A stretch of DNA of 59,940 nt from an uncultured Elusimicrobia bacterium (lineage in GTDB: Bacteria > Elusimicrobiota > Elusimicrobia > UBA1565 > UBA9628). Location of the stretch: contig CAYVFO010000001.1 of assembly GCA_964450975.1 (NCBI GenBank), positions 1-59,940 on the forward strand. The letters are read 5' to 3'. Within the stretch, counting starts at the first letter, position 1; each line of letters starts with the position of its first letter. Of this stretch, positions 1 to 59,940 are shown piece after piece. The position numbers were made by a program, and so were the translations under genes. The notes under the pieces are model-generated. The model saw only the letters and a program-made list of their open reading frames with translations, did no database searches and was not told where the DNA came from.

Positions 1-590
1 TGGTAGAACCACGTGAACCACTGGCCGGGGCCGACGCCGTAGAACTTGATGAGGTCGCCGTCGGTGTGGCGCTGGACGACCATGTCCTTGATCTCGCGGC
101 TCTGGAACTCGCGGCGGATGCGGTCGGCCTCGGCCCAGTCCTTCGCGAACACGACGTCGTAGGTGCAGGTGTTGTGCACGTCGCCGCGCTTGAGCCACCA
201 GCCGTCCTTCGCCTCGAAGGCCGGCGCGCGGCCGGCCGTCGCCGTCGGCCGGATCTCGGACGCGGGCCACGAGAGGCCGGGCGTCTTCTCGAAGGAGGGC
301 AGCATGCGCGTGCGGTAGCAGCCGAGGACGGAGTCCGCGGGGTTGACCACGACGACGCCGGTCTCGGCCTCGATCTTCTTGAGGCGCATGAGGCGCGGGT
401 ACGTCTCGCACATCGGGACGATGAGGTCGAAATCCTTCACGTCGGCGGAGTCGAACTCCTCGGGCGTCATGAGCACGCACTCGGTCTTGAGGATCGAGAG
501 CTGATCCATGACGGCCTTCAAGATGAGCGCGTCGTCGGACTCGCGGTTCGGGGAGTTCTGCAGCTCGCGGTAAATGCCCAAAGCCTTCAT
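1..590 (-). CDS. ATP-grasp-like enzyme, N-terminal ~196 aa (gene continues beyond window start)
   Basis: The minus strand is open from the ATG at 588-590 (MKALGIYRELQNSPNRESDD...WWLKRGDVH...VVQRHTDGDLIKFYGVG). GC3 is high. There is an ATGA overlap with the upstream stop at 587-589. The ORF is absent from the track because it has no in-window stop. Confidence 0.5.
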   Translation of the reverse strand, partial: MKALGIYRELQNSPNRESDDALILKAVMDQLSILKTECVLMTPEEFDSADVKDFDLIVPMCETYPRLMRLKKIEAETGVVVVNPADSVLGCYRTRMLPSFEKTPGLSWPASEIRPTATAGRAPAFEAKDGWWLKRGDVHNTCTYDVVFAKDWAEADRIRREFQSREIKDMVVQRHTDGDLIKFYGVGPGQWFTWFY

Positions 591-1282
591 CTGATCTTCT
601 CCGTGAGGAACGCTTCGGCCGCCTTGAGATCCTCGGGGCGGTCGACGTCGAGTGTTTTCGAGAGAACGGGTCCGGCGACGCGCGCGCCGGAGGCGACGAG
701 CGAGCCGAGGAAATCGCGAAGCTTCGAGTGCGCGTCCGCGGCGGGCAGCTTCTCGCACGCGGCGGGCGTCATGCAGTAGAGGCCGGAGGTCACGAAGCGC
801 CTCGTGCGCGCGTTCTCTCCGAGGGCCGAGATCAGGCCGACCTCGTCGACGTCGGCCCACAACGGCTTTTCGTCGTCGACGTGCTTCGTGAGGGCCAGTC
901 CCGCGTCGCACTTGGAGGAACGGCACTCATCCAGAAAACGGCGGACGTCGGACGGCGGAATCAGCGCGTCGGCGGTGCTCACGGCGAACGGCGCTTTGAA
1001 CTGCGAGAGCCTCAGGCACATCAAGCGGAACGACTCGTACGACGACGCCGTATCGGCGGTGACGAAATCGAACGACGCTCCGGGAAAGCCGGCGGGCAGA
1101 TAATCACGCACGGAATTTCCACGCGAGTTGGTCAGAACGGAAATCGTTTCGCAGCCCGACTGCTTGAGGGCGTCGACGACCCAATGGATCAAGGGCTTTC
1201 CGGCGACCGGGATCATCGGCTTGACCGGGCCCACGCCGGACAAACGAGAACCCTCTCCCGCCGCGATGATCGCCGCCCTCAC
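587..1282 (-). CDS. sugar-phosphate / small-molecule nucleotidyltransferase (NTP_transferase family)
   Basis: 231 aa. N-terminal AAGEGSRL (GxGxRL) motif followed by KPMIPVAGKPLI. GTG start at 1280-1282 overlaps the HAD stop (GTGA). Confidence 0.7.
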   Translation of the reverse strand: MRAAIIAAGEGSRLSGVGPVKPMIPVAGKPLIHWVVDALKQSGCETISVLTNSRGNSVRDYLPAGFPGASFDFVTADTASSYESFRLMCLRLSQFKAPFAVSTADALIPPSDVRRFLDECRSSKCDAGLALTKHVDDEKPLWADVDEVGLISALGENARTRRFVTSGLYCMTPAACEKLPAADAHSKLRDFLGSLVASGARVAGPVLSKTLDVDRPEDLKAAEAFLTEKIR

Positions 1283-1938
1283 TTGAGAACCGCCTCCAGC
1301 TCGACGACGGAGCGGATCGTCCAGTCCTGGTTCGCCTTCGGCGCCTCGGGGGCGGCGGTGACGAGCGCCTTCTTCATGCCCAGCGCGTGGGCTCCGGCCA
1401 TATCACGCTTGATCGAGTCGCCGACCATCACGCAGTCCTTCGGAGCGACGTCGCCCGCGGCGTGCAGGAAGATCTTCGCCTCGGGCTTGGTGACGCCGAT
1501 GACGCCGGAGTCGGCGACGGAGGCGAAGAGAGGGCGCAGGCCCTCGGCCGCGAGGATTCCGTCTAGGTTCCCGTAGAAGTTGGAGACGACGCCGAGGCGG
1601 TAGCGCGCGGCGAGGCGCTCGAGGACGGGCTTGAGGCGGGCGAACTGGCGGCGGCTGTCGGAGGCGAAGCGCGCGGCGAGCCGGTCGGCCGCGTCCATGC
1701 GGTCCGGCGCCAGGGCGGACAAGGTGTCGCGGACCTGGAGGCGGCACGTCTGCTCGAGGTCGAGGCCGGGCAGCTTGTGCCGGGAGGCCAATGCGTCCTC
1801 GCTGTCGTAGAAGGCGCGCTCGAAGCGCTCCCGCGGAAAGTCGATCCCCTCTTCCTTATAAAGGGGGTAGAAGCGGTCGGCCCAGGTCGTTCCGTCGGCG
1901 TCGAGGGTCCCGCCGTAGTCGAACAAAAGACACTTCAT
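1279..1938 (-). CDS. HAD-superfamily hydrolase/phosphatase
   Basis: 219 aa. HAD motifs I (LFDYGGTLD), II (VVSNF) and IV (MVGDSIKRDMAGA). First gene of the operon. Confidence 0.8.
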   Translation of the reverse strand: MKCLLFDYGGTLDADGTTWADRFYPLYKEEGIDFPRERFERAFYDSEDALASRHKLPGLDLEQTCRLQVRDTLSALAPDRMDAADRLAARFASDSRRQFARLKPVLERLAARYRLGVVSNFYGNLDGILAAEGLRPLFASVADSGVIGVTKPEAKIFLHAAGDVAPKDCVMVGDSIKRDMAGAHALGMKKALVTAAPEAPKANQDWTIRSVVELEAVLK

Positions 1939-1946
1939 CGCCTTAA

Positions 1947-1955
1947 ATTATACCA
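1947..1955 (-). promoter_or_regulatory. extended -10 promoter TGgTATAAT, 8 nt upstream of the HAD ATG (leaderless candidate)
   Basis: The minus strand reads TTTTGGTATAATTTAAGGCGATG. The TATAAT is perfect and is preceded by TGg. Confidence 0.5.
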
Positions 1956-2026
1956 AAAAGCCCAGGCTCAGCCCGGGCGGCCGATGCCCCCGGAGTGACA
2001 GTTTTTTGAATGTTTTTCGGCAGGCC

Positions 2027-2055
2027 TTGACAATAAATGGCAAACCTGTTATAAA
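2027..2055 (+). promoter_or_regulatory. sigma70-type promoter TTGACA-N17-TATAAA for the pil operon
   Basis: TTGACA at 2027-2032, a 17-nt spacer, and TATAAA at 2050-2055, in an AT-richer intergenic region. The leader to pilM is about 100 nt. Confidence 0.6.
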
Positions 2056-2165
2056 TCCGTGCCGCACACAAATCGCGCCGAGTCCGACCTCCCGGGGAAT
2101 ACGGGGGGACGTCGGCGCTTTTTCATGGCCGACTTCGTAGACGCGAGTCGACGCACAGAGAAACT

Positions 2166-3305
2166 ATGCCCAAGCTCGACGAGGTCAAGGCTAAGCTCGG
2201 CGCCCTGAAAGGGGTGGCGGAGCTTTTCCTCGGTCCCAAGGACGTCGTCGGGATCGATGTCGGCTCCTACTCCGTGAAGGTCGTCCTCTTCAAAGTGGAG
2301 GCCGGCCAGGCGCATCTCAAGTCCTGGGGCTATCTGCCGCTCACCGGCAAGGTGGACGCGGGACCCGACGAGAAGAAGGTCGCGGTCATCAACGCGCTGC
2401 GCGCCTGGTTCATCGAGAAGGGCGTCAAGATCAAGGAAGCGGCGACCTCCCTCTCGGGCAACGCGGTCATCGTGCGCTACGTGAAGTTCCCGCGCCTGAC
2501 CAAGGGCGAGCTGTCTCAGACGCTCGCGACCGAGGCCGAGCCCTTCATCCCTTTCGACATCAACGAGGTCCAGCTCGGCTTCCACATCCTGGCCGAGATC
2601 GTCGAGGACGGCCAGAAGACGATGGAGACCGTCCTGGTCGCCGCGAAGAAGGAGCTCATCGGGCAGCGCCTCGAGATCCTCGAGGGCGCCGGCCTCTCCC
2701 CCACGATCATCGACGTCGACAGCTTCGCGCTCGAGAACGTCCACGAGAAGCTGTCCGGCAAGGAAGGCGGCGGCGCCGCCCTCTACCTTAATATCGGCCA
2801 CATGGTCACCAATCTCTCGATCATCGAGAACGGAGTGACGCGCGTCGTCCGCGACGTGTTCATCTCCGGCAACACGATGACGAAGGCGATCATCAAGGCG
2901 TTCCAGTGCGACGCCGCCAAGGCCGAGGAGCTCAAGAAGACGCGCGGCGTCTTCGTCGACCCGGCCGAGAAGGAAAAGGCGCTCGCCGACGGCGACCGCG
3001 ACGGCCTCGGCGTGTCGCAGGCCGTCGGCCAGGTCGCGCGCGACCTCGTCGCCGAGGTCCACCGCTCCGTCGACTTCTACCTCTCGCAGGGCCCGGACCG
3101 CTCGATCGGCCGCATCCTGCTCTCGGGCGGCAGCGCCCGCGTCAAGAATCTCGACAAGCATCTCGCGCAGGAGCTCAAGGTTCCCGTGACGGTGCTCAAT
3201 CCGTTCGCGTTCGCCAAAGGCGGCGACCAGGTTCCCGAGGAGCTCGCCTCGTCCTTCGGAGTCGCCGTGGGTCTGGCCCTGCGCCAGAACCGGGACTGGG
3301 AATAG
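2166..3305 (+). CDS. pilM: type IV pilus assembly protein PilM (actin-like ATPase fold)
   Basis: 379 aa. The N-terminus (VVGIDVGSYSVKVV) and overall layout are typical of PilM. It is followed by pilN/O/P/Q. Confidence 0.9.
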   Translation: MPKLDEVKAKLGALKGVAELFLGPKDVVGIDVGSYSVKVVLFKVEAGQAHLKSWGYLPLTGKVDAGPDEKKVAVINALRAWFIEKGVKIKEAATSLSGNAVIVRYVKFPRLTKGELSQTLATEAEPFIPFDINEVQLGFHILAEIVEDGQKTMETVLVAAKKELIGQRLEILEGAGLSPTIIDVDSFALENVHEKLSGKEGGGAALYLNIGHMVTNLSIIENGVTRVVRDVFISGNTMTKAIIKAFQCDAAKAEELKKTRGVFVDPAEKEKALADGDRDGLGVSQAVGQVARDLVAEVHRSVDFYLSQGPDRSIGRILLSGGSARVKNLDKHLAQELKVPVTVLNPFAFAKGGDQVPEELASSFGVAVGLALRQNRDWE

Positions 3306-3308
3306 ACC

Positions 3309-3860
3309 GTGGCCATCAAGGTCAACCTCGTCCCCCCGGAGCTGCTCGGAAAAGCGAAGCAGCGCCAGCTCATGCTGCAGGCCGGCGTCATCGGCGGCAT
3401 CCTGCTCATCGTGCTCGCCGGCGTCTCCTTCGGCCACTGGTTCGGCAAGCACCGCCTCGAGCAGCAGCTGGCGTACGACGAGGCCGAGCTGCAGCGCCTC
3501 GACGCGATCGTCAAGCAGGTCGAGGAGCTCGAGAAGGCCGCGGCCGCCGTGCGCGCGCGCCTCGGCGTCATCGAGGATCTCCTGCTCGGCCGGACGTACT
3601 ACCCCGTCTTCATGTCGGACTTCGCGCGCACCGTCCCGGGCGGCATCAAGGTCAACTCGATGCAGACCGCCGGCGCGGGCGCCGGCACCGGCTCGATCAA
3701 GCTCACGATCGCCGCCGTCGCGAACTCGAACGAGGACATCGCCGCCTGGATCAAAACGATGGAGAAGAACCCCCGGTTCGTCAACATCGAGCTCGGCGCG
3801 GTCTCGAACTCGAACAATCTGTACGATTTCGGCATGACCGCGAACTACACCAACAAATAA
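3309..3860 (+). CDS. pilN: type IV pilus assembly protein PilN
   Basis: 183 aa. INLVPPE-like N-terminus (KVNLVPPELL), one TM helix, then a coiled coil. GTG start 3 nt after the pilM stop. Confidence 0.85.
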   Translation: MAIKVNLVPPELLGKAKQRQLMLQAGVIGGILLIVLAGVSFGHWFGKHRLEQQLAYDEAELQRLDAIVKQVEELEKAAAAVRARLGVIEDLLLGRTYYPVFMSDFARTVPGGIKVNSMQTAGAGAGTGSIKLTIAAVANSNEDIAAWIKTMEKNPRFVNIELGAVSNSNNLYDFGMTANYTNK

Positions 3861-3861
3861 C

Positions 3862-4407
3862 ATGGCCCTCCAACTCTCGAAGCAGGAGCAGCAGTACGTC
3901 GCGGGCGCCGCGTTCCTCGTGGTCGCGCTCGGCTTCGTCTACGTGAAGTTCTTCTGGCTGCCCGTCTCGCAGGCCAAGAAGGAGGCCCGCGAGAAGATCG
4001 AGGTCATCGAGGCCAAGATCGTCAAGGCGAAGCAGCAGGCCGCTCGCCTCAAGCGCCTGCAGGATGAGATCGCGACGCTCAACGAGCGCGCGGTCGAGGC
4101 CGAGAAGCGCCTGCCGAAGTCGAAGTCCGTGCCCGACATCCTGCTCGCGATCTCGGCGCTCGCCCAGAAGCAGCGCGTCACGATCCAGAGCTTCGCGCCC
4201 GGCCCGCAGAAGAGCCAGCAGTACTTCATCGAGCTGGCGTACCCGGTTTCCGTCAAAGGCTCGTATCACAGCATCGGCCGCTTCCTCGCGGCGCTGTCGC
4301 TCGAGGAGCGCATCTTCAACGTGCGCGACATCAACTATCCGACGGCGGACGCAGCCGGAGACATGACGGTGACCTTCGTCCTGCTCTCGTACCAGTATAA
4401 AGGATGA
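3862..4407 (+). CDS. pilO: type IV pilus assembly protein PilO
   Basis: 181 aa. TM helix, coiled coil and a ferredoxin-like C-terminus (YHSIGRFLAALSLEERIFNV). Position in the operon fits. Confidence 0.85.
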   Translation: MALQLSKQEQQYVAGAAFLVVALGFVYVKFFWLPVSQAKKEAREKIEVIEAKIVKAKQQAARLKRLQDEIATLNERAVEAEKRLPKSKSVPDILLAISALAQKQRVTIQSFAPGPQKSQQYFIELAYPVSVKGSYHSIGRFLAALSLEERIFNVRDINYPTADAAGDMTVTFVLLSYQYKG

Positions 4408-4901
4408 TCACTCTCGCTATCGCTTTACTCGTCGCGACGGCCGGCCCCGCGGCCGCGGGGCCGGCGCCGTCGCCGGCCGCCGGCGTCGCCGCGTCCACGT
4501 CCTCGGTCATCGCGACCTCGACGCAGACGGTGGCGACGATCTACACCGGCGACCGCGTGCGCGATCCGTTCCTGCCGGCCGCCATGGGCGCGACGAGCGC
4601 CCGTCGCGCCGACAAGGACGAGAACTCCGGGCCCGAGACCGTGGACATCCACGGCATGGCGCTCAAGGGAATCCTCAAGGACAAGATCGCCGATTTCGCG
4701 CTCTTCTCCTCGGAGCAGGGCGGCACGTACATGCTCAAGGCGGGCAAGCTTTTCAACGACCGCAACAAGCCGGTGCCCGGAGTGACCGGCCGCATCAAGA
4801 TCAAACAGAAGACCGTGGAGCTCATCACGGCGGACAAGGACGTGCAGGTGTTCCGCCTCGGTGAGGAAGAAGAGAAGGACAAGACAAAGGAGAAGCCTTG
4901 A
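4404..4901 (+). CDS. PilP-like periplasmic pilus assembly protein (no lipobox Cys)
   Basis: 165 aa with a signal peptide, sitting between pilO and pilQ. The C-terminal beta-rich region resembles PilP. ATGA overlap with pilO. Confidence 0.55.
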   Translation: MITLAIALLVATAGPAAAGPAPSPAAGVAASTSSVIATSTQTVATIYTGDRVRDPFLPAAMGATSARRADKDENSGPETVDIHGMALKGILKDKIADFALFSSEQGGTYMLKAGKLFNDRNKPVPGVTGRIKIKQKTVELITADKDVQVFRLGEEEEKDKTKEKP

Positions 4902-7009
4902 CGGCGGAGAATCCCATGATGAAACACGATCTTCCCAAAAAGGCGCTCGCGGCCCTGCTCGCCGCGGTGCTCTCCATTCCCGGCGGCGCCCTCGAGGCGT
5001 TCGCGGCCGAAGCCGCGGCCGCTCCCGCCTCGCCCGCGACCTTCAACGGCGTCGACGTCGCGGACGACTTCGTCACGATCGAGCTCTCCACCGGCGTCCT
5101 CTACAACAGCTTCCTCACGCAGACGCCGCCCAGGCTCGTCATGGAGCTGCTCGACGTCAAGCACGAGGGCCCCACGCAGACGATGAAGGGCAAGGGCCAG
5201 TTCCTCGCGGGCGTCCGCACGAGCCAGTTCGAGAAGTCGCCGCGCCTCATCACGCGCGTCGTCATGGATCTCGTGAAGATGGCCGGCTACAAGGTGGGCA
5301 CGACGCCGAGCGGCCTGACCGTGCAGCTCGTCGGGTCCGTCGAGGATGACGGCAAGCAGGCCGCGGCTCCCGCTCCCGCCGCCGCGCCCGCCGCCAAGCC
5401 CGTCGTCGCCAAGCGCGCGGCCGCCGCCGCGCCCAAGCCCCTCGTCGCCGAGGCGGCCGCCGCGACTCTCCCCGTTCCCGCAGCGGCGCCCGTCGAGGCT
5501 CCGGCTCCGGTCGCCAAGCCCAAGATCAAGGTGACGACCGACGCCGGCCAGGCGATGCGCCGCGCCGGCCTCACCGGAACGATGTCGCCGGAGCTCGCGG
5601 CCGCCGCCGTGAACTCGGACATCACGAAGACCAAGGTCAACGTCGGCGACGACGGCCTCGACGACGAGCGCAACGACCGCCGCGGCGCCAACCGCGCGTA
5701 CCGCGACATCATGAGCCGCCTGCCGCGCGATCCCGTCACGCTCGACTTCGACAACACCGACATCCGCGACGTCATCCGCCTGCTCGGCGCGAAGGCGAAG
5801 CTCAACATCGTCTTCGGCCCCGACGTCGGCGGCAGCCTGACGCTCCATCTCGTGGACGTTCCCTTCAACGAAGCCTTCCGCACGGCTCTGTCCATGATGA
5901 AGCTCACGACCGACCAGGTCGGCGACAACATCCTGCGCGTCATCACGCCGGGCGAGCTGACCCGCATGCGCACGACGTCGAGCGCGATCTCGCGCGTCTT
6001 CACGCTCAACTACGCCAAGGCCTCCGAGGTCAAGACGACGATCGACGCGGTCCGCACCGCCGAGGGCCGCACCGGCTCCTCGACGGCCGACGCGAAGTCG
6101 AACCAGCTCATCATCACCGACACGCTCGAGGGCCTGCTCTCGGCCGAGAACCTGATCGGACAGCTCGACCAGCGCCCGCGCCAGGTGCTCATCGAGGCCA
6201 AGCTCATCGAAGTCAACGCCAACACCGGCCTCAACTACGGCGTTCAGTGGGACTACCTGCAGAACGACCGCGGCCGCATCGGCGGCAAGCAGGGCATCTC
6301 CACGATCGGCGCGACGAACGGCTACACGTCCACGACGATCAATCCCCTCACGACGGCCGACAACACCGTGGTCAACAACGTCGGCTCGACCGGCGGCGTC
6401 GGCGCGACGGCGCGCGGCACCGGCGTCAGCCTCGCCGCGGACCGCGTGTTCGGCGCGATGACGCTCGGCCGCGTCACGAACAACTTCATCCTCAACGCCA
6501 CGCTCACCGCGGCGGCGTCCGAGGGCAAGGCGAAGATCCTCTCCGAGCCGAAGATCGCGACGCTGAACAACCAGCCCGCGAACATCAACGTCACCACTCA
6601 GATCCCCTACGTGACGTCGAACGTCGCCTCGACCGGCGTGCAGACGCAGACCGTCTCGTACGTGACGACCGGCATCCAGCTGACCGTCACGCCGAGCATC
6701 AACGCCGACGGCCGCATCACGCTGCAGGTCAAGCCGGACGTCAGCCAGCCTTCCGTCGTGGCGTCGGGCTCCACGCAGACGGGCGCTCCCGCGATCGACG
6801 CGAGAACGGCGAACACCACCGTGCTCGTGCGCGACGGCGAGACGATCGTCATCGGCGGCCTGATCACCGATTCCTTCCAGGACACGATCTCCAAGATCCC
6901 GCTCCTGGGAGACATTCCGATCCTCGGCTGGCTCTTCAAGAAGAAGACCAAGACCCGCACGCGCGCGGAGCTCCTGATCTTCGTCACGACGAGGATCCTC
7001 CCCGACTAG
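4898..7009 (+). CDS. pilQ: type IV pilus secretin PilQ with N-terminal AMIN domain and Ala/Pro-rich linker
   Basis: 703 aa. The secretin C-terminus reads GETIVIGGLI...IPLLGDIPILGWLFK. The more likely start is the ATG at 4916 (MMKHDLPKK, GGAG 8 nt upstream) rather than the TTG at 4898. Confidence 0.9.
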   Translation: MTAENPMMKHDLPKKALAALLAAVLSIPGGALEAFAAEAAAAPASPATFNGVDVADDFVTIELSTGVLYNSFLTQTPPRLVMELLDVKHEGPTQTMKGKGQFLAGVRTSQFEKSPRLITRVVMDLVKMAGYKVGTTPSGLTVQLVGSVEDDGKQAAAPAPAAAPAAKPVVAKRAAAAAPKPLVAEAAAATLPVPAAAPVEAPAPVAKPKIKVTTDAGQAMRRAGLTGTMSPELAAAAVNSDITKTKVNVGDDGLDDERNDRRGANRAYRDIMSRLPRDPVTLDFDNTDIRDVIRLLGAKAKLNIVFGPDVGGSLTLHLVDVPFNEAFRTALSMMKLTTDQVGDNILRVITPGELTRMRTTSSAISRVFTLNYAKASEVKTTIDAVRTAEGRTGSSTADAKSNQLIITDTLEGLLSAENLIGQLDQRPRQVLIEAKLIEVNANTGLNYGVQWDYLQNDRGRIGGKQGISTIGATNGYTSTTINPLTTADNTVVNNVGSTGGVGATARGTGVSLAADRVFGAMTLGRVTNNFILNATLTAAASEGKAKILSEPKIATLNNQPANINVTTQIPYVTSNVASTGVQTQTVSYVTTGIQLTVTPSINADGRITLQVKPDVSQPSVVASGSTQTGAPAIDARTANTTVLVRDGETIVIGGLITDSFQDTISKIPLLGDIPILGWLFKKKTKTRTRAELLIFVTTRILPD

Positions 7010-7016
7010 CCCGACC

Positions 7017-8426
7017 GTGCTCGCCGGCCTCGTCGGACTCGTCGTCGCCGCGGGGCTGCTGCTGAGGGGAGGCTGGGACGTCTGGGCGCAGTCCGCGCTC
7101 GCGCTCGTCCTCGCCGGCGGCGGCGCCGCGTGGCTGTGCTGGGGCCTCGCCGTGGGCTGGCTCCCGCGCCCGCGCACCGCGCTCTCCGTCTGGGTGCTGA
7201 GCCTGCTCGTCCTCTCGGCGGCGTCCGCGGTCTGGAGCCCCGTGCCCGCGTACGCGCGCGCCGCGTGGCTGCCGGCCGCGGCGGGCCTTCTCCTCATTCC
7301 GCTCGTGACCTTGGCCGATCCCGAGGGCCGCGACCGCATCGAGCGGATGCTGCGCCTCGCGGCGTGGGCGCTCGTCCTCGCCGCCGTCTATCAGCGCCTG
7401 CACGGCGCCGGCCGCCCGCCGTCGACGTTGATCAACCAGAACGTCTTCGCGGGCGCGATCCTGCTCCTGCTGCCTCTCGCCGCGCGCGCGAAGGACTGGG
7501 GCCTCATCGCCGCCCTGCTGCTGTGCCTCTGGTGGACGAAGTCGGTCGGCGCGTGGCTCGGCCTCTCCGTCGCGCTCGTGGTCCATCGCCGCGCCGTCGG
7601 CGCTCCGGGCTTCTGGCTCGGCGCCGTCGCGGGCTTCGTCGGTCTCGTCGCCGCGTACGCGAAGCTGCAGTCGCCCGAGTGGCTTCACCGCGTCGAGTGG
7701 TGGGACGCGGCCTGGCGCATGGCCGCGCACGCGCCGTGGCTCGGCCTCGGGCCGGGCGCCTTCGAGCCGGCCCTGCCCGCGTACGCGCCGGGACGGCCGG
7801 AGCTGTGGTCGATCTACGCGCACCAGCACGTGCTGGAGACGGCGGCCGAGCGGGGCTGGATCTACGCCGCGCTCTGGCTCGGCGGGCTGTTCCTCATCCT
7901 GAAAGAAGCGCCCGCGAGCCGCCGCTTCGGCCCGCTCGCCGCGCTCGCGCACGGCTTCGTCGACTACGCGCTCGCCATGCCCGGCGTGTTCTGGCTGTTC
8001 TGCGCGACGACGGCGCTCGCGATGCCCGAGTCCGGCCGCGGCGTCAACGTTCCGTCGAGCCGGCGGCCCATCTTGATCCTCCTCGTGCTGGGAGTCGCCG
8101 GCGGCTCCTCCGCGCTGATCTGGCGCGGCTGGACCGCGGACCGCCTGCGCGCGAGCGCGATGCACGAGCTCGGGAAGGAGACGCCCGACTTGAACCTCGT
8201 CGAGGAGAAGCTGGCCGCCTCGGAGAGGATCGCGCAGCACCCGGAGGCCGCGCGCTTGCGCGGCGAGCTGCTGCTCGCGCGCGCGGGCTCCGCGCCGACG
8301 CCGGCCGAGCTCGACGCCGCGGCCGCGCACCTCGAGCGCGCCGTCGCGCTGAACCCTTTCCGCGCCACGAGCAAGGTCATGCTCGAGAACGTCCGCGCCC
8401 ACGCCGCGGCGCAGAGGACCAAGTGA
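7017..8426 (+). CDS. O-antigen-ligase-like (Wzy_C) polytopic membrane protein with C-terminal TPR-like tail
   Basis: 469 aa and multi-TM. The periplasmic-loop motif YAHQHVLETAAERGW is typical of the Wzy_C/WaaL/PglL family. The C-terminus is helical and TPR-like. GTG start 7 nt after the pilQ stop. Confidence 0.7.
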   Translation: MLAGLVGLVVAAGLLLRGGWDVWAQSALALVLAGGGAAWLCWGLAVGWLPRPRTALSVWVLSLLVLSAASAVWSPVPAYARAAWLPAAAGLLLIPLVTLADPEGRDRIERMLRLAAWALVLAAVYQRLHGAGRPPSTLINQNVFAGAILLLLPLAARAKDWGLIAALLLCLWWTKSVGAWLGLSVALVVHRRAVGAPGFWLGAVAGFVGLVAAYAKLQSPEWLHRVEWWDAAWRMAAHAPWLGLGPGAFEPALPAYAPGRPELWSIYAHQHVLETAAERGWIYAALWLGGLFLILKEAPASRRFGPLAALAHGFVDYALAMPGVFWLFCATTALAMPESGRGVNVPSSRRPILILLVLGVAGGSSALIWRGWTADRLRASAMHELGKETPDLNLVEEKLAASERIAQHPEAARLRGELLLARAGSAPTPAELDAAAAHLERAVALNPFRATSKVMLENVRAHAAAQRTK

Positions 8427-10342
8427 CGCGCCGCCTCGACCCCGCGTACGCCTGCGCGGCCGCGCTCGGCGTCATGGTTCTCGCTCTGCTCGGACCGGCG
8501 TGGGCGAAAGGCCTGACGCCGTTCTGGTCCGACCTCACCTACCTGCACCAGGCTTGGCGCTCGGCGCCGGCGATGAGCGTGGCGGCGGGGCGCGTCCCGC
8601 TGTGGGAGCCGTCGCTCTACCTCGGCATGCCGTCGCTCGCCGCGCTCCAGGGCGCGCTGCTCTATCCGCCGACGATCCTCTACTATCTGTTCGGCTTCGC
8701 GACCGCGACCGCGCTCTATCACGCGCTGCACCTGGTCGTCGCCGGCTGGCTGTGCGCCCTGTGGCTGCGGTCTTGGCGCATGACGTGGGGCGCCGCGCTC
8801 GGCGGGGGAATCCTCTTCGCGTTCGGCGGCCTGCTCGTCGCGCGCCTGCCCTACCTCAACCATCTCTCGGTGTTCGCGTGGGCGCCCGCTCTGCTGCTGT
8901 TCTTCCGGCGTCCGGCGGCGCTCGGCCTCGTCCTCGCCTTGATGACGCTCGCGGGCTACCCGACGGCCGTTCCCGGCTGCGCGCTCGCGGCGTGGGCGGT
9001 CGCGTTCGCGGCGCGCACGCGCCGGACCGAATGGCGCTCCTCGGCGCTCGCGTGGGGCCTCGCCGGCGCGCTCGCCGCCGCGCTCTCGGCGGCGCAGCTC
9101 CTGCCCGGGCTCGAGCTCGCGTCGCTGTCGCGCCGCGCGGCCGGCCTCTCGCTCGAGGAGGCTCTCACCTGGAGCTTCTCGCCGGGCGACCTCCTGCAGT
9201 GGATCGGCCCGCTCGCCGTCGGGTGGGGCGCGTTCAAGCCCGCCGAGCAATGGTGGCTCTGCGTCTATCTCGGCGTCGCCGGGACGATTCTCTGCTGCGC
9301 CGGAGCTCTCGCGGTCCCGCGCCGCCGCGCGGCGGCGCTCGCCGTCTTCCTCGCGGCGGCCGTCGCGCTCACGCTCGGCGGCACGAACCCGCTCTCGTCG
9401 TGGCTCTGGGCGCACCTCGCCCCGCTCAAGTACGTGCGCTATCCGGGCAACCTCGCGTACCTGTGCCTCCCCGCGCTCGCCGCGCTCGCGGCCGCGGGGC
9501 TCGCGCGGCGAAAGTCGGGGCCCGTGCTCGTCCTGCTGCTCGCCGCCGAGCTCGCCGCGCTCGGCCGCTTCGCGACGCCGCTCGCGCCCCGGGCGCTGTT
9601 CACCGACGCCGGGCCGCTCGTGCGCGCGCTGCAGGAGCGGCAGGCGGGCTCGCGCTATCTGATCTCGCCGCGCGCCCTCCATTCCTCGTCGGGCGCCGAC
9701 GTCTTCGACTGGCGCCGCCGGCTCTACGGCCTGACGAACGCGCCGTACCGCCTGCGCGCGGCCGTCAACTTCGGCGAGCCGCTCGTTCCGCGCGATTCGT
9801 ACGCCGCGGTCGATTTCCTGCAGAGCCTGCCGGGCGCCGACGCCGCCGCGAGCTGGATGCCGTGGATCGGCGCTTCGCGCCTGCTCACGCCTTCGCCCGC
9901 CGACACCGCGCGCTTGGCCGTCGAGGGCGTCGCTCTCTGGCACGTCGCGCGCGTCCGCGGTCCCGTCTCGCTCGCGTACTTCCTGCCTCCGCGCGAAGGC
10001 GCGGCGCTTCCCGCCGCGCTCGCGGGCGAGCCTCCCGAGACCGGCTCGCCGCTCGAGCTCCGGCGCGAGCGCGAGGACCGCTTCGAGATCTCCGGCGAAG
10101 GCGCGGGCTGGGCGTTCGCCGCCGAGCCGCGCTTCCCGGGCTGGACCGCGTCGCTCGAGACGCCCGCGGGCGTCCGTCCCGTTTCGCCGCTTCCGGCGCT
10201 CGGCCCGTTCCAGAAAGTCGAGACTCCGGCCGGGCCTTGGACCGTGCGCTGGCGCTACGAGCCGCGCCCGTGGGCGCTCGGACTTCTCGCCTCGTGGGCG
10301 TCGTTGGCGGCCCTCGCGGCCTATTGGTATCATCGCCGATGA
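8423..10342 (+). CDS. YfhO-like GT-C membrane glycosyltransferase, paralog 1
   Basis: The real frame is the 3' part of track ORF 7130-10342. GTG start overlaps the upstream stop (GTGA). N-terminal motif GRVPLWEPSLYLGMP...LYPP. Many TM helices and a terminal TM anchor. Confidence 0.65.
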   Translation: MTRRLDPAYACAAALGVMVLALLGPAWAKGLTPFWSDLTYLHQAWRSAPAMSVAAGRVPLWEPSLYLGMPSLAALQGALLYPPTILYYLFGFATATALYHALHLVVAGWLCALWLRSWRMTWGAALGGGILFAFGGLLVARLPYLNHLSVFAWAPALLLFFRRPAALGLVLALMTLAGYPTAVPGCALAAWAVAFAARTRRTEWRSSALAWGLAGALAAALSAAQLLPGLELASLSRRAAGLSLEEALTWSFSPGDLLQWIGPLAVGWGAFKPAEQWWLCVYLGVAGTILCCAGALAVPRRRAAALAVFLAAAVALTLGGTNPLSSWLWAHLAPLKYVRYPGNLAYLCLPALAALAAAGLARRKSGPVLVLLLAAELAALGRFATPLAPRALFTDAGPLVRALQERQAGSRYLISPRALHSSSGADVFDWRRRLYGLTNAPYRLRAAVNFGEPLVPRDSYAAVDFLQSLPGADAAASWMPWIGASRLLTPSPADTARLAVEGVALWHVARVRGPVSLAYFLPPREGAALPAALAGEPPETGSPLELRREREDRFEISGEGAGWAFAAEPRFPGWTASLETPAGVRPVSPLPALGPFQKVETPAGPWTVRWRYEPRPWALGLLASWASLAALAAYWYHRR

Positions 10343-12177
10343 CCAAACGGGACGCCCTCGCCGCCGCCGGCCTGGCCGCCGTCCTGCTGGCTCTTCTCGC
10401 GCCGGCGTGGGCCCGCACCTCTCCCGCGTTCTTCAATCACGGCGACCTCTGGACGTACCATTGGCCGCTGCGGCATCACAGCGCGACGGAGTTGATCTCG
10501 GGCCGCCTCCCGCTCTGGAACCCGTACGTCCTCCTCGGCGTTCCGCACGCCGCCAACCCGCAGACCGCGCTCCTCTATCCGCTCTCGATCCTGGGCTTCG
10601 TCCTGCCCGCGCTGACGGCGCTCGCGTGGGATCAGATCCTGCACCTGCTCTGGGCGGGCCTCGGCGCGTTCCTGCTCGCGCGCCACCAGCGCCTCTCGCG
10701 CGGCCCCGCCGTCGCCCTCGCGGCCGCCTACGCGCTGTGCCCGTTTCTGATCTTCCGGATCACGGCCGGAATCCCGACCTTGCTCGCCTCGCTCGCGTGG
10801 GTGCCGTGGGCGTGGCTCGCGTGGCTCGGCGGCTCGGCGTTCCTGCTCTCCGCCGTCTTCGCTCTGCAGTTCCTCTCGGGACACCCGCAGTTCCTCGTCG
10901 TCAACGCGGCGGGGATGGCGCTCTGGGCCGCGATCCGCGCGCCGCGCGCGCTGCCGCGTCTCGCGGCCGGGGCCGCGGGCGCGGCCGTCCTCGCGGCGGC
11001 GCAGTGGCTGCCGCTGCTCGAGCTGCTGCTCGGCTCCAACCGCGCGGGCTGGCCCGCCGAGTTCGCCGCGTCGTATTCGCTCGAGCCGCGCGCCGTCCTC
11101 GCGTGGCTCGTCCCGTCGGCGCTCGGCACGCCCTTCGACGGCCGCTGGACGGGCCCGATCTCCGTCTTCTACGAGAGCTGCGGCGTCCAGCTCGGGCTCG
11201 CCGCGTACGCGGTCGCCGCCGCGGGGCTGCTGCGCGGCGGGCGCGCCGCCGCCGCGGCCGCGGGCGTCGCCGTCGCCGGCTTCCTGCTCGCGCTCGGCGG
11301 CAACGGTCCGCTCGCGTTCCTGCTGACGATGCCGGGCGCTTCGTTTTTGCGGACGCCGTCGCGCTGGTCCTTGCTCTGCCTCTGGGGACTGTGGCTCCTC
11401 TTCGCCGCGGGTCTGCGCTCGCTCGAGCGGCGCGGCCCGTCGCGCCGGTGGGCGGCGCTCGCCCCGCTGCTCGCCCTGCCGCTGCTCCTGCGGGCGCCCG
11501 CCTATCTGCGCGGAGAGGATCCGGCGCCCTACGCGGCGTCCAAGCCCGAGATCGCGGCCCTCGGCGGCGGAGCCTCGCGCGTGCTCGTCGATCCCGAGCT
11601 CGCGAACCAGAACAAGTCGATCGTCTACCGCCTGCGCAACGCCAACGGCTACGACGCCTTCTACCCGGCGGGCTCGGCGCTCTGGGCCGCGGCCGCGCAG
11701 GGGGAGCCCGCCGCCGACTCGAGCCGCGTGCTCGTCTCGAACTGGAAATCCGACGCCTCCGCCCGCGCGGGCGTGGCGATTCGTCTCGGGCCCTCCGGGC
11801 TCGAGCGCTCGAGCGACGCCTGGCCGCTCGCCGCGTTCGTCGACGCCGCGGGCCGCCGGCTCAAGCCCGATCCCGCGCTCGTCCTCGAGCGACCCGGGCG
11901 CTGGCTCGTCGCGGGGCCCGCGCCGAAGGGCGCCGCCGCGGTGGCGCTCGCCGAGCAGGCCTGGCCCGGCTGGCGGGCCTTCCTCGGCGGCTCCGAGGCG
12001 GAGCTCGGCGGCTGGGGCCCCGCCTTCTCGCTCGTCGAGCTTCCGCCCGGACTCGCGAGCGTCGACCTGCGCTTCGAGTTCGACCCGCCGCTCGCGCGCC
12101 TGCTGCCGCTCGCGGCGGCTCTCGCGTGGGGCGCGTGGCTCGCGGCCGCCGCCCGCGCGGCGAGGAGCGCGGCATGA
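10339..12177 (+). CDS. YfhO-like GT-C membrane glycosyltransferase, paralog 2
   Basis: This is the 3' part of track ORF 8500-12177, with an ATGA overlap. N-terminal motif GRLPLWNPYVLLGVP...LYPL is clearly paralogous to the preceding gene. Confidence 0.65.
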   Translation: MTKRDALAAAGLAAVLLALLAPAWARTSPAFFNHGDLWTYHWPLRHHSATELISGRLPLWNPYVLLGVPHAANPQTALLYPLSILGFVLPALTALAWDQILHLLWAGLGAFLLARHQRLSRGPAVALAAAYALCPFLIFRITAGIPTLLASLAWVPWAWLAWLGGSAFLLSAVFALQFLSGHPQFLVVNAAGMALWAAIRAPRALPRLAAGAAGAAVLAAAQWLPLLELLLGSNRAGWPAEFAASYSLEPRAVLAWLVPSALGTPFDGRWTGPISVFYESCGVQLGLAAYAVAAAGLLRGGRAAAAAAGVAVAGFLLALGGNGPLAFLLTMPGASFLRTPSRWSLLCLWGLWLLFAAGLRSLERRGPSRRWAALAPLLALPLLLRAPAYLRGEDPAPYAASKPEIAALGGGASRVLVDPELANQNKSIVYRLRNANGYDAFYPAGSALWAAAAQGEPAADSSRVLVSNWKSDASARAGVAIRLGPSGLERSSDAWPLAAFVDAAGRRLKPDPALVLERPGRWLVAGPAPKGAAAVALAEQAWPGWRAFLGGSEAELGGWGPAFSLVELPPGLASVDLRFEFDPPLARLLPLAAALAWGAWLAAAARAARSAA

Positions 12178-13154
12178 AGCGCAAGCTCTCGATCGCCGCC
12201 GCGATCGGCGTCACCGTCCTCTTCCTGTGGCTCGCGCTGCGCGGCGTCGCGTTCCATGAGCTCGGCGCCGCGCTCGCCGGCGCGCGCTGGGCCTGGCTCG
12301 TCCCGATGGTCGTCATCATGAGCGTCGATCTGCTCGTGCGCGGCTACCGCTGGCGCGTGCTGCTGTCGCGCGCGCGTCCCGAGCCCGCGCCGACGTGGAC
12401 GATGGTCAAGCTCTCGGCGATCGGGCTCGCGGTCAACAACGTGCTGTTCCTGCGGCTGGGCGAGCTCGCGCGCGCCGCTCTCGCGGGGCGCCTGCTGAAG
12501 ATCCCGGTGCTCGCCTCGCTCGCGAGCGTCGCGATCGAGCGCGCGCTCGACGTCTCGGCCCTCCTGACGATCTTCATCCTCGCCGCGAAAGCCGTTCCCG
12601 GGGTCGCCGACGACCGCGTCGTGCTCGCCGCCGGGGTCATCCTCGCGGCGGCGATCTCCGCGCTCGTCGTGCTCGCGGTCGCCGAGGCGTGGGTCGCGCC
12701 GGGCGGCTGGATCGAGCGCGCCCTGCGCCCCTGGCCCAAGCTGCACGGCCTCGTCGAGCAGCTCTCGCTCGGCGCCGCGGTCCTGCGCTCTCCGTCGGCC
12801 GCCGCGCAGGCCGCCGCGCTGTCGGTGTTCCTCTGGTCGATCGACGCCGCGCTCTACTGGGCGTCCGCGCGCCTGATGGGCCTCGAGACGATCATGGACT
12901 ACCCGCGCGCGGTCCTCACGCTCTCATGGGCGGGCGCGTCGTCGGCGCTGCCCGCCGCGCCCGGCGCGATCGGCACGTTCGAGGCCGTCGTCGCGTCGAT
13001 CCTGGGCAAGCTCGGCGCGGAGCCGGCGGCCGCGTTCGCCTACGCGCTCGTCACTCACATGGTCATGTACCTCTACGTCACCTGCCTGGGCCTGCTGTTC
13101 CTCTCGCGCGAGGGCATCTCGCTCGCGCAGCTGCAGGAGGAGGCGAAGAAATGA
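12174..13154 (+). CDS. flippase-like / lysylphosphatidylglycerol-synthase-TM-domain family membrane protein
   Basis: 326 aa (3' part of track ORF 10407-13154), with an ATGA overlap. Contains a VDLLVRGYRWRVLL motif and about 8 TM helices. Confidence 0.6.
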   Translation: MKRKLSIAAAIGVTVLFLWLALRGVAFHELGAALAGARWAWLVPMVVIMSVDLLVRGYRWRVLLSRARPEPAPTWTMVKLSAIGLAVNNVLFLRLGELARAALAGRLLKIPVLASLASVAIERALDVSALLTIFILAAKAVPGVADDRVVLAAGVILAAAISALVVLAVAEAWVAPGGWIERALRPWPKLHGLVEQLSLGAAVLRSPSAAAQAAALSVFLWSIDAALYWASARLMGLETIMDYPRAVLTLSWAGASSALPAAPGAIGTFEAVVASILGKLGAEPAAAFAYALVTHMVMYLYVTCLGLLFLSREGISLAQLQEEAKK

Positions 13155-14173
13155 AGCTCTCGCTCCTCGGGGTCCTGGCGTGCCCCGTCTGCGGCGGAGA
13201 CCTCAAGTTCTCCGTGCTCGAGGAGTACCCGCGCCACGACCAGGAGGTCGAGGACGCGACGCTCGCGTGCAAGGGCTGCGGCCGGGAGTATCCCGTGCGC
13301 GAGGGCATCCCGCGCCTGCGCCCGCCCGCTCCCGTCGCGGCCGCGACCGACAAGACGCGCCGCGCGTTCGGCTGGGAGTGGCTCCGGTACCCGGGCTCGC
13401 TGCCCGAGGACAAGGAGATCTGGCTCGAGGAGACGATGCTGCCGGTCGAGGAGGTCGCGGGCAAGCTCGTGCTCGACGCGGGCTGCGGCATGGGCCGCTA
13501 CAGCGCCGTCGCGCTCTCGCTCGGCGCGGAGGTCGTCGCGCTCGACATGTCCGAGAGCCTCATCCGCGTCGCCGCGCTCGCGCGCACGCAGCCGAAGCTC
13601 CATCCCGTCGAGGGAGACCTGCTCGCGCCGCCGTTCAAGAAGGGCGTGTTCGACACGGCGTACAGCCAGGGCGTCCTCCACCACACCGCGGACACGCGCG
13701 CCGCGTTCAAGGCCGTCGCCGCTCTCGTGAAGCCGCGCGGGCACCTCTCGGTCTGGCTCTACGGCAAAGCGGGCCGCTACGCCGATTTCGCGACGAACCC
13801 CCTCAAGCCCGGCCGCGAATGGATCGCGAAGCGCCGCCGGCTCGCGTGGTGGATCGTGCTTCTGCGGCACGTCGTCAGCGACTTCGTGCGCGTCTTCACC
13901 ACGCGCCTGCCGGTGCCCGTCGTGCACCTGATCTGCCATCCGCTCACGTGGCTCGGCGTCGTGCCCGGCCTCAAGTGGTTCACCTACTCGGTGCATCCCG
14001 ACTATCAGGTCCGCCTCATCGAGAACTTCGACTGGATCTCGCCGCCGTATCAGTGGCACCACACGAAGGAGGAGCTCGCCCGCTGGTACAACGAGGAGGG
14101 ATTCACGGTCCTGCGCTTCCTGCCGCACGGACTCGTGCCCAAGCCGGGGGCGATCGGCCGGAAGGCCAAGTGA
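13151..14173 (+). CDS. class I SAM-dependent methyltransferase with N-terminal Trm112-like zinc ribbon
   Basis: 340 aa. CPVCGG...CKGCGREYPVREGIPRL followed by VLDAGCGMGRY (SAM motif I). ATGA overlap. Confidence 0.75.
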   Translation: MKLSLLGVLACPVCGGDLKFSVLEEYPRHDQEVEDATLACKGCGREYPVREGIPRLRPPAPVAAATDKTRRAFGWEWLRYPGSLPEDKEIWLEETMLPVEEVAGKLVLDAGCGMGRYSAVALSLGAEVVALDMSESLIRVAALARTQPKLHPVEGDLLAPPFKKGVFDTAYSQGVLHHTADTRAAFKAVAALVKPRGHLSVWLYGKAGRYADFATNPLKPGREWIAKRRRLAWWIVLLRHVVSDFVRVFTTRLPVPVVHLICHPLTWLGVVPGLKWFTYSVHPDYQVRLIENFDWISPPYQWHHTKEELARWYNEEGFTVLRFLPHGLVPKPGAIGRKAK

Positions 14174-15300
14174 CCGGCGGCCCGCGCGTCGTCATGGTCA
14201 GCGCGGGCTTCTGGCCGGCCCTCGGCGGCGCCGAGGGGCAGGCGCTCGAGCTTTCTCGCGCTCTGCTCGCGCGCGGCGCGAAAGTGCTGGTGCTGACGCG
14301 CCGCGTCGACGGCCTGCCCTCTCGCGGCGAGGCGAAAGGCGTGCCCGTCCGGCGCCTGCGCGTGCTCGGGACCGGAGCGCTCGACTCGCTCTCGTTTTTG
14401 TTCGGCGCGTTCGGCTGGCTGCTCAAGCACGGCGCGGAGTACGACGCGATCCACGTCCATCTCGCCGGCTCGCCCGCGCTCGCCGCCGCGGCCGCCGGCC
14501 GCTGGCTCGGCAAGCCCGTCGTCGTGAAGCTCGGCGGCGGGCGCGGCATCGGCGAGCTCGCCGTCTCCTCGAAGACGGCGCTCGGCCGCCTCAAGCTCGC
14601 CCTGCTCGCGCGGCTCGGGCCCAAGTTCCTCGCGGTCGTCCCCGATCTGGCCGACGAGGCGCGCGAGCATCTCGGCGGCGCGGACATCGAGATCCTGCCC
14701 AACGGCGTCGACGCGGCGCGCTTTACGCCCGTCCCGGCCGCGCGGAAGGCCGCGCTGCGGCGGGAGCTCGGCTGGCCCGCGGGAGCCGTCTTCCTCTACA
14801 CCGGCCGCTTCTCCTGGGAGAAGCGACTGCCGTGGTTCGCCAAGGCGTGGCTCACGGGCTCCGCGGGCAAGGACGCGGCGCTCCTGCTCGCGGGCGACGG
14901 GCCCGAGCGCCCCGCGCTCGAGGCCGAGGCCGCCGCGTCCGGCGGGCGCGTGCGCGTGCTGCCGCGCGTCGACGACGCCGCTCCGCTCTACGCCGCCGCC
15001 GACGCGTTCGTCCTCCCGTCCGTCTCGGAGGGCCTGTCGAACTCGCTGCTCGAGGCGATGTCCTCCGGCCTCGCCGTCGTCGCGAGCGCCGTCGGCGGGA
15101 CCGCGCAGACGGTGGACGGCGGCCGCACGGGCCTCTTGTTCCCGGAGGGGGACGCCGCGGCCGCCTCCGCCGCCGTCGCGAAGATTCTGGCCGACCCCGC
15201 CGCCGCGGCGGCGCTCGGACGGGCCGCGCGCGCGGAGATCGAATCCAAATATTCTCTCGACCGCGTCGCCTCGCGCTGCCTGGAGCTCTACCGCCCATGA
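14170..15300 (+). CDS. glycosyltransferase family 4 (GT-B)
   Basis: About 376 aa. The C-terminal EGLSNSLLEAMSSGLAVVAS (E-x7-E region) is typical of GT4. GTG at 14170 overlaps the upstream stop; an alternative ATG lies at 14194. Confidence 0.8.
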   Translation: MTGGPRVVMVSAGFWPALGGAEGQALELSRALLARGAKVLVLTRRVDGLPSRGEAKGVPVRRLRVLGTGALDSLSFLFGAFGWLLKHGAEYDAIHVHLAGSPALAAAAAGRWLGKPVVVKLGGGRGIGELAVSSKTALGRLKLALLARLGPKFLAVVPDLADEAREHLGGADIEILPNGVDAARFTPVPAARKAALRRELGWPAGAVFLYTGRFSWEKRLPWFAKAWLTGSAGKDAALLLAGDGPERPALEAEAAASGGRVRVLPRVDDAAPLYAAADAFVLPSVSEGLSNSLLEAMSSGLAVVASAVGGTAQTVDGGRTGLLFPEGDAAAASAAVAKILADPAAAAALGRAARAEIESKYSLDRVASRCLELYRP

Positions 15301-16775
15301 GCCGCGGCGAGCGCTTCGCGCGCAACGTCGGCTGGGGCGTCTCGGGACAGCTCGCGATCGCGGCCGTCAACCTCGCCGTGATCCCGAAGCTCGTGAAGGG
15401 CTTCGGCGTCGAGACGTACGCGCTCTACCTGCTGATGAACGCGGCCGCGGGCTGGATCGGCGCCCTCCATTTCGGCGTCGGCAACGCGATCACGCGCTAC
15501 GCGGCGGAGGCGCAGGCTCAGGACCGCCGCTCGGGCCTCGACGACGCCGCGCGCCACGGGCTGCTCGTCTTCACGGGGGCGGCGGCGGCCGCCGCCGCCG
15601 TCCTCTGGGCCGCCGCGCCTTGGCTCGCGGCGAAAGTGTTCTCGGTGCCCGCGATCTACCAGCAGCACGGCGAGTTCATGATCCGCGCGGCCGCGCTCGG
15701 CTCGGTTCTCGCCGCCGTCTCGTCGTGCTGCGCCGCCGCGTTCCAAGGCCTGCACCGCTTCGACCTCGTGTCGGCGGCGGGCCTCCTGCAGGGCCTGCTG
15801 ATCCCGCTCTCGGTGCTGGGCGCCCTGTCGATCGGCCGAGGCCTCAAGGCCGGCGCGATCGGCTTCGTCGGCGTCCACGCGGGAGTCGCCGTCCTGAGCC
15901 TGGCGGCGCTCGCGCGCGAGCGCGCGAAGCTGCGCGCGGGCGGCGCCCGCATCACGTTCGAGCATTTCATCATGTTCTCGATCGGATTCTGGCCGTCGAG
16001 CCTGGCCCAGCTCGTCAGCGGACAGCTCGACCGCGCGTTCGTCGCCGGCCTGCGCTCGATGTCGGAGTTCACGCTCTACGCCGTGCCCGCGGGCCTGCTC
16101 TCGCGCCTGCAGTCCTTCCCGGCGACGGCGTCCGCGGCGCTGCTGCCCGTCGTCGTCGGGCACGCGGGGGAAGACCTGACGCGGCCGTATCTGCGCGCCT
16201 CGCGCGTCCTCGCGGGCCTCATCATCCCGGCGCATGCGCTTCTCTTCGCGCTCATGCCGCAGTTCCTGTCGCTGTGGCTCGGCGGAAGCTTCGGCGACGC
16301 GAGCGTCTGGCCCGCGCGCCTGCTCGTCGCGGCGCAGGGCTTCGCCTTGTTCGCCTTCCTGCCCAACGCTGTCGCCGCCGCGCGCCGCGACGGCTGGTGG
16401 TTCTCCGCCGCGAGCTGGGCGCAGGCGCTCATCTGTCTCGCGCTCTGGCCGCTGCTCATCCCGAAGTGGGGCCTGCTCGGCGCCGCCGCCGGCGGGCTCG
16501 CCGCGCAGGCCGTCTCCTCGACGGCCTTCGTCGCCGCGGTCCACTCACGCCTCCTCCATTTGAGCTGGCTCCGCTTCGCGCGCGAGGCGCTGCTGCCCGC
16601 CGCCTGCGGCGTCGCCGCCATGTCCGTCCTCGCCTGGCCTCTGCGCACGCGCGTGACCGGCTGGGCCGACTTCCTCGCCTTGTGCGCGGCCTCCGGCGCG
16701 ACGTATACTTATGTCTTCTGGCGCCTGCTCCCCCGGGAAGACCGGGAATTCCTCCGCGAGCGCCTCCCTTTCTAA
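15297..16775 (+). CDS. Wzx-type oligo/polysaccharide flippase (MOP superfamily)
   Basis: 492 aa with about 12-14 TM helices. N-terminus FARNVGWGVSGQLAIAAVNLAVIPKLVK. ATGA overlap. Confidence 0.7.
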   Translation: MSRGERFARNVGWGVSGQLAIAAVNLAVIPKLVKGFGVETYALYLLMNAAAGWIGALHFGVGNAITRYAAEAQAQDRRSGLDDAARHGLLVFTGAAAAAAAVLWAAAPWLAAKVFSVPAIYQQHGEFMIRAAALGSVLAAVSSCCAAAFQGLHRFDLVSAAGLLQGLLIPLSVLGALSIGRGLKAGAIGFVGVHAGVAVLSLAALARERAKLRAGGARITFEHFIMFSIGFWPSSLAQLVSGQLDRAFVAGLRSMSEFTLYAVPAGLLSRLQSFPATASAALLPVVVGHAGEDLTRPYLRASRVLAGLIIPAHALLFALMPQFLSLWLGGSFGDASVWPARLLVAAQGFALFAFLPNAVAAARRDGWWFSAASWAQALICLALWPLLIPKWGLLGAAAGGLAAQAVSSTAFVAAVHSRLLHLSWLRFAREALLPAACGVAAMSVLAWPLRTRVTGWADFLALCAASGATYTYVFWRLLPREDREFLRERLPF

Positions 16776-16778
16776 ACC

Positions 16779-18706
<1,928 letters not shown>

Positions 18707-18710
<4 letters not shown>

Positions 18711-19204
18711 AGCGGCCGCGGCTGATCGCGATCGCCGTCCTCGCGCTCGGAATGTTCCTCCTGCGCGACAAGGTGCGCGGCGTGTTCTTCTTCCTCGACG
18801 GTATCGACCTGATCATCCACGAGGCGGGCCATCCGATTCTCGGGATCTTCGGCTGGCGCTGGCTCATGATGGCGGGCGGGACGATCTTTCAGCTCGCCTG
18901 GCCGCTGGCGTTCGTCCGCCACTTCTGGAAGAACGGTCAGCCCAAGTCGGCCTACGCTTGCGTGCTGTGGTTCGGCCAGAACTTCCTGCACATCGGCCGC
19001 TACGCGGCCGACGCCCGCGCCCAGGAGCTGCCGCTGGTCGGCGGCGGGGAGCACGACTGGACCTATCTGCTCGACTGCTGGGGCCTGCTCGCGCGCGACA
19101 TCGGCGTCGGGATGACCTTCGATTTCCTCGGTTGCGCGATCATCGCGTGGTCGCTCGTCGCGCTCTGGGCCGAAGCGCGGCGTCCCGATCCGTCCTTGGT
19201 CTGA
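18707..19204 (+). CDS. small polytopic membrane protein with HExxH (HEAGH) motif
   Basis: About 165 aa. TTG start at 18707 overlaps the asnB stop; an alternative ATG lies at 18752. HEAGH is encoded at 18818-18832. About 4 TM helices and high GC3. Confidence 0.45.
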
Positions 19205-19450
19205 ACGGCAAACCACCAAGACACAAAGACACGAAGAACGGCGGCGGAAAGAACGGAACGGATCAACACGAAGACGGCGAAGGACGGCGAAGACGGATAA
19301 GAACGAAACGGAAAAAGGTGATACGGCGTACGGAGGCCATGGCCTCCGTACGCCGTTACCCTCAATCCGTTCTTCGCCGTCCTTCGCCGTTCTTGGCGCG
19401 TCGGCACGAAATCATCTTCGTGTTTTTCCGTTGTTCGCCGTCGGGCGAAA
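19205..19450. repeat. structured inverted-repeat intergenic element, copy 1 (MITE/REP-like; candidate bidirectional terminator)
   Basis: It fills the whole spacer between convergent stop codons at 19204 and 19451. It holds a perfect 34-nt palindrome (19323-19356) and a second stem of about 29 bp (19270-19298 pairing with 19365-19395). A 51-nt block and a 43-nt block are identical to copy 2. Confidence 0.8.
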
Positions 19451-20062
19451 CTAGCCGAGCTTGAGGGCCGAGAGGATGAGCTGCACGCCGATCGCGGCGA
19501 GCAGCAGGCCCATGAGGCGGGTGATGATGTTGAGGATCGTGGGCGAGAGCTTCTTGGCCCCGTCGGCGGCGATCGTCAGCACGTAGTAGGAGATCAGCGC
19601 CACGACCGCGATGCACAGGTAGAAGATCAGGCTCTGCTCGATGCCCTGCGCGCGTCCGGCGAGCACGATCGAGGTCGTGATCGCGCCCGGGCCGGCGAGC
19701 AGGGGCACCGCGAGCGGCGTGATCGCGATGTCGTCCTTGTGCATGCCCTCCTCGACCTCCTCGGGCGTCTCGCGCATGGCCGACTTCTTGGCGCGGATCA
19801 TGTCGAGCGAGGAGAGGAGAAGGACGAGGCCGCCCGCGATCTGGAACGCGGGCAAGGTGATGCCGAACACCCTGAAGATCAGGGGGCCGAGGAGCGCGAA
19901 GATCGCCATGACGCCGGCGCAGGTGATGCACGCGGTGCGCGCCATGCGGCGGCGCTGCTCCTTCGTGTCGCGCGCGGTCATCGCGAGGAACGTCGGCACC
20001 GCGGCGAACGGGTCGACGATCGCGAAGAGCGAGCCGAAGGTCAGGAGCGCGTAATTGAGCAT
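19451..20062 (-). CDS. MarC-family (UPF0056) integral membrane protein
   Basis: 203 aa. The N-terminal FAIVDPFAAVPTFLAM motif is typical of MarC/NAAT. Confidence 0.85.
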   Translation of the reverse strand: MLNYALLTFGSLFAIVDPFAAVPTFLAMTARDTKEQRRRMARTACITCAGVMAIFALLGPLIFRVFGITLPAFQIAGGLVLLLSSLDMIRAKKSAMRETPEEVEEGMHKDDIAITPLAVPLLAGPGAITTSIVLAGRAQGIEQSLIFYLCIAVVALISYYVLTIAADGAKKLSPTILNIITRLMGLLLAAIGVQLILSALKLG

Positions 20063-20074
20063 CGCGGAGAGATT

Positions 20075-21196
20075 TTAGCTTTTCCGGGCCGACGCGACCA
20101 CGGCGAGGGCCTCGCGCGCGGCCTTTTCCCACGAGAACTCGGCGGCGCGCGCCGGGCCGCGCCGGCGCAGATCGGCGGCCGTCGCGGGGTCGACGACGCG
20201 CTCGAGCGCGAGCGCGAGCTCGTCGACGCGCGAGGCGTCGCAGAGGATCGCGGCGTCGCCGGCGACCTCCGTCAGCGAACCCGCGCGCGCGGCGACGACG
20301 GGAACGGCGCAGGCCATGGCCTCGAGGAGCGGAAAGCCGAAGCCTTCGAGCAAGGACGGATACACCAAAGCGTCGGCGCGGCGGTACAGCGCGAGCAGGT
20401 CGGCGCGCGAGACCGCTCCGGCCAGGAACACGCGGCCGGCGAGGGGGATTTTCGCGGCGAGCGCCCGCACCTCGGCTGCGGCGTCGGCGTCGCGTCCGGC
20501 CAGAACGAGCTTGTGCGGCAGGGACGGCTTCTTGTCGATGAGGAGCGCGAAGGCCTGAAGGAGGTTGGGAAGGTTCTTGCGCGAGTTGAGCGCCCCGACG
20601 TGCAGGAGGAACGGGCCCTTCACCGGCGCTTCCGGGTCGCCCGCGGCGAGCGGCCGGAACTCGGCGTCGGGTCCGCCGGCGTGGACGCGGACGACCTTCT
20701 CGGGCGCCAAGCCCCACTCCTTGAGCAGCTCCGCGCGCGAGTAGTCCGAGCTCGTGATCACGCGCGCCGCGCGCTTGGCCGAGGCGGCGGGCATCTTGCC
20801 GAAGTAGAGCTCGGGCCACCAGCCCTCGGGGAGCTTTCCGCCGACGTGGTGGACGGTCATGACGCCGGGCAGGCGCGACAGCGGAGGCAGGTCGTGGCCC
20901 AAGCTGTAGTAGGCGTCGACGCCGCGGCCGAGCAAGGTCCGCTCGCGCCACAGGAGGCCCGCGTAGTGCTCGGCGGGCAAGAGCAGGCGCTGCGGCGCGA
21001 GCATCAGGAAGCGCTCGGCGTTGCGCGCCTCGGGCAGCGGCAGGGAGTTCCACTTGTCGCGCGACCACGCGGCGGCGGTGAGCAGGAACTCGTGCTCCGG
21101 GGCAGTCTCGACCAGAGCGGCCGCCAGGCGCGCGGCGTAGAAGCCGCCGCCGCTCGCGGGGTCGAACGCAGCGGACACATCCAGCGCTATGCGCAT
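20075..21196 (-). CDS. glycosyltransferase family 4
   Basis: 373 aa. PSLLEGFGFPLLEAMACAVPVVA (E-x7-E) motif. Confidence 0.85.
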   Translation of the reverse strand: MRIALDVSAAFDPASGGGFYAARLAAALVETAPEHEFLLTAAAWSRDKWNSLPLPEARNAERFLMLAPQRLLLPAEHYAGLLWRERTLLGRGVDAYYSLGHDLPPLSRLPGVMTVHHVGGKLPEGWWPELYFGKMPAASAKRAARVITSSDYSRAELLKEWGLAPEKVVRVHAGGPDAEFRPLAAGDPEAPVKGPFLLHVGALNSRKNLPNLLQAFALLIDKKPSLPHKLVLAGRDADAAAEVRALAAKIPLAGRVFLAGAVSRADLLALYRRADALVYPSLLEGFGFPLLEAMACAVPVVAARAGSLTEVAGDAAILCDASRVDELALALERVVDPATAADLRRRGPARAAEFSWEKAAREALAVVASARKS

Positions 21197-21202
21197 CGCG
21201 GC

Positions 21203-21208
21203 ATTCTA
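21203..21208 (-). promoter_or_regulatory. -10 box TAGAAT 6 nt upstream of the GT4 ATG (leaderless candidate)
   Basis: The minus strand reads TTTTAGATAGAATGCCGCGATG. Confidence 0.4.
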
Positions 21209-21221
21209 TCTAAAATTTCAG

Positions 21222-21227
21222 TACAAT
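21222..21227 (+). promoter_or_regulatory. -10 box TACAAT 7 nt upstream of the ATG at 21235 (leaderless candidate)
   Basis: The plus strand reads CAGTACAATCCGGGAAATG. There is no Shine-Dalgarno sequence. Confidence 0.45.
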
Positions 21228-21234
21228 CCGGGAA

Positions 21235-22419
21235 ATGGCCCAACGCGAAATCGGCGTCGGGGGCTTCGCGGCGTCGCCGCGCGCCCGCCGCTACGTCAAC
21301 GAGGTCCTGAAGTCCGGCCGGCTCTCGTACGGGCCCTTCCATCGCCGCTTCGAGGCCGCGTTCGCGCGCGAGCACGACAGCAAGCACGCGCTGTTCATGA
21401 ACTCCGGCACGAGCGCCCTGCAGATCGCTCTTCAGGCGCTCAAAGAAAGGCATCGTTGGAGCGACGGCGACGAGGTCATCGTCCCCTCGGTCACCTTCAT
21501 CGCGACGTCGAACATCGTGCTCCACAACCGGATGAAGCCCGTGTTCGTCGACGTCGATCCGCTCACGTACACGCTCGACCCGCGCCGCCTCGAGGCCGCG
21601 ATCACGAAGAAGACGCGCGCCGTGATCCCCGTCCACCTGCTCGGCCTGCCCGCCGACATGAACGCGATCGGCAAGATCGCGCGCCGCCGCGGCCTCAAGG
21701 TCATCGAGGACTCCGCCGAGACGATGTTCGCGCGCTATGAGGGCCGCAAGGTCGGCTCGCTCGGCGACATCGGCTGCTTCTCGACGTACGTCGCGCACTA
21801 CATCGTCACCGGCGTCGGCGGCCTCGCGACGACGAGCGATCCCGCGCTCGCGATCCGCATGCGCAGCCTGATGAACCACGGCCGCGACTCGATCTACCTC
21901 AACATCGACGACGACAAGAACGCCAAGGGCAAGAAGCTCCACGAGATCGCGGCGAAGCGCTTCAAGTTCGTCTCCGTCGGCCACAGCTACCGCGCCACCG
22001 AGCTCGAGGCCGCGCTGGGACTGGCCCAGCTCGAGGAGAAGGACGGCATCGTCCGCGCGCGCGTCGCCCTGGCCGAGCGCCTGACCGCCGGCCTCCGCGA
22101 GTTCGGCGACCGCCTGCAGCTGCCGTGGTGCCCGCCCGGCCGCGAGCACACCTACATGCTCTACGGCGTCGTGCTCAAGGGCGAGGACAAGACGCCGCTC
22201 GTCAACTTCCTCGAGGACCGGGGCGTCGAGACGCGCGACCTGCTGCCGCTGCTCAATCAGCCCGTGTACAAGGAGCTCTTCGGCGATCTCGAGCGGAAGT
22301 TTCCGATCGCGCGCGAGCTCAACCGCTCGGCGTTCTACATCGGCTGCCACCAGTACATGACGAACGCCGACGCGGACTACGTCGTGGAGCAGTTCCGCGC
22401 CTACTTCAAGAAGCGCTGA
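21235..22419 (+). CDS. DegT/ColD-family PLP/PMP-dependent sugar-modifying enzyme; His at the Schiff-base Lys position (3-dehydratase-like)
   Basis: 394 aa. The active-site block CFSTYVAHYIVTGVGG has His188 (CAC at 21796-21798) where aminotransferases carry Lys. FKFVSVGHSYRATELEAALGLAQL resembles the ColD block FKFVLPGYNVRPLEMSGAIGIEQL (ColD sequence recalled from memory). Confidence 0.7.
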   Translation: MAQREIGVGGFAASPRARRYVNEVLKSGRLSYGPFHRRFEAAFAREHDSKHALFMNSGTSALQIALQALKERHRWSDGDEVIVPSVTFIATSNIVLHNRMKPVFVDVDPLTYTLDPRRLEAAITKKTRAVIPVHLLGLPADMNAIGKIARRRGLKVIEDSAETMFARYEGRKVGSLGDIGCFSTYVAHYIVTGVGGLATTSDPALAIRMRSLMNHGRDSIYLNIDDDKNAKGKKLHEIAAKRFKFVSVGHSYRATELEAALGLAQLEEKDGIVRARVALAERLTAGLREFGDRLQLPWCPPGREHTYMLYGVVLKGEDKTPLVNFLEDRGVETRDLLPLLNQPVYKELFGDLERKFPIARELNRSAFYIGCHQYMTNADADYVVEQFRAYFKKR

Positions 22420-23378
22420 TGGCTCCGAAGGCCTCCGTCGTCGTCGACAATCACAACTACGGCCGCTTCCTCCCGGAGGCGCTCGACTCGATCCTCGCGC
22501 AGGGCTTCCCGAAGGACGAGCTCGAGATCATCGTCTCCGACGACGGCTCGACCGACGACTCGCGCGAGATCCTCCGCGAGTACGCCGAGAAGGGCGTGAC
22601 CGCCCTTCTTCAGGAGCGCCAGGGCCAGGCGACGGCGTTCAACAAGGGGCTCGCCGCGGCGAAGGGGGAGTTCGTGCTCCTCCTCGACAGCGACGACGTG
22701 TTCCTGCCCGGCAAGCTCGCGGCCGTCCTCGAGGCCTTCGCGGACCCGAAGGTCGCGTGCGTCCAGCATTTCCTGCACGACAGCGACTCGCATCTGCATC
22801 CGCTGCCGCGCCGCTTTCCCGCGTGGCCCGCGCGCTATACGCTCGACGACTACCTCGCGGGCCGCGCGGAGTTCACCGCGACGTCCGGGCTCGCGTTCCG
22901 CCGCTCCGTGCTCGCGAAGCTGCTGCCGATCCCGAAGGACCTCTTCTACTATCTCGACGATTTCCTGACCGCGCACTCGCTGTTCTTCGGCGAGATCGCC
23001 AACGTTCCCGCCGTCTACGGCCTGCACCGCGTGCACGGCGGCAACTGGTGCGCGGGCGGTCTCGAGAACCCGGCTAAGATCGAGCGCGACTTCGTCGACC
23101 GCGAGACGTACGGCGCATGCCGCGACCGCTGGCTCGCCGAGGCGGGCGTCTCGCGCTCGCCGGAGGCCGTCGAGGCCGACCGTCTCGACGTCTGGCGCCG
23201 CAAGGTGCTGCTCGCCTCGCTGCGCGCGAGACCCCTCGAAGCCGCGGCGCTCTGGCGCGAGGGGCTCAAGGATCTTCCGCGCACGCGGCAGGCCAGGTTC
23301 CGCGCCGCGACGACGGCGATCGCGGTCGCCTCGCCGAGCCTCTATCTCGCCCTCTACGAGGCCTACTCAGCCCCATGA
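22419..23378 (+). CDS. glycosyltransferase family 2
   Basis: 319 aa. VVVDNHNYGRFLPEALDSIL...VSDDGSTDDS...LDSDD (DxD) motifs. Its ATG overlaps the upstream TGA by 1 nt. Confidence 0.8.
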   Translation: MAPKASVVVDNHNYGRFLPEALDSILAQGFPKDELEIIVSDDGSTDDSREILREYAEKGVTALLQERQGQATAFNKGLAAAKGEFVLLLDSDDVFLPGKLAAVLEAFADPKVACVQHFLHDSDSHLHPLPRRFPAWPARYTLDDYLAGRAEFTATSGLAFRRSVLAKLLPIPKDLFYYLDDFLTAHSLFFGEIANVPAVYGLHRVHGGNWCAGGLENPAKIERDFVDRETYGACRDRWLAEAGVSRSPEAVEADRLDVWRRKVLLASLRARPLEAAALWREGLKDLPRTRQARFRAATTAIAVASPSLYLALYEAYSAP

Positions 23379-24076
23379 GCGCCCCCGATCTCTCCATCGT
23401 GATCCCGGCCCTCAACGAGGAGGGCTCGCTGCGCCAGGTGCTGCCGCGCCTCAAGAAGGCGTTCGCGGCGCTCGGCGTGACCGGCGAAATTCTCGTCGTC
23501 AACGGCAAGTCCACCGACAAGACCGTCGAGGTGGCCGAGGCCGAGGGCGCGCGCGTGCTCGCGCAGCAAGGCCGCGGCTTCGGCGCCGCCCTGCGCGAGG
23601 GACTTCTCGCCGCCTCCGCGCCGTGGACGTGCGTCGTCGACGCCGACGGCTCGCACCCGCCCGAGGACTTGGCGCGCCTCTGGGCCGCGAAGGAGACGGC
23701 CGACCTCGTCATCGCCTCGCGCTACGTCTCCGGCGGCTCGGCGGTCATGGACCTCCAGCGTCAGATTCTTTCGAGATCTTTGAACATCGTCTCGAAGCTC
23801 GTGCTCTCTTTGCCCGTCTACGACAGCTCGGGCGGCTTCCGGCTCTACCGGTCTGACCTGGCCAAGAAAGCAGCTGCTTATTCCGACGCGCCGAACTTCA
23901 CGGTCCAGCAGGAGCTGCTCGTCGGCGTGCTGCGGCAGGGCGGCCGCGTCGTCGAGATCCCGTTCCGCTACGAGCCGCGCATCGACGGCGTCTCGAAGGC
24001 CTCGGCGACGGCGTTGGCGCCCGCGTACCTGCGGATGCTCGCCAAGCTCCGGGCCGACAGGCGGCGGCCCGTTTGA
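23375..24076 (+). CDS. polyprenol-phosphate sugar synthase (Dpm1/Ppm1-like GT2)
   Basis: 233 aa and soluble. IVIPALNEEGSL...VDADGSHPPED...SGGFRLYR are hallmark Dpm1-like blocks. ATGA overlap. Confidence 0.75.
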   Translation: MSAPDLSIVIPALNEEGSLRQVLPRLKKAFAALGVTGEILVVNGKSTDKTVEVAEAEGARVLAQQGRGFGAALREGLLAASAPWTCVVDADGSHPPEDLARLWAAKETADLVIASRYVSGGSAVMDLQRQILSRSLNIVSKLVLSLPVYDSSGGFRLYRSDLAKKAAAYSDAPNFTVQQELLVGVLRQGGRVVEIPFRYEPRIDGVSKASATALAPAYLRMLAKLRADRRRPV

Positions 24077-24083
24077 TACGATC

Positions 24084-25247
24084 ATGGCGATGAGCGAGAA
24101 GCTGTCCATCGTCGTGCCGGCCTACAACGAGGAGGACGCCGTCGACGGCATCCTCAAGGCCTGCCTCGACGCCCGCGAGCCCCTCAAGAAGGCCCTGGGG
24201 CTCTCCGACGTCGAGGTGGTCCTCGTCGACGACGGAAGCAAGGACGCGACGCGCGCCAAGGCCGCCAAGTGGCAGGGCGTCAAGCTCGTCGTCCACGAGA
24301 AGAACAAAGGCTACGGCGCGGCGCTCATGACGGGCTTCCGCGCGGCCTCGGGCGACCTGCTCTCCTTCCTCGACGCCGACGGCACGTGCGATCCCTTGGC
24401 GTTCGAAGGCCTGATCAAGGCGATGCGCGAGAAGAAAGGCGACATGGCCGTCGGCATGCGCCTGCACGCGGGCTCGGAGATGCCCGCGGTCCGGCGCCTC
24501 GGCAACCGCATCTACGCGATCCTGCTGCGCAGCCTGACCGGCGCCGACGTCAACGACACCGCCTCCGGCATGCGCGTCTTCAAGCGCTCGATGCTTCCGC
24601 GCTTGGCGCCCTTGCCGACGGGCCTGCACTTCACGCCCGCGATGACCGCGCGCGCGGCGTGCATGGGCGCTCTGATCGTCGAGTCCCCGATCCCCTACGC
24701 CGACCGCGTCGGCGAGTCGAAGCTCTCCGTGATCGGCGACGGCGTCCGATTCTTGCGCGTGATCCTCGGCACGGTGTTCGCCTACTTCCCCATGCGCGTG
24801 TTCGGCCCGCTCGCCGGCGCGTGCGCCGCGGGCGCGCTCGGCTGGGGCCTCATGCCGATCCGCTACTGGCTGACGCACGGCCACCTCGAGGAGTGGATGA
24901 TCTACCGCCTCCTCACGGTGCTGACGCTGACCGCGTGCGCGACCGTCTTCGCCGCGTTCGGCCTCGTCGCCCAGAAGGCGTCGAACGCCGCGCTGCGCCG
25001 CCCCGCCGCGCGCGTCGACGCTCCGAAGGTCCGCGAGGGCGCGGGCGCGGCCGGCGTCCTGCTCTGGCTCGTCGGCGCGGGCATCAACTGGCCGACGCTC
25101 GTCGAGTACGCGCGCACGGGTCACATCACGCGCCACTGGGTCTGGGTGCTCACGGGCGCGCTCGCGATCATCACGGGCGCCGTGCTCGTCTCGGTCGGCA
25201 TCGCGCTCGGCGCCCTCGCCCATCTGCCCAGCGGGGAGGACGAGTGA
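24084..25247 (+). CDS. GT2 glycosyltransferase with C-terminal TM helices (GtrB/CsbB-like polyprenyl-phosphate glycosyltransferase)
   Basis: 387 aa. IVVPAYNEEDAV...VDDGSKDAT...LDADGTCDP, followed by about 4 C-terminal TM segments. Confidence 0.75.
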   Translation: MAMSEKLSIVVPAYNEEDAVDGILKACLDAREPLKKALGLSDVEVVLVDDGSKDATRAKAAKWQGVKLVVHEKNKGYGAALMTGFRAASGDLLSFLDADGTCDPLAFEGLIKAMREKKGDMAVGMRLHAGSEMPAVRRLGNRIYAILLRSLTGADVNDTASGMRVFKRSMLPRLAPLPTGLHFTPAMTARAACMGALIVESPIPYADRVGESKLSVIGDGVRFLRVILGTVFAYFPMRVFGPLAGACAAGALGWGLMPIRYWLTHGHLEEWMIYRLLTVLTLTACATVFAAFGLVAQKASNAALRRPAARVDAPKVREGAGAAGVLLWLVGAGINWPTLVEYARTGHITRHWVWVLTGALAIITGAVLVSVGIALGALAHLPSGEDE

Positions 25248-26248
25248 GCTTCTGGGACGGCAAGAAGGTCCTCGTCACCGGCGGCGCCGGCTTCATCGGC
25301 TCGCATCTCGTCGAGCAGCTGCTCGCGCGCGGCAAGGGCGTCAAGGTGACCGTCGCCGACCGCATGACGCCCGAGCACAAGGACAACCTCGGCGCGGTGG
25401 TCAAGCAGATCAAGATCCTCACGGCCGACCTGCGGAATCCCGAGGCCTGCCGCGCGGCGTGCCGCGGCCAGGACGTCGTCCTCAATCTCGCGGCCGCCGT
25501 CGCCGGCGTCGGCTACAACATGACGCACAACGGCACGATGTTCCGCGAGAACATGCAGCTCGCGCTCAACATGATCGAGGCCGGGCGCCTCGAGGGCGTC
25601 GAGCGCTTCCTCGTCGTGAGCTCGGCCTGCGTCTATCCCGCCGAGTGCACGATCCCGACGCCCGAGACCGAGGGCTTCAAAGGCGAGCCCGAGGCGACGA
25701 ACCGCGGCTACGGCTGGGCCAAGCGCATGGCCGAGGTGCTCGGCCAGTCCTACGCCGCCGAGTTCGGCATGAAGATCGCGATCGCGCGCCCCTACAACGC
25801 TTACGGCCCGCGCGACCACTTCGACCCCGAGAAGTCGCACGTGATCGCCGCGCTCGTCCGGCGCGTCTGCTCGGGCGAGGACCCCGTCCTCGTCTGGGGC
25901 GACGGCAAGGCGACGCGCGCGTTCCTCTACGTCGAGGACTTCGCGCGCGGCCTGCTCGAGGTCGCCGAGAAGTATCCGAAGGCCGATCCGGTCAACATCG
26001 GCTCCTCCGAGGAGGTCTCGATCCGCGAGCTCGCCGAGAAGGTCGTCGAGGCGGCCGGGTCCAAGGCCAAGCTCGTCTTCGATCCGACGAAGCCCTCGGG
26101 CCAGCCGCGCCGCGCCTGCGACACCTCCAAGGCCGAGACCTTGCTCAAGTTCCGCGCGCTCGTCGGGCTCGAGGAGGGCCTGCAGCGCACCGTGGCCTGG
26201 TACCGGCAGCACGCGCTCGTCAAGAAGGCCCGCAAGGGGAAGAAGTGA
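25244..26248 (+). CDS. NAD(P)-dependent epimerase/reductase, GDP-L-fucose synthase / ColC-like extended SDR
   Basis: 334 aa. VTGGAGFIGSHL Rossmann motif. The SSACVYP...YGWAKR...PYNAYGPRDHFDPEKSHVIAAL blocks parallel Fcl (SSCIYP...YAIAK...NLYGPHDNF..SHVIPAL). GTGA overlap. Confidence 0.75.
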   Translation: MSFWDGKKVLVTGGAGFIGSHLVEQLLARGKGVKVTVADRMTPEHKDNLGAVVKQIKILTADLRNPEACRAACRGQDVVLNLAAAVAGVGYNMTHNGTMFRENMQLALNMIEAGRLEGVERFLVVSSACVYPAECTIPTPETEGFKGEPEATNRGYGWAKRMAEVLGQSYAAEFGMKIAIARPYNAYGPRDHFDPEKSHVIAALVRRVCSGEDPVLVWGDGKATRAFLYVEDFARGLLEVAEKYPKADPVNIGSSEEVSIRELAEKVVEAAGSKAKLVFDPTKPSGQPRRACDTSKAETLLKFRALVGLEEGLQRTVAWYRQHALVKKARKGKK

Positions 26249-26949
26249 GCCGCGGAAAGCGCCTGCTCGTCCTCCTCACGTTCAACGAGGCCGAGGCCCT
26301 TCCGAAGATCTTCGACCGAATCCCGCTCTCCGCGGCCGACGAGACCGTCGCCGTCGACGGGGGCTCCAAGGACGGCACCGTCGAGTTCCTCAAGTCGAAG
26401 GGGATCAAGGTCATCGGCCAGCCCCGGCGCGGCCGCGGCGTCGCGTTCCGCGTCGCGCTCGAGCAGACCGACGCCGAGACGATCTGCTACTACAGCCCCG
26501 ACGGCAACGAGGACCCGAACGACATCCCGAAGATCTTCGAGAAGCTCGAGAGCGGCGCGTACGACCTCGTCGTCGCCTCGCGCATGATGGAGGGCGCCTA
26601 CAACGAGGAGGACGTGACCTTGTGGCGCCCGCGCAAGTGGGTGAACAAGCTCTTCACTTTGGCCGCGAACCTGATCTGGAACCGCGGACCGTACGTGACC
26701 GACACGATCAACGGCTTCCGCTGCGTCCGCGCCGAGTCGATGCGCCGCCTCATGCTCGACGCCGACGGCTTCCCGATCGAGTACCAGATGTCGATGCGCA
26801 TGATGAAGCTCGGCCTGCGCATCGGCGAGATCCCGACGCACGAGTACCCGCGCCTGGGCGGCGTCTCGACCGCGGAGTCCTGGCCGACGGGCGTCGTCTT
26901 CGTGAAGACCTTGCTGCGCGAGCTGTCGATGGGCCGCCGCGTCTCGTGA
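26245..26949 (+). CDS. glycosyltransferase family 2 (small, Dpm1-like fold)
   Basis: 234 aa. LLTFNEAEAL...VDGGSKDGT...SPDGNEDP...INGFRCV. GTGA overlap. Confidence 0.7.
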   Translation: MSRGKRLLVLLTFNEAEALPKIFDRIPLSAADETVAVDGGSKDGTVEFLKSKGIKVIGQPRRGRGVAFRVALEQTDAETICYYSPDGNEDPNDIPKIFEKLESGAYDLVVASRMMEGAYNEEDVTLWRPRKWVNKLFTLAANLIWNRGPYVTDTINGFRCVRAESMRRLMLDADGFPIEYQMSMRMMKLGLRIGEIPTHEYPRLGGVSTAESWPTGVVFVKTLLRELSMGRRVS

Positions 26950-28184
26950 GCTTCCTCAAAAAGAACGCCGTTCCGCTCCTCCTCGGCCTCGCCCTCGTCC
27001 TGCGCCTCGCTTGGGCGTGGCAGGGCCACCGCGAGGGGAAGATCCACACGGGCTCCGACGGCTACGAGCCGATCGCGCTGTCATTGCTCGAGCGCGGCGA
27101 GTACGCCGAGGAGAAGGGCAAGCCCACGGCGATCCGCGAGCCCGTCTACCCGCTCGTGATCGCGGCGCTCTACTATCCGTCCGGCCGCCGCCCGTGGCTC
27201 GTCCTGGTCCTGCACGCGCTCCTCGGGACGGCGACGTGCCTGCTCGCCTGGCGGCTCGGGACGCGGCTCTTCGGCGCGCGCGCGGGGCTCTGGGCGCTCG
27301 CCGTCTGCGCGGTCCATCCGCAGCTCGTCTACTACACCGCCTATTTCTTCCGCGACACTTTGCTCGCCTGGCTGTTCATGCTGCTCGCGGTCGCGTCGAT
27401 GGACTGGTCGTCGTCGCCGAACCACACCGACGGCGATTATTCCGCGATCATCGGAGGCTGCGCGGGCGCCGCGCTCGGGCTGGCGAACTCGGCGCACCTG
27501 CCCCTCGTCGGGCTCGCGGGCTTGGCGCTCTGGGCCGTCGCGCCGACGAAAGCCGCCGCCCGCCGGACGGCGTTCTTCTTCCTGCCGGTCCTGCTCGCGT
27601 TCGGCCTGTGGTCGTGGCGCAACTACCGCGTTTTCAAGGCGTTCGTCCCCGGCTCGACGCACGGCGGTCCCGAGTTCTACCAGGCGCTCGTCGTCCCGCC
27701 CGCCGACCTCGGCACCGAGCGGCAGACCGAGATCCTCGCGAAGGACGCGACGTTCCAGGCCGCGGCCAAGCTCGGCGAGTACGGGCAGAGCAAAGTCCTG
27801 ACGAAGGCCGGCTTCGACTGGATCGTCGCCCATCCCGGAACCTACGCGGGCCGCGCTCTCGCGGGCTTCGTCAAGTTCTGGCGCCCGTGGCCCTACGCGC
27901 GCGCCTACACGCATTCCTACAAAGCGCTGCTCGCCGCGAGCCTCGCCTCAGACGCCTGGATCGTCCCGCTCGGCCTTCTCGGCCTCTGGCTGTTCCGCGG
28001 CCGCTGGCGCGAGGCCTCCGCGGTCTGGGTCGGCGCCTTCGCGCTGACGGCCGTCTACGGCGCGGTCCACGCCGTCATCCGCTACCGCCTCCCTCTGATG
28101 CCGGCCATGATCGTCTTCGCCGTCGCCGCGATCCTCCGCCTCCGGGGCAACGATCCCGAAACAAGGCCCGGCTACACTCAATAA
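26946..28184 (+). CDS. PMT/ArnT-like GT-C membrane glycosyltransferase (GT39/GT83-like)
   Basis: 412 aa with about 9-11 TM helices. The N-terminal loop SDGYEPIALSLLERGEY...REPVYPLVIA is typical of the PMT_2 family. GTGA overlap. Confidence 0.65.
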   Translation: MSFLKKNAVPLLLGLALVLRLAWAWQGHREGKIHTGSDGYEPIALSLLERGEYAEEKGKPTAIREPVYPLVIAALYYPSGRRPWLVLVLHALLGTATCLLAWRLGTRLFGARAGLWALAVCAVHPQLVYYTAYFFRDTLLAWLFMLLAVASMDWSSSPNHTDGDYSAIIGGCAGAALGLANSAHLPLVGLAGLALWAVAPTKAAARRTAFFFLPVLLAFGLWSWRNYRVFKAFVPGSTHGGPEFYQALVVPPADLGTERQTEILAKDATFQAAAKLGEYGQSKVLTKAGFDWIVAHPGTYAGRALAGFVKFWRPWPYARAYTHSYKALLAASLASDAWIVPLGLLGLWLFRGRWREASAVWVGAFALTAVYGAVHAVIRYRLPLMPAMIVFAVAAILRLRGNDPETRPGYTQ

Positions 28185-28200
28185 GCTAACATGACACCCC

Positions 28201-30783
28201 ATGGCCGCCCCTAAGGGTCAGCGCGACTCCGCCGAAGCCTACGCCCACGCCTCGATCGTGGCCTGGCTGCCGATCCTCTACCTGCTGATCTCCTCTTTGT
28301 TCTTCCTGCGCACCTACGACTCCGCGCAGGTCAAGATCACGATGATGCAGATGGGCGGACTCGGCCTGCTGACGATGTGGCTCTGCCGCCTGGCGCTCGC
28401 CGGCCGCCACGCTTTCTCCAAGGACGACGTGATCTGCCTCTCGCCGTTCCTCGCCTACCTCGGCTGGGGCATCTTCTCGTACTGGAAGGCTCCGTACCAC
28501 ATGGCGAGCACGGACTTCTTCCTGCGCCACCTCTTCTACATGATCGTGGCCCTCATCGCGATCTACGAGCTCGACGAGCCCGCGGTCGACAAGCTCATCA
28601 AGTGGCTCATGTGGACCGCCTGGCTCGCGATCGGCTACGGCACGCTCCAGTTCATCGACAACGTCTCCTTCCCGCGCGGCCCGGGCAAGGGCATCGACCC
28701 GTTCGTCTGGCGCGGCGCGTTCGGCGACCGCGTGTTCTCGACCTACGGCAACCCGAACTTCTACGGCGACTTCCTCGTCATCATGTTCCCGATCCTGCTC
28801 ACGCAGTGGTTCAAGAAGCGGCAGACGAGCCTGCTCGTGCTCATGGGCATGCTGCTCCTCAACCTGATCATGACGGGCACGAAGGGCGCCTGGCTCGGCT
28901 TCGCGATGGTCTGCGCGATGTTCGGCGTCATCGCCTTCTGGTTCTTCCCGGAGCAGACGAAGTCCTACCGCAAGCAGGTGATCGGCCTCGTCCTCGCCGG
29001 CGTGCTCGGCTTCGTCGGCTACACGGCCAAGGACCTCTCGGCGCGCGCCGTCTCGATCAACTTCCGCCTCTTCACGTGGGAGGCCACGTGGGAGATGATC
29101 CGCACGCAGCCCTGGACCGGAACGGGCATCGGCTCCTTCCCTCCGATCTACCCCGCGTTCCGCCGCCCGCCGATCTTCCACATCGAGGGCAAGCACAACA
29201 CCGAGACCGACCACGCCGAGAACGAGTACCTGGAGCAGATGTTCGACAACGGCATCCTCGGCTTCGGCATTTTCCTCTGGCTCGTCATCAGCACCGTCGT
29301 CGTCGGCCTGCGCTCGCTGCGCGAGCTCACGAAGGCGGAGCTCCTGCGCGAGGGCCGTCCGCCGCCGCGCGCGTACGACCTCATCGGCCTGCTCGTGTCC
29401 TTCCTCGGCATGCTCGGGCACAACAACTTCGACGTGAGCCTGCGCTTCGTCTCGTCCGGCGTCTATCTCGGCCTGCTGTCCGGCCTGATCGTCAACGTCG
29501 CGCGCGGCAGCGCCCTCTACCAGCTGCACCCCCGCGCCGACGAGTCCGGCGAAGCGGAGGCGCCCGGCGCCTGGAAGACGATCTCCGAGATGCTCATCTG
29601 GCCCGCGCGCCTCGCGGCCGCCGGCGGCATCGTCTACTACGCGTTCGTGAAGGGCTGGGGCGGCTTCCGCGGCCTGCCGTTCGCCGGCATGTTCGGCGAG
29701 TTCGCGATGCTCCAGGGCCCGCTCTCGCGCATCCCCAACGGCGGCGAGCTGCTGCAGTGGTGGCTCGCGTGGAGCGTGTTCGCGGCCTGCATGCTCTGGC
29801 TCGGCTGGCGCCTCGCGCGCCTCTGCATGCTCGCCGAGAATCCCGTCGTGCCCGCGCTCGTGCTCGTCATGCTCGGCCCGCTCTACCAGTTCTGGGGCTA
29901 CTTCAAGGCCGACATCCACCACAACGTCGCGATCTACTTCTCGAAGGAGCGCAACTGGCAGCACGCCGTCTCCAACTACCTGATCGTCGACAGGCTCAAC
30001 CCCGATTTCGTGATGGCGAAGTACTTCCTCGGCAACGTCTTCAACGACCGCTTCGACATGACGAAGGCCTATCTGCCGAACTGGGGCGACCGCGACAACG
30101 TCGCGCGCGACGACTACGAGCGCGCGCTCTACTGGTACGACGAGGTCCGCAAGCTCGCGCCGAACTACGTCCAGATGCACCACCAGATCGGCAACCTGCA
30201 CCTCCGCCGCGCGCAGTACGCCGCGGACCGCGGCCTCAAGCAGGAAGCCGAGCGCTACCTCGACATGGCGATGACGCGCTTCAAGCTCTACCGCCAGATC
30301 GATCCCGTCTTCCCGCCGAACTACTACCGCATGGCGCAGGTCAACATGATCCGCCAGAAGTACGAGGAGGCCATCGAGCACTACCAGGCCTTCATCGACG
30401 CCGGCGGCTGCGAGGTGGACTCCTCCCTGCTCGAGAAGCCCTACCTGCGCTCCTCGATCCTCTCCTACCAGCAGTACGTCAACGAGGGCGGCCGTTGGAC
30501 GCACCGCCACGCGCGCGCCGATCAGCCGAGAGAGTCCGCCGAGGCCTACACGAGCCTTGCGAACGCGCAGTTCATGGCGGGACGCTACGAGGAAGCCGAG
30601 CAGAACTACCGAAAGGCGCTCTCCTACGAGCCGAACTTCGACATGGCCAAGCGCAACCTCGAGGTCACCTACCGCAAGGCGCAGGAGCTCGGGCGCCTGA
30701 AGAAGGACGCGGTCACCGACCCGAAGATCACGCCGGGACTCCCCGTCCCGACGGGCTGGCTCGTCGCTCCGAAAAAGCTCTAA
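28201..30783 (+). CDS. O-antigen-ligase-like (Wzy_C) membrane domain fused to a ~370-aa C-terminal TPR array
   Basis: 860 aa. Wzy_C loop motif TETDHAENEYLEQMFDNGILGFGIF. The C-terminal half contains repeated TPR-like units (NYLIVDRLNPDF..., ALYWYDEVRKLAPNY..., NYRKALSYEPNF...). Confidence 0.75.
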   Translation: MAAPKGQRDSAEAYAHASIVAWLPILYLLISSLFFLRTYDSAQVKITMMQMGGLGLLTMWLCRLALAGRHAFSKDDVICLSPFLAYLGWGIFSYWKAPYHMASTDFFLRHLFYMIVALIAIYELDEPAVDKLIKWLMWTAWLAIGYGTLQFIDNVSFPRGPGKGIDPFVWRGAFGDRVFSTYGNPNFYGDFLVIMFPILLTQWFKKRQTSLLVLMGMLLLNLIMTGTKGAWLGFAMVCAMFGVIAFWFFPEQTKSYRKQVIGLVLAGVLGFVGYTAKDLSARAVSINFRLFTWEATWEMIRTQPWTGTGIGSFPPIYPAFRRPPIFHIEGKHNTETDHAENEYLEQMFDNGILGFGIFLWLVISTVVVGLRSLRELTKAELLREGRPPPRAYDLIGLLVSFLGMLGHNNFDVSLRFVSSGVYLGLLSGLIVNVARGSALYQLHPRADESGEAEAPGAWKTISEMLIWPARLAAAGGIVYYAFVKGWGGFRGLPFAGMFGEFAMLQGPLSRIPNGGELLQWWLAWSVFAACMLWLGWRLARLCMLAENPVVPALVLVMLGPLYQFWGYFKADIHHNVAIYFSKERNWQHAVSNYLIVDRLNPDFVMAKYFLGNVFNDRFDMTKAYLPNWGDRDNVARDDYERALYWYDEVRKLAPNYVQMHHQIGNLHLRRAQYAADRGLKQEAERYLDMAMTRFKLYRQIDPVFPPNYYRMAQVNMIRQKYEEAIEHYQAFIDAGGCEVDSSLLEKPYLRSSILSYQQYVNEGGRWTHRHARADQPRESAEAYTSLANAQFMAGRYEEAEQNYRKALSYEPNFDMAKRNLEVTYRKAQELGRLKKDAVTDPKITPGLPVPTGWLVAPKKL

Positions 30784-30806
30784 AGCTTGCCTACTGAAGC
30801 GCCCGC

Positions 30807-31073
30807 TTGGCACTCCAAATTCCAACGCGCCATATTGAGCGCGATGTCGGTGTGGCGCGTCTTCACGAGAAACCAGTGAGCTTCGACGACCTGTTCCAAC
30901 AGCATCCCGTGGTCGCCTCCTTTCTGGCGACCGCGTTATCGTGGGCGAGCGCGCTTTACAGCCATCGATTCCATCGCCGCAGGGACATAACGACGGTCGG
31001 CATTGTGCTTCCCGCCGTGTTATGGGCGGGATTCGCCGCCGCCGTCTTGTTCTTCGGGGTTAAGCCGCGCTGA
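30807..31073 (+). CDS. possible small two-TM membrane protein (no ATG; TTG/GTG start needed)
   Basis: 88-aa ORF with two hydrophobic segments. GC3 is clearly lower than in neighbouring genes and no RBS or promoter was recognised. It may be non-coding. Confidence 0.25.
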   Translation: MALQIPTRHIERDVGVARLHEKPVSFDDLFQQHPVVASFLATALSWASALYSHRFHRRRDITTVGIVLPAVLWAGFAAAVLFFGVKPR

Positions 31074-32093
31074 TCAGGCGGCTTTCGCGCGGACGCGCGC
31101 GTTCTCGGCGGCGATCAGCGGATCGATCAAGGCGTAGATCGCCTTCGCCTCGGCGCTCGCGAGGAACGGCTGGTTCTTCGCGATGAGCCACCACTTGCGG
31201 GCCTCTTTCGCGGCGGCGAGCACCGGCGCGGGCACCATCGTCGCCTTGTAGGCGGGCAAAGACTTCGCCTCCTCGCCGAGCTCCTTGAGCATGAACTCGC
31301 GGGCCTTCGCGGGCTGGAGGTTCTTGACGAGGTAGGACGCGATCTCGGCGACGATCTTCTTCTTCTCGGCCGCGATGATGTCGGGCGGCGTGCCGCCGGC
31401 GACGAGCGCCGCGATGCCCTCGGGATACTCCTCGAGCCATTTGTGCGTGACCTGGCCCTCGTGGATGCGGCGGATCGCCAGGCGCTCGTAGATGACGCCC
31501 ACCTGGACGCCGTCGGCGAGCATGCGCGCGTAGAGCTCGTTGTCGAGGATGATCATGTCCGAGCGGTAGTGCCCGTACTTCTTGTAGAGCGCGCGCGGAA
31601 TCGCGAGGTTCGTCGTGAGATAGGGAAGAAACTCCTCGCCGACCGCGTAGTGGCCCGGGACCTTGCCTTCGGCGATGCGCATGCCGGGCGGGAACGCCGT
31701 GCCGATCAGCCGGTCGTAGCGGTGGAGCCAGCCGTCCGAGAAGACGAATCCGGCTTCGGGGCGCTTCTTGAAGAAGGAGGCGAACTTCTCGAGGCGATCG
31801 AGCGTCCAGAAGTCGTCGCTGTCGATGTTCGTGATCCACGTCCCCGTCGCCATCTCGAGGGCCATGTTGCGGCAGGCCATGTTGCCGATGTTCTTGGGGA
31901 CGCGCGTGTACTTGAAGCGGGGGTCCTTGGTCCACTCCTTGATCATCTCGGGAGTCTCGTCGACGGAGCCGTCGTCGACGATGAGGACCTCGTAGTCGGG
32001 GCACGTCTGGCGGACGACGGTCGAGAGCGCCCCGGGCAGCATGTGGGCGCGGTTGTACGTGGGGAGGACGATCGAGAACAGCGGCTCTGACAT
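31074..32093 (-). CDS. glycosyltransferase family 2
   Basis: 339 aa. SIVLPTYNRAHML...VDDGSVDET...IDSDDFW. Its ATG directly abuts the gpx TAG stop. Confidence 0.85.
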   Translation of the reverse strand: MSEPLFSIVLPTYNRAHMLPGALSTVVRQTCPDYEVLIVDDGSVDETPEMIKEWTKDPRFKYTRVPKNIGNMACRNMALEMATGTWITNIDSDDFWTLDRLEKFASFFKKRPEAGFVFSDGWLHRYDRLIGTAFPPGMRIAEGKVPGHYAVGEEFLPYLTTNLAIPRALYKKYGHYRSDMIILDNELYARMLADGVQVGVIYERLAIRRIHEGQVTHKWLEEYPEGIAALVAGGTPPDIIAAEKKKIVAEIASYLVKNLQPAKAREFMLKELGEEAKSLPAYKATMVPAPVLAAAKEARKWWLIAKNQPFLASAEAKAIYALIDPLIAAENARVRAKAA

Positions 32094-32672
32094 CTAGAGG
32101 AGGGCTTCGATCTTGCCGACGATGGACTTGCCCGTGGGCGAGTCCTCGGGCCCGAAGCGCGCGACGACCTTGCCGTCCTTGTCGACGAGGAACTTGGAGA
32201 AGTTCCACGGGATGTCGCCGTTGAAGCCCGCTTCGGTCGTCAGGTACTTGTAGAGCGGATGGATGCCGGGACCCTTCACCACGATCTTCGAGAACAGGTC
32301 GAAGGAGAGCGCGTACTTCGTCAGGCAGAAGCTCTTCACCTCGGCGTTGGAGCCGGGCTCCTGCGCGCCGAACTCGTTGGCCGGGAAGGCCGCGATGCGC
32401 AGGCCCTTCGGCTGATACTTCTGGTAAAGCTCCTGGAGGTCGGTGTACTGCGGCGTGAAGCCGCACAACGAGGCGGTGTTGACGATCAGCAGCGGGTGGC
32501 CCTTGTACTTCGAGAGCTTGACCGGCTTGCCGTCGATGTCGGCCATCTCGAACTCATGGACGCGGCCCTTCGTCTTCTCGGCTTGCATGGGATCCACCTC
32601 GCGTTTTCCCGACACGGCGGCTTTGGCGGCGAAGATCGCGGACGCGAAGCCGAGCCGGAGCCTGTCGAGCAT
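32094..32672 (-). CDS. gpx: glutathione peroxidase (Cys-type)
   Basis: 192 aa. NTASLCGFT, FPANEFGAQEPG and WNFSKFLV signature blocks, with an N-terminal extension or signal-like segment. Confidence 0.9.
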   Translation of the reverse strand: MLDRLRLGFASAIFAAKAAVSGKREVDPMQAEKTKGRVHEFEMADIDGKPVKLSKYKGHPLLIVNTASLCGFTPQYTDLQELYQKYQPKGLRIAAFPANEFGAQEPGSNAEVKSFCLTKYALSFDLFSKIVVKGPGIHPLYKYLTTEAGFNGDIPWNFSKFLVDKDGKVVARFGPEDSPTGKSIVGKIEALL

Positions 32673-32678
32673 GCTCCG

Positions 32679-32684
32679 ATTCTA
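32679..32684 (-). promoter_or_regulatory. -10 box TAGAAT 6 nt upstream of the gpx ATG
   Basis: The minus strand reads GGCTAAAGAGTAGAATCGGAGCATG, directly after the upstream TAA stop. Confidence 0.4.
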
Positions 32685-32688
32685 CTCT

Positions 32689-33345
32689 TTAGCCGTGCCG
32701 CTCCTCCAGCCACGGGTCGGCGCGGTTGTGATAACCGCGCGTCTCCCAGAAGCCGGGCTTGTCGATCGCGGAGAACTCGAGCCCGCGCAGGAACTTGGCG
32801 GACTTCCAGGCGTAGAGCGTCGGGATCACCATGCGCATCGGACCGCCGTGCTCGATGGGCAGCGGCTTGCCGTCGAGCTCGTAGGCGAGCAGGCAGTCCG
32901 GCGAGGACGCCTCGAGCAGCGAGGTGTTCGTCGTGTACTCGTCGGCCGAGTGCTGGATGAGGAACAAGGTCGATTCCTTGGGCTTGACGATCTTCAGCAG
33001 ATCGGCGATCTGCACGCCGGCCCAGCGGACGTCCTGCTTCGACCAGGTCGTCACGCAGTGGAAGTCGGAGACGAGCTCCTTTTTGGGGAGCTTCAGAAAA
33101 TCCGCCCAGGTGAGATCGAGCGGGTTCTCGACCTCGCCCCAGACCTTGAACCGCCACGTCTTCTCGTCGAAGGGCGGATGGACGCCGAGGTCGAGGACGG
33201 GGAAGTTGTCGCCGCTCCAGTGCTGGCCGGGCGGCAGCCGCTTCTTCTCCTGATTGGCGAGGCGCTCAACCTTTTCCTTCTTGAAGCGCTCGAGCATCTT
33301 CGCCTTCGCGGCGATCATCTTCTCGTTGTATTCAGGGTCAGGCAC
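32689..33345 (-). CDS. sulfite-oxidase-like molybdopterin-dependent oxidoreductase (small, YedY/MsrP-related fold)
   Basis: 218 aa. HCVTTWS...LAYELDGKPLPIEHGGPMRMVIPTLYAWKSAKFLRGLEF blocks. GTG start at 33345. Confidence 0.8.
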   Translation of the reverse strand: MPDPEYNEKMIAAKAKMLERFKKEKVERLANQEKKRLPPGQHWSGDNFPVLDLGVHPPFDEKTWRFKVWGEVENPLDLTWADFLKLPKKELVSDFHCVTTWSKQDVRWAGVQIADLLKIVKPKESTLFLIQHSADEYTTNTSLLEASSPDCLLAYELDGKPLPIEHGGPMRMVIPTLYAWKSAKFLRGLEFSAIDKPGFWETRGYHNRADPWLEERHG

Positions 33346-33362
33346 AGGAATTCAGGAATTCG

Positions 33363-33899
33363 TTAAATTCGAAAGAGGATCAGGCGCGCGGCCGCGAGCA
33401 CATCCTTCGCGACGGCGTAGGGCTTCGCCTTGTAGGCGCGGTCCTTGCCGCCCTTGCCCGTGCGCACGAGCACGGAGCGGCACCCGGCGCGGCGGCCGCA
33501 CTCGACGTCGGAGGTCTTGTCGCCGATCATCCACGAGCCGGCCATGTCGAGCTTGAAGCGGCGCTTGGCGGCGAGCAGCATGCCGGGCTTGGGCTTGCGC
33601 ATCGGACTCTTGCTGTCGGGGCCGTGCGGCGAGACGTAGAGCGCGTCCCACTTGGCGCCTTTCGCGGCGAGCAGCTTCTTCAAGCGCGCGTGGACGCGGC
33701 CGACCGTCGCCATCGTGAAGTAGCCGCGCGCGACGCCGCTTTGGTTCGTGACGACGACGAGCTTGTAGCCCGCTTTCTTGAGGAGCTTCATCGCCCGGGG
33801 CGCACCGCCGATGAGGCGCAGCCCGGCGGGATCGGCGAGATATTCCGCGTCCCGGATGAGGACGCCGTCGCGGTCGAGGAAGACGGCGCGGGGCTTCAC
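33363..33899 (-). CDS. gmhB: D-glycero-D-manno-heptose 1,7-bisphosphate phosphatase-like HAD-IIIA phosphatase
   Basis: 178 aa. FLDRDGVL, VVTNQSGVARG, RKPKPGML and IGDKTSD motifs. GTG start at 33899. Confidence 0.75.
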   Translation of the reverse strand: MKPRAVFLDRDGVLIRDAEYLADPAGLRLIGGAPRAMKLLKKAGYKLVVVTNQSGVARGYFTMATVGRVHARLKKLLAAKGAKWDALYVSPHGPDSKSPMRKPKPGMLLAAKRRFKLDMAGSWMIGDKTSDVECGRRAGCRSVLVRTGKGGKDRAYKAKPYAVAKDVLAAARLILFRI

Positions 33900-33905
33900 G
33901 ACGCT

Positions 33906-33911
33906 ATTCTA
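33906..33911 (-). promoter_or_regulatory. -10 box TAGAAT 6 nt upstream of the gmhB GTG
   Basis: The minus strand reads GGCTAAAGCTAGAATAGCGTCGTG, directly after the upstream TAA stop. Confidence 0.4.
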
Positions 33912-33914
33912 GCT

Positions 33915-34403
33915 TTAGCCGGGTTTGAAGAACCAGGCGAGCCCGTCGGCGACGCGATAGTAACAGCCTTTGAGGCGCGTCGCGATCGACGGCTCGGCGG
34001 GACGCACGCCGTTGAAGCGCAGGATCTCGCGCTCGACGCGCGGGGTGATGGGCGCCTGCAGATGCCCCGAGCCTGCGAACATGGGCTTGCCGTCGGGCTT
34101 GAGGAAGAAGGTGTAGCCGCCGTAGTCCTTCTTGTCGGCATTGGCGGGCAGGAGCTGCTTGTGCTCGCGCGCGCCGGGCGTGCCGAGCATCTGAGAGGAG
34201 ATCACCTCCGAGCCGGAGAGCTTCCAAAGCCCGATCACGGGCGTGTCGCCGGAGGCGCCGATCGCCTTGAGCAGCTCGAGGGCGCCGGGAGCGCGCGTGT
34301 CGACGACGGAGATGCCGACGCGGTGGAAGCGCGCGCCGTCCATCCGGTGGACGAGCGCCTCTGCGGGAGCGGCGAGGACGACGGCGAGCAGCCACAGCTT
34401 CAC
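33915..34403 (-). CDS. secreted protein of unknown function
   Basis: The track ORF runs to 34517, but a GTG at 34403 gives a clean signal peptide (VKLWLLAVVLAAPAEA) and is preceded by a -10-like box. About 162 aa. Confidence 0.5.
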   Translation of the reverse strand: MKLWLLAVVLAAPAEALVHRMDGARFHRVGISVVDTRAPGALELLKAIGASGDTPVIGLWKLSGSEVISSQMLGTPGAREHKQLLPANADKKDYGGYTFFLKPDGKPMFAGSGHLQAPITPRVEREILRFNGVRPAEPSIATRLKGCYYRVADGLAWFFKPG

Positions 34404-34410
34404 TGCCGCC

Positions 34411-34416
34411 AGTATA
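34411..34416 (-). promoter_or_regulatory. -10 box TATACT 7 nt upstream of the GTG at 34403
   Basis: The minus strand reads CCTTTATACTGGCGGCAGTG. Confidence 0.35.
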
Positions 34417-34527
34417 AAGGAAAGCCGGGCGCGTCGAAAGGGTCGAATGGCCCAGCCGGCGGCGCCGAAAGGCCATCCTGAAAAATCGAGGGTTTCCCGG
34501 CGTAATTCGCGGAACAATGGAACTCGA

Positions 34528-34545
34528 ACTCTTCGCGCGAAGAGT
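34528..34545 (-). terminator. hairpin (perfect 18-nt palindrome ACTCTTCGCGCGAAGAGT) after the 12-gene array
   Basis: It lies 55 nt downstream of the deacetylase stop. On the minus strand it is followed by a moderately U-rich stretch (TCGAGTTCCATTGTTCC). Confidence 0.4.
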
Positions 34546-34599
34546 CCCGGCGTCTCAGGAGCCGCCGTAACTCGCGCCGGGGCCAGTTGCGGCGGCCGA

Positions 34600-35559
34600 T
34601 CAGCCGCCGATGCCGAGCGCGCGGCGCGCGCCCTGGAGGACGTTCCGCCCGATCGAGAACGTCTGCTCGAACTTCTTCCAGGAGTCGCGGTCGTCGGTGC
34701 CGAAGCGCAGCAGCGCGTAGGGGTCGTCGCCGCGCGAGACGAAGCCCGCGATCGTCGTCAGGCCGCACTTGTAGCCCGCGCCCTTGAGCTCTTCCGTCGT
34801 CTCCGCGGAGAAGTCGTCGTAGTCGCCGTTCGGGTAGCAGAACAGGTCGCACGGCTTGCCGACGTTCTTCTCGACGAGCTTGCGCGAGAGGCGCAGCTCG
34901 GAGCGCAGGTCGTCCGGCGGCAGCAAGGTGGCGATCGTGTGGGTGTGGCCGTGCGAGCCGATCTCGACGAGGCCCGAGGCGCTCATCTCGCGGCAGTGCT
35001 CCCAGGTGACGGGGCGGTAGGCGTCGGGCGCGCCGGCCTCGAGGACGAGGCGGCTGCCGAGCTCGGCCTCGACGCCGGCGATCAGCGCGTTGCGCTCGCC
35101 GGGCAGCATGTCCTTGGCCTGACGCTGGAAGCCCTTGAGGCGCTCGCGGCGCGCGGCGGCGTCGCCGGGGGCGTTCGCGAAGGCGTACTCGAGGCGGTCG
35201 GGCCACAGCGGCACGCGCGCGTCGACGAACTCGGTCGCGGTGAAGAGGATCGCGGGCGCGTCGAACTCCTTGAGGACCGGAAAGCCGAGCGTGCGCACCG
35301 TCTCGTAGCCGTCGTCGATGGAGAGCGCGGTCGCGTAGTCCGGGAGCGGCGGCCCGCCGCTCAACGAGTCGACCACGGCGCGCAGGGGGACGATCGTCCT
35401 GTTCTTCCGCAGCCACTCGAGCTGCTTGCGGAAGGTCGCCTGCTGCAGGCGGTTGCCCTGGTAGTTGACCACGCCGTCGGACGGACGGTCGGTGAAGCCG
35501 TGGTACATGAGGACGACGGCCTGCCGGCGGCGCAGGCGGGAGAGCATCGCGCTCAGCAT
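34600..35559 (-). CDS. polysaccharide deacetylase (NodB-homology, CE4-like)
   Basis: 319 aa (3' part of track ORF 34600-37809). LMYHGF...LSIDDGY...GSHGHTHT...FCYPNG motifs. Confidence 0.8.
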   Translation of the reverse strand: MLSAMLSRLRRRQAVVLMYHGFTDRPSDGVVNYQGNRLQQATFRKQLEWLRKNRTIVPLRAVVDSLSGGPPLPDYATALSIDDGYETVRTLGFPVLKEFDAPAILFTATEFVDARVPLWPDRLEYAFANAPGDAAARRERLKGFQRQAKDMLPGERNALIAGVEAELGSRLVLEAGAPDAYRPVTWEHCREMSASGLVEIGSHGHTHTIATLLPPDDLRSELRLSRKLVEKNVGKPCDLFCYPNGDYDDFSAETTEELKGAGYKCGLTTIAGFVSRGDDPYALLRFGTDDRDSWKKFEQTFSIGRNVLQGARRALGIGG

Positions 35560-36485
35560 GGGAACATGAGGTCGTGGTCGCTGTCGAGGCCCTGCGTCGG
35601 CAGGCCTTCGAAGCCGGGCGCCTCGGGGCTCCACGCGTAGTGCGGCGTCCAGCCGCGCGGCATGCGCAGGTCCGTGCGCTGCAGCAGGACGGGGTCGTTC
35701 GTCGCGAGCCAGCAGGCGTCGGCCCCCATGTCGAGCGCCCAGCGCAGGAAGCCGGAGACGAGCTCGCCGCGGCGGCCGGCCTCGCCCGGAGCGACGTGGA
35801 GCAGGTGCGCGCGCTTCTTGCCTCGGCTCACGAAGAGCCGCGCGATCGCGCCGACGTCGCCGAGGCGCAGGCGCACGTGCTGCTCGGCGAGCGGATGGTC
35901 GAGCAGGCGCCACTTCGCGAAGTCCGCGTCGCGGACGACGTGGACCGGCGCGGCCGACTCGTCGTCGAGGATCTTCGTCAGCACCGCGGCGGAATCGGGG
36001 AGCGGCAGGACCTCGACCTCGGGGGCCGCGGCGAGCGCGGCCTTGAGCAGGGGCCGCGCCCAGGACGGCGACGGCAGGGAGCGGACTTTCGCGCTGCCGC
36101 CCTCCGCCCAGCCGAACTTGCGGAAGACGATGATCGAGCGGTCGTTGCAGAACGTGACGCGGTCGGGGCAGAGCTTCATCCACGCTTCGGTCAGTGCCTT
36201 TCCGTGGCCCCGGCCCTGGAGGTCGTGGGCGACGTGAAAATCCACGAACCATATGGCGGTCCGCGGGGGCTCGCCGCCGCGCTTGATCTTGACGGGGATC
36301 GCGCCCGCGTGGCCGCGCACGCGGCCGCCGTCGACGAGCACGAGCGGCTCGATTCCGGGGAACTCCCCGACGCGGTAGAGCCAGCGCCAGTGCGCGGAGA
36401 GGAACTCCGCGCGCTCCGGGAACGCCTCGGCGTAGAAGGCCCGCAGCGCGGGCTCTTCTACGCTCGAGGCGGGCCGGATCTCCAT
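35553..36485 (-). CDS. GNAT-family N-acetyltransferase with C-terminal extension
   Basis: 310 aa. Acetyl-CoA motif A LQGRGHGKAL. Its 3' end overlaps the deacetylase start by 7 nt. Confidence 0.6.
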   Translation of the reverse strand: MEIRPASSVEEPALRAFYAEAFPERAEFLSAHWRWLYRVGEFPGIEPLVLVDGGRVRGHAGAIPVKIKRGGEPPRTAIWFVDFHVAHDLQGRGHGKALTEAWMKLCPDRVTFCNDRSIIVFRKFGWAEGGSAKVRSLPSPSWARPLLKAALAAAPEVEVLPLPDSAAVLTKILDDESAAPVHVVRDADFAKWRLLDHPLAEQHVRLRLGDVGAIARLFVSRGKKRAHLLHVAPGEAGRRGELVSGFLRWALDMGADACWLATNDPVLLQRTDLRMPRGWTPHYAWSPEAPGFEGLPTQGLDSDHDLMFPC

Positions 36486-36488
36486 CCG

Positions 36489-37865
36489 TTAATTGTGTCC
36501 GACCGGAGCGGAGCCGTCTTCGAGGTACTCGCGGAGCTTGTACTTGGACGCGCTCCAGATGAACACGCCCGAGAAGCCGAACATGAGGATCGCGAAGAAC
36601 CAGAAGAACGCCGCGCCCTGGAACTTGTTGATCGCGGAGACGTACGCGGTCAGCACGTTGCCGGCGAACACGGTCAAGAACCAGAAGCTCATGATCGTGC
36701 TCTTCATCTGCCGGGGCGCCTGCGTGTACGCGAACTCGAGACCCGTGATCGAGACCATGATCTCGGCGATCGTGATCAGCAGGTACGGGATGAACTGCCA
36801 GCCGATCGAGGGCACGCCGCCCGCGTCGATCGCGCTCTGGATGAGCGCGGCCGCCGCGAACGAGGTCGCCGCGATCACCATGCCGCCCGACATGCGGCGC
36901 AGGGCGGTCATCTCGTACTTGAACGTCTTCTCGATGAACGGATAGACGCCCTTGGCGAAGATCGGGATGAGCACCATCACCATGATGGGGTTCAGCGCCG
37001 AGATCTGCGACGCCTCGAACTTGATGCCGAGGAAGTTCAGGTTCATCTGCTGCGCCTGGAGCACCCACGACGAACCGTGCTGGTCGAACAGCGCCCAGAA
37101 GACGGACACGGTCGCGAACACCTTGAAGATGTCCTTGGCCGCGCGCGCGCCCTCGATCTCGTCGGCCGCGAACTTGGGCGACGCCGCCGAGAAGAAGTCG
37201 CCGCCCGGCTTGCGCTTGCCCTGCAGCGCCGCGAGGAAGATCGGCATGAAGCCCGACTTTCCGGTCTTGCCCGTCGGAGGCACGTTGACGAACTCCTTGC
37301 GGCCGAGCCAGAACACGAAGGTCGCCACGGCCATGAGGATGCCGGGGATGCCGAACGCCCAGGACGCGCCGTATTTCACGAGCACCCAGGGCGTGAGCAA
37401 GGTCGAGAAGAAGGAGCCGAAGTTGATCGCGAAGTAGAAGATGTCGAAGATCTTCGGCACGAGCTCCTTGTTCTTGTCGGTGAACTGGTCGCCGACGTGC
37501 GCGGAGACGCAGGGCTTGATGCCGCCCGCGCCGAGCGCGATCAGACCGAGGCCCACGTAGACGCCGGTCTTCGTCTCGAAGATCGAGAGGACGAGGTGGC
37601 CGAGACAGTAGACGATCGAGAGCGTCATGATCGTGCGGTACTTGCCCCAGAAGCGGTCGGAGATCCACGCGCCGATCAGAGGCGTGAAGTAGCACGCGGA
37701 GACGAACCAGTGGTAGACGGCGGTCGCCTCGTGCTTGGGCATCGCGAGTTGGCTGACCATGAAGACGGTCAGGATCGCGCGCATTCCGTAGTAGCTGAAG
37801 CGCTCGCACGCCTCGTTGCCGACGATGTACTTGATCTGCGGGGGGAAGCCGTGGGTCTTGGTCAT
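36489..37865 (-). CDS. POT/PTR2-family proton-dependent oligopeptide transporter
   Basis: 458 aa. GNEACERFSYYGMRAIL and FTPLIGAWISDRFWGKY signature motifs. ATGA overlap with the dapA stop. Confidence 0.9.
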   Translation of the reverse strand: MTKTHGFPPQIKYIVGNEACERFSYYGMRAILTVFMVSQLAMPKHEATAVYHWFVSACYFTPLIGAWISDRFWGKYRTIMTLSIVYCLGHLVLSIFETKTGVYVGLGLIALGAGGIKPCVSAHVGDQFTDKNKELVPKIFDIFYFAINFGSFFSTLLTPWVLVKYGASWAFGIPGILMAVATFVFWLGRKEFVNVPPTGKTGKSGFMPIFLAALQGKRKPGGDFFSAASPKFAADEIEGARAAKDIFKVFATVSVFWALFDQHGSSWVLQAQQMNLNFLGIKFEASQISALNPIMVMVLIPIFAKGVYPFIEKTFKYEMTALRRMSGGMVIAATSFAAAALIQSAIDAGGVPSIGWQFIPYLLITIAEIMVSITGLEFAYTQAPRQMKSTIMSFWFLTVFAGNVLTAYVSAINKFQGAAFFWFFAILMFGFSGVFIWSASKYKLREYLEDGSAPVGHN

Positions 37866-38746
37866 TTGATGAGTCCTGACTCCTTGAGCGCCTTCTTGAG
37901 GCCGGCGCGGTTGTCTTGCGAAAGGGGCGTGAGCGGCAGGCGCGGCTCGGGACGGCACAGGCCCAGCATGGCCTGCGCGGCCTTCACGGGGATCGGGTTC
38001 GTCTCGACGAACAGCGACTTGATCAGGGGGAACAGCGCGAGATGCAGCTTGGCCGCCTTCGCGTAGTCGCCCGCGAGCGCCGCGGCGCACATCGCCTGCG
38101 TCCGCTTCGGGTCGACGTTGGCGACCACGGAGATCACGCCTTTCGCGCCGACGGACATCATCGGGATCGTGAGGCTGTCGTCGCCGGAGAGGACCGTGAA
38201 GCCTTTCGGGGCGAGCGTCAAAATCTCGGAGACCTGGTCGAGGGAGCCCGCGGCTTCCTTGACCGCGACGATCGTCGGGCAATCCTCGGCGAGACGCGCG
38301 ATCGTCTTCGGCGCCATGTTGACGCCCGTGCGGCCGGGGATGTTGTAGACGACGATCGGAAGCCGCGACTCGCGGGCGACCGCCTTGAAGTGCTGGTAGA
38401 TGCCCTCTTGCGTCGGCTTGTTGTAGTAGGGGGCCAGGACGAGCAAGGCGTCGGCGCCGAGGCTCTCGGCCTCGCGCGCGGACTCGACGGCCTTCCACGT
38501 CGCGTTCGTGCCGACGCCGGCGATCACGGGGACGTCGCCGCGCGATTCCTCGCAGGCGATCTCGATGCAGCGGCGATACTCCTCGTGCATGAGCGTCGCG
38601 GCCTCTCCCGTCGAGCCGCAGGGGACCAGGCCCCGCGTCCCGCCCTTAATCTGCAGGCGGATGAGCCGGCGGTACGAATCCTCGTCGAGCGCGCCCGACT
38701 TGTCGAACGGAGTCGTGAGAGCGACGTAAGAGCCTTCGAACTTCAT
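37862..38746 (-). CDS. dapA: 4-hydroxy-tetrahydrodipicolinate synthase
   Basis: 294 aa. GSTGEAATL, YNKPTQEG, YNIPGRTG and VAVKEA (catalytic Lys) blocks. Confidence 0.92.
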   Translation of the reverse strand: MKFEGSYVALTTPFDKSGALDEDSYRRLIRLQIKGGTRGLVPCGSTGEAATLMHEEYRRCIEIACEESRGDVPVIAGVGTNATWKAVESAREAESLGADALLVLAPYYNKPTQEGIYQHFKAVARESRLPIVVYNIPGRTGVNMAPKTIARLAEDCPTIVAVKEAAGSLDQVSEILTLAPKGFTVLSGDDSLTIPMMSVGAKGVISVVANVDPKRTQAMCAAALAGDYAKAAKLHLALFPLIKSLFVETNPIPVKAAQAMLGLCRPEPRLPLTPLSQDNRAGLKKALKESGLIK

Positions 38747-39507
38747 ATGGAGACGACCCCCTCGAATACTGTCTCGGCGGGGCCCTCGAGCCGCGCGCCG
38801 TCGTCGAACGACACGGTCAGGACGTCGCCGCCGCGGACCTTCACGCGCGCGGGCGAGCCCGTCTTGCCGAGAGCGCGCGCGGCGAACGCCGCCGCCACCA
38901 CGCCGGTGCCGCAGGCGAGAGTCTCGTCCTCGACGCCGCGCTCGTAGGTGCGGAGCAGGAGGAGGGAGCCCTTCTTCTGCACGAAATCCACGTTCGCGCC
39001 GGCCTTGCCGAACGCCTTGTGGAAGCGCAGAGTCCGGCCGAGGCCGCGCACGTCGGTCTTCTCGACGTCGGAGACGAAGACGACCGCGTGGGGCACGCCC
39101 GTGTCGAGAAAGAAGGCCTTCACGCCGGCGGCGCGGCGCTCGCTGAGCGCGGACGGCGCGGGCATCGAGACTTCGGCGCGGCCTTTCGCGGTGAGGCGCA
39201 CGGCGAGGGGGCCGCGGTTGGTGTCGAGCGTGAACGCGCGGCCCTTCACCCAGCCGTTCTGCGCGAGCCAGAGCGCGCCCGCGCGCGAGCCGTTGCCGCA
39301 GAACGCGGCGGAGCCGTCGGCGTTCCAGTAGTCGAGGCGCGCGCGCTTGCCGCGCCTGGAGACGGAGAGCAGGCCGTCGGCGCCGATCCCGAGCCGGCGG
39401 TCGCACAGGCGCCTCGCGAGCGACGAGCCCGACGCGCCCTTCGGCAGGCCGGCGAGCAGGACGAAGTCGTTGCCGGCGCCGGAGAGCTTCCAGAAGCGGG
39501 CCTTCAC
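38743..39507 (-). CDS. dapF: diaminopimelate epimerase
   Basis: 254 aa. GAGNDFVLL, FCGNGSR and ACGTGVVAAA (the two catalytic Cys motifs). GTGA overlap upstream and ATGA overlap downstream. Confidence 0.88.
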   Translation of the reverse strand: MKARFWKLSGAGNDFVLLAGLPKGASGSSLARRLCDRRLGIGADGLLSVSRRGKRARLDYWNADGSAAFCGNGSRAGALWLAQNGWVKGRAFTLDTNRGPLAVRLTAKGRAEVSMPAPSALSERRAAGVKAFFLDTGVPHAVVFVSDVEKTDVRGLGRTLRFHKAFGKAGANVDFVQKKGSLLLLRTYERGVEDETLACGTGVVAAAFAARALGKTGSPARVKVRGGDVLTVSFDDGARLEGPAETVFEGVVSI

Positions 39508-40439
39508 CGGGGGCCTCCCTTCAAGGAGCGCGCGGCGCGGGCCGCGAGGTCCGAGCGCTTGCCCGCGGCGAGCGCTTCGAGCTCGGGGGAGGACTTGCCG
39601 CCGCCGCGCGCCATCCGCGCGCGCGCCTTGGCCCAGAGAGCCGCGCCGTCGGCGGGGTCTTCCTTGAGCACGACGTCGGCGGCGGCCGAAGCCTCCGCCC
39701 ACTTCTCGGCCTCGACGAGCCAGAGGGCCTTCGCGCGCTTGGGGCCGATCCCCGCGCCGCGCTCGATGGCCGCGTCGAGGAAGGCGACGGCCGCGGCGAG
39801 GTCGCCCTGCGCGCGGCGCGCGAACCCCGCGATCACGCGGCCGTCGGGATTCTCGGGCTCGAGCTGCAGCGCCTTTTGAATCGCGAGCTCGGCCGTCGTC
39901 CAGTCGCGCTGCGCGAGCAAGGTCTCGGCGTAGTCGCGCCAGACTTGCGCGCGGCCGTCGAGCGTCTCGAGCGCGCCCTCGTAGTGGGACGCGGAGCGGT
40001 CGAGGAAGCCGAGCTTGCGGTATATCTCGGCCAGGCCCAGGTGGGCGCCGTAGTGCCGTGGCTCGAACTCGAGCGCCTTGTGGAACAGCGGACGCGCCTG
40101 CTCGTCGAGGCCCGAGCGGTGCAGCAGGCCGCCCTGGCGCGTGAGCAGGTCGACGTTCTTCGGGAAGAGCTTCACGCCGAGCTGATAGACTCCGAGGGCG
40201 TCGTCGACGCGGCCGAGCTTGTCGAGGTTGTCGCCCATGAGCACGTAGGCTTGTCGGACGTCGTTGCCCCGCAGTGACTGGATGAACTCGGGCGTGAGCG
40301 CCGCGATCACCTCGCGCGGCTTGTCGGCGTCGGCCAGGGCTTGGACGGGGCGAATCTTGTCCGCGGACCGCTTTCCGAACGGCCCCCACGCGCGGGCGGG
40401 CGCCGCGGCGAGCAGGACGAGCAGCAGGGCGGCCCTCAT
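39504..40439 (-). CDS. secreted TPR-repeat protein
   Basis: 311 aa. Signal peptide MRAALLLVLLAAAPARA followed by several TPR units (ALGVYQLGVKLFPKN, LFHKALEFEPRH, IQKALQLEPEN). Confidence 0.75.
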   Translation of the reverse strand: MRAALLLVLLAAAPARAWGPFGKRSADKIRPVQALADADKPREVIAALTPEFIQSLRGNDVRQAYVLMGDNLDKLGRVDDALGVYQLGVKLFPKNVDLLTRQGGLLHRSGLDEQARPLFHKALEFEPRHYGAHLGLAEIYRKLGFLDRSASHYEGALETLDGRAQVWRDYAETLLAQRDWTTAELAIQKALQLEPENPDGRVIAGFARRAQGDLAAAVAFLDAAIERGAGIGPKRAKALWLVEAEKWAEASAAADVVLKEDPADGAALWAKARARMARGGGKSSPELEALAAGKRSDLAARAARSLKGGPR

Positions 40440-41392
40440 TTGCGCTCCCAGCCCGCCGCGAGGCGCGGGATCGACGCGAGGATCAGAGATTCCTTGGCGC
40501 CGTCGAGCCTGAGCGACGCGGCGATCAGGCCCTTCTCCATCGCCTCGACGACGCGGTGGTCCTCGAACATGCCGATGTCGCCGACCGGCGGCTCGACGAG
40601 ATAGTCCGCCTGGCGGCGCTGCTCGCGCGAGAGATAGGAGCCGCGGATGTCGATGACCTGCAGGAGGCTCTCGAGCACGTTCTCGGGGCGCGAGACGGTG
40701 TAGTCGGTCTCGGTGACCGAGGCGATCGTCCACTCCGCTCCGAGCAGCTTCGCCGCGTCGACGGGGATGTAGTCGACGACGCCGCCGTCGACGAGGAAGC
40801 GGTGCCGGTACTCGAGCGGCTTGAAGATGCCGGGCAGGTTCATGCTCGCGCGCACGGCCTTCGCGACGTCGCCGTCGCGGAAGATCACCGCCTCGCCGGT
40901 GTAGACGTCCATCGCGACGCAGGCGAACGGCTTGAGAGTCTGATCGAAACGGATGCCGCCGAGGCCCTCGCGCAGCATTATCTCCGTGCGCTCGGAGGAG
41001 AGCAGCTTGTCGAACAGGAGCAGCGAGATGAGGCGCGCGCTCGAGAGATCGTTGCCGGAGCCGACCTTGATCGTCGCGGCGAACTCCCAGATCTTCTTGA
41101 CGGGCAGTCCCGACGCGTACATCGAGCCCATGACCGCGCCCATCGAGGTGCCGGCGACCGTGTCGATGGGGAAGCCGGCGTCCTCGAGCGCCTGGATCAC
41201 GCCGACGTGCGCGGCGCCGCGCAGCGAGCCCGCCGAGAGCACGAGGCCGACCTTCGGGCGGCGCGACGACGGCGCCTGCCGGACCTCGCGCCAGAGATGG
41301 TCGCGCAGCAAGGCGTCGGAGGAGAGGTCGGGGCTCGCCGCGGCGGGAGCCGCGAGAAGGGCCGCCAGGAGCGCCGCGGCCGCGCGGTTCAT
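40436..41392 (-). CDS. secreted patatin-like phospholipase
   Basis: 318 aa with a signal peptide. GTSMG (GxSxG) and LVDGG (catalytic Asp) motifs. Confidence 0.85.
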   Translation of the reverse strand: MNRAAAALLAALLAAPAAASPDLSSDALLRDHLWREVRQAPSSRRPKVGLVLSAGSLRGAAHVGVIQALEDAGFPIDTVAGTSMGAVMGSMYASGLPVKKIWEFAATIKVGSGNDLSSARLISLLLFDKLLSSERTEIMLREGLGGIRFDQTLKPFACVAMDVYTGEAVIFRDGDVAKAVRASMNLPGIFKPLEYRHRFLVDGGVVDYIPVDAAKLLGAEWTIASVTETDYTVSRPENVLESLLQVIDIRGSYLSREQRRQADYLVEPPVGDIGMFEDHRVVEAMEKGLIAASLRLDGAKESLILASIPRLAAGWERK

Positions 41393-42687
41393 TGGATCAG
41401 TTCGCGGCCGACGGCGCGCTCGAAGCGCGCGCGCGCGACGATGTGCTCGACGACGGATTCGGTCCACGCGAGGCGCGTCGCGAGCAGCCCCTCCCGAGCG
41501 CGCAGGCGCGAGAGCGCCGGACCCGCTTTGCCGGAGGCGGCCTCGAAGAGAGAGAGGAGCTTCTTGTACTGCTGCTCGCGGCGCGGCCACTCGTCCTGCC
41601 ACCACTTGAGGTTCTCGGCGGCCTGGCGGACCTCGAGGCGCACGCGGTCCTGGAGATCGGCGCGCGCGAGCTGGCCCTGGCGCTGCTCGGCGCGCTTCTG
41701 CTTGAGCTGGCTCCAGAAGTCGTAGGAGATCGGCACCTTGATGCCGATCGAGACGTCCCAATTGTTGTTCTTGAGCGGGAAGCGCGTCGCGGTGAGCTCG
41801 TAGTCGCCGGCGAGATAGACTGTCGGATTGCGGCGGCCGATCGCGAGGTTCACGCCGATCGCGTCCATCTGCGCGCGGTACGTCTGCGACTGCAGCTCGG
41901 GGCGCAGCTCCATCGCCCAGGTGACGGCCTTCTCGACCTCGACGCGCGCCTGGCGGGTCTCGAGGCGCCCGTCGACGCGGAACGGCGTGTCGAGCTCGAG
42001 GCTCAGGGTCTTGAGGAACACGAGGCGGGCGGCCTCGAGCGCGTGCTTGGCCTCGATCGCGCGCGAGCGCGAGGACGCGAGCGCGGCCTCCGCCTCGACG
42101 CGCTCCCACGGGCCGAGCCCGCCGTCATCGGCGGCGCGCTCGAGCGACTTCGCGTGGTCCTCGTAGGCGGCGAGGCGCTCCTGCGCGGCGAGCAGGCGGT
42201 AGAACGCCTCCTTCGTCTGCAGCGCCAGGTCCATCTTGACCGAGTCGCGGTTGGAGAGCGCCTGCTTGTGCGACGCCTGCGCGAGGCGCAGAGTGTTCAT
42301 CGTGCGCTGACCCTCGTAGAGGGCCATGTTGAAGTACGCGCGGCCGGAGTAGATGCTCTCCGACGGCGCGCCGGGGAAGAGCAGCAGCGAGCGGAACTCC
42401 TGCGACAGCGCGAACGGGTAGCGGGCGTCGTACTTCGTCGCGCTCGCCTGCAGGCCGATGTCGGGCAGGAAGCGGAGCTTGGCCTCGGTGACGCGCGACC
42501 CGGCGATGATGACGTCCTGCTCGGCGGACTGGAGCTTCGGGTCGTTGCGCACGAGGCGCAGGCACTCCTCGAGCGTGAAGACCTTCTCGGGCGCGCCTTC
42601 GCCGGAGACGGAAAGGACCTGGGCGCGCGCCTGCGGGCCCGTCAGGGCGAGAACGAGGAGGGCGGCGAGGGCGCGGCGCATCATCAC
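41389..42687 (-). CDS. TolC-family outer-membrane efflux protein
   Basis: 432 aa with a signal peptide. Two-repeat OEP architecture (LTLEECLRLVRNDPKLQSAEQD...). Confidence 0.8.
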   Translation of the reverse strand: MMMRRALAALLVLALTGPQARAQVLSVSGEGAPEKVFTLEECLRLVRNDPKLQSAEQDVIIAGSRVTEAKLRFLPDIGLQASATKYDARYPFALSQEFRSLLLFPGAPSESIYSGRAYFNMALYEGQRTMNTLRLAQASHKQALSNRDSVKMDLALQTKEAFYRLLAAQERLAAYEDHAKSLERAADDGGLGPWERVEAEAALASSRSRAIEAKHALEAARLVFLKTLSLELDTPFRVDGRLETRQARVEVEKAVTWAMELRPELQSQTYRAQMDAIGVNLAIGRRNPTVYLAGDYELTATRFPLKNNNWDVSIGIKVPISYDFWSQLKQKRAEQRQGQLARADLQDRVRLEVRQAAENLKWWQDEWPRREQQYKKLLSLFEAASGKAGPALSRLRAREGLLATRLAWTESVVEHIVARARFERAVGRELIQ

Positions 42688-42694
42688 GGCGGGG

Positions 42695-43255
42695 TCAAAC
42701 CTTGAACGACTTGGTGAGGTGATCGAGCTCGACTTTCAGCGACTTCAGGTCCTCGCGGGCGCGGTCGGCGCCCTCGGGGAGACGCTTCGCGATCTCCTCG
42801 ACGCGCTCGGAGAGGCGGACGGCCAGGTTGCGGTCCTTCGCCACGAGCGTCTGCAGCGCGGAGGCCATGCCGTTGAACTCCTCCTGCAGCTCCATGAGCT
42901 CGTCGCCGGTGCGCAGGCTCACGCGGTGCGTGAGGTCGCCGGTCGAGAGCGACTGGCAGGACTTCTCGAAGCGGTAGATGGGACCCGCGAAGCGGTGGGA
43001 CACGTACAGCGAGATCAGCAGCATCAGGCCGAGGTAGAGCGCCACCTTCACGAGCAGGACCGTGTTGAACTGCACGACGCGGTCGGTGACCGACGGGCAC
43101 TCCGTGAGCATGACGCGCGAGAGCGAGTAGTAGACGTCGCCGCCGACGATGAGCGACGCCACGAGCACGCTCAAGAACACCATGCCGATGTACTTGAGCT
43201 GGAGCGAACGCTTGACGAGGACCGTCTTGCGCTGGAACCTCTGCTCGTCTTCCAT
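42695..43255 (-). CDS. two-TM HAMP-domain protein without recognisable output domain
   Basis: 186 aa. TM, short loop, TM, then HAMP (RFAGPIYRFEKSCQSLSTGDLTHRVSLRTGDELMELQEEFNGMA) and a coiled coil. Strong SD (AAGGAG). Confidence 0.65.
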   Translation of the reverse strand: MEDEQRFQRKTVLVKRSLQLKYIGMVFLSVLVASLIVGGDVYYSLSRVMLTECPSVTDRVVQFNTVLLVKVALYLGLMLLISLYVSHRFAGPIYRFEKSCQSLSTGDLTHRVSLRTGDELMELQEEFNGMASALQTLVAKDRNLAVRLSERVEEIAKRLPEGADRAREDLKSLKVELDHLTKSFKV

Positions 43256-43274
43256 CGGTCTCCTTAGGCGGCTC

Positions 43275-44300
43275 TTACAGCAGATCGTCCGAGAATTTGA
43301 GCCACTCGGGCGTCACGGTGCGGAGCTTCGCGACCGCGGCCTCGAGGGGCACGGGCACGATCTGGTCGCCCTTCTGCGCGACCATGTTGCCGAACTTGCC
43401 CTCGTGCACGAGCTCCGCGGCCTTCACGCCGACGCGCGTGCCGAGGATGCGGTCGAACATCGTGGGGCCGCCGCCGCGCTGCATGTGGCCGATCACGGCG
43501 GTGCGGGTCTCGATCTTCGTCTCCGTCTCGATGATCTTGGCGAGGCGCTCCGCGACGCCGCGGTCCTTGAGGATCATGTGCCCGAACTCGTCGAGCGCCT
43601 CCTCCTTCTTCTCGCCGGGGATGTCGACGGCCTCGGAGGCCACGACGAGCGCGACCTTGCGGGCGGCGTGCGCGGCCTTCACCTTCGCGCACATGTCCTT
43701 GATGTCGACGGGGCGCTCGGGAACGCAGAGATAGTCCGCGCCGCCGCCGATCGCGGTGTAGAGCGCGACCCAGCCGGCGTGGCGGCCCATGACCTCGAGG
43801 ACCATGCAGCGGCGGTGCGAGCGGCCCGTGTCGCGCAGGCGCTCGAGCGCCTCCATCGCGAGGGTCGCCGCGGTGTCGAAGCCGAACGTGAAGTCGGTGG
43901 CGTCGAGATCGTTGTCCATCGTCTTCGGCACGCCGATCACGTTGAGCTTGTGCTCCTTGTAGAGCTTGTTGGCGACGCCGAGCGTGTCCTCGCCGCCGAG
44001 CGCGACGAGCGCGTGCAGATCGAGCTTCTTGAAAGACGCGAGAACGCCCTCGACGCCCTTGTCCTTCTTGTAAGGGTTCGTGCGCGACGTGCCGAGGATC
44101 GTGCCGCCCTTGCCCACGATCTCCTGGACGTCGGCCGGCGTGACGGGAACCGCGGTGCCCGCGATCATGCCCTTCCAGCCCTCCTGGATGCCGAGGACCT
44201 CGTAGCCGAGCTTGTGCGCCTTGAGCACGACGCCGCGGATCGCGGGGTTGAGGCCGGGGCAGTCTCCGCCGCCGGTGAGAATTCCGATTTTCTTGGCCAT
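43275..44300 (-). CDS. pfk: 6-phosphofructokinase (group III; ATP- or PPi-dependent cannot be decided by eye)
   Basis: 341 aa. GGDCPGLN, GGEDTLG, PKTMDNDL and MGRHAG motifs. Confidence 0.9.
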   Translation of the reverse strand: MAKKIGILTGGGDCPGLNPAIRGVVLKAHKLGYEVLGIQEGWKGMIAGTAVPVTPADVQEIVGKGGTILGTSRTNPYKKDKGVEGVLASFKKLDLHALVALGGEDTLGVANKLYKEHKLNVIGVPKTMDNDLDATDFTFGFDTAATLAMEALERLRDTGRSHRRCMVLEVMGRHAGWVALYTAIGGGADYLCVPERPVDIKDMCAKVKAAHAARKVALVVASEAVDIPGEKKEEALDEFGHMILKDRGVAERLAKIIETETKIETRTAVIGHMQRGGGPTMFDRILGTRVGVKAAELVHEGKFGNMVAQKGDQIVPVPLEAAVAKLRTVTPEWLKFSDDLL

Positions 44301-44304
44301 GGTT

Positions 44305-45105
44305 TTAGAAGTTGTGAGCGTAGCGGAGCTGGACGACGCGCTCGGGTCCGCGCGTGGCCCCGTCGCTGTACTCGCCGCCGGCGCCGATCGCGCGGAGCGC
44401 GAAGTCCACGTTGAAGTTCGACGTCAGGTGCGCGCGCAGGCCCATGTTGAGCCGCGAGTCGCTCCAGTTGTTGATGTTGTCCCACTCCATCAGGATCGTC
44501 GCCTTGTCCTTGATGTTGATCGACAGCGGGATCGAGCCGAAGATGCCGTTGCTGTCGAAGTCGGAGATGTTGAACGACGGATGGATCTGCAGGCCGGGCG
44601 TGCCGAGCTCCTTCGTCGCGACGACGTAAAAGCCGCGCTGGCGCTGGTTGAAGCGGCGCGGGATCGTGTTGTACTTGTAGCCCTGGCCGTCGAAGCCGAC
44701 CGCCATCGAGGGCAGCTCGTTGTCGCCCTCGTAGAAGCGCCACTTCACCTGCGCCGTCGGCGCGCGCATGCGCACGTGCCGCTCGTCGCCGATGAGCCCG
44801 TCGACCGACGCGGACGCGCCGAGGTTGACGCCGGGATACACGCCGAAGGAGAGATACTGGAGCACGCCGCCGCGCGAGTAGAAGCGCGAGCGCGAGGAGA
44901 AGCCGTAGTTGTCGAGCACCGCGGTGGTCGGCGCGTCGATGACCTCGGTCTCGGGCTGCATGCCGCCGTCGCGGGCGCTGGAGCGCGGAGCGCGCGTCGA
45001 CGAGGAGGACTTGGGCTTGATCTTGACGGCGTCCGACGTCGGCTCCTCCGCGCGGACGGGCGAGACGAGCAGGAGGGCGACGGCGAAAGAAAGCGTGAGT
45101 TTCAT
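44305..45105 (-). CDS. outer-membrane beta-barrel protein, unknown function
   Basis: 266 aa. Signal peptide, alternating hydrophobic beta-strand pattern and a C-terminal ...LRYAHNF (aromatic terminus). Confidence 0.5.
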   Translation of the reverse strand: MKLTLSFAVALLLVSPVRAEEPTSDAVKIKPKSSSSTRAPRSSARDGGMQPETEVIDAPTTAVLDNYGFSSRSRFYSRGGVLQYLSFGVYPGVNLGASASVDGLIGDERHVRMRAPTAQVKWRFYEGDNELPSMAVGFDGQGYKYNTIPRRFNQRQRGFYVVATKELGTPGLQIHPSFNISDFDSNGIFGSIPLSINIKDKATILMEWDNINNWSDSRLNMGLRAHLTSNFNVDFALRAIGAGGEYSDGATRGPERVVQLRYAHNF

Positions 45106-45125
45106 TGATTAATCCTGGTGCGGGA

Positions 45126-45512
45126 TCACTCGGACTTGCCGAGGATGGCGGCGATGCGGTCGTGCAGCTTGGCCATCTCGAAGGGCTTCTGGAGGACCTC
45201 CGCCGCGCCGCTCATGAGCGCGATGCCCTTCTCTTTGACCGTGTCGCGGCTGGTCATGATCATGATCTTCGGGGCCTTCGCGCCGAGCTTGTTGGTGAGC
45301 TCGTAGGCGACGTGATAGCCGTCGATGTACGGCATCATGACGTCGAGGAGAACGAGATCGAGCGTCTCGTTGAGCGCCGTCTGCAGCGCGTCCTTTCCGT
45401 TGGCGGCCGCGAGGACCTCATAGCCCTGATAGGCGAGGTCCATCTTCAGCAGGTCGAGGAGATCGGGATCGTCGTCCGCGACCAGAATCCGCTTCTTTTT
45501 GGCGTCGGCCAT
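45126..45512 (-). CDS. stand-alone response-regulator receiver (CheY-like)
   Basis: 128 aa. DD pair (VADDDPD), phospho-acceptor LVLLDVMMP, conserved T (MTS) and K (QKPF). Confidence 0.9.
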   Translation of the reverse strand: MADAKKKRILVADDDPDLLDLLKMDLAYQGYEVLAAANGKDALQTALNETLDLVLLDVMMPYIDGYHVAYELTNKLGAKAPKIMIMTSRDTVKEKGIALMSGAAEVLQKPFEMAKLHDRIAAILGKSE

Positions 45513-45519
45513 TCTTCTC

Positions 45520-45547
45520 CTTATATGAGCGTTGGAATTCTACCCAA
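45520..45547 (-). promoter_or_regulatory. promoter/RBS region of the 12-gene array (two alternative -10 boxes)
   Basis: The minus strand reads TTGGGTAGAATTCCAACGCTCATATAAGGAGAAGAATG. Either TAGAAT (45537-45542) gives a ~20-nt leader carrying an AAGGAG SD, or TTGGGT-N16-TATAAG-N7-ATG gives a leaderless transcript. Confidence 0.4.
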
Positions 45548-45557
45548 AAATGGCACG

Positions 45558-45796
45558 AAACGACAACGGAAAACCACAAAGACACGAAGACACGAAGAAC
45601 GGCGACGGAAAGAATGGATAACGGAAAAACACGAAGACGGCGAAGGACGGCGAAGACGGATAAGAACGAAACGGAAAAAGATGATACGGCAACGGAGGCC
45701 GTGGCCGTTAAACCCTCAATCCGTTCTTCGCCGTCCTTCGCCGTTCTTGGCGCGTAGGACGTCGGACCATCTTCGTGTTTTGCCGTTGTCGCCGTT
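45558..45796. repeat. structured inverted-repeat intergenic element, copy 2
   Basis: Same orientation as copy 1. 45630-45680 is identical to 19267-19317 (51 nt) and 45713-45755 is identical to 19359-19401 (43 nt). The apical hairpin differs. It abuts the dnaE TAA stop (45795-45797). Confidence 0.8.
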
Positions 45797-48700
45797 ACGC
45801 GGCTTTCTTTTCCCAGCGGCGGGGGGCGATGACCGCGGGGGCGCCGGTGGACTCGATCGTCCAGCAGCGGCCGAGGATCGCCTCGACGCCCTCGAAGAGC
45901 GCCTGATTGAGGACGACGCGCATCTCGGTGTCGAGGACGGCCATGCCCTCGGAGGTCTCCTGCTCGAGGACGACGGGACAGGTGCCGGGGTTCTTCTCGA
46001 AGACGTCGCGCAGCTGCTCGAGCTTCTCCGTTCCGACGGACGGGTCGCACCGGAGGCGCAGGCGCTTGGCAAACTTCGTGACGGACTGGTCGAGCGGGGC
46101 CATCTCGTCGACGATGAGCTCGGCGGTGGCGCCGACGCCGGCCTCCTCGCCCTTGAACGAGAGCCGGCCCGTGACCGCGACGAACGCGCCGACCTTGCCG
46201 AGATTGTTGACGCCCGCGGCGTAGGTCTTCGGGAAGCAGAGCGCCGTGATCTCGCCGGTCAGGTCTTCCAGCGTGCAGATGACCCACGGCTCGCCCGTCT
46301 TCTTCGAGACCATCTTGCGCGTGCGGCTGATCATGCCCGCGAGCCGCACCGGCGTCGTGATCGCGGGCGTGAGCTGCGAGACCTCGTGCGTCGCGGCGGC
46401 CTTGAGCTGGGGCTTCACCGAGAGGAGCGGGTGGCCGGAGAAGTAGAAGCCGAGGACCTCGCGCTCGAAGGCGAGCGTGTCGTGCTCGGACAAGGGCTTC
46501 ACCGCCGGATCGGCCGGCGCGGGCGCGGCGTCGGCGGGCGCGCCCATGAACAGCAGGCCCTGGCCCTTGTCGAGGTCGGCCTTCACCTTCTGCTGGGAGC
46601 CGACGGCGCGGTCGACGGCGGCCAAGAGGCGCGCGCGGGCCGCGTTCGCGGGCTCGCCGGGGCGCAGGCAGTCCATCGCTCCGGCCTTGATGAGCGACTC
46701 GACGCACTTCTTGTTGATCGCGTGCAGGTCGACGCGCGCGCAGAAGTCGTCGATCGACTTGAACGGCTTCTCGCGCGCGGCCGCGACGATCGAGTCGGCG
46801 GCGCCGGAGCCGACGTTCTTGATCGCGAGCAGGCCGAAGCGGACCTCGCCGTTCTGGATGTCGAAGCGCGTCTCGCTCTTGTTGACGTCGGGCGGGAGCA
46901 CCTTGATGCCCATGCGCCGCGTCTCGTCGAGGTACGTGACGAGCTTGTTCTCCTTGTCCTCCGCTCCGATCGACGAGTGGCCGATCTCCGACGTGAGGAC
47001 GGCGGTCATGAACTCGATCGGGTGGTTCGCCTTGAGGTACGCGGTCTGGTAGGCGACGATGCCGTAGGCGACGGTGTGCGACTTGTTGAAGCCGTAGCCG
47101 CCGAACTTCGCCATCTGGTCGTAGATCTTGTTCGCGAGCTTGGGGGCGACCTTGTTGACGGTCGCGCCTTTGACGAACTTCTCGCGCAGCTTCTCGATCT
47201 CCTCGGGGATCTTCTTGCCCATGGCCTTGCGCAGTCCGTCGGCTTCGCCGGGCGTGAAGCCCGCGAGCTTCTTGGAGATCTCCATGACCTGCTCCTGATA
47301 CACCATGCAGCCGTAGGTGTCCTTCAGGATGGGCTCGAGGATCGGATGGTCGTACTTCACTTCCTGGCGGCCGTGCTTGCAGTCGACGAACATGTCGAGC
47401 ATGCCGGACTGCATCGGGCCGGGGCGGAAGAGCGCGATCGCGGACGCGATGTCCTCGAAGGTCGTCGGGCGGATGCGGAAGATGAGGTCGCGCATGCCCT
47501 GCGAGTCGAGCTGGAAGATCGCGAGCGCCTTCGCGGTGCGCAGCAGCTCGTAGGTCTTCTCGTCCCCGTTGGGGATCTTGTCGATGTCGAAGTCCTTGAG
47601 CGGGCCGCGCTTGATGAACTTGACCGCGTCGTCGATGATCGAGAGCGTGCGCAGGCCGAGGAAGTCGACCTTGAGCAGGCCGAGCTTCGGGCACCAGTCG
47701 CCGTCGTACTGCGTCGTGACGACGTCGGACTTCGCGCCCTTGGCGAGCGGCGTGTAGCGGACGACGGGCTCCTTGGTGATGAGCGTGCCGGCCGCGTGGA
47801 CGCCCGTGTGGCGCTTGAGGCCCTCGAGCTTGAGCGAGAGCTCGAGCAGCTGCTTGACCTGCGGGTCCTTCGCGAGCTCCTGCATCTCGGGGCCCTGCAT
47901 CGCCTCGTGCAGGTGGACGTTCGGGCCGGTCGGGATCTTCTTGGCGATCTCGTCGACCTGCATCAGCGGCATGTCCATGACGCGGCCGACGTCGCGCACG
48001 ACGAGCTTCGCGCCGAGGGAGCCGAACGTGATGATCTGCGCCACGCACTCCTTGCCGTACTTCTCGCGCACGTACTGGATGACTTTGTCGCGGCCCGTGT
48101 CGGCGAAGTCGATGTCCAAGTCGGGCATCGACTTGCGGTCGGGGTTGAGGAAGCGCTCGAAGAGCAGGCGGTGCTCGAGCGGGTCGGCGTTGGTGATGCG
48201 CAGCGCGTACGCGACGATCGCGCCGGCGCCGGAGCCGCGGCCGGGGCCGACGGGCACGCCGATCGATCTGGCGTGCTTGATGAAGTCCCAGACGATCAGG
48301 AAGTAGCCCGAGAAGCCCATGCGCCGGATGACGCCGAGCTCGAAGTCGAGGCGCTCCTTGTGCTCGGGCCGGAGGGTCCCGAAGCGCTCCTTGAGGCCCT
48401 CGATGCACAGGTGCTCGAGGTAGGAGTCCTGATTGTAGCCCTCGGGGACCTTGAACTCGGGCAGGAGCATCTGGTCCATCGGGATCTTCACGTTGCACAT
48501 CTCGGCGATCTTGAGCGTGCTCGCGATCGACTCGGGCGCGAACGAGAACAGCTTCGTCATCTGCTCCGGCGACTTGATGTAGAACTCGTGCGTCTCGAAC
48601 TTCAGCCGGTCGGTCTCCGCGAGCTTGCGGCCGGTCGCGATGCAGACGCGCGCGTCGTGGGCCTCGAAGTCGTCGGGCTTGAAGTAGTGGCAGTCGTTCG

Positions 48701-49334
48701 TCGCGACGAGGGGGATCTTCGTGCGGCGGTTGAGCTCGAGGAGCGCCTGCGTGACCTGGCGCTGCTTGTCGAGGCCGTGGTCCATGATCTCGAGGTAGTA
48801 GCTGTCCTGCTCGAGGTTGTCGCGGAACCACGTGACGAGCTTCTCGGCCTGGGTCAGGTCGCCGGCGAGGATCGCCTGGTTGAGCTCGGACTTGAGGCAG
48901 CCCGAGAGCACGACGAGGCCCTTGCTGTGCTTGGCGAGGAGCTCCTTGTCGATGCGCGGGTCGTAGTAGTAGCCCTCCTGGAACGCGATCGAGCAGAGCT
49001 CCATCAGGTTCTGGTAGCCCTCGTAGTTCTTCGCGAGGACCGTCAGGTGGCAGTTCTCTTTCTGGCTGTGGCCGCGGTCGAAGCGCGTGCCCTTCGAGAT
49101 GTACATCTCGCAGCCGATGATCGCCTTGAGGCCGACGGACTTCGCCGCCGAGTAGAACTCGACCGCGCCGTACATGTTGCCGTGGTCGGTGATCGCGAAG
49201 CCCTTCGCGCCCGACTCGGCGAGCGACTTGAGCGCGGGGGAGGCGTTGCCCTTCGCGTCCGTGAGCCTGATGACGCCGTCCATCAGGGAGTACTCGGAGT
49301 GGTTGTGGAGGTGGACGAACTCGGGCTTCGACAT
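45795..49334 (-). CDS. dnaE: DNA polymerase III alpha subunit
   Basis: 1179 aa. PHP domain N-terminus (FVHLHNHSEYSLMDG), polymerase core, and OB/tau-binding C-terminus. No intein. Confidence 0.97.
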   Translation of the reverse strand: MSKPEFVHLHNHSEYSLMDGVIRLTDAKGNASPALKSLAESGAKGFAITDHGNMYGAVEFYSAAKSVGLKAIIGCEMYISKGTRFDRGHSQKENCHLTVLAKNYEGYQNLMELCSIAFQEGYYYDPRIDKELLAKHSKGLVVLSGCLKSELNQAILAGDLTQAEKLVTWFRDNLEQDSYYLEIMDHGLDKQRQVTQALLELNRRTKIPLVATNDCHYFKPDDFEAHDARVCIATGRKLAETDRLKFETHEFYIKSPEQMTKLFSFAPESIASTLKIAEMCNVKIPMDQMLLPEFKVPEGYNQDSYLEHLCIEGLKERFGTLRPEHKERLDFELGVIRRMGFSGYFLIVWDFIKHARSIGVPVGPGRGSGAGAIVAYALRITNADPLEHRLLFERFLNPDRKSMPDLDIDFADTGRDKVIQYVREKYGKECVAQIITFGSLGAKLVVRDVGRVMDMPLMQVDEIAKKIPTGPNVHLHEAMQGPEMQELAKDPQVKQLLELSLKLEGLKRHTGVHAAGTLITKEPVVRYTPLAKGAKSDVVTTQYDGDWCPKLGLLKVDFLGLRTLSIIDDAVKFIKRGPLKDFDIDKIPNGDEKTYELLRTAKALAIFQLDSQGMRDLIFRIRPTTFEDIASAIALFRPGPMQSGMLDMFVDCKHGRQEVKYDHPILEPILKDTYGCMVYQEQVMEISKKLAGFTPGEADGLRKAMGKKIPEEIEKLREKFVKGATVNKVAPKLANKIYDQMAKFGGYGFNKSHTVAYGIVAYQTAYLKANHPIEFMTAVLTSEIGHSSIGAEDKENKLVTYLDETRRMGIKVLPPDVNKSETRFDIQNGEVRFGLLAIKNVGSGAADSIVAAAREKPFKSIDDFCARVDLHAINKKCVESLIKAGAMDCLRPGEPANAARARLLAAVDRAVGSQQKVKADLDKGQGLLFMGAPADAAPAPADPAVKPLSEHDTLAFEREVLGFYFSGHPLLSVKPQLKAAATHEVSQLTPAITTPVRLAGMISRTRKMVSKKTGEPWVICTLEDLTGEITALCFPKTYAAGVNNLGKVGAFVAVTGRLSFKGEEAGVGATAELIVDEMAPLDQSVTKFAKRLRLRCDPSVGTEKLEQLRDVFEKNPGTCPVVLEQETSEGMAVLDTEMRVVLNQALFEGVEAILGRCWTIESTGAPAVIAPRRWEKKAA

Positions 49335-49357
49335 AGGGACCGCTCGGCGGGAGATAC

Positions 49358-49366
49358 ATCATACCA
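49358..49366 (-). promoter_or_regulatory. extended -10 promoter TGgTATGAT for dnaE (~17-nt leader)
   Basis: The minus strand reads CATTTGGTATGATGTATCTCCCGCCGAGCGGTCCCTATG. Confidence 0.45.
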
Positions 49367-49387
49367 AATGCCGTCGGGGGGGCTCTT

Positions 49388-49396
49388 TGCTACAAT
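49388..49396 (+). promoter_or_regulatory. extended -10 promoter TGcTACAAT 8 nt upstream of the Nudix ATG (leaderless candidate)
   Basis: The plus strand reads TTTGCTACAATCGGCCCCGATG. Confidence 0.5.
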
Positions 49397-49404
49397 CGGC
49401 CCCG

Positions 49405-49950
49405 ATGGCCAGAAACGACAAGGGCTTGATCGAGACCTTCGTCAGCAAGAAGACCGTCTGGAAGGGCCGCGCGGTCAACTTCGACGTCGACACCGTGCGC
49501 CTGCCCAACGGCAAGCACGCGACCCGCGAGTTCATGAACCATCCCGGCGCCGCCGGCGTGGTTCCGTTCCTCGACAGGGACACGATCGTCCTCGTCCGCC
49601 AGTACCGCTACCCCGTCCGCGAGGTCACGCTCGAGCTGCCCGCCGGCAAGCTCGACCCGGGCGAGAGCCCGCTCGTCTGCCTCAAGCGCGAGCTCAAGGA
49701 AGAGACCGGCTTCACCGCGGCGAAGTTCAAGCCGCTCATCAAATACTGGCCGACGCCCGCCTTCGCCGACGAGGTCCTGCACCTCTACGTCGCGACCGGG
49801 CTCAAGAAAGGCGAGGTGAACGCCGACGACGACGAGTTCATCGAGAGCGTCGTCATGCCGTTCAGAAAGGCGCTCGACCTCGTGAAGACCGGCAAGATCC
49901 GCGACTCGAAGACCGTCGTGGGCCTGCTCGCCTGCGCCGTGAAGCGATGA
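49405..49950 (+). CDS. nudF: Nudix hydrolase, ADP-ribose pyrophosphatase-like
   Basis: 181 aa. Nudix box GKLDPGESPLVCLKRELKEETGF. The N-terminal beta domain is typical of ADPRases. Confidence 0.8.
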   Translation: MARNDKGLIETFVSKKTVWKGRAVNFDVDTVRLPNGKHATREFMNHPGAAGVVPFLDRDTIVLVRQYRYPVREVTLELPAGKLDPGESPLVCLKRELKEETGFTAAKFKPLIKYWPTPAFADEVLHLYVATGLKKGEVNADDDEFIESVVMPFRKALDLVKTGKIRDSKTVVGLLACAVKR

Positions 49951-51995
49951 GCCAGCCCGCCGAGGAACACTCGTGGGAAGCGTTCCTCAAGCGCACGCCG
50001 CTGTTCTCCGGCCTCTCGGCTGAAGACCTCGGCAAGCTCTCCGCCCGCCTCCAGCTCCTGTCGCTGCCCAAAGGCGCCACGCTCTTCAAGCAGGGCGACG
50101 AGTCCGACGCGCTCTACCTGATCGTCTCCGGCCACGCGCGCCGCTACCGCGTCCGCGACGGGCACGAGGCGCTCGTCGCCTACCTCGGCCGCGGCGACGT
50201 CGTCGGCGAGACGGGCCTGCTCACCGGCGCGCCCCGCTCCTCGACGGTGCGCGTCGACGCCACCTCCGAGATCCTCAAGCTGCCCAGAAAAGACTTCGAG
50301 GACGTGCTGCGCGTCCATCCGACGGTGATGCTGCACCTCTCGCGCACGCTCGCCTCGCGCCTCATCGACCAGGGCGGCGCGATCGGGGCGTCCGGAACGC
50401 AGGTGCGCACCTCCGAGAGCCACCGGCTGGTGGCGCTCGAGTGCGCGCTGCCGCGCGCCGAGCGCGCGCTCGTCGCGTGGAAGCTCGGCAGCGAGCTCGC
50501 CGCGCAGACGCGCAAGCGCGTCTTGATCGTCGACCTCTCGCCCGAGCCCGGCGAGATCGCGCGCGCCGCCGGCCTCAAGGCCTCGCCCGTCGCCGAGATG
50601 GGCCTCCGGTCCGCGAACTTGCGCGACCCCGGCGTCCTCGCCGCGCTCGCGCAGGAGCACGCCTCCGGCGTGCGCGTCTTGTCGGTGTCGCCCGCGACGC
50701 TCGGCGGCCGCCCCTTCGGACAGCTCTATCTCTTCCTCAACGCCGTGCGCGACAGCCACGACCTCTCGCTCGTCGTGCTCGGCGGCCCGCGCGCCGACGT
50801 CGAGCGCGCGGCTCTCGCCGAGGCGGACCTGATCCTCATGGCCGGCTGCGACGCGATGCGCCCGCAGTACCGCCACATGGAGGTCGAGGTCCCGCCGCTC
50901 GCCGAGGCGCCGAGCCGCCTGCTGCGCGTCTGGGTCGGCGACCTCGAGCCCGAGGACGCGCCGCTGCTCGTCGGCAGCGAGCGCATCATGGTCCCGTGGA
51001 GCGAGGACGCGACCGAGGCGTACGCGCGCGAGGGGAAGTCCTCCGCCGCCTACGACGCCGAGCCCAAGGCCGGCAAGGCGCTCGCTCGATTGGCGCGCCG
51101 CATCGGCGGCGTGCAGGTGGGCCTGGCCCTCGGCACCGGCGCCGCGCTCGGCCACGCGACGATCGGCGTGCTCAAGGTTCTCAAGCGCGAGGGCGTGCCC
51201 GTCGACCTCATCGCGGGAACCTCGATGGGCTCGCTCATCGCCGGCTGCTACGCCGCGGGCTACGAGCCCGAGGAGATCGAGGAGCTCGCGCTCAAGATCG
51301 ACAAGGCGTGGGTGTACGAGAACCTGTTCTGGGACATCACCGTGCCGCGCTCGGGCATCTTCGCGGGCGAGACGCTTCTGCGCTTCATCCGCTCGTACAT
51401 GGGCTCGCGCGAGTTCTCCGACATGGAGATCCCGTTCGCGTGCGTCGCCGCCGACATCGAGACCGGCGAGGAGGTCGTGCTGAAGCGGGGCCCGGTGGCC
51501 GACTCGATCCGCGCTTCGTGCGGCCTGCCGCTCATCTACGAGCCGATCCAGCTCTCCGGCCGCTGGCTCGTCGACGGCGGCCTGGTCAACCCGGTGCCGA
51601 CGCGCGTCATCGCGGACATGGGCGCCGACATCCTGCTCGCCGTCAACCTCACGATGCCCGCGAGCGAGCGCAAGACCGATCTGGCCGCCCGCCACGCCGC
51701 GCGCCTGCTCGACCAGCCGCTCTCGCTCGAGACGCTCAAGCGCGCCGCGGGCCCGATCCTGCCGAAGGCCTTCCGCGCCCCGAACTTCCTCGAGGTCTTC
51801 TTCCAGATGATCTACACGATGGAGTACGAGGTCGCGCAGTCGCGCCTCGACATGGCGCACGTCACGATGTTCCCCGACCTCAAGGGCTTCTCGTGGACCG
51901 AGCTGCACCGGGCCGGCGAGATCATCGCCGCGGGCGAGCGCGCGGCCGAAGAGGCGCTGCCCCGGCTGAAGGCGCTGATCCCGGCCTTGAAGTAG
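49947..51995 (+). CDS. cyclic-nucleotide-binding domain / central degenerate P-loop-NTPase-like domain / patatin-like phospholipase fusion
   Basis: 682 aa (3' end of the artefactual 2296-aa track ORF). The cNMP-binding fold reads FKQGDESDALYLIVSG...GDVVGETGLL. The patatin domain has GTGAALGHA, GTSMG and VDGG. ATGA overlap with the Nudix stop. Confidence 0.85.
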   Translation: MSQPAEEHSWEAFLKRTPLFSGLSAEDLGKLSARLQLLSLPKGATLFKQGDESDALYLIVSGHARRYRVRDGHEALVAYLGRGDVVGETGLLTGAPRSSTVRVDATSEILKLPRKDFEDVLRVHPTVMLHLSRTLASRLIDQGGAIGASGTQVRTSESHRLVALECALPRAERALVAWKLGSELAAQTRKRVLIVDLSPEPGEIARAAGLKASPVAEMGLRSANLRDPGVLAALAQEHASGVRVLSVSPATLGGRPFGQLYLFLNAVRDSHDLSLVVLGGPRADVERAALAEADLILMAGCDAMRPQYRHMEVEVPPLAEAPSRLLRVWVGDLEPEDAPLLVGSERIMVPWSEDATEAYAREGKSSAAYDAEPKAGKALARLARRIGGVQVGLALGTGAALGHATIGVLKVLKREGVPVDLIAGTSMGSLIAGCYAAGYEPEEIEELALKIDKAWVYENLFWDITVPRSGIFAGETLLRFIRSYMGSREFSDMEIPFACVAADIETGEEVVLKRGPVADSIRASCGLPLIYEPIQLSGRWLVDGGLVNPVPTRVIADMGADILLAVNLTMPASERKTDLAARHAARLLDQPLSLETLKRAAGPILPKAFRAPNFLEVFFQMIYTMEYEVAQSRLDMAHVTMFPDLKGFSWTELHRAGEIIAAGERAAEEALPRLKALIPALK

Positions 51996-51999
51996 AGTA

Positions 52000-52055
52000 G
52001 GGTGTCAGGCCTGAAGTTCTGAAGTTAAAACCTCAGAACCTCAGGCCTGACACCC
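52000..52055. terminator. long hairpin between convergent genes (27-bp stem, 2-nt loop); bidirectional terminator candidate
   Basis: GGGTGTCAGGCCTGAAGTTCTGAAGTT-AA-AACCTCAGAACCTCAGGCCTGACACCC. There are only two non-Watson-Crick positions, which would be G-U pairs on one strand. Confidence 0.7.
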
Positions 52056-52060
52056 AATCG

Positions 52061-53620
52061 TCAGTCGACGAAGGTGCGGGCGCGCTCGACGTCGCCCTGG
52101 GCGATCAGCGCGAACGCGTTGAGCGAGCGGGACAGGCGGCCGCGGCGGCGGGAGACTTCCTTCGCGTACGAAGTGCTCGACGCGTACTTCACCGCGAGGT
52201 TGTCGAGGATCTCTCGCCAGCGGGCCTGCTTGTGCACGGCTTCCGCGACCTTGAAGGGCACGACGCGGTAGTCGGCGATGTCGCGCGAGAGAGTCTTGCG
52301 GAGCGCCTGATTGTCGGCGATCGCCTTCTCGATGAGAGGGACCCGCGAGAGCCAATCCTCGCGCTCGAGCGCGGCGATGCCGGCGAGCGCGTTGGCCCTG
52401 AGGGTTTCGAGCCGCGTCTTATAGCCCTCGCCGCGGAGCTTGTAGGCGGCTTTCGCCGGCGCGGGCGCGGGCACGGCGTCGATCGCGGCGAGCAGCTCGG
52501 GCGTGAGGAAGCCCTCGTCGTTCTCGACGCGGCCGAGCTCCTCCTCGAGGGCCGCCGCGGTGAGCCAGCGCGCGGCCTCGCGCTGCCGGCCGCCGAGCTC
52601 GACGAGCAGGCGCTTGGAGATGGCGTTGGGGTCCTTCGCCGCGGCGGCGGCGGACTCGAAGGCGTCGAGGGCGGCCTTCGCCTTGGCGATCGCCGCGGCG
52701 CGCGAGGAGAAGCGCTTCGGGAGCTTGTCGGCCGGGACCCGCGCGAGCAGCCGGGCCTCGAGGCCGGGGTCCTGCCAGTCGCGCGCGCCGAGCGTCACGC
52801 CCCCGAGAGCGGCGAGCTGATTGATCCGCTCGCGCCGCATCCGCTCCTCGAGATTGCCGAGGTCGTACTTGAGGCCGAACGCGGGATACGACAACGTCGC
52901 GTGGTCGAGCTTGCCCGTCTCGATCAAGAGCGGCGCGCCCGGCGGGCGGCGCTGGTTGAGCGAGCTCTGGAACGCCATGAGCTGCGGCGAGTAGCCGCGG
53001 ATGTTGCCCGCCGACAGGCGGTCGTAGAAGGAGTTCGCGAGCGCGGGCGCGGCCTGCGAGCCGGGCGGCGCCCCGCCCTTGTCCGCCGACCCCGTGACCG
53101 TGCGCTCGGACTGAGAGCCCTTGCCCTCGAAGAGATTCTTGAGCATCTCGCGGCGCTGCTCGTCGCTGACGTCCTCGTCGGCGCCTTTGATGGTCTTCGA
53201 CTTGCGCGCGGCGTCCTTGAGCACGCCGTACGCGCCGCGGCCGTCGTTGTTGCGCGTGTACGTCTTGGAGAGCTGCTTATAAAGGGAGTTCTCGAAGAGC
53301 ATGTTGCCGTTCGCGTCGTCCTTGGCGAAGCCCAGGGCCAAGTCCGCGGCGCCGCCCAAGTCGGCGTTGACCCACTGGCGGATCTCGGCGTTGCGGCGCT
53401 CGACGTTGAGCTCCTTGGAAATCACGTTGCCGATGCGCGAGCGGGAGATGCGCTCGACGAGCGCCTCGACCAAGCCCGGGTCGCTCTCGAGCTGGCGGCG
53501 CATCTCGGCCGACGCCGCGCTCTGGTCGCCGTCGACCGCCTGGCCCTCCGTCTGCTCGGTCGGCACGTCCTGGGCGCGCGCGCCGCACGCGAGCAGCAGG
53601 GCGAGCGCCAGGAGCCTCAT
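52061..53620 (-). CDS. secreted, largely alpha-helical protein of unknown function
   Basis: 519 aa with signal peptide MRLLALALLLACGARAQ. High GC3 and an ATGA overlap with the upstream gene. One segment (LMAFQSSLNQRRPPGAPLLIETGKLDHATL) faintly resembles a peptidoglycan-binding repeat. Confidence 0.6.
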   Translation of the reverse strand: MRLLALALLLACGARAQDVPTEQTEGQAVDGDQSAASAEMRRQLESDPGLVEALVERISRSRIGNVISKELNVERRNAEIRQWVNADLGGAADLALGFAKDDANGNMLFENSLYKQLSKTYTRNNDGRGAYGVLKDAARKSKTIKGADEDVSDEQRREMLKNLFEGKGSQSERTVTGSADKGGAPPGSQAAPALANSFYDRLSAGNIRGYSPQLMAFQSSLNQRRPPGAPLLIETGKLDHATLSYPAFGLKYDLGNLEERMRRERINQLAALGGVTLGARDWQDPGLEARLLARVPADKLPKRFSSRAAAIAKAKAALDAFESAAAAAKDPNAISKRLLVELGGRQREAARWLTAAALEEELGRVENDEGFLTPELLAAIDAVPAPAPAKAAYKLRGEGYKTRLETLRANALAGIAALEREDWLSRVPLIEKAIADNQALRKTLSRDIADYRVVPFKVAEAVHKQARWREILDNLAVKYASSTSYAKEVSRRRGRLSRSLNAFALIAQGDVERARTFVD

Positions 53621-54468
53621 CGCGGGCGCCCCGAGGGAGCGGCGTTCGGCAGATCGGGGGACGGGGCTTTCGCCGGCTCGGACGCCGGAGCCGCGGACTT
53701 GGCCGGCGACGAAGTGGTCTCAGGCTGCGCCTTCGACTCCGCCGCGGCCTTCGCGGCGGCGGCATCCTCGGCGAAGGAGAACACCGCGCGCCGGCCGGAG
53801 CGGACCACGCCGTCGTCGCCGATGCGCGCGAGGCCCAAAGTGAGCTCCTGCGTCTCGATGTCCTTGCGCGTCTTCGTCCACAAATCCATGAAGGTGTGCG
53901 TGTCGCTCTTGTCGGGCACGGCCCAGCGCGCCATCGCGTAGCGGCCGCCGGGGGCGAGCCCGATCTGCACGAGCTTGGGGAACGCGCCGATTTTCATGAT
54001 GACGCCGCCCGTCCAGTCGCGCGCCTCGACGTTCCACGCCTCGCCGCCGCGCTTGGCGATCAAGACCACCTTCGAGTCGTTCGAGAACGCGACGGGCTCG
54101 CCCTTCTCGGGCCAGTCCGTCTCGTCGTCGGTGAAGAGAGTCTGGCCCGTCGAGCCGTGGATGCGGAGCGTCCGGCGCGACTCGAGCAGCTTCGCGCGCG
54201 AGGGGTTGTAGGTCATCTTGCGGTCGAGCGTCCACGCCGCGCGGCCGTCGGGCGACGGCTCGCCGGCGACCTCGCTCGTGACCGGGCCGCGGTCCTCGCG
54301 CGTGAGCCCGATCTCGCCGGTGAGGTTTCCCTCCTGGTCGTAGAGCACGAGCGAGCGGCCCTGGCGCGACCAGCCCGGAGTGGAGCGCGACGTCGCCATG
54401 TCGGGCAGAGCGGGAGCCGCCGCGAGGGCGGAGCCGGCCAGCAGGACGGCGGCGAGCGCGCGGATCAC
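53617..54468 (-). CDS. secreted protein with PD40/TolB-like beta-propeller-type repeats and Ala/Pro/Ser-rich tail
   Basis: 283 aa. GTG start overlaps the upstream stop (GTGA). Signal peptide present. Repeated SPDGR / SNDSK / APGGR turns. Confidence 0.5.
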   Translation of the reverse strand: MIRALAAVLLAGSALAAAPALPDMATSRSTPGWSRQGRSLVLYDQEGNLTGEIGLTREDRGPVTSEVAGEPSPDGRAAWTLDRKMTYNPSRAKLLESRRTLRIHGSTGQTLFTDDETDWPEKGEPVAFSNDSKVVLIAKRGGEAWNVEARDWTGGVIMKIGAFPKLVQIGLAPGGRYAMARWAVPDKSDTHTFMDLWTKTRKDIETQELTLGLARIGDDGVVRSGRRAVFSFAEDAAAAKAAAESKAQPETTSSPAKSAAPASEPAKAPSPDLPNAAPSGRPR

Positions 54469-54884
54469 TTCGAGACGGCCTCCACGACGACTTCGCCGCG
54501 CGGGCGGGGGAACGCGCGGACCTTCCACGGCTGCGTGAAGGCCTGCGTGACGAAGGCGTCCGGCGGCGGGCCTTTGACGCGGTACTTCACCTTCATGCCG
54601 CCGTCGCGCGCGGGGATCGGGTCGAGGAACTCGACGGTCCAGCCGCCCGTCGGGCGCTCGCCCGCGAAGACGATGACCGCGACGCTCTTCTTGAAGTCGA
54701 AGGCGGGCGCGTCCTGGCCCAGGCGGACCCAAAGGATCTCCCACGCCTTCGAGTCGGCGATGACCTGATGCTCGACGGTCATCGAGCCGTTCTGCGCGCC
54801 TTTCCACTCCATGGGCTTCTCCAATTTCTTCTTGGCGGCGGCGGGGCCGGCGAGCAGCAGCGCGGCGATCAAGGCTCTAATCAT
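54465..54884 (-). CDS. PrcB-C-terminal-domain-like secreted protein
   Basis: 139 aa with a signal peptide. The block WEILW...FDFKKSVAVIVFAGERPTGGWTVEF matches my recollection of the PrcB_C family pattern. Its start overlaps the tldD 3' end by 8 nt. Confidence 0.5.
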   Translation of the reverse strand: MIRALIAALLLAGPAAAKKKLEKPMEWKGAQNGSMTVEHQVIADSKAWEILWVRLGQDAPAFDFKKSVAVIVFAGERPTGGWTVEFLDPIPARDGGMKVKYRVKGPPPDAFVTQAFTQPWKVRAFPRPRGEVVVEAVSK

Positions 54885-56256
54885 GGCTTCCTCCGACGAC
54901 GAGCTTCGGCATCCGGATCGTGGGCTGGCCGTCGCTGACCGCGACGCTCTGCCCGTCCTTGCCGCACGTTCCGATGCCCCAGCCGATGTCCCAGCCGACG
55001 CGATCGATCGACTTCAGCGCCTCGGGCCCGACGCCGAGCAGGTTGGCGTCGCGCACCAGGTGCCGGATCTTTCCGTCTTCCACGTAGAAGCCTTCGTCCA
55101 CCTCGAAGACGAACTCGCCGCTCGCGGTGTCCACCTGGCCGCCGCCCATGCGCGTGACGAGCAGGCCCTTCTTGAGCTCGCGCACGATCTTCGCGGGGTC
55201 GTCCTTGCCCGGCGCGATGTAGAGGTTCGACATGCGCGGCAGCGGGCGCGACGAGAACGACTCGCGGCGGCCGTGGCCGTTCGAGGGCCGGCCCTCGCGC
55301 AGCGACGTCGCGCGGTCGTAGAGGAAATCCTTGAGCACGCCCTTCTCGACGAGCGCGGTCGCGCGCGCGGGCGTCCCCTCGTCGTCCCAGACGAAGGAGC
55401 CGCGCTGACGCGGGAGCGTCGGGTCGTCGACGACGGTGATCGTCTCGGGCGCGACCACTTTGCCGACGCGGCCCTTGTACGCCGGCGACGTGCCCTCCTG
55501 CACCGCGTCGCTCTCGAGCGAGTGGCCGATCGCCTCGTGGATGAACGTGCCGCCCGCGGACGCCGCGAGCACGACGGCCATCTCGCCGGCCTTCGCCTTC
55601 GGCGCGTCGAGCTTCGCGGCCGCGCGCGAGGCGGCGAGGATCGCGGCGCGCTCGCCGGCGGCGCCGTCGAAGAGCTCGAAGCCGCGCTGCGCGCCGAGCG
55701 TCTCGATGCCGGTCTGCAATACTCCCGCGCGCTCCGCGACGACCGAGACCGAGAGCACCGTCGTCACGCGCGTCTGCAGGACGTCGGCGCCGTCGGTGTT
55801 GAGCACTCGGTACGTGCGGCGGCGGTCGGTGTAGCTCGCGGTCACCTGCCGCACGAGGGGGGACGCCGCGCGCGCCGCTTTGTCCACCGCGCGCAGGAGC
55901 GCGAGCTTCGCGTCGAGCGCCGTGTCGGCCGGGTCGAGCCGGGCCGCGAGCGCGGCGCGCTCGGGCGAGGCGAACTCCGGGGCGCGGCCCGCCTTGCCGG
56001 GCGAGAGCCGCTCGCGCAGGCGCGCGGCGGCCTCGGGCGAGACGTCCTGCGCCGAGCCGAACACCGTCTCGACTCTGTCGCCGCTCTTCTTGAGCAGGCG
56101 CAGGCCGAGGCCGGTCTCCGCGCCGGCGGTCAGGTCGCGCACCGCGCCGTTCTCGAGGCGCGCGGTCGTCCAGCGGGTGTCCTCGAGGAAGGCTTCGCCA
56201 TAGGCGCCGCCCATCAGGGCGGCGCCGTACTGGGCGGCTTCGCCGCCCAGCCTCAT
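54877..56256 (-). CDS. tldD: TldD-family zinc metalloprotease
   Basis: 459 aa. HEAIGH zinc motif, GHGRRESF, and C-terminal GTCGKDGQ blocks. Confidence 0.9.
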   Translation of the reverse strand: MRLGGEAAQYGAALMGGAYGEAFLEDTRWTTARLENGAVRDLTAGAETGLGLRLLKKSGDRVETVFGSAQDVSPEAAARLRERLSPGKAGRAPEFASPERAALAARLDPADTALDAKLALLRAVDKAARAASPLVRQVTASYTDRRRTYRVLNTDGADVLQTRVTTVLSVSVVAERAGVLQTGIETLGAQRGFELFDGAAGERAAILAASRAAAKLDAPKAKAGEMAVVLAASAGGTFIHEAIGHSLESDAVQEGTSPAYKGRVGKVVAPETITVVDDPTLPRQRGSFVWDDEGTPARATALVEKGVLKDFLYDRATSLREGRPSNGHGRRESFSSRPLPRMSNLYIAPGKDDPAKIVRELKKGLLVTRMGGGQVDTASGEFVFEVDEGFYVEDGKIRHLVRDANLLGVGPEALKSIDRVGWDIGWGIGTCGKDGQSVAVSDGQPTIRMPKLVVGGSHD

Positions 56257-57797
56257 ACGCCCCTCTTGCGCGGCAAGGTCATGGTCACCGTCGAGCCCGA
56301 GCCGAGCTTCGACTGCAACTTCGCGGCGCCGCCGTGCAGCTCGGCCACCTTACGCACGAACGCGAGGCCGAGGCCCATGCCGTCCTGCTGGCCCGTGAAG
56401 TCCTTCTCGACCTGCGTAAACCTGGCGAACACGCGGTCGAGCTCCTCGGGCGGGATGCCGGGCCCGGTGTCGGCGATCGAGATCGCGGCCCAGTCGCCCT
56501 CGGCGGTCGCGCGGATCGCCACGGGCGGGCCCTGCTTCGGGTTGAACTTGACCGCGTTGTCGACGAGGTTCTTGAGCGCCTCGACGATCAGGCGCTTGTC
56601 GCACATGACGACGAGCCCCGACGGCGCGGCGTCCACCTTCGCGTTGACGGCGTCGAGCTTCTCCTTCATCGAGCCGAGCGCCTCGGAGACGAGCTCGTCC
56701 AGGGGCGCGGGCTCCGGACGGATCTGCGTGTCCGGGCTCTCGATCGTCGTGTAGGACAGGAGCTTGTCGACGAGCTCGGAGACCTTGAGGCCCTGCTCGC
56801 GGATCGTGCGGATCGCCTTGGCCATCATCGGGTCGGAGTCGGAGTCGAGGTCGCCGACGAGGATCTCGGCGAAGCCGGTCACCGCCGCGAGCGGCGTGCG
56901 CAGCTTGTGCGAGATCAGCGAGAGGAACGTGCGCTTGAGCTTCTCCTGGCGCCAGTTCTCCGTGCGGTCGCGGAACACGAACAGCCGGCCCTCGAGCCCC
57001 TGCAGCGGCGCGCGCGTGACGCGGCCCTCGAGCACGAGCAACGTCGGCTCCTTGCGGACGGCCGCGAAGTCGGCGGCGGCCTTCTCGCACGCGAGCAGGT
57101 CGGGCAAGGACGGGGTGACGGCCATGCCCCTGAGACCCGCCCCGACCTCGCCGAGTTCTGCCAGCGCGGGCCCGAGCAGCTTGCCCGACGCTTCGTTGGC
57201 GAGCAGGATCTTCCCGGAGGGGTCGGTCAGCACCGCGCCGTCGGTCATCTGCGCGAACACAGTCGCGAGCTTGAAGCGCTCTTCCTTCAGCGAGGCGAAG
57301 AGCTGGGCGTTGTCGATGGCGACCGCGGCCTGCGAGGCGAACGCCTCGAAGACGCGCTGGTCGTGCTCGGAGAAGCCGCCGCCGCGCTTGTTGATCGCCT
57401 CGAGCACGCCGATGAGGCGCCCCTTGAGCATCATCGGGACCGCGAGGATCGAGCGGGTGACGAAGCCCGACGCCGCGTCCATCGCCGGCGACCAGCGCGG
57501 GTCCTGGCGGACCTCGTTGATGACCTCCGCCTTGCGGCTCTGCGCGACCGCGCCCGCGATGCCCACGCCGAGCTTGAGGCGCACCTTCGCCGCGTCCTCG
57601 CCCAGGCCGAGCGCCGTGTGGAAGTAGAGCTCCTGCGTCTTGTCGTCGAGAAGGAGCAAGGACGCGCTCTCCGCCTCCACGACCTTCGTCGAGAGCTGGA
57701 GCACCGAGGTCAGCAGCTCCCCGATCTCGAGCTTCGACGACAGGAGGCGTCCGACCTCGAGCAGCAGCTCGAGCTCTTGTTCTTTGCTCGCGGCCAT
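56253..57797 (-). CDS. cytoplasmic GAF-PAS sensor histidine kinase
   Basis: 514 aa with no TM helix. GAF domain (ESASLLLLDD...AVPMMLKGRLIGVLEA), H-box SHKLRTPL, N-box NLVDNAVKF, G-boxes DTGPGI and GMGLGL. Confidence 0.9.
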   Translation of the reverse strand: MAASKEQELELLLEVGRLLSSKLEIGELLTSVLQLSTKVVEAESASLLLLDDKTQELYFHTALGLGEDAAKVRLKLGVGIAGAVAQSRKAEVINEVRQDPRWSPAMDAASGFVTRSILAVPMMLKGRLIGVLEAINKRGGGFSEHDQRVFEAFASQAAVAIDNAQLFASLKEERFKLATVFAQMTDGAVLTDPSGKILLANEASGKLLGPALAELGEVGAGLRGMAVTPSLPDLLACEKAAADFAAVRKEPTLLVLEGRVTRAPLQGLEGRLFVFRDRTENWRQEKLKRTFLSLISHKLRTPLAAVTGFAEILVGDLDSDSDPMMAKAIRTIREQGLKVSELVDKLLSYTTIESPDTQIRPEPAPLDELVSEALGSMKEKLDAVNAKVDAAPSGLVVMCDKRLIVEALKNLVDNAVKFNPKQGPPVAIRATAEGDWAAISIADTGPGIPPEELDRVFARFTQVEKDFTGQQDGMGLGLAFVRKVAELHGGAAKLQSKLGSGSTVTMTLPRKRGV

Positions 57798-57914
57798 TCT
57801 AGAAACCTACCAAATACGGGCTCCGCGGGGGCTCGGCGCGCCCTCGGGCGACGGCATCCCGAGTATAAGAGGAAGGCCCGGGCTCCGCAAGTCGCGGATG
57901 TTACAGCTTTTTCC

Positions 57915-58109
57915 TTAAGAATCAGGCCGTTGACTGACTCCAGCGTCAGTCAATTTCGTCCCGGGTTTGTCCCTCAGCCGCGCCAAGTGCCGCGCGAGCA
58001 GCACCCGCTGCGCCTCGTCGCGCGCCTCCTCCGCCGCGTCCTCGCGCTCGATCCGCTCGATGCGCGCCAAGAGCCGTCTCGTCTCCCGCTCCGTCGCTTC
58101 GTTCCTCAT
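57915..58109 (-). CDS. small (64 aa) charged coiled-coil protein, unknown function
   Basis: Strong SD (GGAGGT) 7 nt upstream of the ATG and high GC3 over the first ~50 codons. The 3' end contains the palindrome at 57930-57953. Confidence 0.4.
   Translation of the reverse strand: MRNEATERETRRLLARIERIEREDAAEEARDEAQRVLLARHLARLRDKPGTKLTDAGVSQRPDS
57930..57953. promoter_or_regulatory. perfect 9-bp inverted repeat TTGACTGAC-N6-GTCAGTCAA (operator or hairpin)
   Basis: Read directly from the sequence. It lies in the ~400-bp divergent region between the histidine-kinase operon and the HEAT-repeat gene. Confidence 0.45.
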
Positions 58110-58159
58110 GATCCCACCTCCGTACTACCAGACGATCGAGACCCGTAATAAGTTCCATA

Positions 58160-58188
58160 TGGACGATCCGGCCCAAAGGGGCTATGCT
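58160..58188 (+). promoter_or_regulatory. promoter TGGACG-N17-TATGCT, 7 nt upstream of the ATG at 58196 (leaderless candidate)
   Basis: The plus strand reads TGGACGATCCGGCCCAAAGGGGCTATGCTGTGCCCGATG. Confidence 0.4.
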
Positions 58189-58195
58189 GTGCCCG

Positions 58196-59236
58196 ATGCG
58201 CCTGGCCCTCGCTCTCGTCCTTCTCGTCTCGCCCGCCTTCGCGCGCCGCGCCAACGTCAAGGAGCTCGCCGCGACGTTCGCGGCGGCCAAGACCGAGGAG
58301 CGGATCAAGCTCGCCGCCACGCTCGGCCGCGCGCGCACCGCCAAGGCGACCGACGCGCTCATCCAGAACTTCGACATCAAGCGCGGCAACCCGCGCGAGT
58401 CGGCCGCGATCATCGACGCGCTCGGCATCTCGGGCGACGATCGCGCCGTCGAGCACCTGGCCGGCGCGTGGGACTACCTGCGTTCGATGATCCTGCAGAT
58501 GGGCGAGCTGCCCGGCCACCTGCAGACTCTGCGCTGGAAGATCCTCGAGGCCCTCGCGCGCGTCGGCGGCAAGCAGGCCGTCTCGATTCTCTCGGAGGCC
58601 GTCAACGACTCCGACCCGCGCGTCGTCGAGGAAGCGGTGCGCGGCCTGGGCCGCCTCGGCGTGCGCGACGCGGTCCCCGCGCTCCAGCAGCTCGCGGGCT
58701 CGGCGTCGGGCAACCTCCTGCAGGCCGTCCTCGAGGCGCTCGGCGACATCGGCGACAAGCGCGCGCTCTCGACGCTCGAGCAGGCCAAGAAGAACCCCGA
58801 CCCCTACATCGAGCTGCAGGCCGCCTACGCGCTCGCCAAGCTCGGCCAGAAGGACGGCGTCGCCTCGCTCGAGTCCGCGCTCAAGAACGATCCCGGCGCC
58901 GAGAAGGTCGGCCTCATGGCCGCCTACTATCTCGTGAAGCTCGACAAGGACCGCGGCTTCGAGCATCTCGAGGCCATGATGAAGCGCGCCGACTCGCCTC
59001 TCGCCCCGCTCGCCGCCGAGACCATCGGCAAGACCGAGAACCAGCGCGGCGTGCTGGTGCTCCTCGAGGCGTACAAGGCGCCCGACGCCGCCGTCCGCCT
59101 CTCCGTCGCCCGCTCGCTCGGCCGCCTCGGCGGCCCCAAAGCCGTCACCGCGCTCAAGAAGCTGCGCGGCGATCCCGCCCCCGCCGTCCGCGCCGCGACG
59201 CTCTCGGCGCTTGCCGAGCTCGGCGAACTAGAGTAG
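58196..59236 (+). CDS. secreted HEAT-repeat (PBS-lyase HEAT-like) protein
   Basis: The track ORF starts at 58184, but the ATG at 58196 gives signal peptide MRLALALVLLVSPAFA. Repeated ..D..VR..A..ALG.LG...AV..L units. Confidence 0.75.
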   Translation: MRLALALVLLVSPAFARRANVKELAATFAAAKTEERIKLAATLGRARTAKATDALIQNFDIKRGNPRESAAIIDALGISGDDRAVEHLAGAWDYLRSMILQMGELPGHLQTLRWKILEALARVGGKQAVSILSEAVNDSDPRVVEEAVRGLGRLGVRDAVPALQQLAGSASGNLLQAVLEALGDIGDKRALSTLEQAKKNPDPYIELQAAYALAKLGQKDGVASLESALKNDPGAEKVGLMAAYYLVKLDKDRGFEHLEAMMKRADSPLAPLAAETIGKTENQRGVLVLLEAYKAPDAAVRLSVARSLGRLGGPKAVTALKKLRGDPAPAVRAATLSALAELGELE

Positions 59237-59308
59237 TCGAAAACGTCACGCGTTCGCGATGGCCGATTCCGGCTCCCCGGGTTATTCTACGCCCGTAAGG
59301 GGGTGACC

Positions 59309-59824
59309 ATGAACTACCGCCACAAAAGCGGGCCGGAGGAAGGGCAGCTCCGCGTCGAGACCTTGCGCGAGAGAACGCGCCGCCAGACGCGGGACCGCAT
59401 CAAGAAGCACGCGGCCGAGCGCGAGGCGCTGGATGGCCGCACCCGCGACTTCCTGGGCCGCTCCTGGTCCCTCGAGCGCGGCGTCGAGGCCGACGCCGCC
59501 ATAGCGATCGGCGCGTCGCTTCTGATGGGCAAGCTCGTCCACCGCGCCTTCTTCGCCGTCGCGGGAGTCTTCTCCGCCTTGCTCCTCAATTTCGCCGCGA
59601 CCGGCCGCTGGCCGTTCATGTTCTTTCTCGCCGCCGGCCTCAAGCCCACGCGCGGGTACGATCATGAGGAGGGGGACACATCCTCCCCCGCCGGGGGGCC
59701 CGACCACGTCCGCACCGAGGCCGACCGCGACGTCGGCGTCGGCGAGAGCTGGATGCACCAGGATCCCGTCGACCCGCCGCTGACGCCCGAGGAGGAAGTC
59801 CGCCGCCCCGCCGACGCCGTCTAA
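59309..59824 (+). CDS. small membrane protein, unknown function
   Basis: The ATG at 59309 is preceded by an AAGGGGG SD with a 6-nt spacer. High GC3 and two TM helices. The overlapping minus-strand ORF 59282-59932 was judged spurious. Confidence 0.5.
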   Translation: MNYRHKSGPEEGQLRVETLRERTRRQTRDRIKKHAAEREALDGRTRDFLGRSWSLERGVEADAAIAIGASLLMGKLVHRAFFAVAGVFSALLLNFAATGRWPFMFFLAAGLKPTRGYDHEEGDTSSPAGGPDHVRTEADRDVGVGESWMHQDPVDPPLTPEEEVRRPADAV

Positions 59825-59841
59825 ACGTCGAATCATCTTGA

Positions 59842-59876
59842 CGCCCCGTCCATGGAAGAAACCCATGGGCGGGGCG
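59842..59876 (+). terminator. rho-independent terminator-like hairpin
   Basis: CGCCCCGTCCATGG-AAGAAAC-CCATGGGCGGGGCG (14-bp stem with one G-U pair), followed by ATCCTTTGTGT. Confidence 0.55.
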
Positions 59877-59940
59877 ATCCTTTGTGTATGAAACCCGAGA
59901 AAAAGAAGCCGAGAGGCGAGCAGGGCGATCAAGGCGAGTC

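Follow-up and report, generated by a model that had tools for sequence, protein, structure and literature searches.

Two Hairpin Repeats in an Elusimicrobiota Chromosome Carry the Octamer-Repeat End of an Inverted-Repeat Family Found in Phages

Two copies of a structured, noncoding element

We analyzed a 59,940-bp window, an entire contig of an Elusimicrobiota metagenome-assembled genome; coordinates refer to this window, and L numbers (in the style of L018 to L119) denote the contigs and loci compared with it. Copy 1 of the element is set in a polysaccharide-synthesis cluster, where a small membrane ORF and marC converge on a spacer at 19205 to 19450. The spacer is bounded by a TGA at 19202 to 19204 on the plus strand and by a CTA at 19451 to 19453, the minus-strand stop codon of marC. 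A preliminary description of this DNA had placed stop codons at 19204 and 19451, and both are present in the sequence. The plus-strand ORF that ends at 19204 is not the 598-aa ORF; it encodes ∼165 aa, starts near 18704, and is preceded by an asnB-like gene (16779 to 18710). Every close homologue of MarC is from Elusimicrobia.

The spacer is AT enriched, with a GC fraction of 0.565 versus 0.692 for the whole window, and its strands are strongly biased, with 74% purines in the left half and 35% in the right half (that is, 65% pyrimidines), as had been noted. ACGG occurs 10 times on the left side and CCGT 7 times on the right. The short internal direct repeats reported earlier were both found at two positions, CACGAAGA at 19230 and 19267 and GGCGAAG(G)ACGG at 19276 and 19286.

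Directly after the TGA of the ∼165-aa ORF, the left flank (19205 to 19212, plus strand; ACGGCAAA) resembles the left flank of copy 2, ACGGAAAA. Since the latter occurs in the empty site of close strains, ACGGCAAA appears to be target-like rather than inserted DNA. Next to it is a terminus of a form that recurs throughout the family described below, CCAC-CAAGACAC-AAAGACAC-GAAGA (19213 to 19237, plus strand), which was recovered by a regular expression and by a profile (E = 9.7e-5). A purine-rich left arm with ACGG every ∼5 to 15 nt (19238 to 19322, plus strand), an apex hairpin (19323 to 19356), and a pyrimidine-rich right arm (19357 to 19437, plus strand) make up the remainder. The right arm includes a decayed right terminus, CTTCGTGT-TTTTCCGT-TG-TTCG, which ends at 19437 on the plus strand. 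This right junction is backed by L067 and L063, both of which share CCGTCGGG/TTCGCCG beyond it. The right flank, CCGTCGGGCGAAA (19438 to 19450, plus strand), runs up to the marC stop and is kept in the element-free L067 (CCGTCGGG..AACTA).

The apex hairpin is a perfect 34-nt palindrome with CCATGG at its center. It had been described at the same position, it is the only one in the window, and none arose in 100 shuffles. The second stem, previously drawn between 19276 to 19292 and 19372 to 19388, is indeed perfect and slightly longer than claimed, extending over 20 bp (19274 to 19293 in the left arm with 19371 to 19390 in the right). Imperfect inverted repeats also exist, as subterminal outer arms (19257 to 19274 and 19415 to 19432) that are 89% complementary, and the right arm holds a side hairpin at 19403 to 19424; these repeats had been called terminal, but the outermost left 25 nt (19213 to 19237) are unpaired in the best folds of copy 1. 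The folded RNA reaches −124.6 kcal/mol on the plus strand and −129.2 kcal/mol on the minus strand (z = −8.7 and −8.1 versus dinucleotide shuffles) and the DNA fold has a z-score of −10.0; no shuffle equaled the RNA or DNA values, in line with the early view of a highly structured element.

We agree that the element has no coding capacity. Across copy 1, GC3 is flat at 0.52 to 0.64 in all frames versus >0.9 in the flanking genes, and the translated open frame through it, searched in a protein database for miscalled copies, had no homologue there. A search of the window against Rfam gave 0 matches at gathering thresholds; by E value it gave microRNA-hairpin noise alone (12 to 36 bits versus thresholds of 60 to 137). 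No promoter, σ70 type included, is predicted in or beside copy 1.

Copy 2 lies 26 kb away at 45565 to 45797, in the same orientation, as announced in the preliminary description, and is 86% identical to copy 1. The two copies share two exact blocks, although these measure 53 and 44 nt rather than the 51 and 43 nt first given. A convergent spacer is not the rule for the element: copy 2 is placed between the dnaE stop codon and the promoter of a response-regulator gene, which are on the same strand, and sits directly upstream of that promoter. Its canonical terminus, CCAC-AAAGACAC-GAAGACAC-GAAG (45574 to 45597, plus strand; profile E = 1.2e-4), is accompanied by stem arms at 45637 to 45656 and 45725 to 45744 and by an imperfect central hairpin at 45686 to 45709. 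The predicted σ70-type promoter of the response-regulator gene (45537 to 45566, minus strand) has a −35 element TTGTCG, an 18-nt spacer, and a −10 element TAGAAT; its −35 element is 8 nt downstream of the insertion point of copy 2, and the promoter is also present in the empty site. At the other junction, the dnaE stop codon TAA (45795 to 45797, minus strand) is 1 to 3 nt away. Both copies thus begin within 10 nt of a stop codon.

Presence and absence of the element among relatives

We compared the copy 2 locus among contigs that encode an identical response-regulator protein, and these fell into two classes. L020 and L022 are 100% identical to the window and carry copy 2, and both contigs break inside it. 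L018, another short-read assembly, is likewise interrupted within the element. In L019 (∼95% flank identity) and L021 (∼93%), window position 45575 is joined directly to 45792; the BLAST junctions at these two positions overlap by 2 nt, and the flanks are otherwise collinear. The element is therefore missing as a clean 216- to 218-bp unit from two strains that are 93 to 95% identical in their flanks. The missing segment, 45574 to 45791 on the plus strand, comprises 216 bp and one of two CC, and its limits are ambiguous by 2 nt owing to the flanking CC dinucleotides. The empty site of L019 and L021 keeps ACGAAAAACC, reads ...CAACGAAAAACCGCTACG..., and holds no prior octamer half-site. The copy 1 flank, AACGGCAAACC followed by CCGT, is strikingly close to this empty-site sequence, which suggests a preferred target.

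With 97% identity, L019 and L021 are each other's sisters, and no trace of the element is seen at this locus in the outgroups, which are 79% identical. Taken together, these comparisons make one gain of copy 2 on the window branch the most parsimonious history; the alternative, that the hairpin stimulated a deletion in the common ancestor of L019 and L021, is less likely. The evidence of mobility is this single resolved gain or loss event.

At the copy 1 locus, L063, whose MarC is 97% identical at the amino acid level and whose flanks are 93% identical at the nucleotide level, has a shorter, ∼110-nt element. It has perfect 21-nt inverted ends (AACCACCAAGACACAAAGGCA and TGCCTTTGTGTCTTGGTGGTT) and a center that resembles copy 2. 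The left end of both window copies is the same terminus as the L063 ends, and their right end is a decayed version of it. L063 does not have the CGAAGGACGG stem. Because L063 has the same ends without this stem, and because the left end is unpaired in the window, the conspicuous stems appear to be a lineage-specific elaboration and the octamer-repeat left end the informative conserved part. Likewise, the perfect palindrome of copy 1 appears derived relative to the imperfect centers of copy 2 and L063.

In relatives with 85% and 79% identity, the corresponding convergent spacer contains ordinary, unrelated hairpins of ∼40 nt. Searching with a profile of the canonical end gave exactly two sites for the window, two for L063, and none for ∼150 kb of sequence from Elusimicrobiota at 79% identity. 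The window phosphofructokinase clusters at at least 90% identity with UPT74114.1 (CP096137.1, "MAG: Elusimicrobiota bacterium"), and the CP096137.1 genome is syntenic with the window at ∼79% identity.

An octamer-end family in phages

The ends define a family of the form T-K-M-A/CCAC-(VAAGRCAC)2-6-VAAG ... variable interior ... inverse, in which the octamer may also be given as NAAGRCAC. When a viral collection was scanned with two degenerate end patterns, 41 and 34 loci were found, as opposed to 2 with a reversed control pattern of the same composition and periodicity (∼20-fold enrichment). These loci contain 36 unique paired elements, 64 to 359 nt long, with variable interiors and recognizable subfamilies, together with ∼40 true solo half-sites and ∼12 ends with decayed partners. 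The copy 1-type terminus is present in L063 and at 96 distinct phage-contig ends.

Tail tube, tape measure, and portal genes mark the contigs as genuine phages, and the motif-bearing phages and prophages span 45 to 72% GC. According to exact protein look-ups, three of them are prophages; the host of one is Caenispirillum salinarum AK4 (Alphaproteobacteria), and the other two belong to Endozoicomonas-like Gammaproteobacteria. We looked for a neighboring protein shared across the 63 motif loci and found none; no protein cluster is common to more than 4 of them, suggesting that the motif moves independently of its surroundings.

The family arms do not behave like a conserved RNA stem. The 7-mer AAGRCAC is invariant across them, the R positions pair at or below chance (0.33 to 0.39 observed versus 0.39 to 0.52 expected), and the N positions pair only modestly above chance, so that a covariation test of the arms across the family was negative. 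Relative to co-directional genes, half-sites point one way in 13 cases and the other way in 11, without a strand bias, and paired elements are found in all gene-orientation contexts. The lack of arm covariation, the invariant 7-mer, and the absence of strand bias point to recognition at the DNA level.

Family ends often lie 0 to 20 nt after stop codons, and solo ends often make up the whole gene-gene junction, in the arrangement stop-TAA/CCAC(CAAGGCAC)n...ATG. One small ORF in L119 is enclosed exactly by inverted ends, L109 carries a tandem amplification of one end, and some phage regions have an end every ∼1 kb (8 ends in 8.7 kb). Such a density of ends in some phages, like the tight junctions that run from stop codon through motif to start codon, is more reminiscent of a functional signal or a recombination linker than of scars left by a transposon. 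A search for filled and empty pairs among the phage motif loci returned identical duplicates only. None of the 36 paired members has a recognizable target-site duplication: compared with permuted flanks, there is no excess of 2- to 6-nt direct repeats at any boundary offset.

We also searched for the window form of the element and for an enzyme that could move it. The 20-mer of the perfect stem, ACGGCGAAGGACGGCGAAGA, had 17 matches in 185,579 species-representative genomes and 29 in JGI metagenome contigs; these were rejected as further copies, being single chance matches of at most ∼40 nt each. Such scans target the lineage-specific stem and exclude the long ACGG-armed form elsewhere, not the octamer family. 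The window-specific interior had chance matches only in viral contigs, and BLAST searches with copy 1 and canonical members against annotated plasmid and phage collections gave no match. The 60-kb window contig encodes no transposase, recombinase, RAYT/Y1 gene, or tRNA. Widely spaced inverted ends in ∼0.6 Mb of retrieved loci, which we searched for a partner insertion sequence (IS) or transposase, enclosed tail-tube, tape-measure, portal, and unknown genes and no autonomous parent.

Literature searches with the motif strings returned unrelated primers alone, and the octamer-ended family is apparently undescribed so far. Cyanobacteria have short tandemly repeated repetitive sequences (STRRs), intergenic arrays of a 7- to 8-nt unit in variable copy number whose function is unknown; STRRs are long direct arrays within one phylum, whereas here the element is discrete and has inverted ends made of 2 to 6 units. 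CsrA-type sponges, Rho rut sites, P4-type iterons, and mycobacteriophage stoperators were also considered and dropped, as their resemblance is superficial only.

Relation to known repeats and alternative explanations

The window thus holds a dispersed noncoding repeat with one clean gain or loss, and its octamer-end family is shared with phages of other phyla. The best reading of its class is a MITE/REP-like mobile hairpin repeat. More specifically, we favor, with moderate confidence, a nonautonomous insertion-type DNA repeat that is a long (∼220 bp), lineage-specific derivative of a widespread inverted-repeat family with T-K-M-A/CCAC-(VAAGRCAC)2-6 ends.

The preliminary description had suggested a MITE/REP/Correia-like repeat, and the general part of this suggestion stands: the element is noncoding, has at least two dispersed copies, is polymorphic for presence and absence, and has relatives elsewhere. 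The defining features of those classes fail, as there is no target-site duplication, transposase or RAYT, TA target, or self-palindromic REP unit. MITEs are marked by terminal inverted repeats straddling a core and are generally <200 bp long, some reaching ∼400 bp (PMC3184786). Like the bacterial MITEs (Correia/CREE of Neisseria, ERIC/IRU, and Nezha; PMC3184786), the element is short, noncoding, intergenic, and multicopy, combines a variable core with conserved inverted ends, forms a long and stable stem-loop when folded, and shows filled and empty orthologous sites between close strains (copy 2, a single event). Its size is also in keeping with MITEs (64 to 359 nt in the family, ∼220 nt in the window), as is the absence of an internal transposase. 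The inverted ends are intact in the 36 family pairs and in L063, with its perfect 21-nt repeat, and half intact in the window copies, which combine a canonical left end with a decayed right end. On the other hand, the only duplication candidate at the copy 2 junction is an ambiguous 2-nt CC, neither the window nor the ∼0.6 Mb of retrieved loci has so far yielded an autonomous partner IS whose ends match, and the family ends, unlike a unique terminal inverted repeat, are tandem octamers of variable number that abundantly occur alone. Correia elements, or CREE, are 100 to 155 bp long, have 26-bp terminal repeats, a duplicated TA target, and an IHF site, and belong to Neisseria; the octamer family differs in ends, size, and host and duplicates no TA.

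Resemblance to REP, BIME, and REPIN sequences, which are mobilized by RAYTs (IS200/IS605-like Y1 enzymes), is of a similar, partial kind. A REP unit is a short palindrome that pairs with itself and carries a conserved 5′ tetranucleotide of the GTAG type, and a REPIN consists of two such units in inverse orientation. REPs and the present element are both extragenic and palindromic, lack target-site duplications, carry a terminal tetranucleotide (CCAC/GTGG here, GTAG in REPs), form doublets that fold into long hairpins, and are inserted beside a specific short sequence without duplicating it. Unlike REPs, the octamer-family arms are CA rich and nonpalindromic, the left half of the window element, with its 74% purines, is not self-complementary, CCAC rather than GTAG stands at the outer 5′ end, and no RAYT/Y1 gene is present in the 60-kb contig. 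The octamer family is, moreover, mostly phage borne and cross-phylum, whereas REP families are genome specific.

The main rival to the insertion reading is a recombination linker or regulatory cassette of the PeSL kind. PeSLs are cassettes of T4-type phages with a strong σ70 promoter and a terminator stem-loop (PMC2839356, PMC4122927); they mediate modular shuffling and mini-circle formation, and recombination between copies creates indels (PMC2839356). Under this rival, the octamer ends would be conserved intergenic modules that spread and shuffle genes by homologous recombination, and the window copies would have come from a phage and then multiplied through recombination or gene conversion. 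We regard it as unlikely, yet much of the phage evidence is compatible with it. Like a PeSL, the motif is repeated between phage genes (over ∼50 to 100 bp in PeSLs), contains a stem-loop, and brackets small accessory ORFs, and the gene movement proposed for PeSLs proceeds by recombination and needs no transposase. A linker would explain why both a target-site duplication (36 pairs) and a transposase (widely spaced ends) are missing and why solo half-sites occur so commonly, placed precisely at stop/start junctions. It also agrees with the ORF bracketed in L119, the amplified end in L109, the high density of ends in phage late regions, and the documented shuffling and mini-circles of PeSLs (PMC2839356). 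Against it, the copy 2 site had no earlier copy and no octamer half-site with which to recombine, no σ70 promoter is predicted within copy 1, and recombination alone explains poorly how the motif came to lie in phages of 45 to 72% GC without other detectable homology. PeSLs are, in addition, confined to T4-like hyperplastic regions, whereas siphovirus-like late regions as well as a bacterial chromosome contain the octamer motif.

Selection for a role in RNA would explain the hairpin itself better than its distribution. In one version, which we consider rather improbable, the element is a transcription terminator or RNA-stabilizing hairpin, bidirectional in copy 1, whose copies are kept for that function. 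The hairpin is very stable on both strands, follows stop codons closely in both window copies and often in the family, has an A-rich left (upstream) and a T-rich right (downstream) side, and in copy 1 fills a convergent spacer, as an intrinsic bidirectional terminator might. Element-free relatives have ordinary terminator-like hairpins in that spacer, which argues that it needs one, and copy 2 lies between dnaE and the promoter that belongs to the response-regulator gene itself. Intrinsic terminators, however, have a GC-rich stem of 5 to 20 bp, a loop of 3 to 8 nt, and a U tract directly after it. Here the stem is ∼10 times too long and has many, regularly placed mismatches, with no clean U tract at its base, and no canonical GC stem plus U tract is found at the 3′ edges of the element. 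Terminator-like matches (one in copy 1, which is weak and internal, with 8 pairs, 3 of them GC, and two in the copy 2 region) occur at chance frequency. The conserved left end is unpaired, the arms do not covary, and L019 and L021 live without copy 2, so the element is dispensable in close strains. The family is also found in divergent and co-directional contexts, upstream of a promoter, and, in phages, upstream of start codons, and function leaves unexplained why two unlinked loci are 86% identical over 220 bp. The dedicated bidirectional terminator family of the preliminary description is likewise at odds with a co-directional copy 2, with all orientations in the family, with terminator matches at chance, and with the ∼40-nt hairpins that element-free relatives use instead. 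A structured small-RNA gene or cis-regulatory RNA (an ACGG/GGA-type protein sponge or a CA-rich translational leader) with its own or an upstream promoter seems very improbable to us. It would fit the strong fold z-scores, the repeated ACGGA/AAGGA motifs in the left arm, and the solo octamer sites, containing AAGG, immediately 5′ of start codons. Rfam, however, yields generic hairpin noise only, copy 1 has no predicted promoter within it or next to it, the two strands fold equally well, as those of a DNA palindrome would, covariation and orientation bias are lacking, and close strains miss the element. Least credible of all is a purely local duplication of a spacer, without a family or mobility. 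The presence of only two copies in 60 kb and the failure to find the stem 20-mer in 185,579 genomes or JGI metagenomes, or the interior in viral contigs, would be expected from it; nevertheless, it is already largely refuted by the family evidence, as canonical ends tie the element to L063 and to dozens of loci elsewhere, ∼20-fold over control, and 26 kb separates the two copies, whose contexts are unrelated and whose limits are precise.

Returning to the nonautonomous insertion repeat, we propose horizontal spread of the unit, in which phages are the likely carriers. The unit would insert into A-rich sites immediately behind stop codons (AACGGNAAA^CCGT for the two window copies) and make no target duplication, and a putative trans-acting protein would mobilize it by reading the repeated 7-mer AAGRCAC rather than the stem. 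In this lineage, the interior may have grown into ACGG/CCGT-rich complementary arms, the copy 1 apex may have been converted to a perfect palindrome, and the right terminus would have decayed in the window copies, which may for that reason no longer be mobile. Once inserted, the ∼100-bp imperfect hairpin is probably a passive barrier or 3′ stabilizer for the dnaE, marC, and 165-aa ORF transcripts. We take this putative effect to be a side effect and not the reason for the element's existence; any terminator role would be secondary and is plausible as a by-product.

A bolder version, which we put forward only tentatively, is that octamer-ended hairpins are an unrecognized cross-phylum class of small mobile DNA, neither classical MITE nor REP. 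Members of this class would be carried mainly by tailed phages, insert by stop codons without target-site duplication, and be moved by a putative 7-mer-reading protein; the Elusimicrobiota copies would reflect a jump from phage to chromosome, after which the stem was elaborated locally to 100 bp.

Small palindromic repeats mold operon boundaries, fragment assemblies, and cause genomes to rearrange, yet catalogues of them cover only a few well-studied phyla. On its own, the element would be an ordinary MITE/REP-like repeat; it is of moderate interest because of its link to a phage-borne, cross-phylum, apparently undescribed family without target-site duplication or transposase. The signature, CCAC plus tandem VAAGRCAC in inverted pairs, makes the family easy to annotate, and it ties the chromosome of an uncultured member of the Elusimicrobiota to many otherwise unrelated phages, some of which are prophages of Caenispirillum and Endozoicomonas-like bacteria that have been cultured. 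The family is thus a possible marker of phage-host gene flow. It poses the question of which protein recognizes the octamers and how the repeat spreads without a target-site duplication or a visible transposase, for which cultured hosts exist. In this genome, the element accounts for odd low-GC spacers and, in other assemblies, for contig breaks.

Assembly breaks at the element

Three Logan assemblies (SRR6261451, SRR6943129, and SRR6943131) yielded contigs that are 100% identical to the window and end inside copy 1 (19205-19450) or copy 2 (45565-45797) of the octamer-ended element. The contig ends fall at the 44-nt and 53-nt blocks common to the two copies. The element breaks short-read assemblies, and its true copy number in MAGs will therefore be hidden.

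Octamer ends in phage contigs

Among the phage and prophage contigs with octamer sites, L119 carries one 130-aa ORF, with a weak match to phrog_38816 (function unknown), exactly enclosed by inverted octamer ends (3033-3475). Because the ATG directly adjoins the left end and the TGA overlaps the right one, this unit looks like a gene cassette. In another such contig, L109, a 44-nt unit composed of one octamer end and its flank (ACTTTGTGTCTTTGTGTCTTCGTGGTTGCCTTAAACATAATTAA) is present in three to four tandem copies (2033-2165), and the array adjoins a complete octamer-ended element. Other short tandem repeats directly adjoin octamer sites in three phage contigs: CTGTGGACT/CTGTAGACT in L070 (about 3810-3860), CTGAGAA/CTGAAAA in L094 (about 1990-2050), and GATTTCA in L080 (about 5140-5175). 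Several kinds of short repeat may accumulate in the phage intergenic regions that contain octamer sites.

Loci of the two copies and their relatives

Upstream of copy 1, GC3 distinguishes an asnB-like gene (16779-18710) from a membrane ORF of roughly 165 aa in a different frame (about 18704-19204), which has no Pfam match; a long ORF at 17408-19204 was rejected as a single gene, being a composite artefact by the same measure. At this locus in L063, a relative with 93% nucleotide identity, a further 62-nt hairpin (777-838), unrelated to the octamer element, lies between that element and the stop codon of a small ORF. Its arms, TTATTCACA...TGTGAATAA, fit the DnaA-box consensus, TTATNCACA. The hairpin has no counterpart in the window, which makes it another small insertion-type palindrome of this lineage.

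At the copy 2 locus, two relatives with 79% identity (L053, 7970-8803; L054, 7844-8793) carry two small opposite-strand genes of about 85 and 176 aa, without Pfam matches, in the gap between dnaE and the response regulator gene. Both genes are missing from the window (45513-45794) and from its close relative L019, marking this spacer as a hotspot of change.

Other sequence features

In the highest-GC stretch of the window (8500-14200, about 75%), AT skew is strongly negative and gene calling is ambiguous. A 1225-aa ORF with low GC3 (0.77) and no Pfam match lies within it. At the contig's left, a type IV pilus assembly cluster, pilM-pilN-pilO-(unknown)-secretin (pilQ-like), at 2166-7009 is ordinary context. 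A Thermoanaerobaculia MAG contains a different palindromic element, CTGTCATTCTGAGC...GCTCTGAATGACAG (L011, 650-850); it has the CGAAGGACGGCGAAGA stem in common with the window element, which may reflect convergence or a shared module.

Follow-up and report, generated by a model that had tools for sequence, protein, structure and literature searches.

Described systems with leaderless genes

Leaderless expression of genes is well known in the Actinobacteria and in Deinococcus. In the mycobacterial SigA promoters that work with a -10 element alone, TANNNT may carry a TGn extension and the -35 is weak or absent, and the promoters considered in the current analysis are alike in these respects. The consensus TAGAPuT of Streptomyces resembles the hexamer TAGAAT favoured here. 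This type of gene start has been surveyed under the names 'group C' and 'TA-led' (Lomsadze et al. 2018, PMC6028130; Zheng et al. 2011, PMC3160421), and is characterised, like here, by a Pribnow-type TANNNT situated 6-8 nt before the first genes of operons, beside SD-led (Shine-Dalgarno-led) internal genes. Such starts account for 25-50% of the transcription units and are defined computationally, as in the current study. The pattern is reported mainly for Actinobacteria (90% of genomes) and Deinococcus-Thermus (97%) and is rare in Proteobacteria and Firmicutes (PMC6028130, PMC3160421). The Elusimicrobia are not mentioned in the main texts of the two papers (supplementary genome lists aside), and a literature search for this phylum together with leaderless genes found no report.

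Close parallels are offered by Mycobacterium tuberculosis and M. smegmatis, which are likewise GC-rich and use ATG as well as GTG as leaderless start codons in about a quarter of their genes, some of which lie within apparent operons. Leaderless transcriptomes of mycobacteria have been described by Cortes 2013 and Shell 2015, as cited in PMC6028130. The mycobacterial case has been proven experimentally, by mapping of start sites and by ribosome profiling, whereas the reading proposed here is drawn from sequence. The host also differs, since the Elusimicrobiota are a phylum unrelated to mycobacteria whose GC-rich members are known here as metagenome-assembled genomes (MAGs) only. Unlike in mycobacteria, the favoured hexamer is TAGAAT, and a subset of the boxes carries an A-tract extension, AAAG(C/G).

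Deinococcus deserti is comparable in being GC-rich and in having many -10 boxes that abut the start codon, a canonical anti-SD and coexisting SD-led genes. For this species dRNA-seq showed 167 of the 262 genes mapped to be leaderless (de Groot et al. 2014, as cited in PMC6028130). What is described below is the known group C or TA-led architecture in a new lineage and is nothing new in kind mechanistically.

The gpx and gmhB locus and other boxes of the window

The stretch of DNA analysed, referred to as the window, comprises 59,940 nucleotides of an Elusimicrobia MAG. Its minus strand encodes a glutathione peroxidase-like gene, gpx (32094..32672, 192 aa; Pfam GSHPx, E = 4.9e-38), with a candidate leaderless start at ATG 32672-32670. 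A -10 box TAGAAT (32684-32679) with AAAGAG directly 5' is separated from this ATG by a 6-nt spacer, and the TAA stop of the upstream molybdopterin-oxidoreductase gene (32691-32689) lies 16 nt 5' of the ATG. The gene for a gmhB-like HAD phosphatase of 178 aa (33363..33899, minus strand; Pfam Hydrolase_like and HAD) begins with GTG 33899-33897. It has the same organisation, with TAGAAT at 33911-33906, a 6-nt spacer, AAAGC directly 5' that places a G at -14, and the TAA stop of the upstream secreted-protein gene (33917-33915) 15 nt 5' of the GTG. This secreted protein of 162 aa, whose N-terminus is signal-peptide-like (VKLWLLAVVLAAPAEA), is itself preceded by TATACT (34411..34416, minus strand) with a 7-nt spacer to GTG 34403. 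Both TAGAAT strings reported by the first-pass annotation are present on the minus strand as placed, and Pfam confirmed the gene names GSHPx, HAD/Hydrolase_like, MarC, Wzy_C+TPR and NUDIX.

The start codons of the two genes are supported by their products. In gmhB the catalytic FLDRDG motif runs from residue 7, an in-frame TAG stands at -12, and the next candidate start would remove the motif. Alignments of the Gpx orthologues begin at residue 1-4, so that the 28-aa N-terminal extension is coding. The conserved internal ATG 32588 of gpx is preceded directly by GAGGTG-N6 and could be an additional SD-led start. The -35 hexamers of the gpx and gmhB sites are poor, and a scan of 31900-34700 for consensus -35/-10 promoters gave 0 full promoters, which is consistent with promoters lacking a -35. 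Scans of the window for tRNA and Rfam families gave no matches.

The first-pass annotation had further described GGCTAAAG-N-TAGAAT as a recurrent motif, which does not hold. The genome contains 8 copies of the 8-mer, and TAGAAT follows only the two copies in the window. Considered as a discrete element GGCTAAAG was rejected as well, since its GGC-TAA part is the mere end of the upstream gene, TAA being its stop. Only its AAAG part belongs to the AAAG(C/G)-TAGAAT core conserved among orthologues. The truly recurrent arrangement is AAAG(N1-2)TAnnnT-N5-9-start, identified at 21 sites in the genome, and no upstream k-mer shared among these 21 promoters was found. The 7-mer CTAGGTC, considered as a possible upstream box, was rejected as well, since its 32 copies in the genome are below the number expected from composition.

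Other genes of the window have similar boxes. On the minus strand, TAAAAT (20072..20077) with AAAAGC directly 5' precedes marC by a 9-nt spacer to ATG 20062, a start supported by a Pfam MarC match from residue 4 that covers profile positions 3-200 of 203. TAGAAT of a GT4 gene (21203..21208, minus strand; 6-nt spacer to ATG 21196) and TACAAT of a DegT-family aminotransferase gene (21222..21227, plus strand; 7-nt spacer to ATG 21235) belong to promoters that face each other in a gap of 38 bp between the genes. The Wzy_C-TPR gene has TAACAT (28187..28192, plus strand) with AAGC directly 5' and an 8-nt spacer to ATG 28201. Extended -10 boxes are found before an HAD operon (TGgTATAAT, 1947..1955, minus strand, 8-nt spacer to ATG 1938), before a Nudix gene matched by Pfam NUDIX (TGcTACAAT, 49388..49396, plus strand, 8-nt spacer to ATG 49405) and before ATG 57797 (TGgTAGGTT, 57804..57812, minus strand, 6-nt spacer). 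In TGATACGAT (24074..24082, plus strand, 7-nt spacer to ATG 24090) the TGA stop of the upstream gene serves as the TGn extension of the box. TATGCT (58183..58188, plus strand) is located before an unnamed gene with a 7-nt spacer to ATG 58196. All the sites listed by the first-pass annotation beside gpx and gmhB (marC, Wzy_C-TPR, 34403, 1947, 21203, 21222, 49391 and 58183) were thus verified in the sequence, as were the SD-led genes it had set against them, with AAGGAG before 43255 and AAGGGGG before 59309.

Position and specificity of the hexamer in the genome

The 3.03-Mb MAG was scanned at about 1,455 first-candidate starts. The gene set was compiled for this analysis from ORFs of 100 codons or more and covers about 71% of the genome, and the percentages of genes given here are therefore approximate. 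A second gene finder, seeded with GC3 > GC1 > GC2, reproduces the result of the first pipeline. Naive self-training was unusable, since at the high GC content of this genome it settled on shadow ORFs of the antisense strand and the signal was lost.

In 186-189 of the about 1,455 starts the first base of TANNNT lies exactly at -12, compared with about 10 (5-20) at each other offset. The enrichment relative to start codons, which the first-pass annotation had proposed as a check, is thus seen as a sharp genome-wide peak. Such a peak might be an artefact of stop-codon context, of the rule that takes the first start after an in-frame stop, or of chance in a small sample, and half of the matches at -12 do begin with TAA or TAG. 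The non-stop form TA[CT]NNT is however found 96 times at -12 and about 5 times elsewhere, and in-frame TAA or TAG codons are hence not the source of the peak; nothing comparable is seen at the in-frame offsets -15, -9 and -6. In unconditioned base frequencies T stands out at -12, A at -11, T at -7 and C at -1. Among the 64 patterns XYNNNZ at -12, TANNNT is the sole enriched one (19.6-fold; the runner-up reaches 2.9-fold), and the patterns at 2-3-fold are near-cognate -10 variants or SD-like. Orthologues keep TAGAAT at spacings of 5, 6 and 7 nt, which shows that the box is not tied to the reading frame. In low-GC relatives a bump of 1.7-1.8-fold does vanish without stop-type hexamers, as an artefact would. 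For the present genome this explanation is essentially refuted by the non-stop, 64-pattern and orthologue controls and can be given hardly any weight.

Genes flagged by the box make up about 26% of all genes, and among genes with their own upstream space the share is 35-43%; these estimates, which are sequence-based, lie below the value for D. deserti. The box precedes internal in-frame start codons in 0.12% of cases. Genome-wide, the accessory features of sigma-70-type promoters sit at the correct distances from the -10 box. A G is present at -14 in 61-68% of the flagged starts and TG in 27%; TTG at a 17-bp spacer occurs in 44/371 flagged starts against about 3-4 at control positions; and at least 4/6 matches to TTGACA are seen in 25% of flagged starts against 5-6% in shifted controls. 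The flagged start codons are ATG (68%) and GTG (31%); the base at -1 is C in 66-80%, and +1 is a purine. SD-like 4-mers accompany 6% of the flagged genes and 37% of the other genes, before which they peak at -14 to -8. The 16S gene was searched for in the MAG itself and is absent; in same-genus genomes the 16S gene has the canonical 3' end ...GGATCACCTCCTTTC (anti-SD). The canonical anti-SD and the SD peak before the other genes indicate that SD-led and leaderless modes coexist, as in 'group C' of GeneMarkS-2 (PMC6028130).

The position of the box 6 nt before the start codon suggests that the mRNAs probably begin at the start codon and lack a leader. The promoters could also be real and the transcripts not strictly leaderless, if the start site were a few nt off or the true start codon lay downstream, in which case the boxes would belong to ordinary internal promoters and the leaders would be short or SD-bearing. 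The 8-9 nt spacings of marC, Wzy_C, HAD and Nudix would indeed leave leaders of 1-3 nt, the internal Met codon of gpx with its SD-like sequence offers a downstream start, and a leadered promoter with the same TAGAAT box exists, for example before 45512 with an AAGGAG SD. Against this, the genome-wide peak is confined to one sharp offset, the spacer measuring 6 nt in 241/375 matches, and C at -1 with a purine at +1 matches the start codon. The in-frame GC3 rises from 0.61 upstream to 0.89 downstream exactly at the flagged starts, Gpx residues 2-28 are conserved, and gmhB has no alternative start that keeps the catalytic motif. We regard short or SD-bearing leaders as an unlikely general explanation.

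The distribution of the box over gene junctions bears on the first-pass suggestion that genes in apparent operons have promoters of their own. At co-directional junctions the box is found in 2/187 (1%) of those below 5 nt and in 39/132 (30%) of those of 5-29 nt, which supports this suggestion, in 35% of those of 30-199 nt, and in 43% of divergent gaps below 200 nt. Accessory signals are weaker in the short-junction class, where 49% have G at -14 and 10% have a -35 with at least 4/6 matches. Some genes of this class may owe their expression mainly to upstream read-through. In six short-junction matches the TAA or TAG of the neighbour supplies the TA of the box, and these six could be due to chance.

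The A/T-rich hexamers might instead act on RNA as SD-independent translation enhancers, unstructured standby sites or signals for re-initiation on polycistronic mRNAs. Many sites do follow a co-directional gene at a distance of 10-30 nt, at which coupling would be of use, and it is in the short-junction class that the promoter signals are weakest. The signal is however specific for T-A-N-N-N-T and not for AT-richness (AANNNA, TANNNA and TTNNNT reach at most 2.6-fold). A role in RNA also leaves no function for TG or G at -14, for TTG at the 17-bp spacer or for C at -1, and it does not account for a box that is commonest in divergent gaps, where there is no upstream mRNA, and nearly lacking at junctions below 5 nt. 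An RNA-level function is thus improbable, even more so than the presence of short leaders.

It is on the other hand highly probable that the TAnnnT hexamers are -10 elements of sigma-70-type promoters, from which RNA would start at the start codon to give a leaderless mRNA. The first-pass annotation had likewise read the hexamers as -10 boxes and leaderless mRNAs as a major mode of expression, and the sharp peak at -12, the promoter signals, the depletion of SD and the conservation in orthologues all argue for it.

What we infer from these statistics and from conservation is where transcription starts and how the mRNA is translated. RNA polymerase, acting at a housekeeping promoter of sigma-70 type, would begin transcription with the first base of the start codon, A or G, and the resulting mRNA would have neither a 5' leader nor a Shine-Dalgarno sequence. 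By analogy with other bacteria, ribosomes carrying initiator tRNA would bind the 5'-terminal AUG or GUG directly. Indirect support for translation from this codon comes from the orthologues of both Gpx and GmhB, whose N-terminal residues are conserved from position 1-4, and from the rise of GC3 at the start. Many of the promoters, including those of gpx and gmhB, lack a recognisable -35 and would function by the -10 box and a short upstream extension, which is either TGn or an A-tract that closes with the G at -14, such as AAAG(C/G)-TAGAAT. In a few cases the stop codon of the neighbour forms part of the box. Promoters that lack a -35 and need only a short extension would fit into the gaps of 10-30 nt that follow a co-directional gene.

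Conservation and distribution in the Elusimicrobia

The boxes of both genes are conserved within the genus among orthologues of 53-83% protein identity whose flanks diverge. For gmhB, TANNNT at 5-7 nt from the start is kept in 22/24 same-genus loci, and the block AAAAGC-TAGAAT is conserved at 73-100% per column compared with 32-45% further upstream. For gpx the box is kept in 20/23 same-genus loci, 17 of them with TAGAAT. The distance of 5-7 nt between box and start holds even where the start is shifted by a few codons or the upstream gene is different. No conservation of the spacer and the -35 region of the two genes was found across the genus loci. In several relatives the TAG stop of the molybdopterin-oxidoreductase gene provides the first three bases of the TAGAAT box of gpx.

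A further genome of the genus and two more families of the order show the same peak at -12, of 11-17-fold. In the low-GC relatives sampled, the bump at -12 mentioned above is all that is seen, and it is gone once the stop-type hexamers are excluded. As judged from these genome sequences, the pattern predicted to be leaderless is strong in the GC-rich Elusimicrobia, whereas the low-GC relatives sampled lack it. Leaderless expression would accordingly represent a genome-wide habit of a GC-rich lineage, existing beside SD-led and overlap-coupled genes.

A wider proposal can be put forward only tentatively. Leaderless expression from promoters without a -35 may be a clade-wide and so far undescribed main mode in the GC-rich members of the class Elusimicrobia, as represented by MAGs, extending over at least three families of the order and a member of a fourth family with a GC content of 0.60, and lost or never gained in the low-GC lineages sampled. 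It would have a grammar of its own, comprising TAGAAT, AAAG(C/G) or TGn in place of the -35, stop codons reused in the box, and promoters in junctions of 10-15 nt.

The annotation tools applied to Elusimicrobia MAGs assume SD-led starts. If a quarter of the genes are leaderless, the calls of start codons would be biased unless a model of the group C type is used, and predictions of operons from short intergenic distances would be biased too. The finding extends the lineages rich in leaderless genes by one phylum beyond Actinobacteria and Deinococcus-Thermus. In this phylum the predicted leaderless habit follows the GC content and does not occur in the low-GC genomes sampled, and this GC-linked distribution bears on whether leaderless initiation is ancestral or has been gained repeatedly.

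Probable -10 boxes next to start codons across the genome

The genome considered (GCA_964450975.1) is a MAG of 3.03 Mb in 349 contigs, with 69% GC and about 81% completeness, of which the window is contig C1. Its DnaE matches at 79-92% identity are all MAGs of the Elusimicrobia/Elusimicrobiota, and the figure falls to about 47% for gut genomes of the Elusimicrobium type. This places the organism in the Elusimicrobiota, as an uncultured and GC-rich member. The gene set is home-made, comprising ORFs chosen by the coding signatures of GC-rich genomes and a codon log-odds score, and the percentages reported here depend on it.

For each ORF, the distance from the beginning of the -10-like hexamer TANNNT to the first start candidate has been recorded. 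This enrichment check, proposed in the first-pass annotation together with leaderless mRNAs and now run genome-wide, has revealed a single sharp peak at -12, which corresponds to a 6-nt spacer and is occupied in 189 of 1,458 genes (other offsets, 5-20). As in-frame TAA or TAG could inflate the in-frame offsets, the count was redone with the non-stop form TA[CT]NNT, giving 96 at -12 against about 5 elsewhere. Among 64 XYNNNZ patterns TANNNT alone is enriched at -12 (19.6-fold), the runners-up at 2-3-fold being near-cognate -10 variants (CANNNT, TANNNG, TANNNA) or SD-like patterns. The box precedes 0.12% of deep internal in-frame starts. Unconditioned base frequencies in genes with their own upstream space are also raised, with T at -12 in 28% (background about 17%), A at -11 in 37% (about 17%), T at -7 in 30% (about 16%) and C at -1 in 48% (about 33%).

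Alignment of 371 box-bearing genes on the hexamer, most commonly TAGAAT, TATACT, TATCCT or TATAAT, has identified further promoter marks. G occupies -14 in 61-68% of the aligned hits and an extended -10 (TG) is present in 27%. TTG at the exact 17-bp spacer occurs in 44 of the 371, compared with about 3-4 at control positions, and at least 4/6 matches to TTGACA are found in 25% as against 5-6% in shifted controls. C at -1 (66-80%) followed by the A/G of the start codon (ATG 68%, GTG 31%) forms the usual pyrimidine/purine start context. In-frame GC3 rises at these starts from 0.61 upstream to 0.89 downstream. SD-like 4-mers are seen in 6% of box-bearing genes versus 37% of other genes; SD is in use elsewhere in the genome, with a GGAG/GAGG/AGGA peak at -14 to -8, and the 16S 3' end is canonical, GGATCACCTCCTTTC, in two same-genus genomes. 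At 45513-45550 (-) of the window, TAGAAT lies about 26 nt ahead of ATG 45512 with an AAGGAG SD between, which shows the same -10 consensus apparently driving a leadered, SD-led gene as well.

The gpx and gmhB starts and their conservation

Pfam agrees with the gene names first assigned. On the minus strand the GSHPx-family gene gpx is preceded by ...CGG CAC GGC TAA agag TAGAAT cggagc ATG, with ATG at 32672, and the gmhB-like HAD phosphatase gene by ...AAA CCC GGC TAA agc TAGAAT agcgtc GTG, with GTG at 33899; the remaining sites listed in the first-pass annotation are all present, with spacers of 6-9 nt. The predicted start of gmhB must be GTG 33899: the frame is closed by a TAG at -12, and FLDRDG, the HAD catalytic motif running from residue 7, would be lost if translation began at the next candidate. 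ATG 32672 of gpx is supported by orthologue alignments that run from residue 1-4, through a 28-residue N-terminal extension.

An internal ATG of gpx at 32588 (Met29) has GAGGTG 6 nt ahead (32586-32600, -), and Met29 with the preceding E-V-N/D-P is conserved in all orthologues but one. An SD-led start at this position could yield a Gpx form of 164 aa without the hydrophobic N-terminal 28 residues.

Both loci were followed in same-genus genomes (53-83% protein identity; counts include the window's own locus). TANNNT lies 5-7 nt ahead of an in-frame start at the aligned N-terminus in 22 of 24 gmhB loci (TAGAAT in 18) and in 20 of 23 gpx loci (TAGAAT in 17), with a box recognised by eye in one further gpx locus. 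The gpx of one genome, L122, has TAGAAT-N6-ATA (box by eye) where the other orthologues have ATG/GTG; the ATA may be a leaderless start codon of non-canonical type, or else the assembly is in error here. The box moves along with the start codon where three codons are added to the N-terminus. It is kept regardless of whether the gene upstream is unchanged, replaced by another or divergent. Column conservation in gmhB is 73-100% over AAAAGC-TAGAAT, 45-68% in the spacer and 32-45% further upstream; gpx has the same pattern over AAAGG-TAGAAT. The -35 region has no conservation in these gmhB and gpx loci.

Gene junctions and sequences upstream of the box

If spacers of 5-7 nt are allowed and the box may precede any of the first start candidates, the count is 375 of 1,461 genes (26%). 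The box share is 1% at co-directional junctions below 5 nt, 30% (39/132) at 5-29 nt, 35% at 30-199 nt and 43% in divergent gaps below 200 nt. By these shares, the suggestion that genes in apparent operons have their own -10 box just past the neighbour's stop holds as a recurrent arrangement. In six cases the box opens with the neighbour's TAA/TAG; in eight the stop adjoins it, four with a TGA that provides the TGn extension and four with an abutting TAG. At 24074-24082 (+), TGATACGAT joins the upstream gene's TGA to TAnnnT as TGATAnnnT, a perfect extended -10; the other TGA-abutting cases are on contigs C20, C35 and C81. Accessory signals are weaker in the short-junction class (-35 with at least 4/6 matches 10%, G at -14 49%), whose boxes are putative -10-only promoters; read-through may outweigh some of them.

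The 38-bp divergent gap at 21197-21234, between a GT4 gene and a DegT aminotransferase gene, holds two face-to-face leaderless-type -10 boxes, each with its -35 position overlapping or next to the -10 region of the other.

The 8-mer GGCTAAAG, initially put forward as a recurrent motif, has 8 copies genome-wide and stands ahead of TAGAAT only at the two window sites, those of gpx and gmhB. Its GGC-TAA part is merely a glycine codon and a stop codon, and the string is rejected as an element, but its AAAG part does recur before boxes. The genome has 21 sites with AAAG(N1-2)TAnnnT-N5-9-start ahead of ORFs of 80 codons or more, 13 of them AAAGC-TA, and AAGC at -16 to -13 (10 observed) reaches about 5 times the single-position expectation. 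The preferred reading of AAAG is a variant extended -10 region with an A-tract and G-14. Further upstream, no boxes common to the 21 sites were found.

Three AAAGC-class promoters, on contigs C27, C39 and C69, have a common longer upstream string, ATACCAAAAGC-TAnAAT (ATACCAAAAAAGC in C69), which may represent a small promoter sub-family or a regulator site. On contig C4 (-), near 22423 of the reverse-complemented contig, tcgtATAGGTCTaaagacTACTATagacATAGGTCTta carries an 8-nt direct repeat, ATAGGTCT, flanking a -10-like box, and the repeats look like an operator pair.

Distribution in the phylum and relation to known architecture

The same -12 test was applied to small samples (55-400 kb) of other genomes. 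Enrichment is 17-fold in another member of the genus (GC 0.70), 11- and 15-fold in two other families of the order (GC 0.67-0.69), 11-fold in one genome from a further family of the class (GC 0.60) and 3-4-fold in two further families (GC 0.53). Four low-GC Elusimicrobiota samples (GC 0.34-0.45; one of the same class, three of other classes) have no -12 enrichment when stop-type hexamers are excluded, and have stronger SD peaks instead. In the sampled genomes the leaderless signature tracks GC content within the phylum.

Leaderless first genes with a Pribnow box 6-8 nt from the start, alongside SD-led genes elsewhere, have been termed TA-led by Zheng et al. 2011 (PMC3160421) and correspond to group C of GeneMarkS-2 (PMC6028130). 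This architecture is frequent in Actinobacteria and Deinococcus-Thermus (PMC3160421, PMC6028130) and dRNA-seq has confirmed it in species including M. tuberculosis and D. deserti (PMC6028130). The architecture predicted for the MAG is the same. Full-text searches pairing 'leaderless' with Elusimicrobia/Elusimicrobiota found only unrelated papers. Since the architecture is already named and no report linking the phylum with leaderless genes was found, the predicted leaderless genes of this organism extend a known mode of expression to a new lineage and do not represent a new mechanism.

Follow-up and report, generated by a model that had tools for sequence, protein, structure and literature searches.

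A hairpin insertion between dnaE and a response-regulator gene of an uncultured Elusimicrobia bacterium as a probable relic of a mobile GxxExxY cassette family

REPINs and the RAYT transposases that accompany them are the closest known functional counterpart of the repeat family described here, a member of which lies between dnaE and a response-regulator gene of an uncultured Elusimicrobia bacterium. Both families consist of short intergenic inverted doublets that form long hairpins, reach tens of copies per genome, and are distributed patchily between species; in both, a single-gene partner is flanked by the same repeats, and in neither is there a target-site duplication. They differ in the partner itself, which is an HUH Y1 transposase in the REPIN/RAYT system and a GxxExxY protein with the PD-(D/E)XK fold in the family described here. 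They also differ in their arms, those of REPs being a single imperfect palindrome and those of our element being tandem 8-nt arrays past a CCAC head, and in their range, REPs being species-specific whereas the arms of the element family are near-identical across phyla. Because the RAYT genes of the genus carry another repeat, the element cannot be counted as a member of the REPIN/RAYT system.

MITEs (Correia/CREE, ERIC, Nezha, and RUP) provide another useful comparison. Like our element, they are non-coding, shorter than 300 bp, and bounded by terminal inverted repeats, with a presence or absence that varies among relatives, and they are inserted beside stops and promoters, where they are able to alter transcript ends or supply promoter parts. 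Unlike MITEs, however, the element has neither a target-site duplication nor a parent IS encoding a known transposase, whether DDE or other, and assignment to the classical MITEs therefore fails. The only gene-bearing relatives found encode a GxxExxY protein and, at only ~0.5 kb, are unlike the parents of MITEs. Rho-independent terminators resemble the element in being GC-rich hairpins at the 3' end of a gene. In contrast to the element, whose stem of ~85 bp has no U-tract past it, such terminators have a stem of 5-15 bp followed by a U-tract, and they do not share the element's dispersal, homology between copies, and absence in relatives.

The remaining point of reference is the GxxExxY family itself (TIGR04256 / PF13366 PDDEXK_3), whose genes are enclosed by the same arms both in sister genomes and in a range of phyla, whereas at our locus the gene has been lost or was never present. 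The function of GxxExxY / PDDEXK_3 (PF13366) is listed as unknown in Pfam (tabulated in PMC3424549), and the PF13366 family forms mixed bacterial and archaeal clades with multiple transfers (Steczkiewicz et al. 2012, PMC3424549), a pattern consistent with a mobile cassette. No paper tying GxxExxY genes to flanking repeat arrays was found in the searchable literature, and the motif sequence used as a literature search word returned eukaryotic primer sequences only.

The window, i.e., the whole stretch of 59,940 nucleotides analysed here, carries dnaE, encoding the DNA polymerase III alpha subunit, on the minus strand at 45795-49334 (NF004226, 1347 bits), with its TAA stop at 45795-45797. Also on the minus strand, at 45126-45512, is a gene for a single-domain response regulator (RR) of 128 aa (PF00072, E = 6e-24), and the intergenic spacer between the two genes is 282 nt long (45513-45794). 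The RR promoter, located by a consensus scan and by comparison with more than 20 orthologous spacers of the genus, occupies 45537-45566 on the minus strand and consists of a -35 box TTGTCG (45566-45561), an 18-nt spacer, and a -10 box TAGAAT (45542-45537); a ribosome-binding site, AAGGAG, was read from the sequence at 45517-45522 (minus strand) and is conserved as ATATAAGGAGAGGGAATG in relatives. RR orthologues across the genus are 82-93% identical and syntenic with dnaE (L018-L046), and both TTGTCG-N18-TAGAAT and ATATAAGGAGAGGGAATG are kept in the orthologous spacers of more than 20 genus species, so that the promoter and ribosome-binding site proposed in a first-pass annotation of this DNA from its letters alone were called correctly. 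The co-directional genes past RR, which that annotation had described as a 12-gene array, have mixed functions (PFK, a HAMP protein, a patatin, DapF, and a POT transporter) and therefore need not form a single operon. The linkage of dnaE and RR across the genus is tight. An ORF of 50 codons at 45540-45692 on the minus strand falls within the repeat arms and was taken as spurious.

The element in this spacer, which we refer to as copy 2, accounts for everything inserted from the dnaE stop to the RR -35 box, at 45565-45795, as judged from a five-copy alignment and from the empty site in the related genome G053. Its limits were set by the ends common to five long copies (AACGG... and ...CGCCGT), and the exact ends are fuzzy. 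That the element abuts the dnaE TAA had already been noted, with limits of about 45558-45796, and is borne out by the refined coordinates: the last base of copy 2 is the third base of the TAA, its first two fall within the -35 hexamer, and neither flank retains any native spacer sequence.

Copy 2 can be divided into several modules, all given here on the plus strand. A head module, AACGG-AAAA-CCAC-AAAGACAC-GAAGACAC-GAAGAACGG, at 45565-45602 is the signature of the family and occurs once per long copy (5 in the genome). Within it, 45574-45593 reads CCACAAAGACACGAAGACAC, i.e., a CCAC head followed by at least two tandem NRAGRCAC units; this head is present in all five long copies, and the head module is unpaired in the copies of the source genome. 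The left arm of the long hairpin (45617-45670; inverted repeats I1 and I2, five-copy consensus fold) consists of an ACAC head followed by GAAGACGG / CGAAGGACGG / CGAAGACGG units. The apical hairpin, AACGGAGGCCGTGGCCGTT, lies at 45691-45709, and the alignments identify it as a form, shortened by deletion, of the 34-nt palindrome found in the other long copy in the window (copy 1), the same short apex being found in the copy on contig C13. The right arm and a decayed right head (CTTGGCGCGT...CATCTTCGTGTTTT replacing CTTTGTGTCTTTGTGTCTTTGTGG), together with a terminal CCGTTGTCGCCGT, extend over 45717-45795, as delimited by inverted repeats and alignments. Copy 2 is not closed by a canonical inverted GTGG arm; its right end does align to the canonical right head but is decayed to GTGT plus a single unit.

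The spacer is filled with many nested inverted repeats, among them a perfect 20-nt pair (45637-45656 / 45725-45744), and the 19-mer CTTCGCCGTCCTTCGCCGT occurs four times in the window against an expectation of 0.17. The minus-strand RNA of the spacer folds at a predicted -122.6 kcal/mol as compared to -84.3 +/- 5.2 for shuffles (z = -7.3), and the predicted hairpin of copy 2 spans ~85 bp. A consensus fold is retained in all five long copies with one clean compensatory GC>AU pair, in the C13 copy, which with only five copies is thin covariation support. The retained hairpin fits hairpin-dependent propagation or arm-to-arm templating equally well as selection on RNA structure.

The first-pass annotation had recognised copy 2 as the second copy of an element, with conserved inner arms and an apical hairpin replaced by a different one. 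The second copy is real: 45565-45795 aligns with copy 1 (19204-19445, between convergent genes, its first base overlapping a TGA stop at 19202-19204) at 86-88% identity over ~240 nt, with identical inner blocks of ~58 nt in the left arm and ~44 nt in the right arm that contain the perfect 20-nt inverted repeat. The apex, on the other hand, was not replaced by an unrelated hairpin. It is the copy-1 palindrome (19323-19356) minus 1 nt and 8 nt and with one A>G change, and this short apex is common to copy 2 and the C13 copy, with a copy on contig C145 being intermediate. Nor are there only two copies, since the 3.03-Mb, 81%-complete assembly holds at least seven (5 long, 2 short), at 75-88% identity. 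Aligning the genomic copies, a check that the annotation itself had suggested, showed that the five long ones share their ends and a consensus fold. No direct repeat that would represent a target-site duplication was present at the junctions of these five.

Copy 1 is the only long copy between convergent genes; the other four lie in tail-to-head spacers. In 4/4 tail-to-head copies, a sample of n=4 only, the CCAC-head end points to the downstream gene (C145:5511-5530, C13:16735-16760, C63:8940-8965, and window 45537-45566), and a box resembling a -10 or -35 element (TAGAAT, TGTGATAAACT, TCTATAT, and TTGTCG) lies at a distance of 0-7 nt from it. Three of the five long copies also touch a stop codon with a gap of 0-1 nt: TGA/ACGG, TA/ACGG, and TAA/GAAAAACGG, the slash marking the junction (window 19202-19208 and 45795-45797; right junction of the C145 copy). 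With the genome at 69% G+C, such contacts may be the result of A/T-rich targets being preferred.

Comparison with the orthologous spacers was informative, as dnaE-RR synteny holds throughout the genus. The closest relative, G053, with a dnaE C-terminus 84% identical to that of the source genome, has a spacer of 80 nt in which the promoter is present and the element is absent. The site is thus polymorphic for the insertion, and its emptiness in G053 marks copy 2 as a lineage-specific insertion. The dnaE-RR spacer could be read in 22 species, and in 12 of these (G053 and 11 others) it is only 39-105 nt long. The six shortest that we read (39-71 nt) contain the promoter alone and no long hairpin, which indicates that no terminator is required at this site. 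A 90-nt spacer in G049 contains a small hairpin-plus-T-run, and one of 94 nt in G011 contains a remnant of a REP family characterised by GGGGTCWGACCTCCCGTTGTTGCG.

In other species of the genus, this spacer is occupied by unrelated palindromic repeats. Inverted doublets of GGGGTCWGACCTCCCGTTGTTGCG fill it in G004, G046, and G005 (L022, L024, and L031), in addition to the remnant in G011. This repeat is itself dispersed, with 48 arms in G046, 30 in G005, 24 in G004, 18 in G011, and 12 in G001, and it flanks Y1_Tnp genes in G011 (C33:24282-25102), G050 (C427:888-1706), G001, and G046, so that the GGGGTCWGACCTCCCGTTGTTGCG family and its Y1_Tnp genes fit a REPIN/RAYT system in this Elusimicrobiota genus. 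We also observed that dnaE is two codons shorter (GGK* vs GGKPS*) in G046, G012, and G005 (L024, L030, and L031), with a GGGGTCWGACCTCCCGTTGTTGCG-type repeat directly past the stop. In G042 and G015 (L023 and L026), the spacer is filled by yet another palindromic repeat, GGTGCCAGGCCTCCCATTATCCCATTAC, the third family at this site. The dnaE-RR spot tolerates mobile hairpins and does not require one.

For the inner part of copy 2, and hence the long form, a comparison with 53 other genomes, of which 37 belong to the genus and 16 to the same order, yielded no homologue. A pair of overlapping 24-mers taken from the left arm also had no exact match, one of them having been compared with a metagenome collection and the other with a species-genome collection, so that neither strain-level polymorphism nor a parent cassette with long-form arms could be found. 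Together, these results indicate that only this species has the long form. The homology of the family nevertheless extends through the genus: the head module recurs in sister genomes as inverted pairs 60-120 nt apart, and the head, apex, inner right segment, and decayed right head of copy 2 align with hairpin elements of 110-140 nt in G024, G017, and G011, although the right head is recognisable in alignment only and a canonical CCAC-octamer head is found at the left end only. To judge from these alignments, the extra length of the long form is an inverted copy of the right arm set on the left, making a long near-perfect stem.

Arm counts are patchy across the genus, with 60 in G042, 29 in G011, 22 in G024, 10 in G043, and 6 in G017. 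None was counted in the nearest relatives G050, G001, and G049, nor in G053, where the zero reflects a variant octamer in its one cassette; a reversed-pattern control gave zero everywhere. A T-rich tail is found in only 19 of 77 canonical members of the family, and the bases flanking these 77 elements are complementary rather than direct repeats.

The gene-bearing form of the family was seen in sister genomes. A complete copy in G042 consists of an arm, a gene of ~400 nt, and an inverted arm, and its interior ORF matches TIGR04256 (GxxExxY protein) with E = 1.2e-38. Among 38 genus genomes, four GxxExxY genes lie above the family cut-off (in G053, G043, G024, and G042), and G041 has one weak sub-threshold match. 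Inverted arms bracket all four genes above the cut-off, with G053 using the variant CGAGGCAC, and in G024 the cassette and the 11-12 gene-less hairpins of that genome have identical arms. No TIGR04256 match was obtained in the source genome, the assembly of which is 81% complete.

In G011, ~20 contig ends stop inside one repeated element (L196-L215), being 97-100% identical within it and differing in their flanks. At these ends, the head module follows closely on the inner side of an outer inverted repeat, CTCCCAGTTCATGRGGTTTT, and the ends encode a GxxExxY N-terminus, MDKPQRHQDTKDFW, and C-terminus, LFNFNVPLIRDGIRRIVL*, the octamers being part of the coding sequence. As read from these contig ends, G011 carries about ten near-identical cassette copies, the signature of a recent multiplication. 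In many of the G011 cassette flanks, GTCAAG is also conserved at a distance of 10-11 nt outside the cassette ends and may represent either a preferred target or a larger composite element.

Outside the genus, the exact 20-mer CCACAAAGACACAAAGACAC was found in more than 120 loci of species genomes and in 12 viral contigs. The phyla include Cyanobacteriota, Bacteroidota, Chloroflexota, Acidobacteriota, Planctomycetota, and Desulfobacterota, and it was also found in Proteobacteria, Chlamydiota, Verrucomicrobiota, and a Methanotrichaceae archaeon. Most instances are hairpins with a median length of 72 nt, and the majority do not adjoin a GxxExxY gene. Those GxxExxY genes that do lie within the motif-sampled loci are all bracketed (3/3). 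Within 120 loci, four motif pairs that might have enclosed a parent IS are widely spaced (0.5-2.4 kb), one of which (L102, 576 nt) brackets a GxxExxY gene. In one hairpin, from Nostoc sp. NIES-4103 (L091), the partner arm is made of CTCTGCG units and pairs with its CACAAAGA arm only by G-U and on one strand, a hint that some members pair at the RNA level.

To look at the association from the side of the protein, we took a motif-unbiased sample of 80 GxxExxY genes chosen by protein similarity across phyla. The strict motif, with a chance expectation by our own estimate of ~0.004 per 250-nt flank, was present as both arms at 31 genes and as one arm at 8, and ~27 of the remaining 41 have inverted flanks of variant units, e.g., CCGC-AGAGACGC or 9-10-mers. 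In all, the arms bracket about half to 80% of the 80 sampled genes. The association could also come from the gene preferring to insert into pre-existing hairpins.

Taken by its position, copy 2 could be a selected intrinsic terminator or insulator that ends dnaE transcription and shields the RR promoter from read-through. It lies in the dnaE 3' UTR directly ahead of the promoter, its hairpin is very stable, the minus strand has short T runs past the apex and in the distal arm, and copy 1 lies between convergent genes. The first-pass annotation held that both copies sit exactly where a terminator is needed. This part of it is not supported: the species with spacers of 39-105 nt have no comparable hairpin, the empty site in a sister species and the dispersal of the repeat point elsewhere, and stem-plus-U-tract matches in the two copies (2 and 1) are not above those in shuffles (1.2 and 0.8). 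In addition, the T run falls within the long stem and not past its end, the C13 copy adjoins a separate hairpin-plus-T-run candidate for termination, and T-rich tails are as rare in the family as noted above, all of which leaves selection as a terminator or insulator unlikely. The same empty site, in showing that the element is dispensable, also weighs against an RNA-level cassette comparable to the intervening sequences of 23S rRNA, in which the arms would pair, RNase III would cut and part the dnaE mRNA from the downstream RNA, and spread would be secondary. Such a cassette could make use of an imperfect ~85 bp duplex that is possible in either transcript direction, and read-through RNA would include the element in the 4/5 long copies that lie in tail-to-head spacers. 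However, some members of the family lie between convergent genes and others ahead of promoters, positions in which co-transcription cannot be taken for granted, and we rate this model as quite improbable.

A REPIN-type doublet moved by a RAYT (a Y1 HUH transposase) would account for an intergenic, multicopy inverted doublet with a long hairpin, and the source genome does have four PF01797 (RAYT-like) genes. The CCAC/GTGG heads are moreover reminiscent of the GT[AG]G tetranucleotide that REPs have. Nevertheless, no element sequence was found near any of the four Y1_Tnp genes of the source genome, Y1_Tnp occurs in 33 of 38 genus genomes without relation to the element count, and the Y1_Tnp genes of sister genomes are flanked by the different repeat GGGGTCWGACCTCCCGTTGTTGCG, making movement by a RAYT very unlikely. 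Finally, the strong predicted structure might suggest a gene for a structured non-coding RNA or a cis-regulatory leader of the RR operon. We find this scarcely credible, as the conserved RR promoter is downstream of the element and places it outside the RR leader, no promoter is predicted inside the element, and relatives do not have it. When the region was compared with Rfam at a permissive E-value, the only matches were to miRNA precursors, at 22-32 bits against thresholds of 96-137, and these were rejected.

The explanation we prefer, and consider probable, is that copy 2 derives from a mobile inverted-repeat element of the GxxExxY cassette family and is a form that has no gene, is partly decayed, and is private to this species. 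The first-pass annotation had offered selection on structure and recognition of the arms, for instance by a transposase or an RNA-binding factor, as ways to account for the conserved stems, and it is recognition of the arms by a transposase-like factor that is favoured by a dispersed, patchy inverted-repeat family that is absent at the orthologous site of the nearest relative. The arms of the family are built from a CCAC head and tandem 8-nt units (NRAGRCAC), and under the cassette explanation the full-length form would be a cassette of ~0.5 kb with one gene, for a GxxExxY / PDDEXK_3 nuclease of the PD-(D/E)XK fold. We infer that this protein recognises the array hairpin and mobilises both the cassettes and the miniatures. 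After the split from the nearest sampled relative, the element would have arrived, by landing or by being copied, in the short stretch that separates the dnaE stop from the -35 box. This stretch is a permissive site, in which other species of the genus have acquired their unrelated palindromic repeats. The arms would be conserved and complementary because members of the family exist and propagate as hairpins, and the stem would have been lengthened in this species by the copying of one arm onto the other, inverted. As the 81%-complete assembly has no GxxExxY gene and its copies are diverged by 12-25% and lopsided, they are probably immobile relics. At present, the element may act as an RNA hairpin in the dnaE 3' UTR that slows read-through, protects the 3' end, or is a target of RNase III. 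The RR gene retains its own intact promoter, and any effect of the element on termination would be incidental.

On this basis, the locus itself is an ordinary hairpin-repeat insertion, and the family behind it is a variant, apparently undescribed, of the theme of a dispersed palindrome plus a dedicated enzyme. More tentatively, and with odds that we put somewhat below even, GxxExxY genes and inverted arrays of 8-nt units may constitute an undescribed class of ultra-compact selfish cassettes in bacteria, archaea, and phages that yields gene-less, REPIN-like miniatures. In such a class, the nuclease would recognise the array hairpin and drive its copying, and the miniatures, remodelled by arm-to-arm templating after loss of the gene, would sit flush with stops and promoter boxes and could rewrite transcript ends.

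For the locus, this removes a regulatory story, since the structured spacer is an insertion and not a conserved control element, and the promoter at 45537-45566 is what should be annotated as functional at the dnaE-RR junction. For the family, the locus becomes an anchored example of a hairpin family that crosses phyla, for which there are an empty site, sister genomes with cognate cassettes, and recent multiplication in one of these genomes, and the very large GxxExxY family gains a concrete, testable job. If true, this would be a second partnership of a nuclease with a dispersed palindrome besides RAYT/REPIN.
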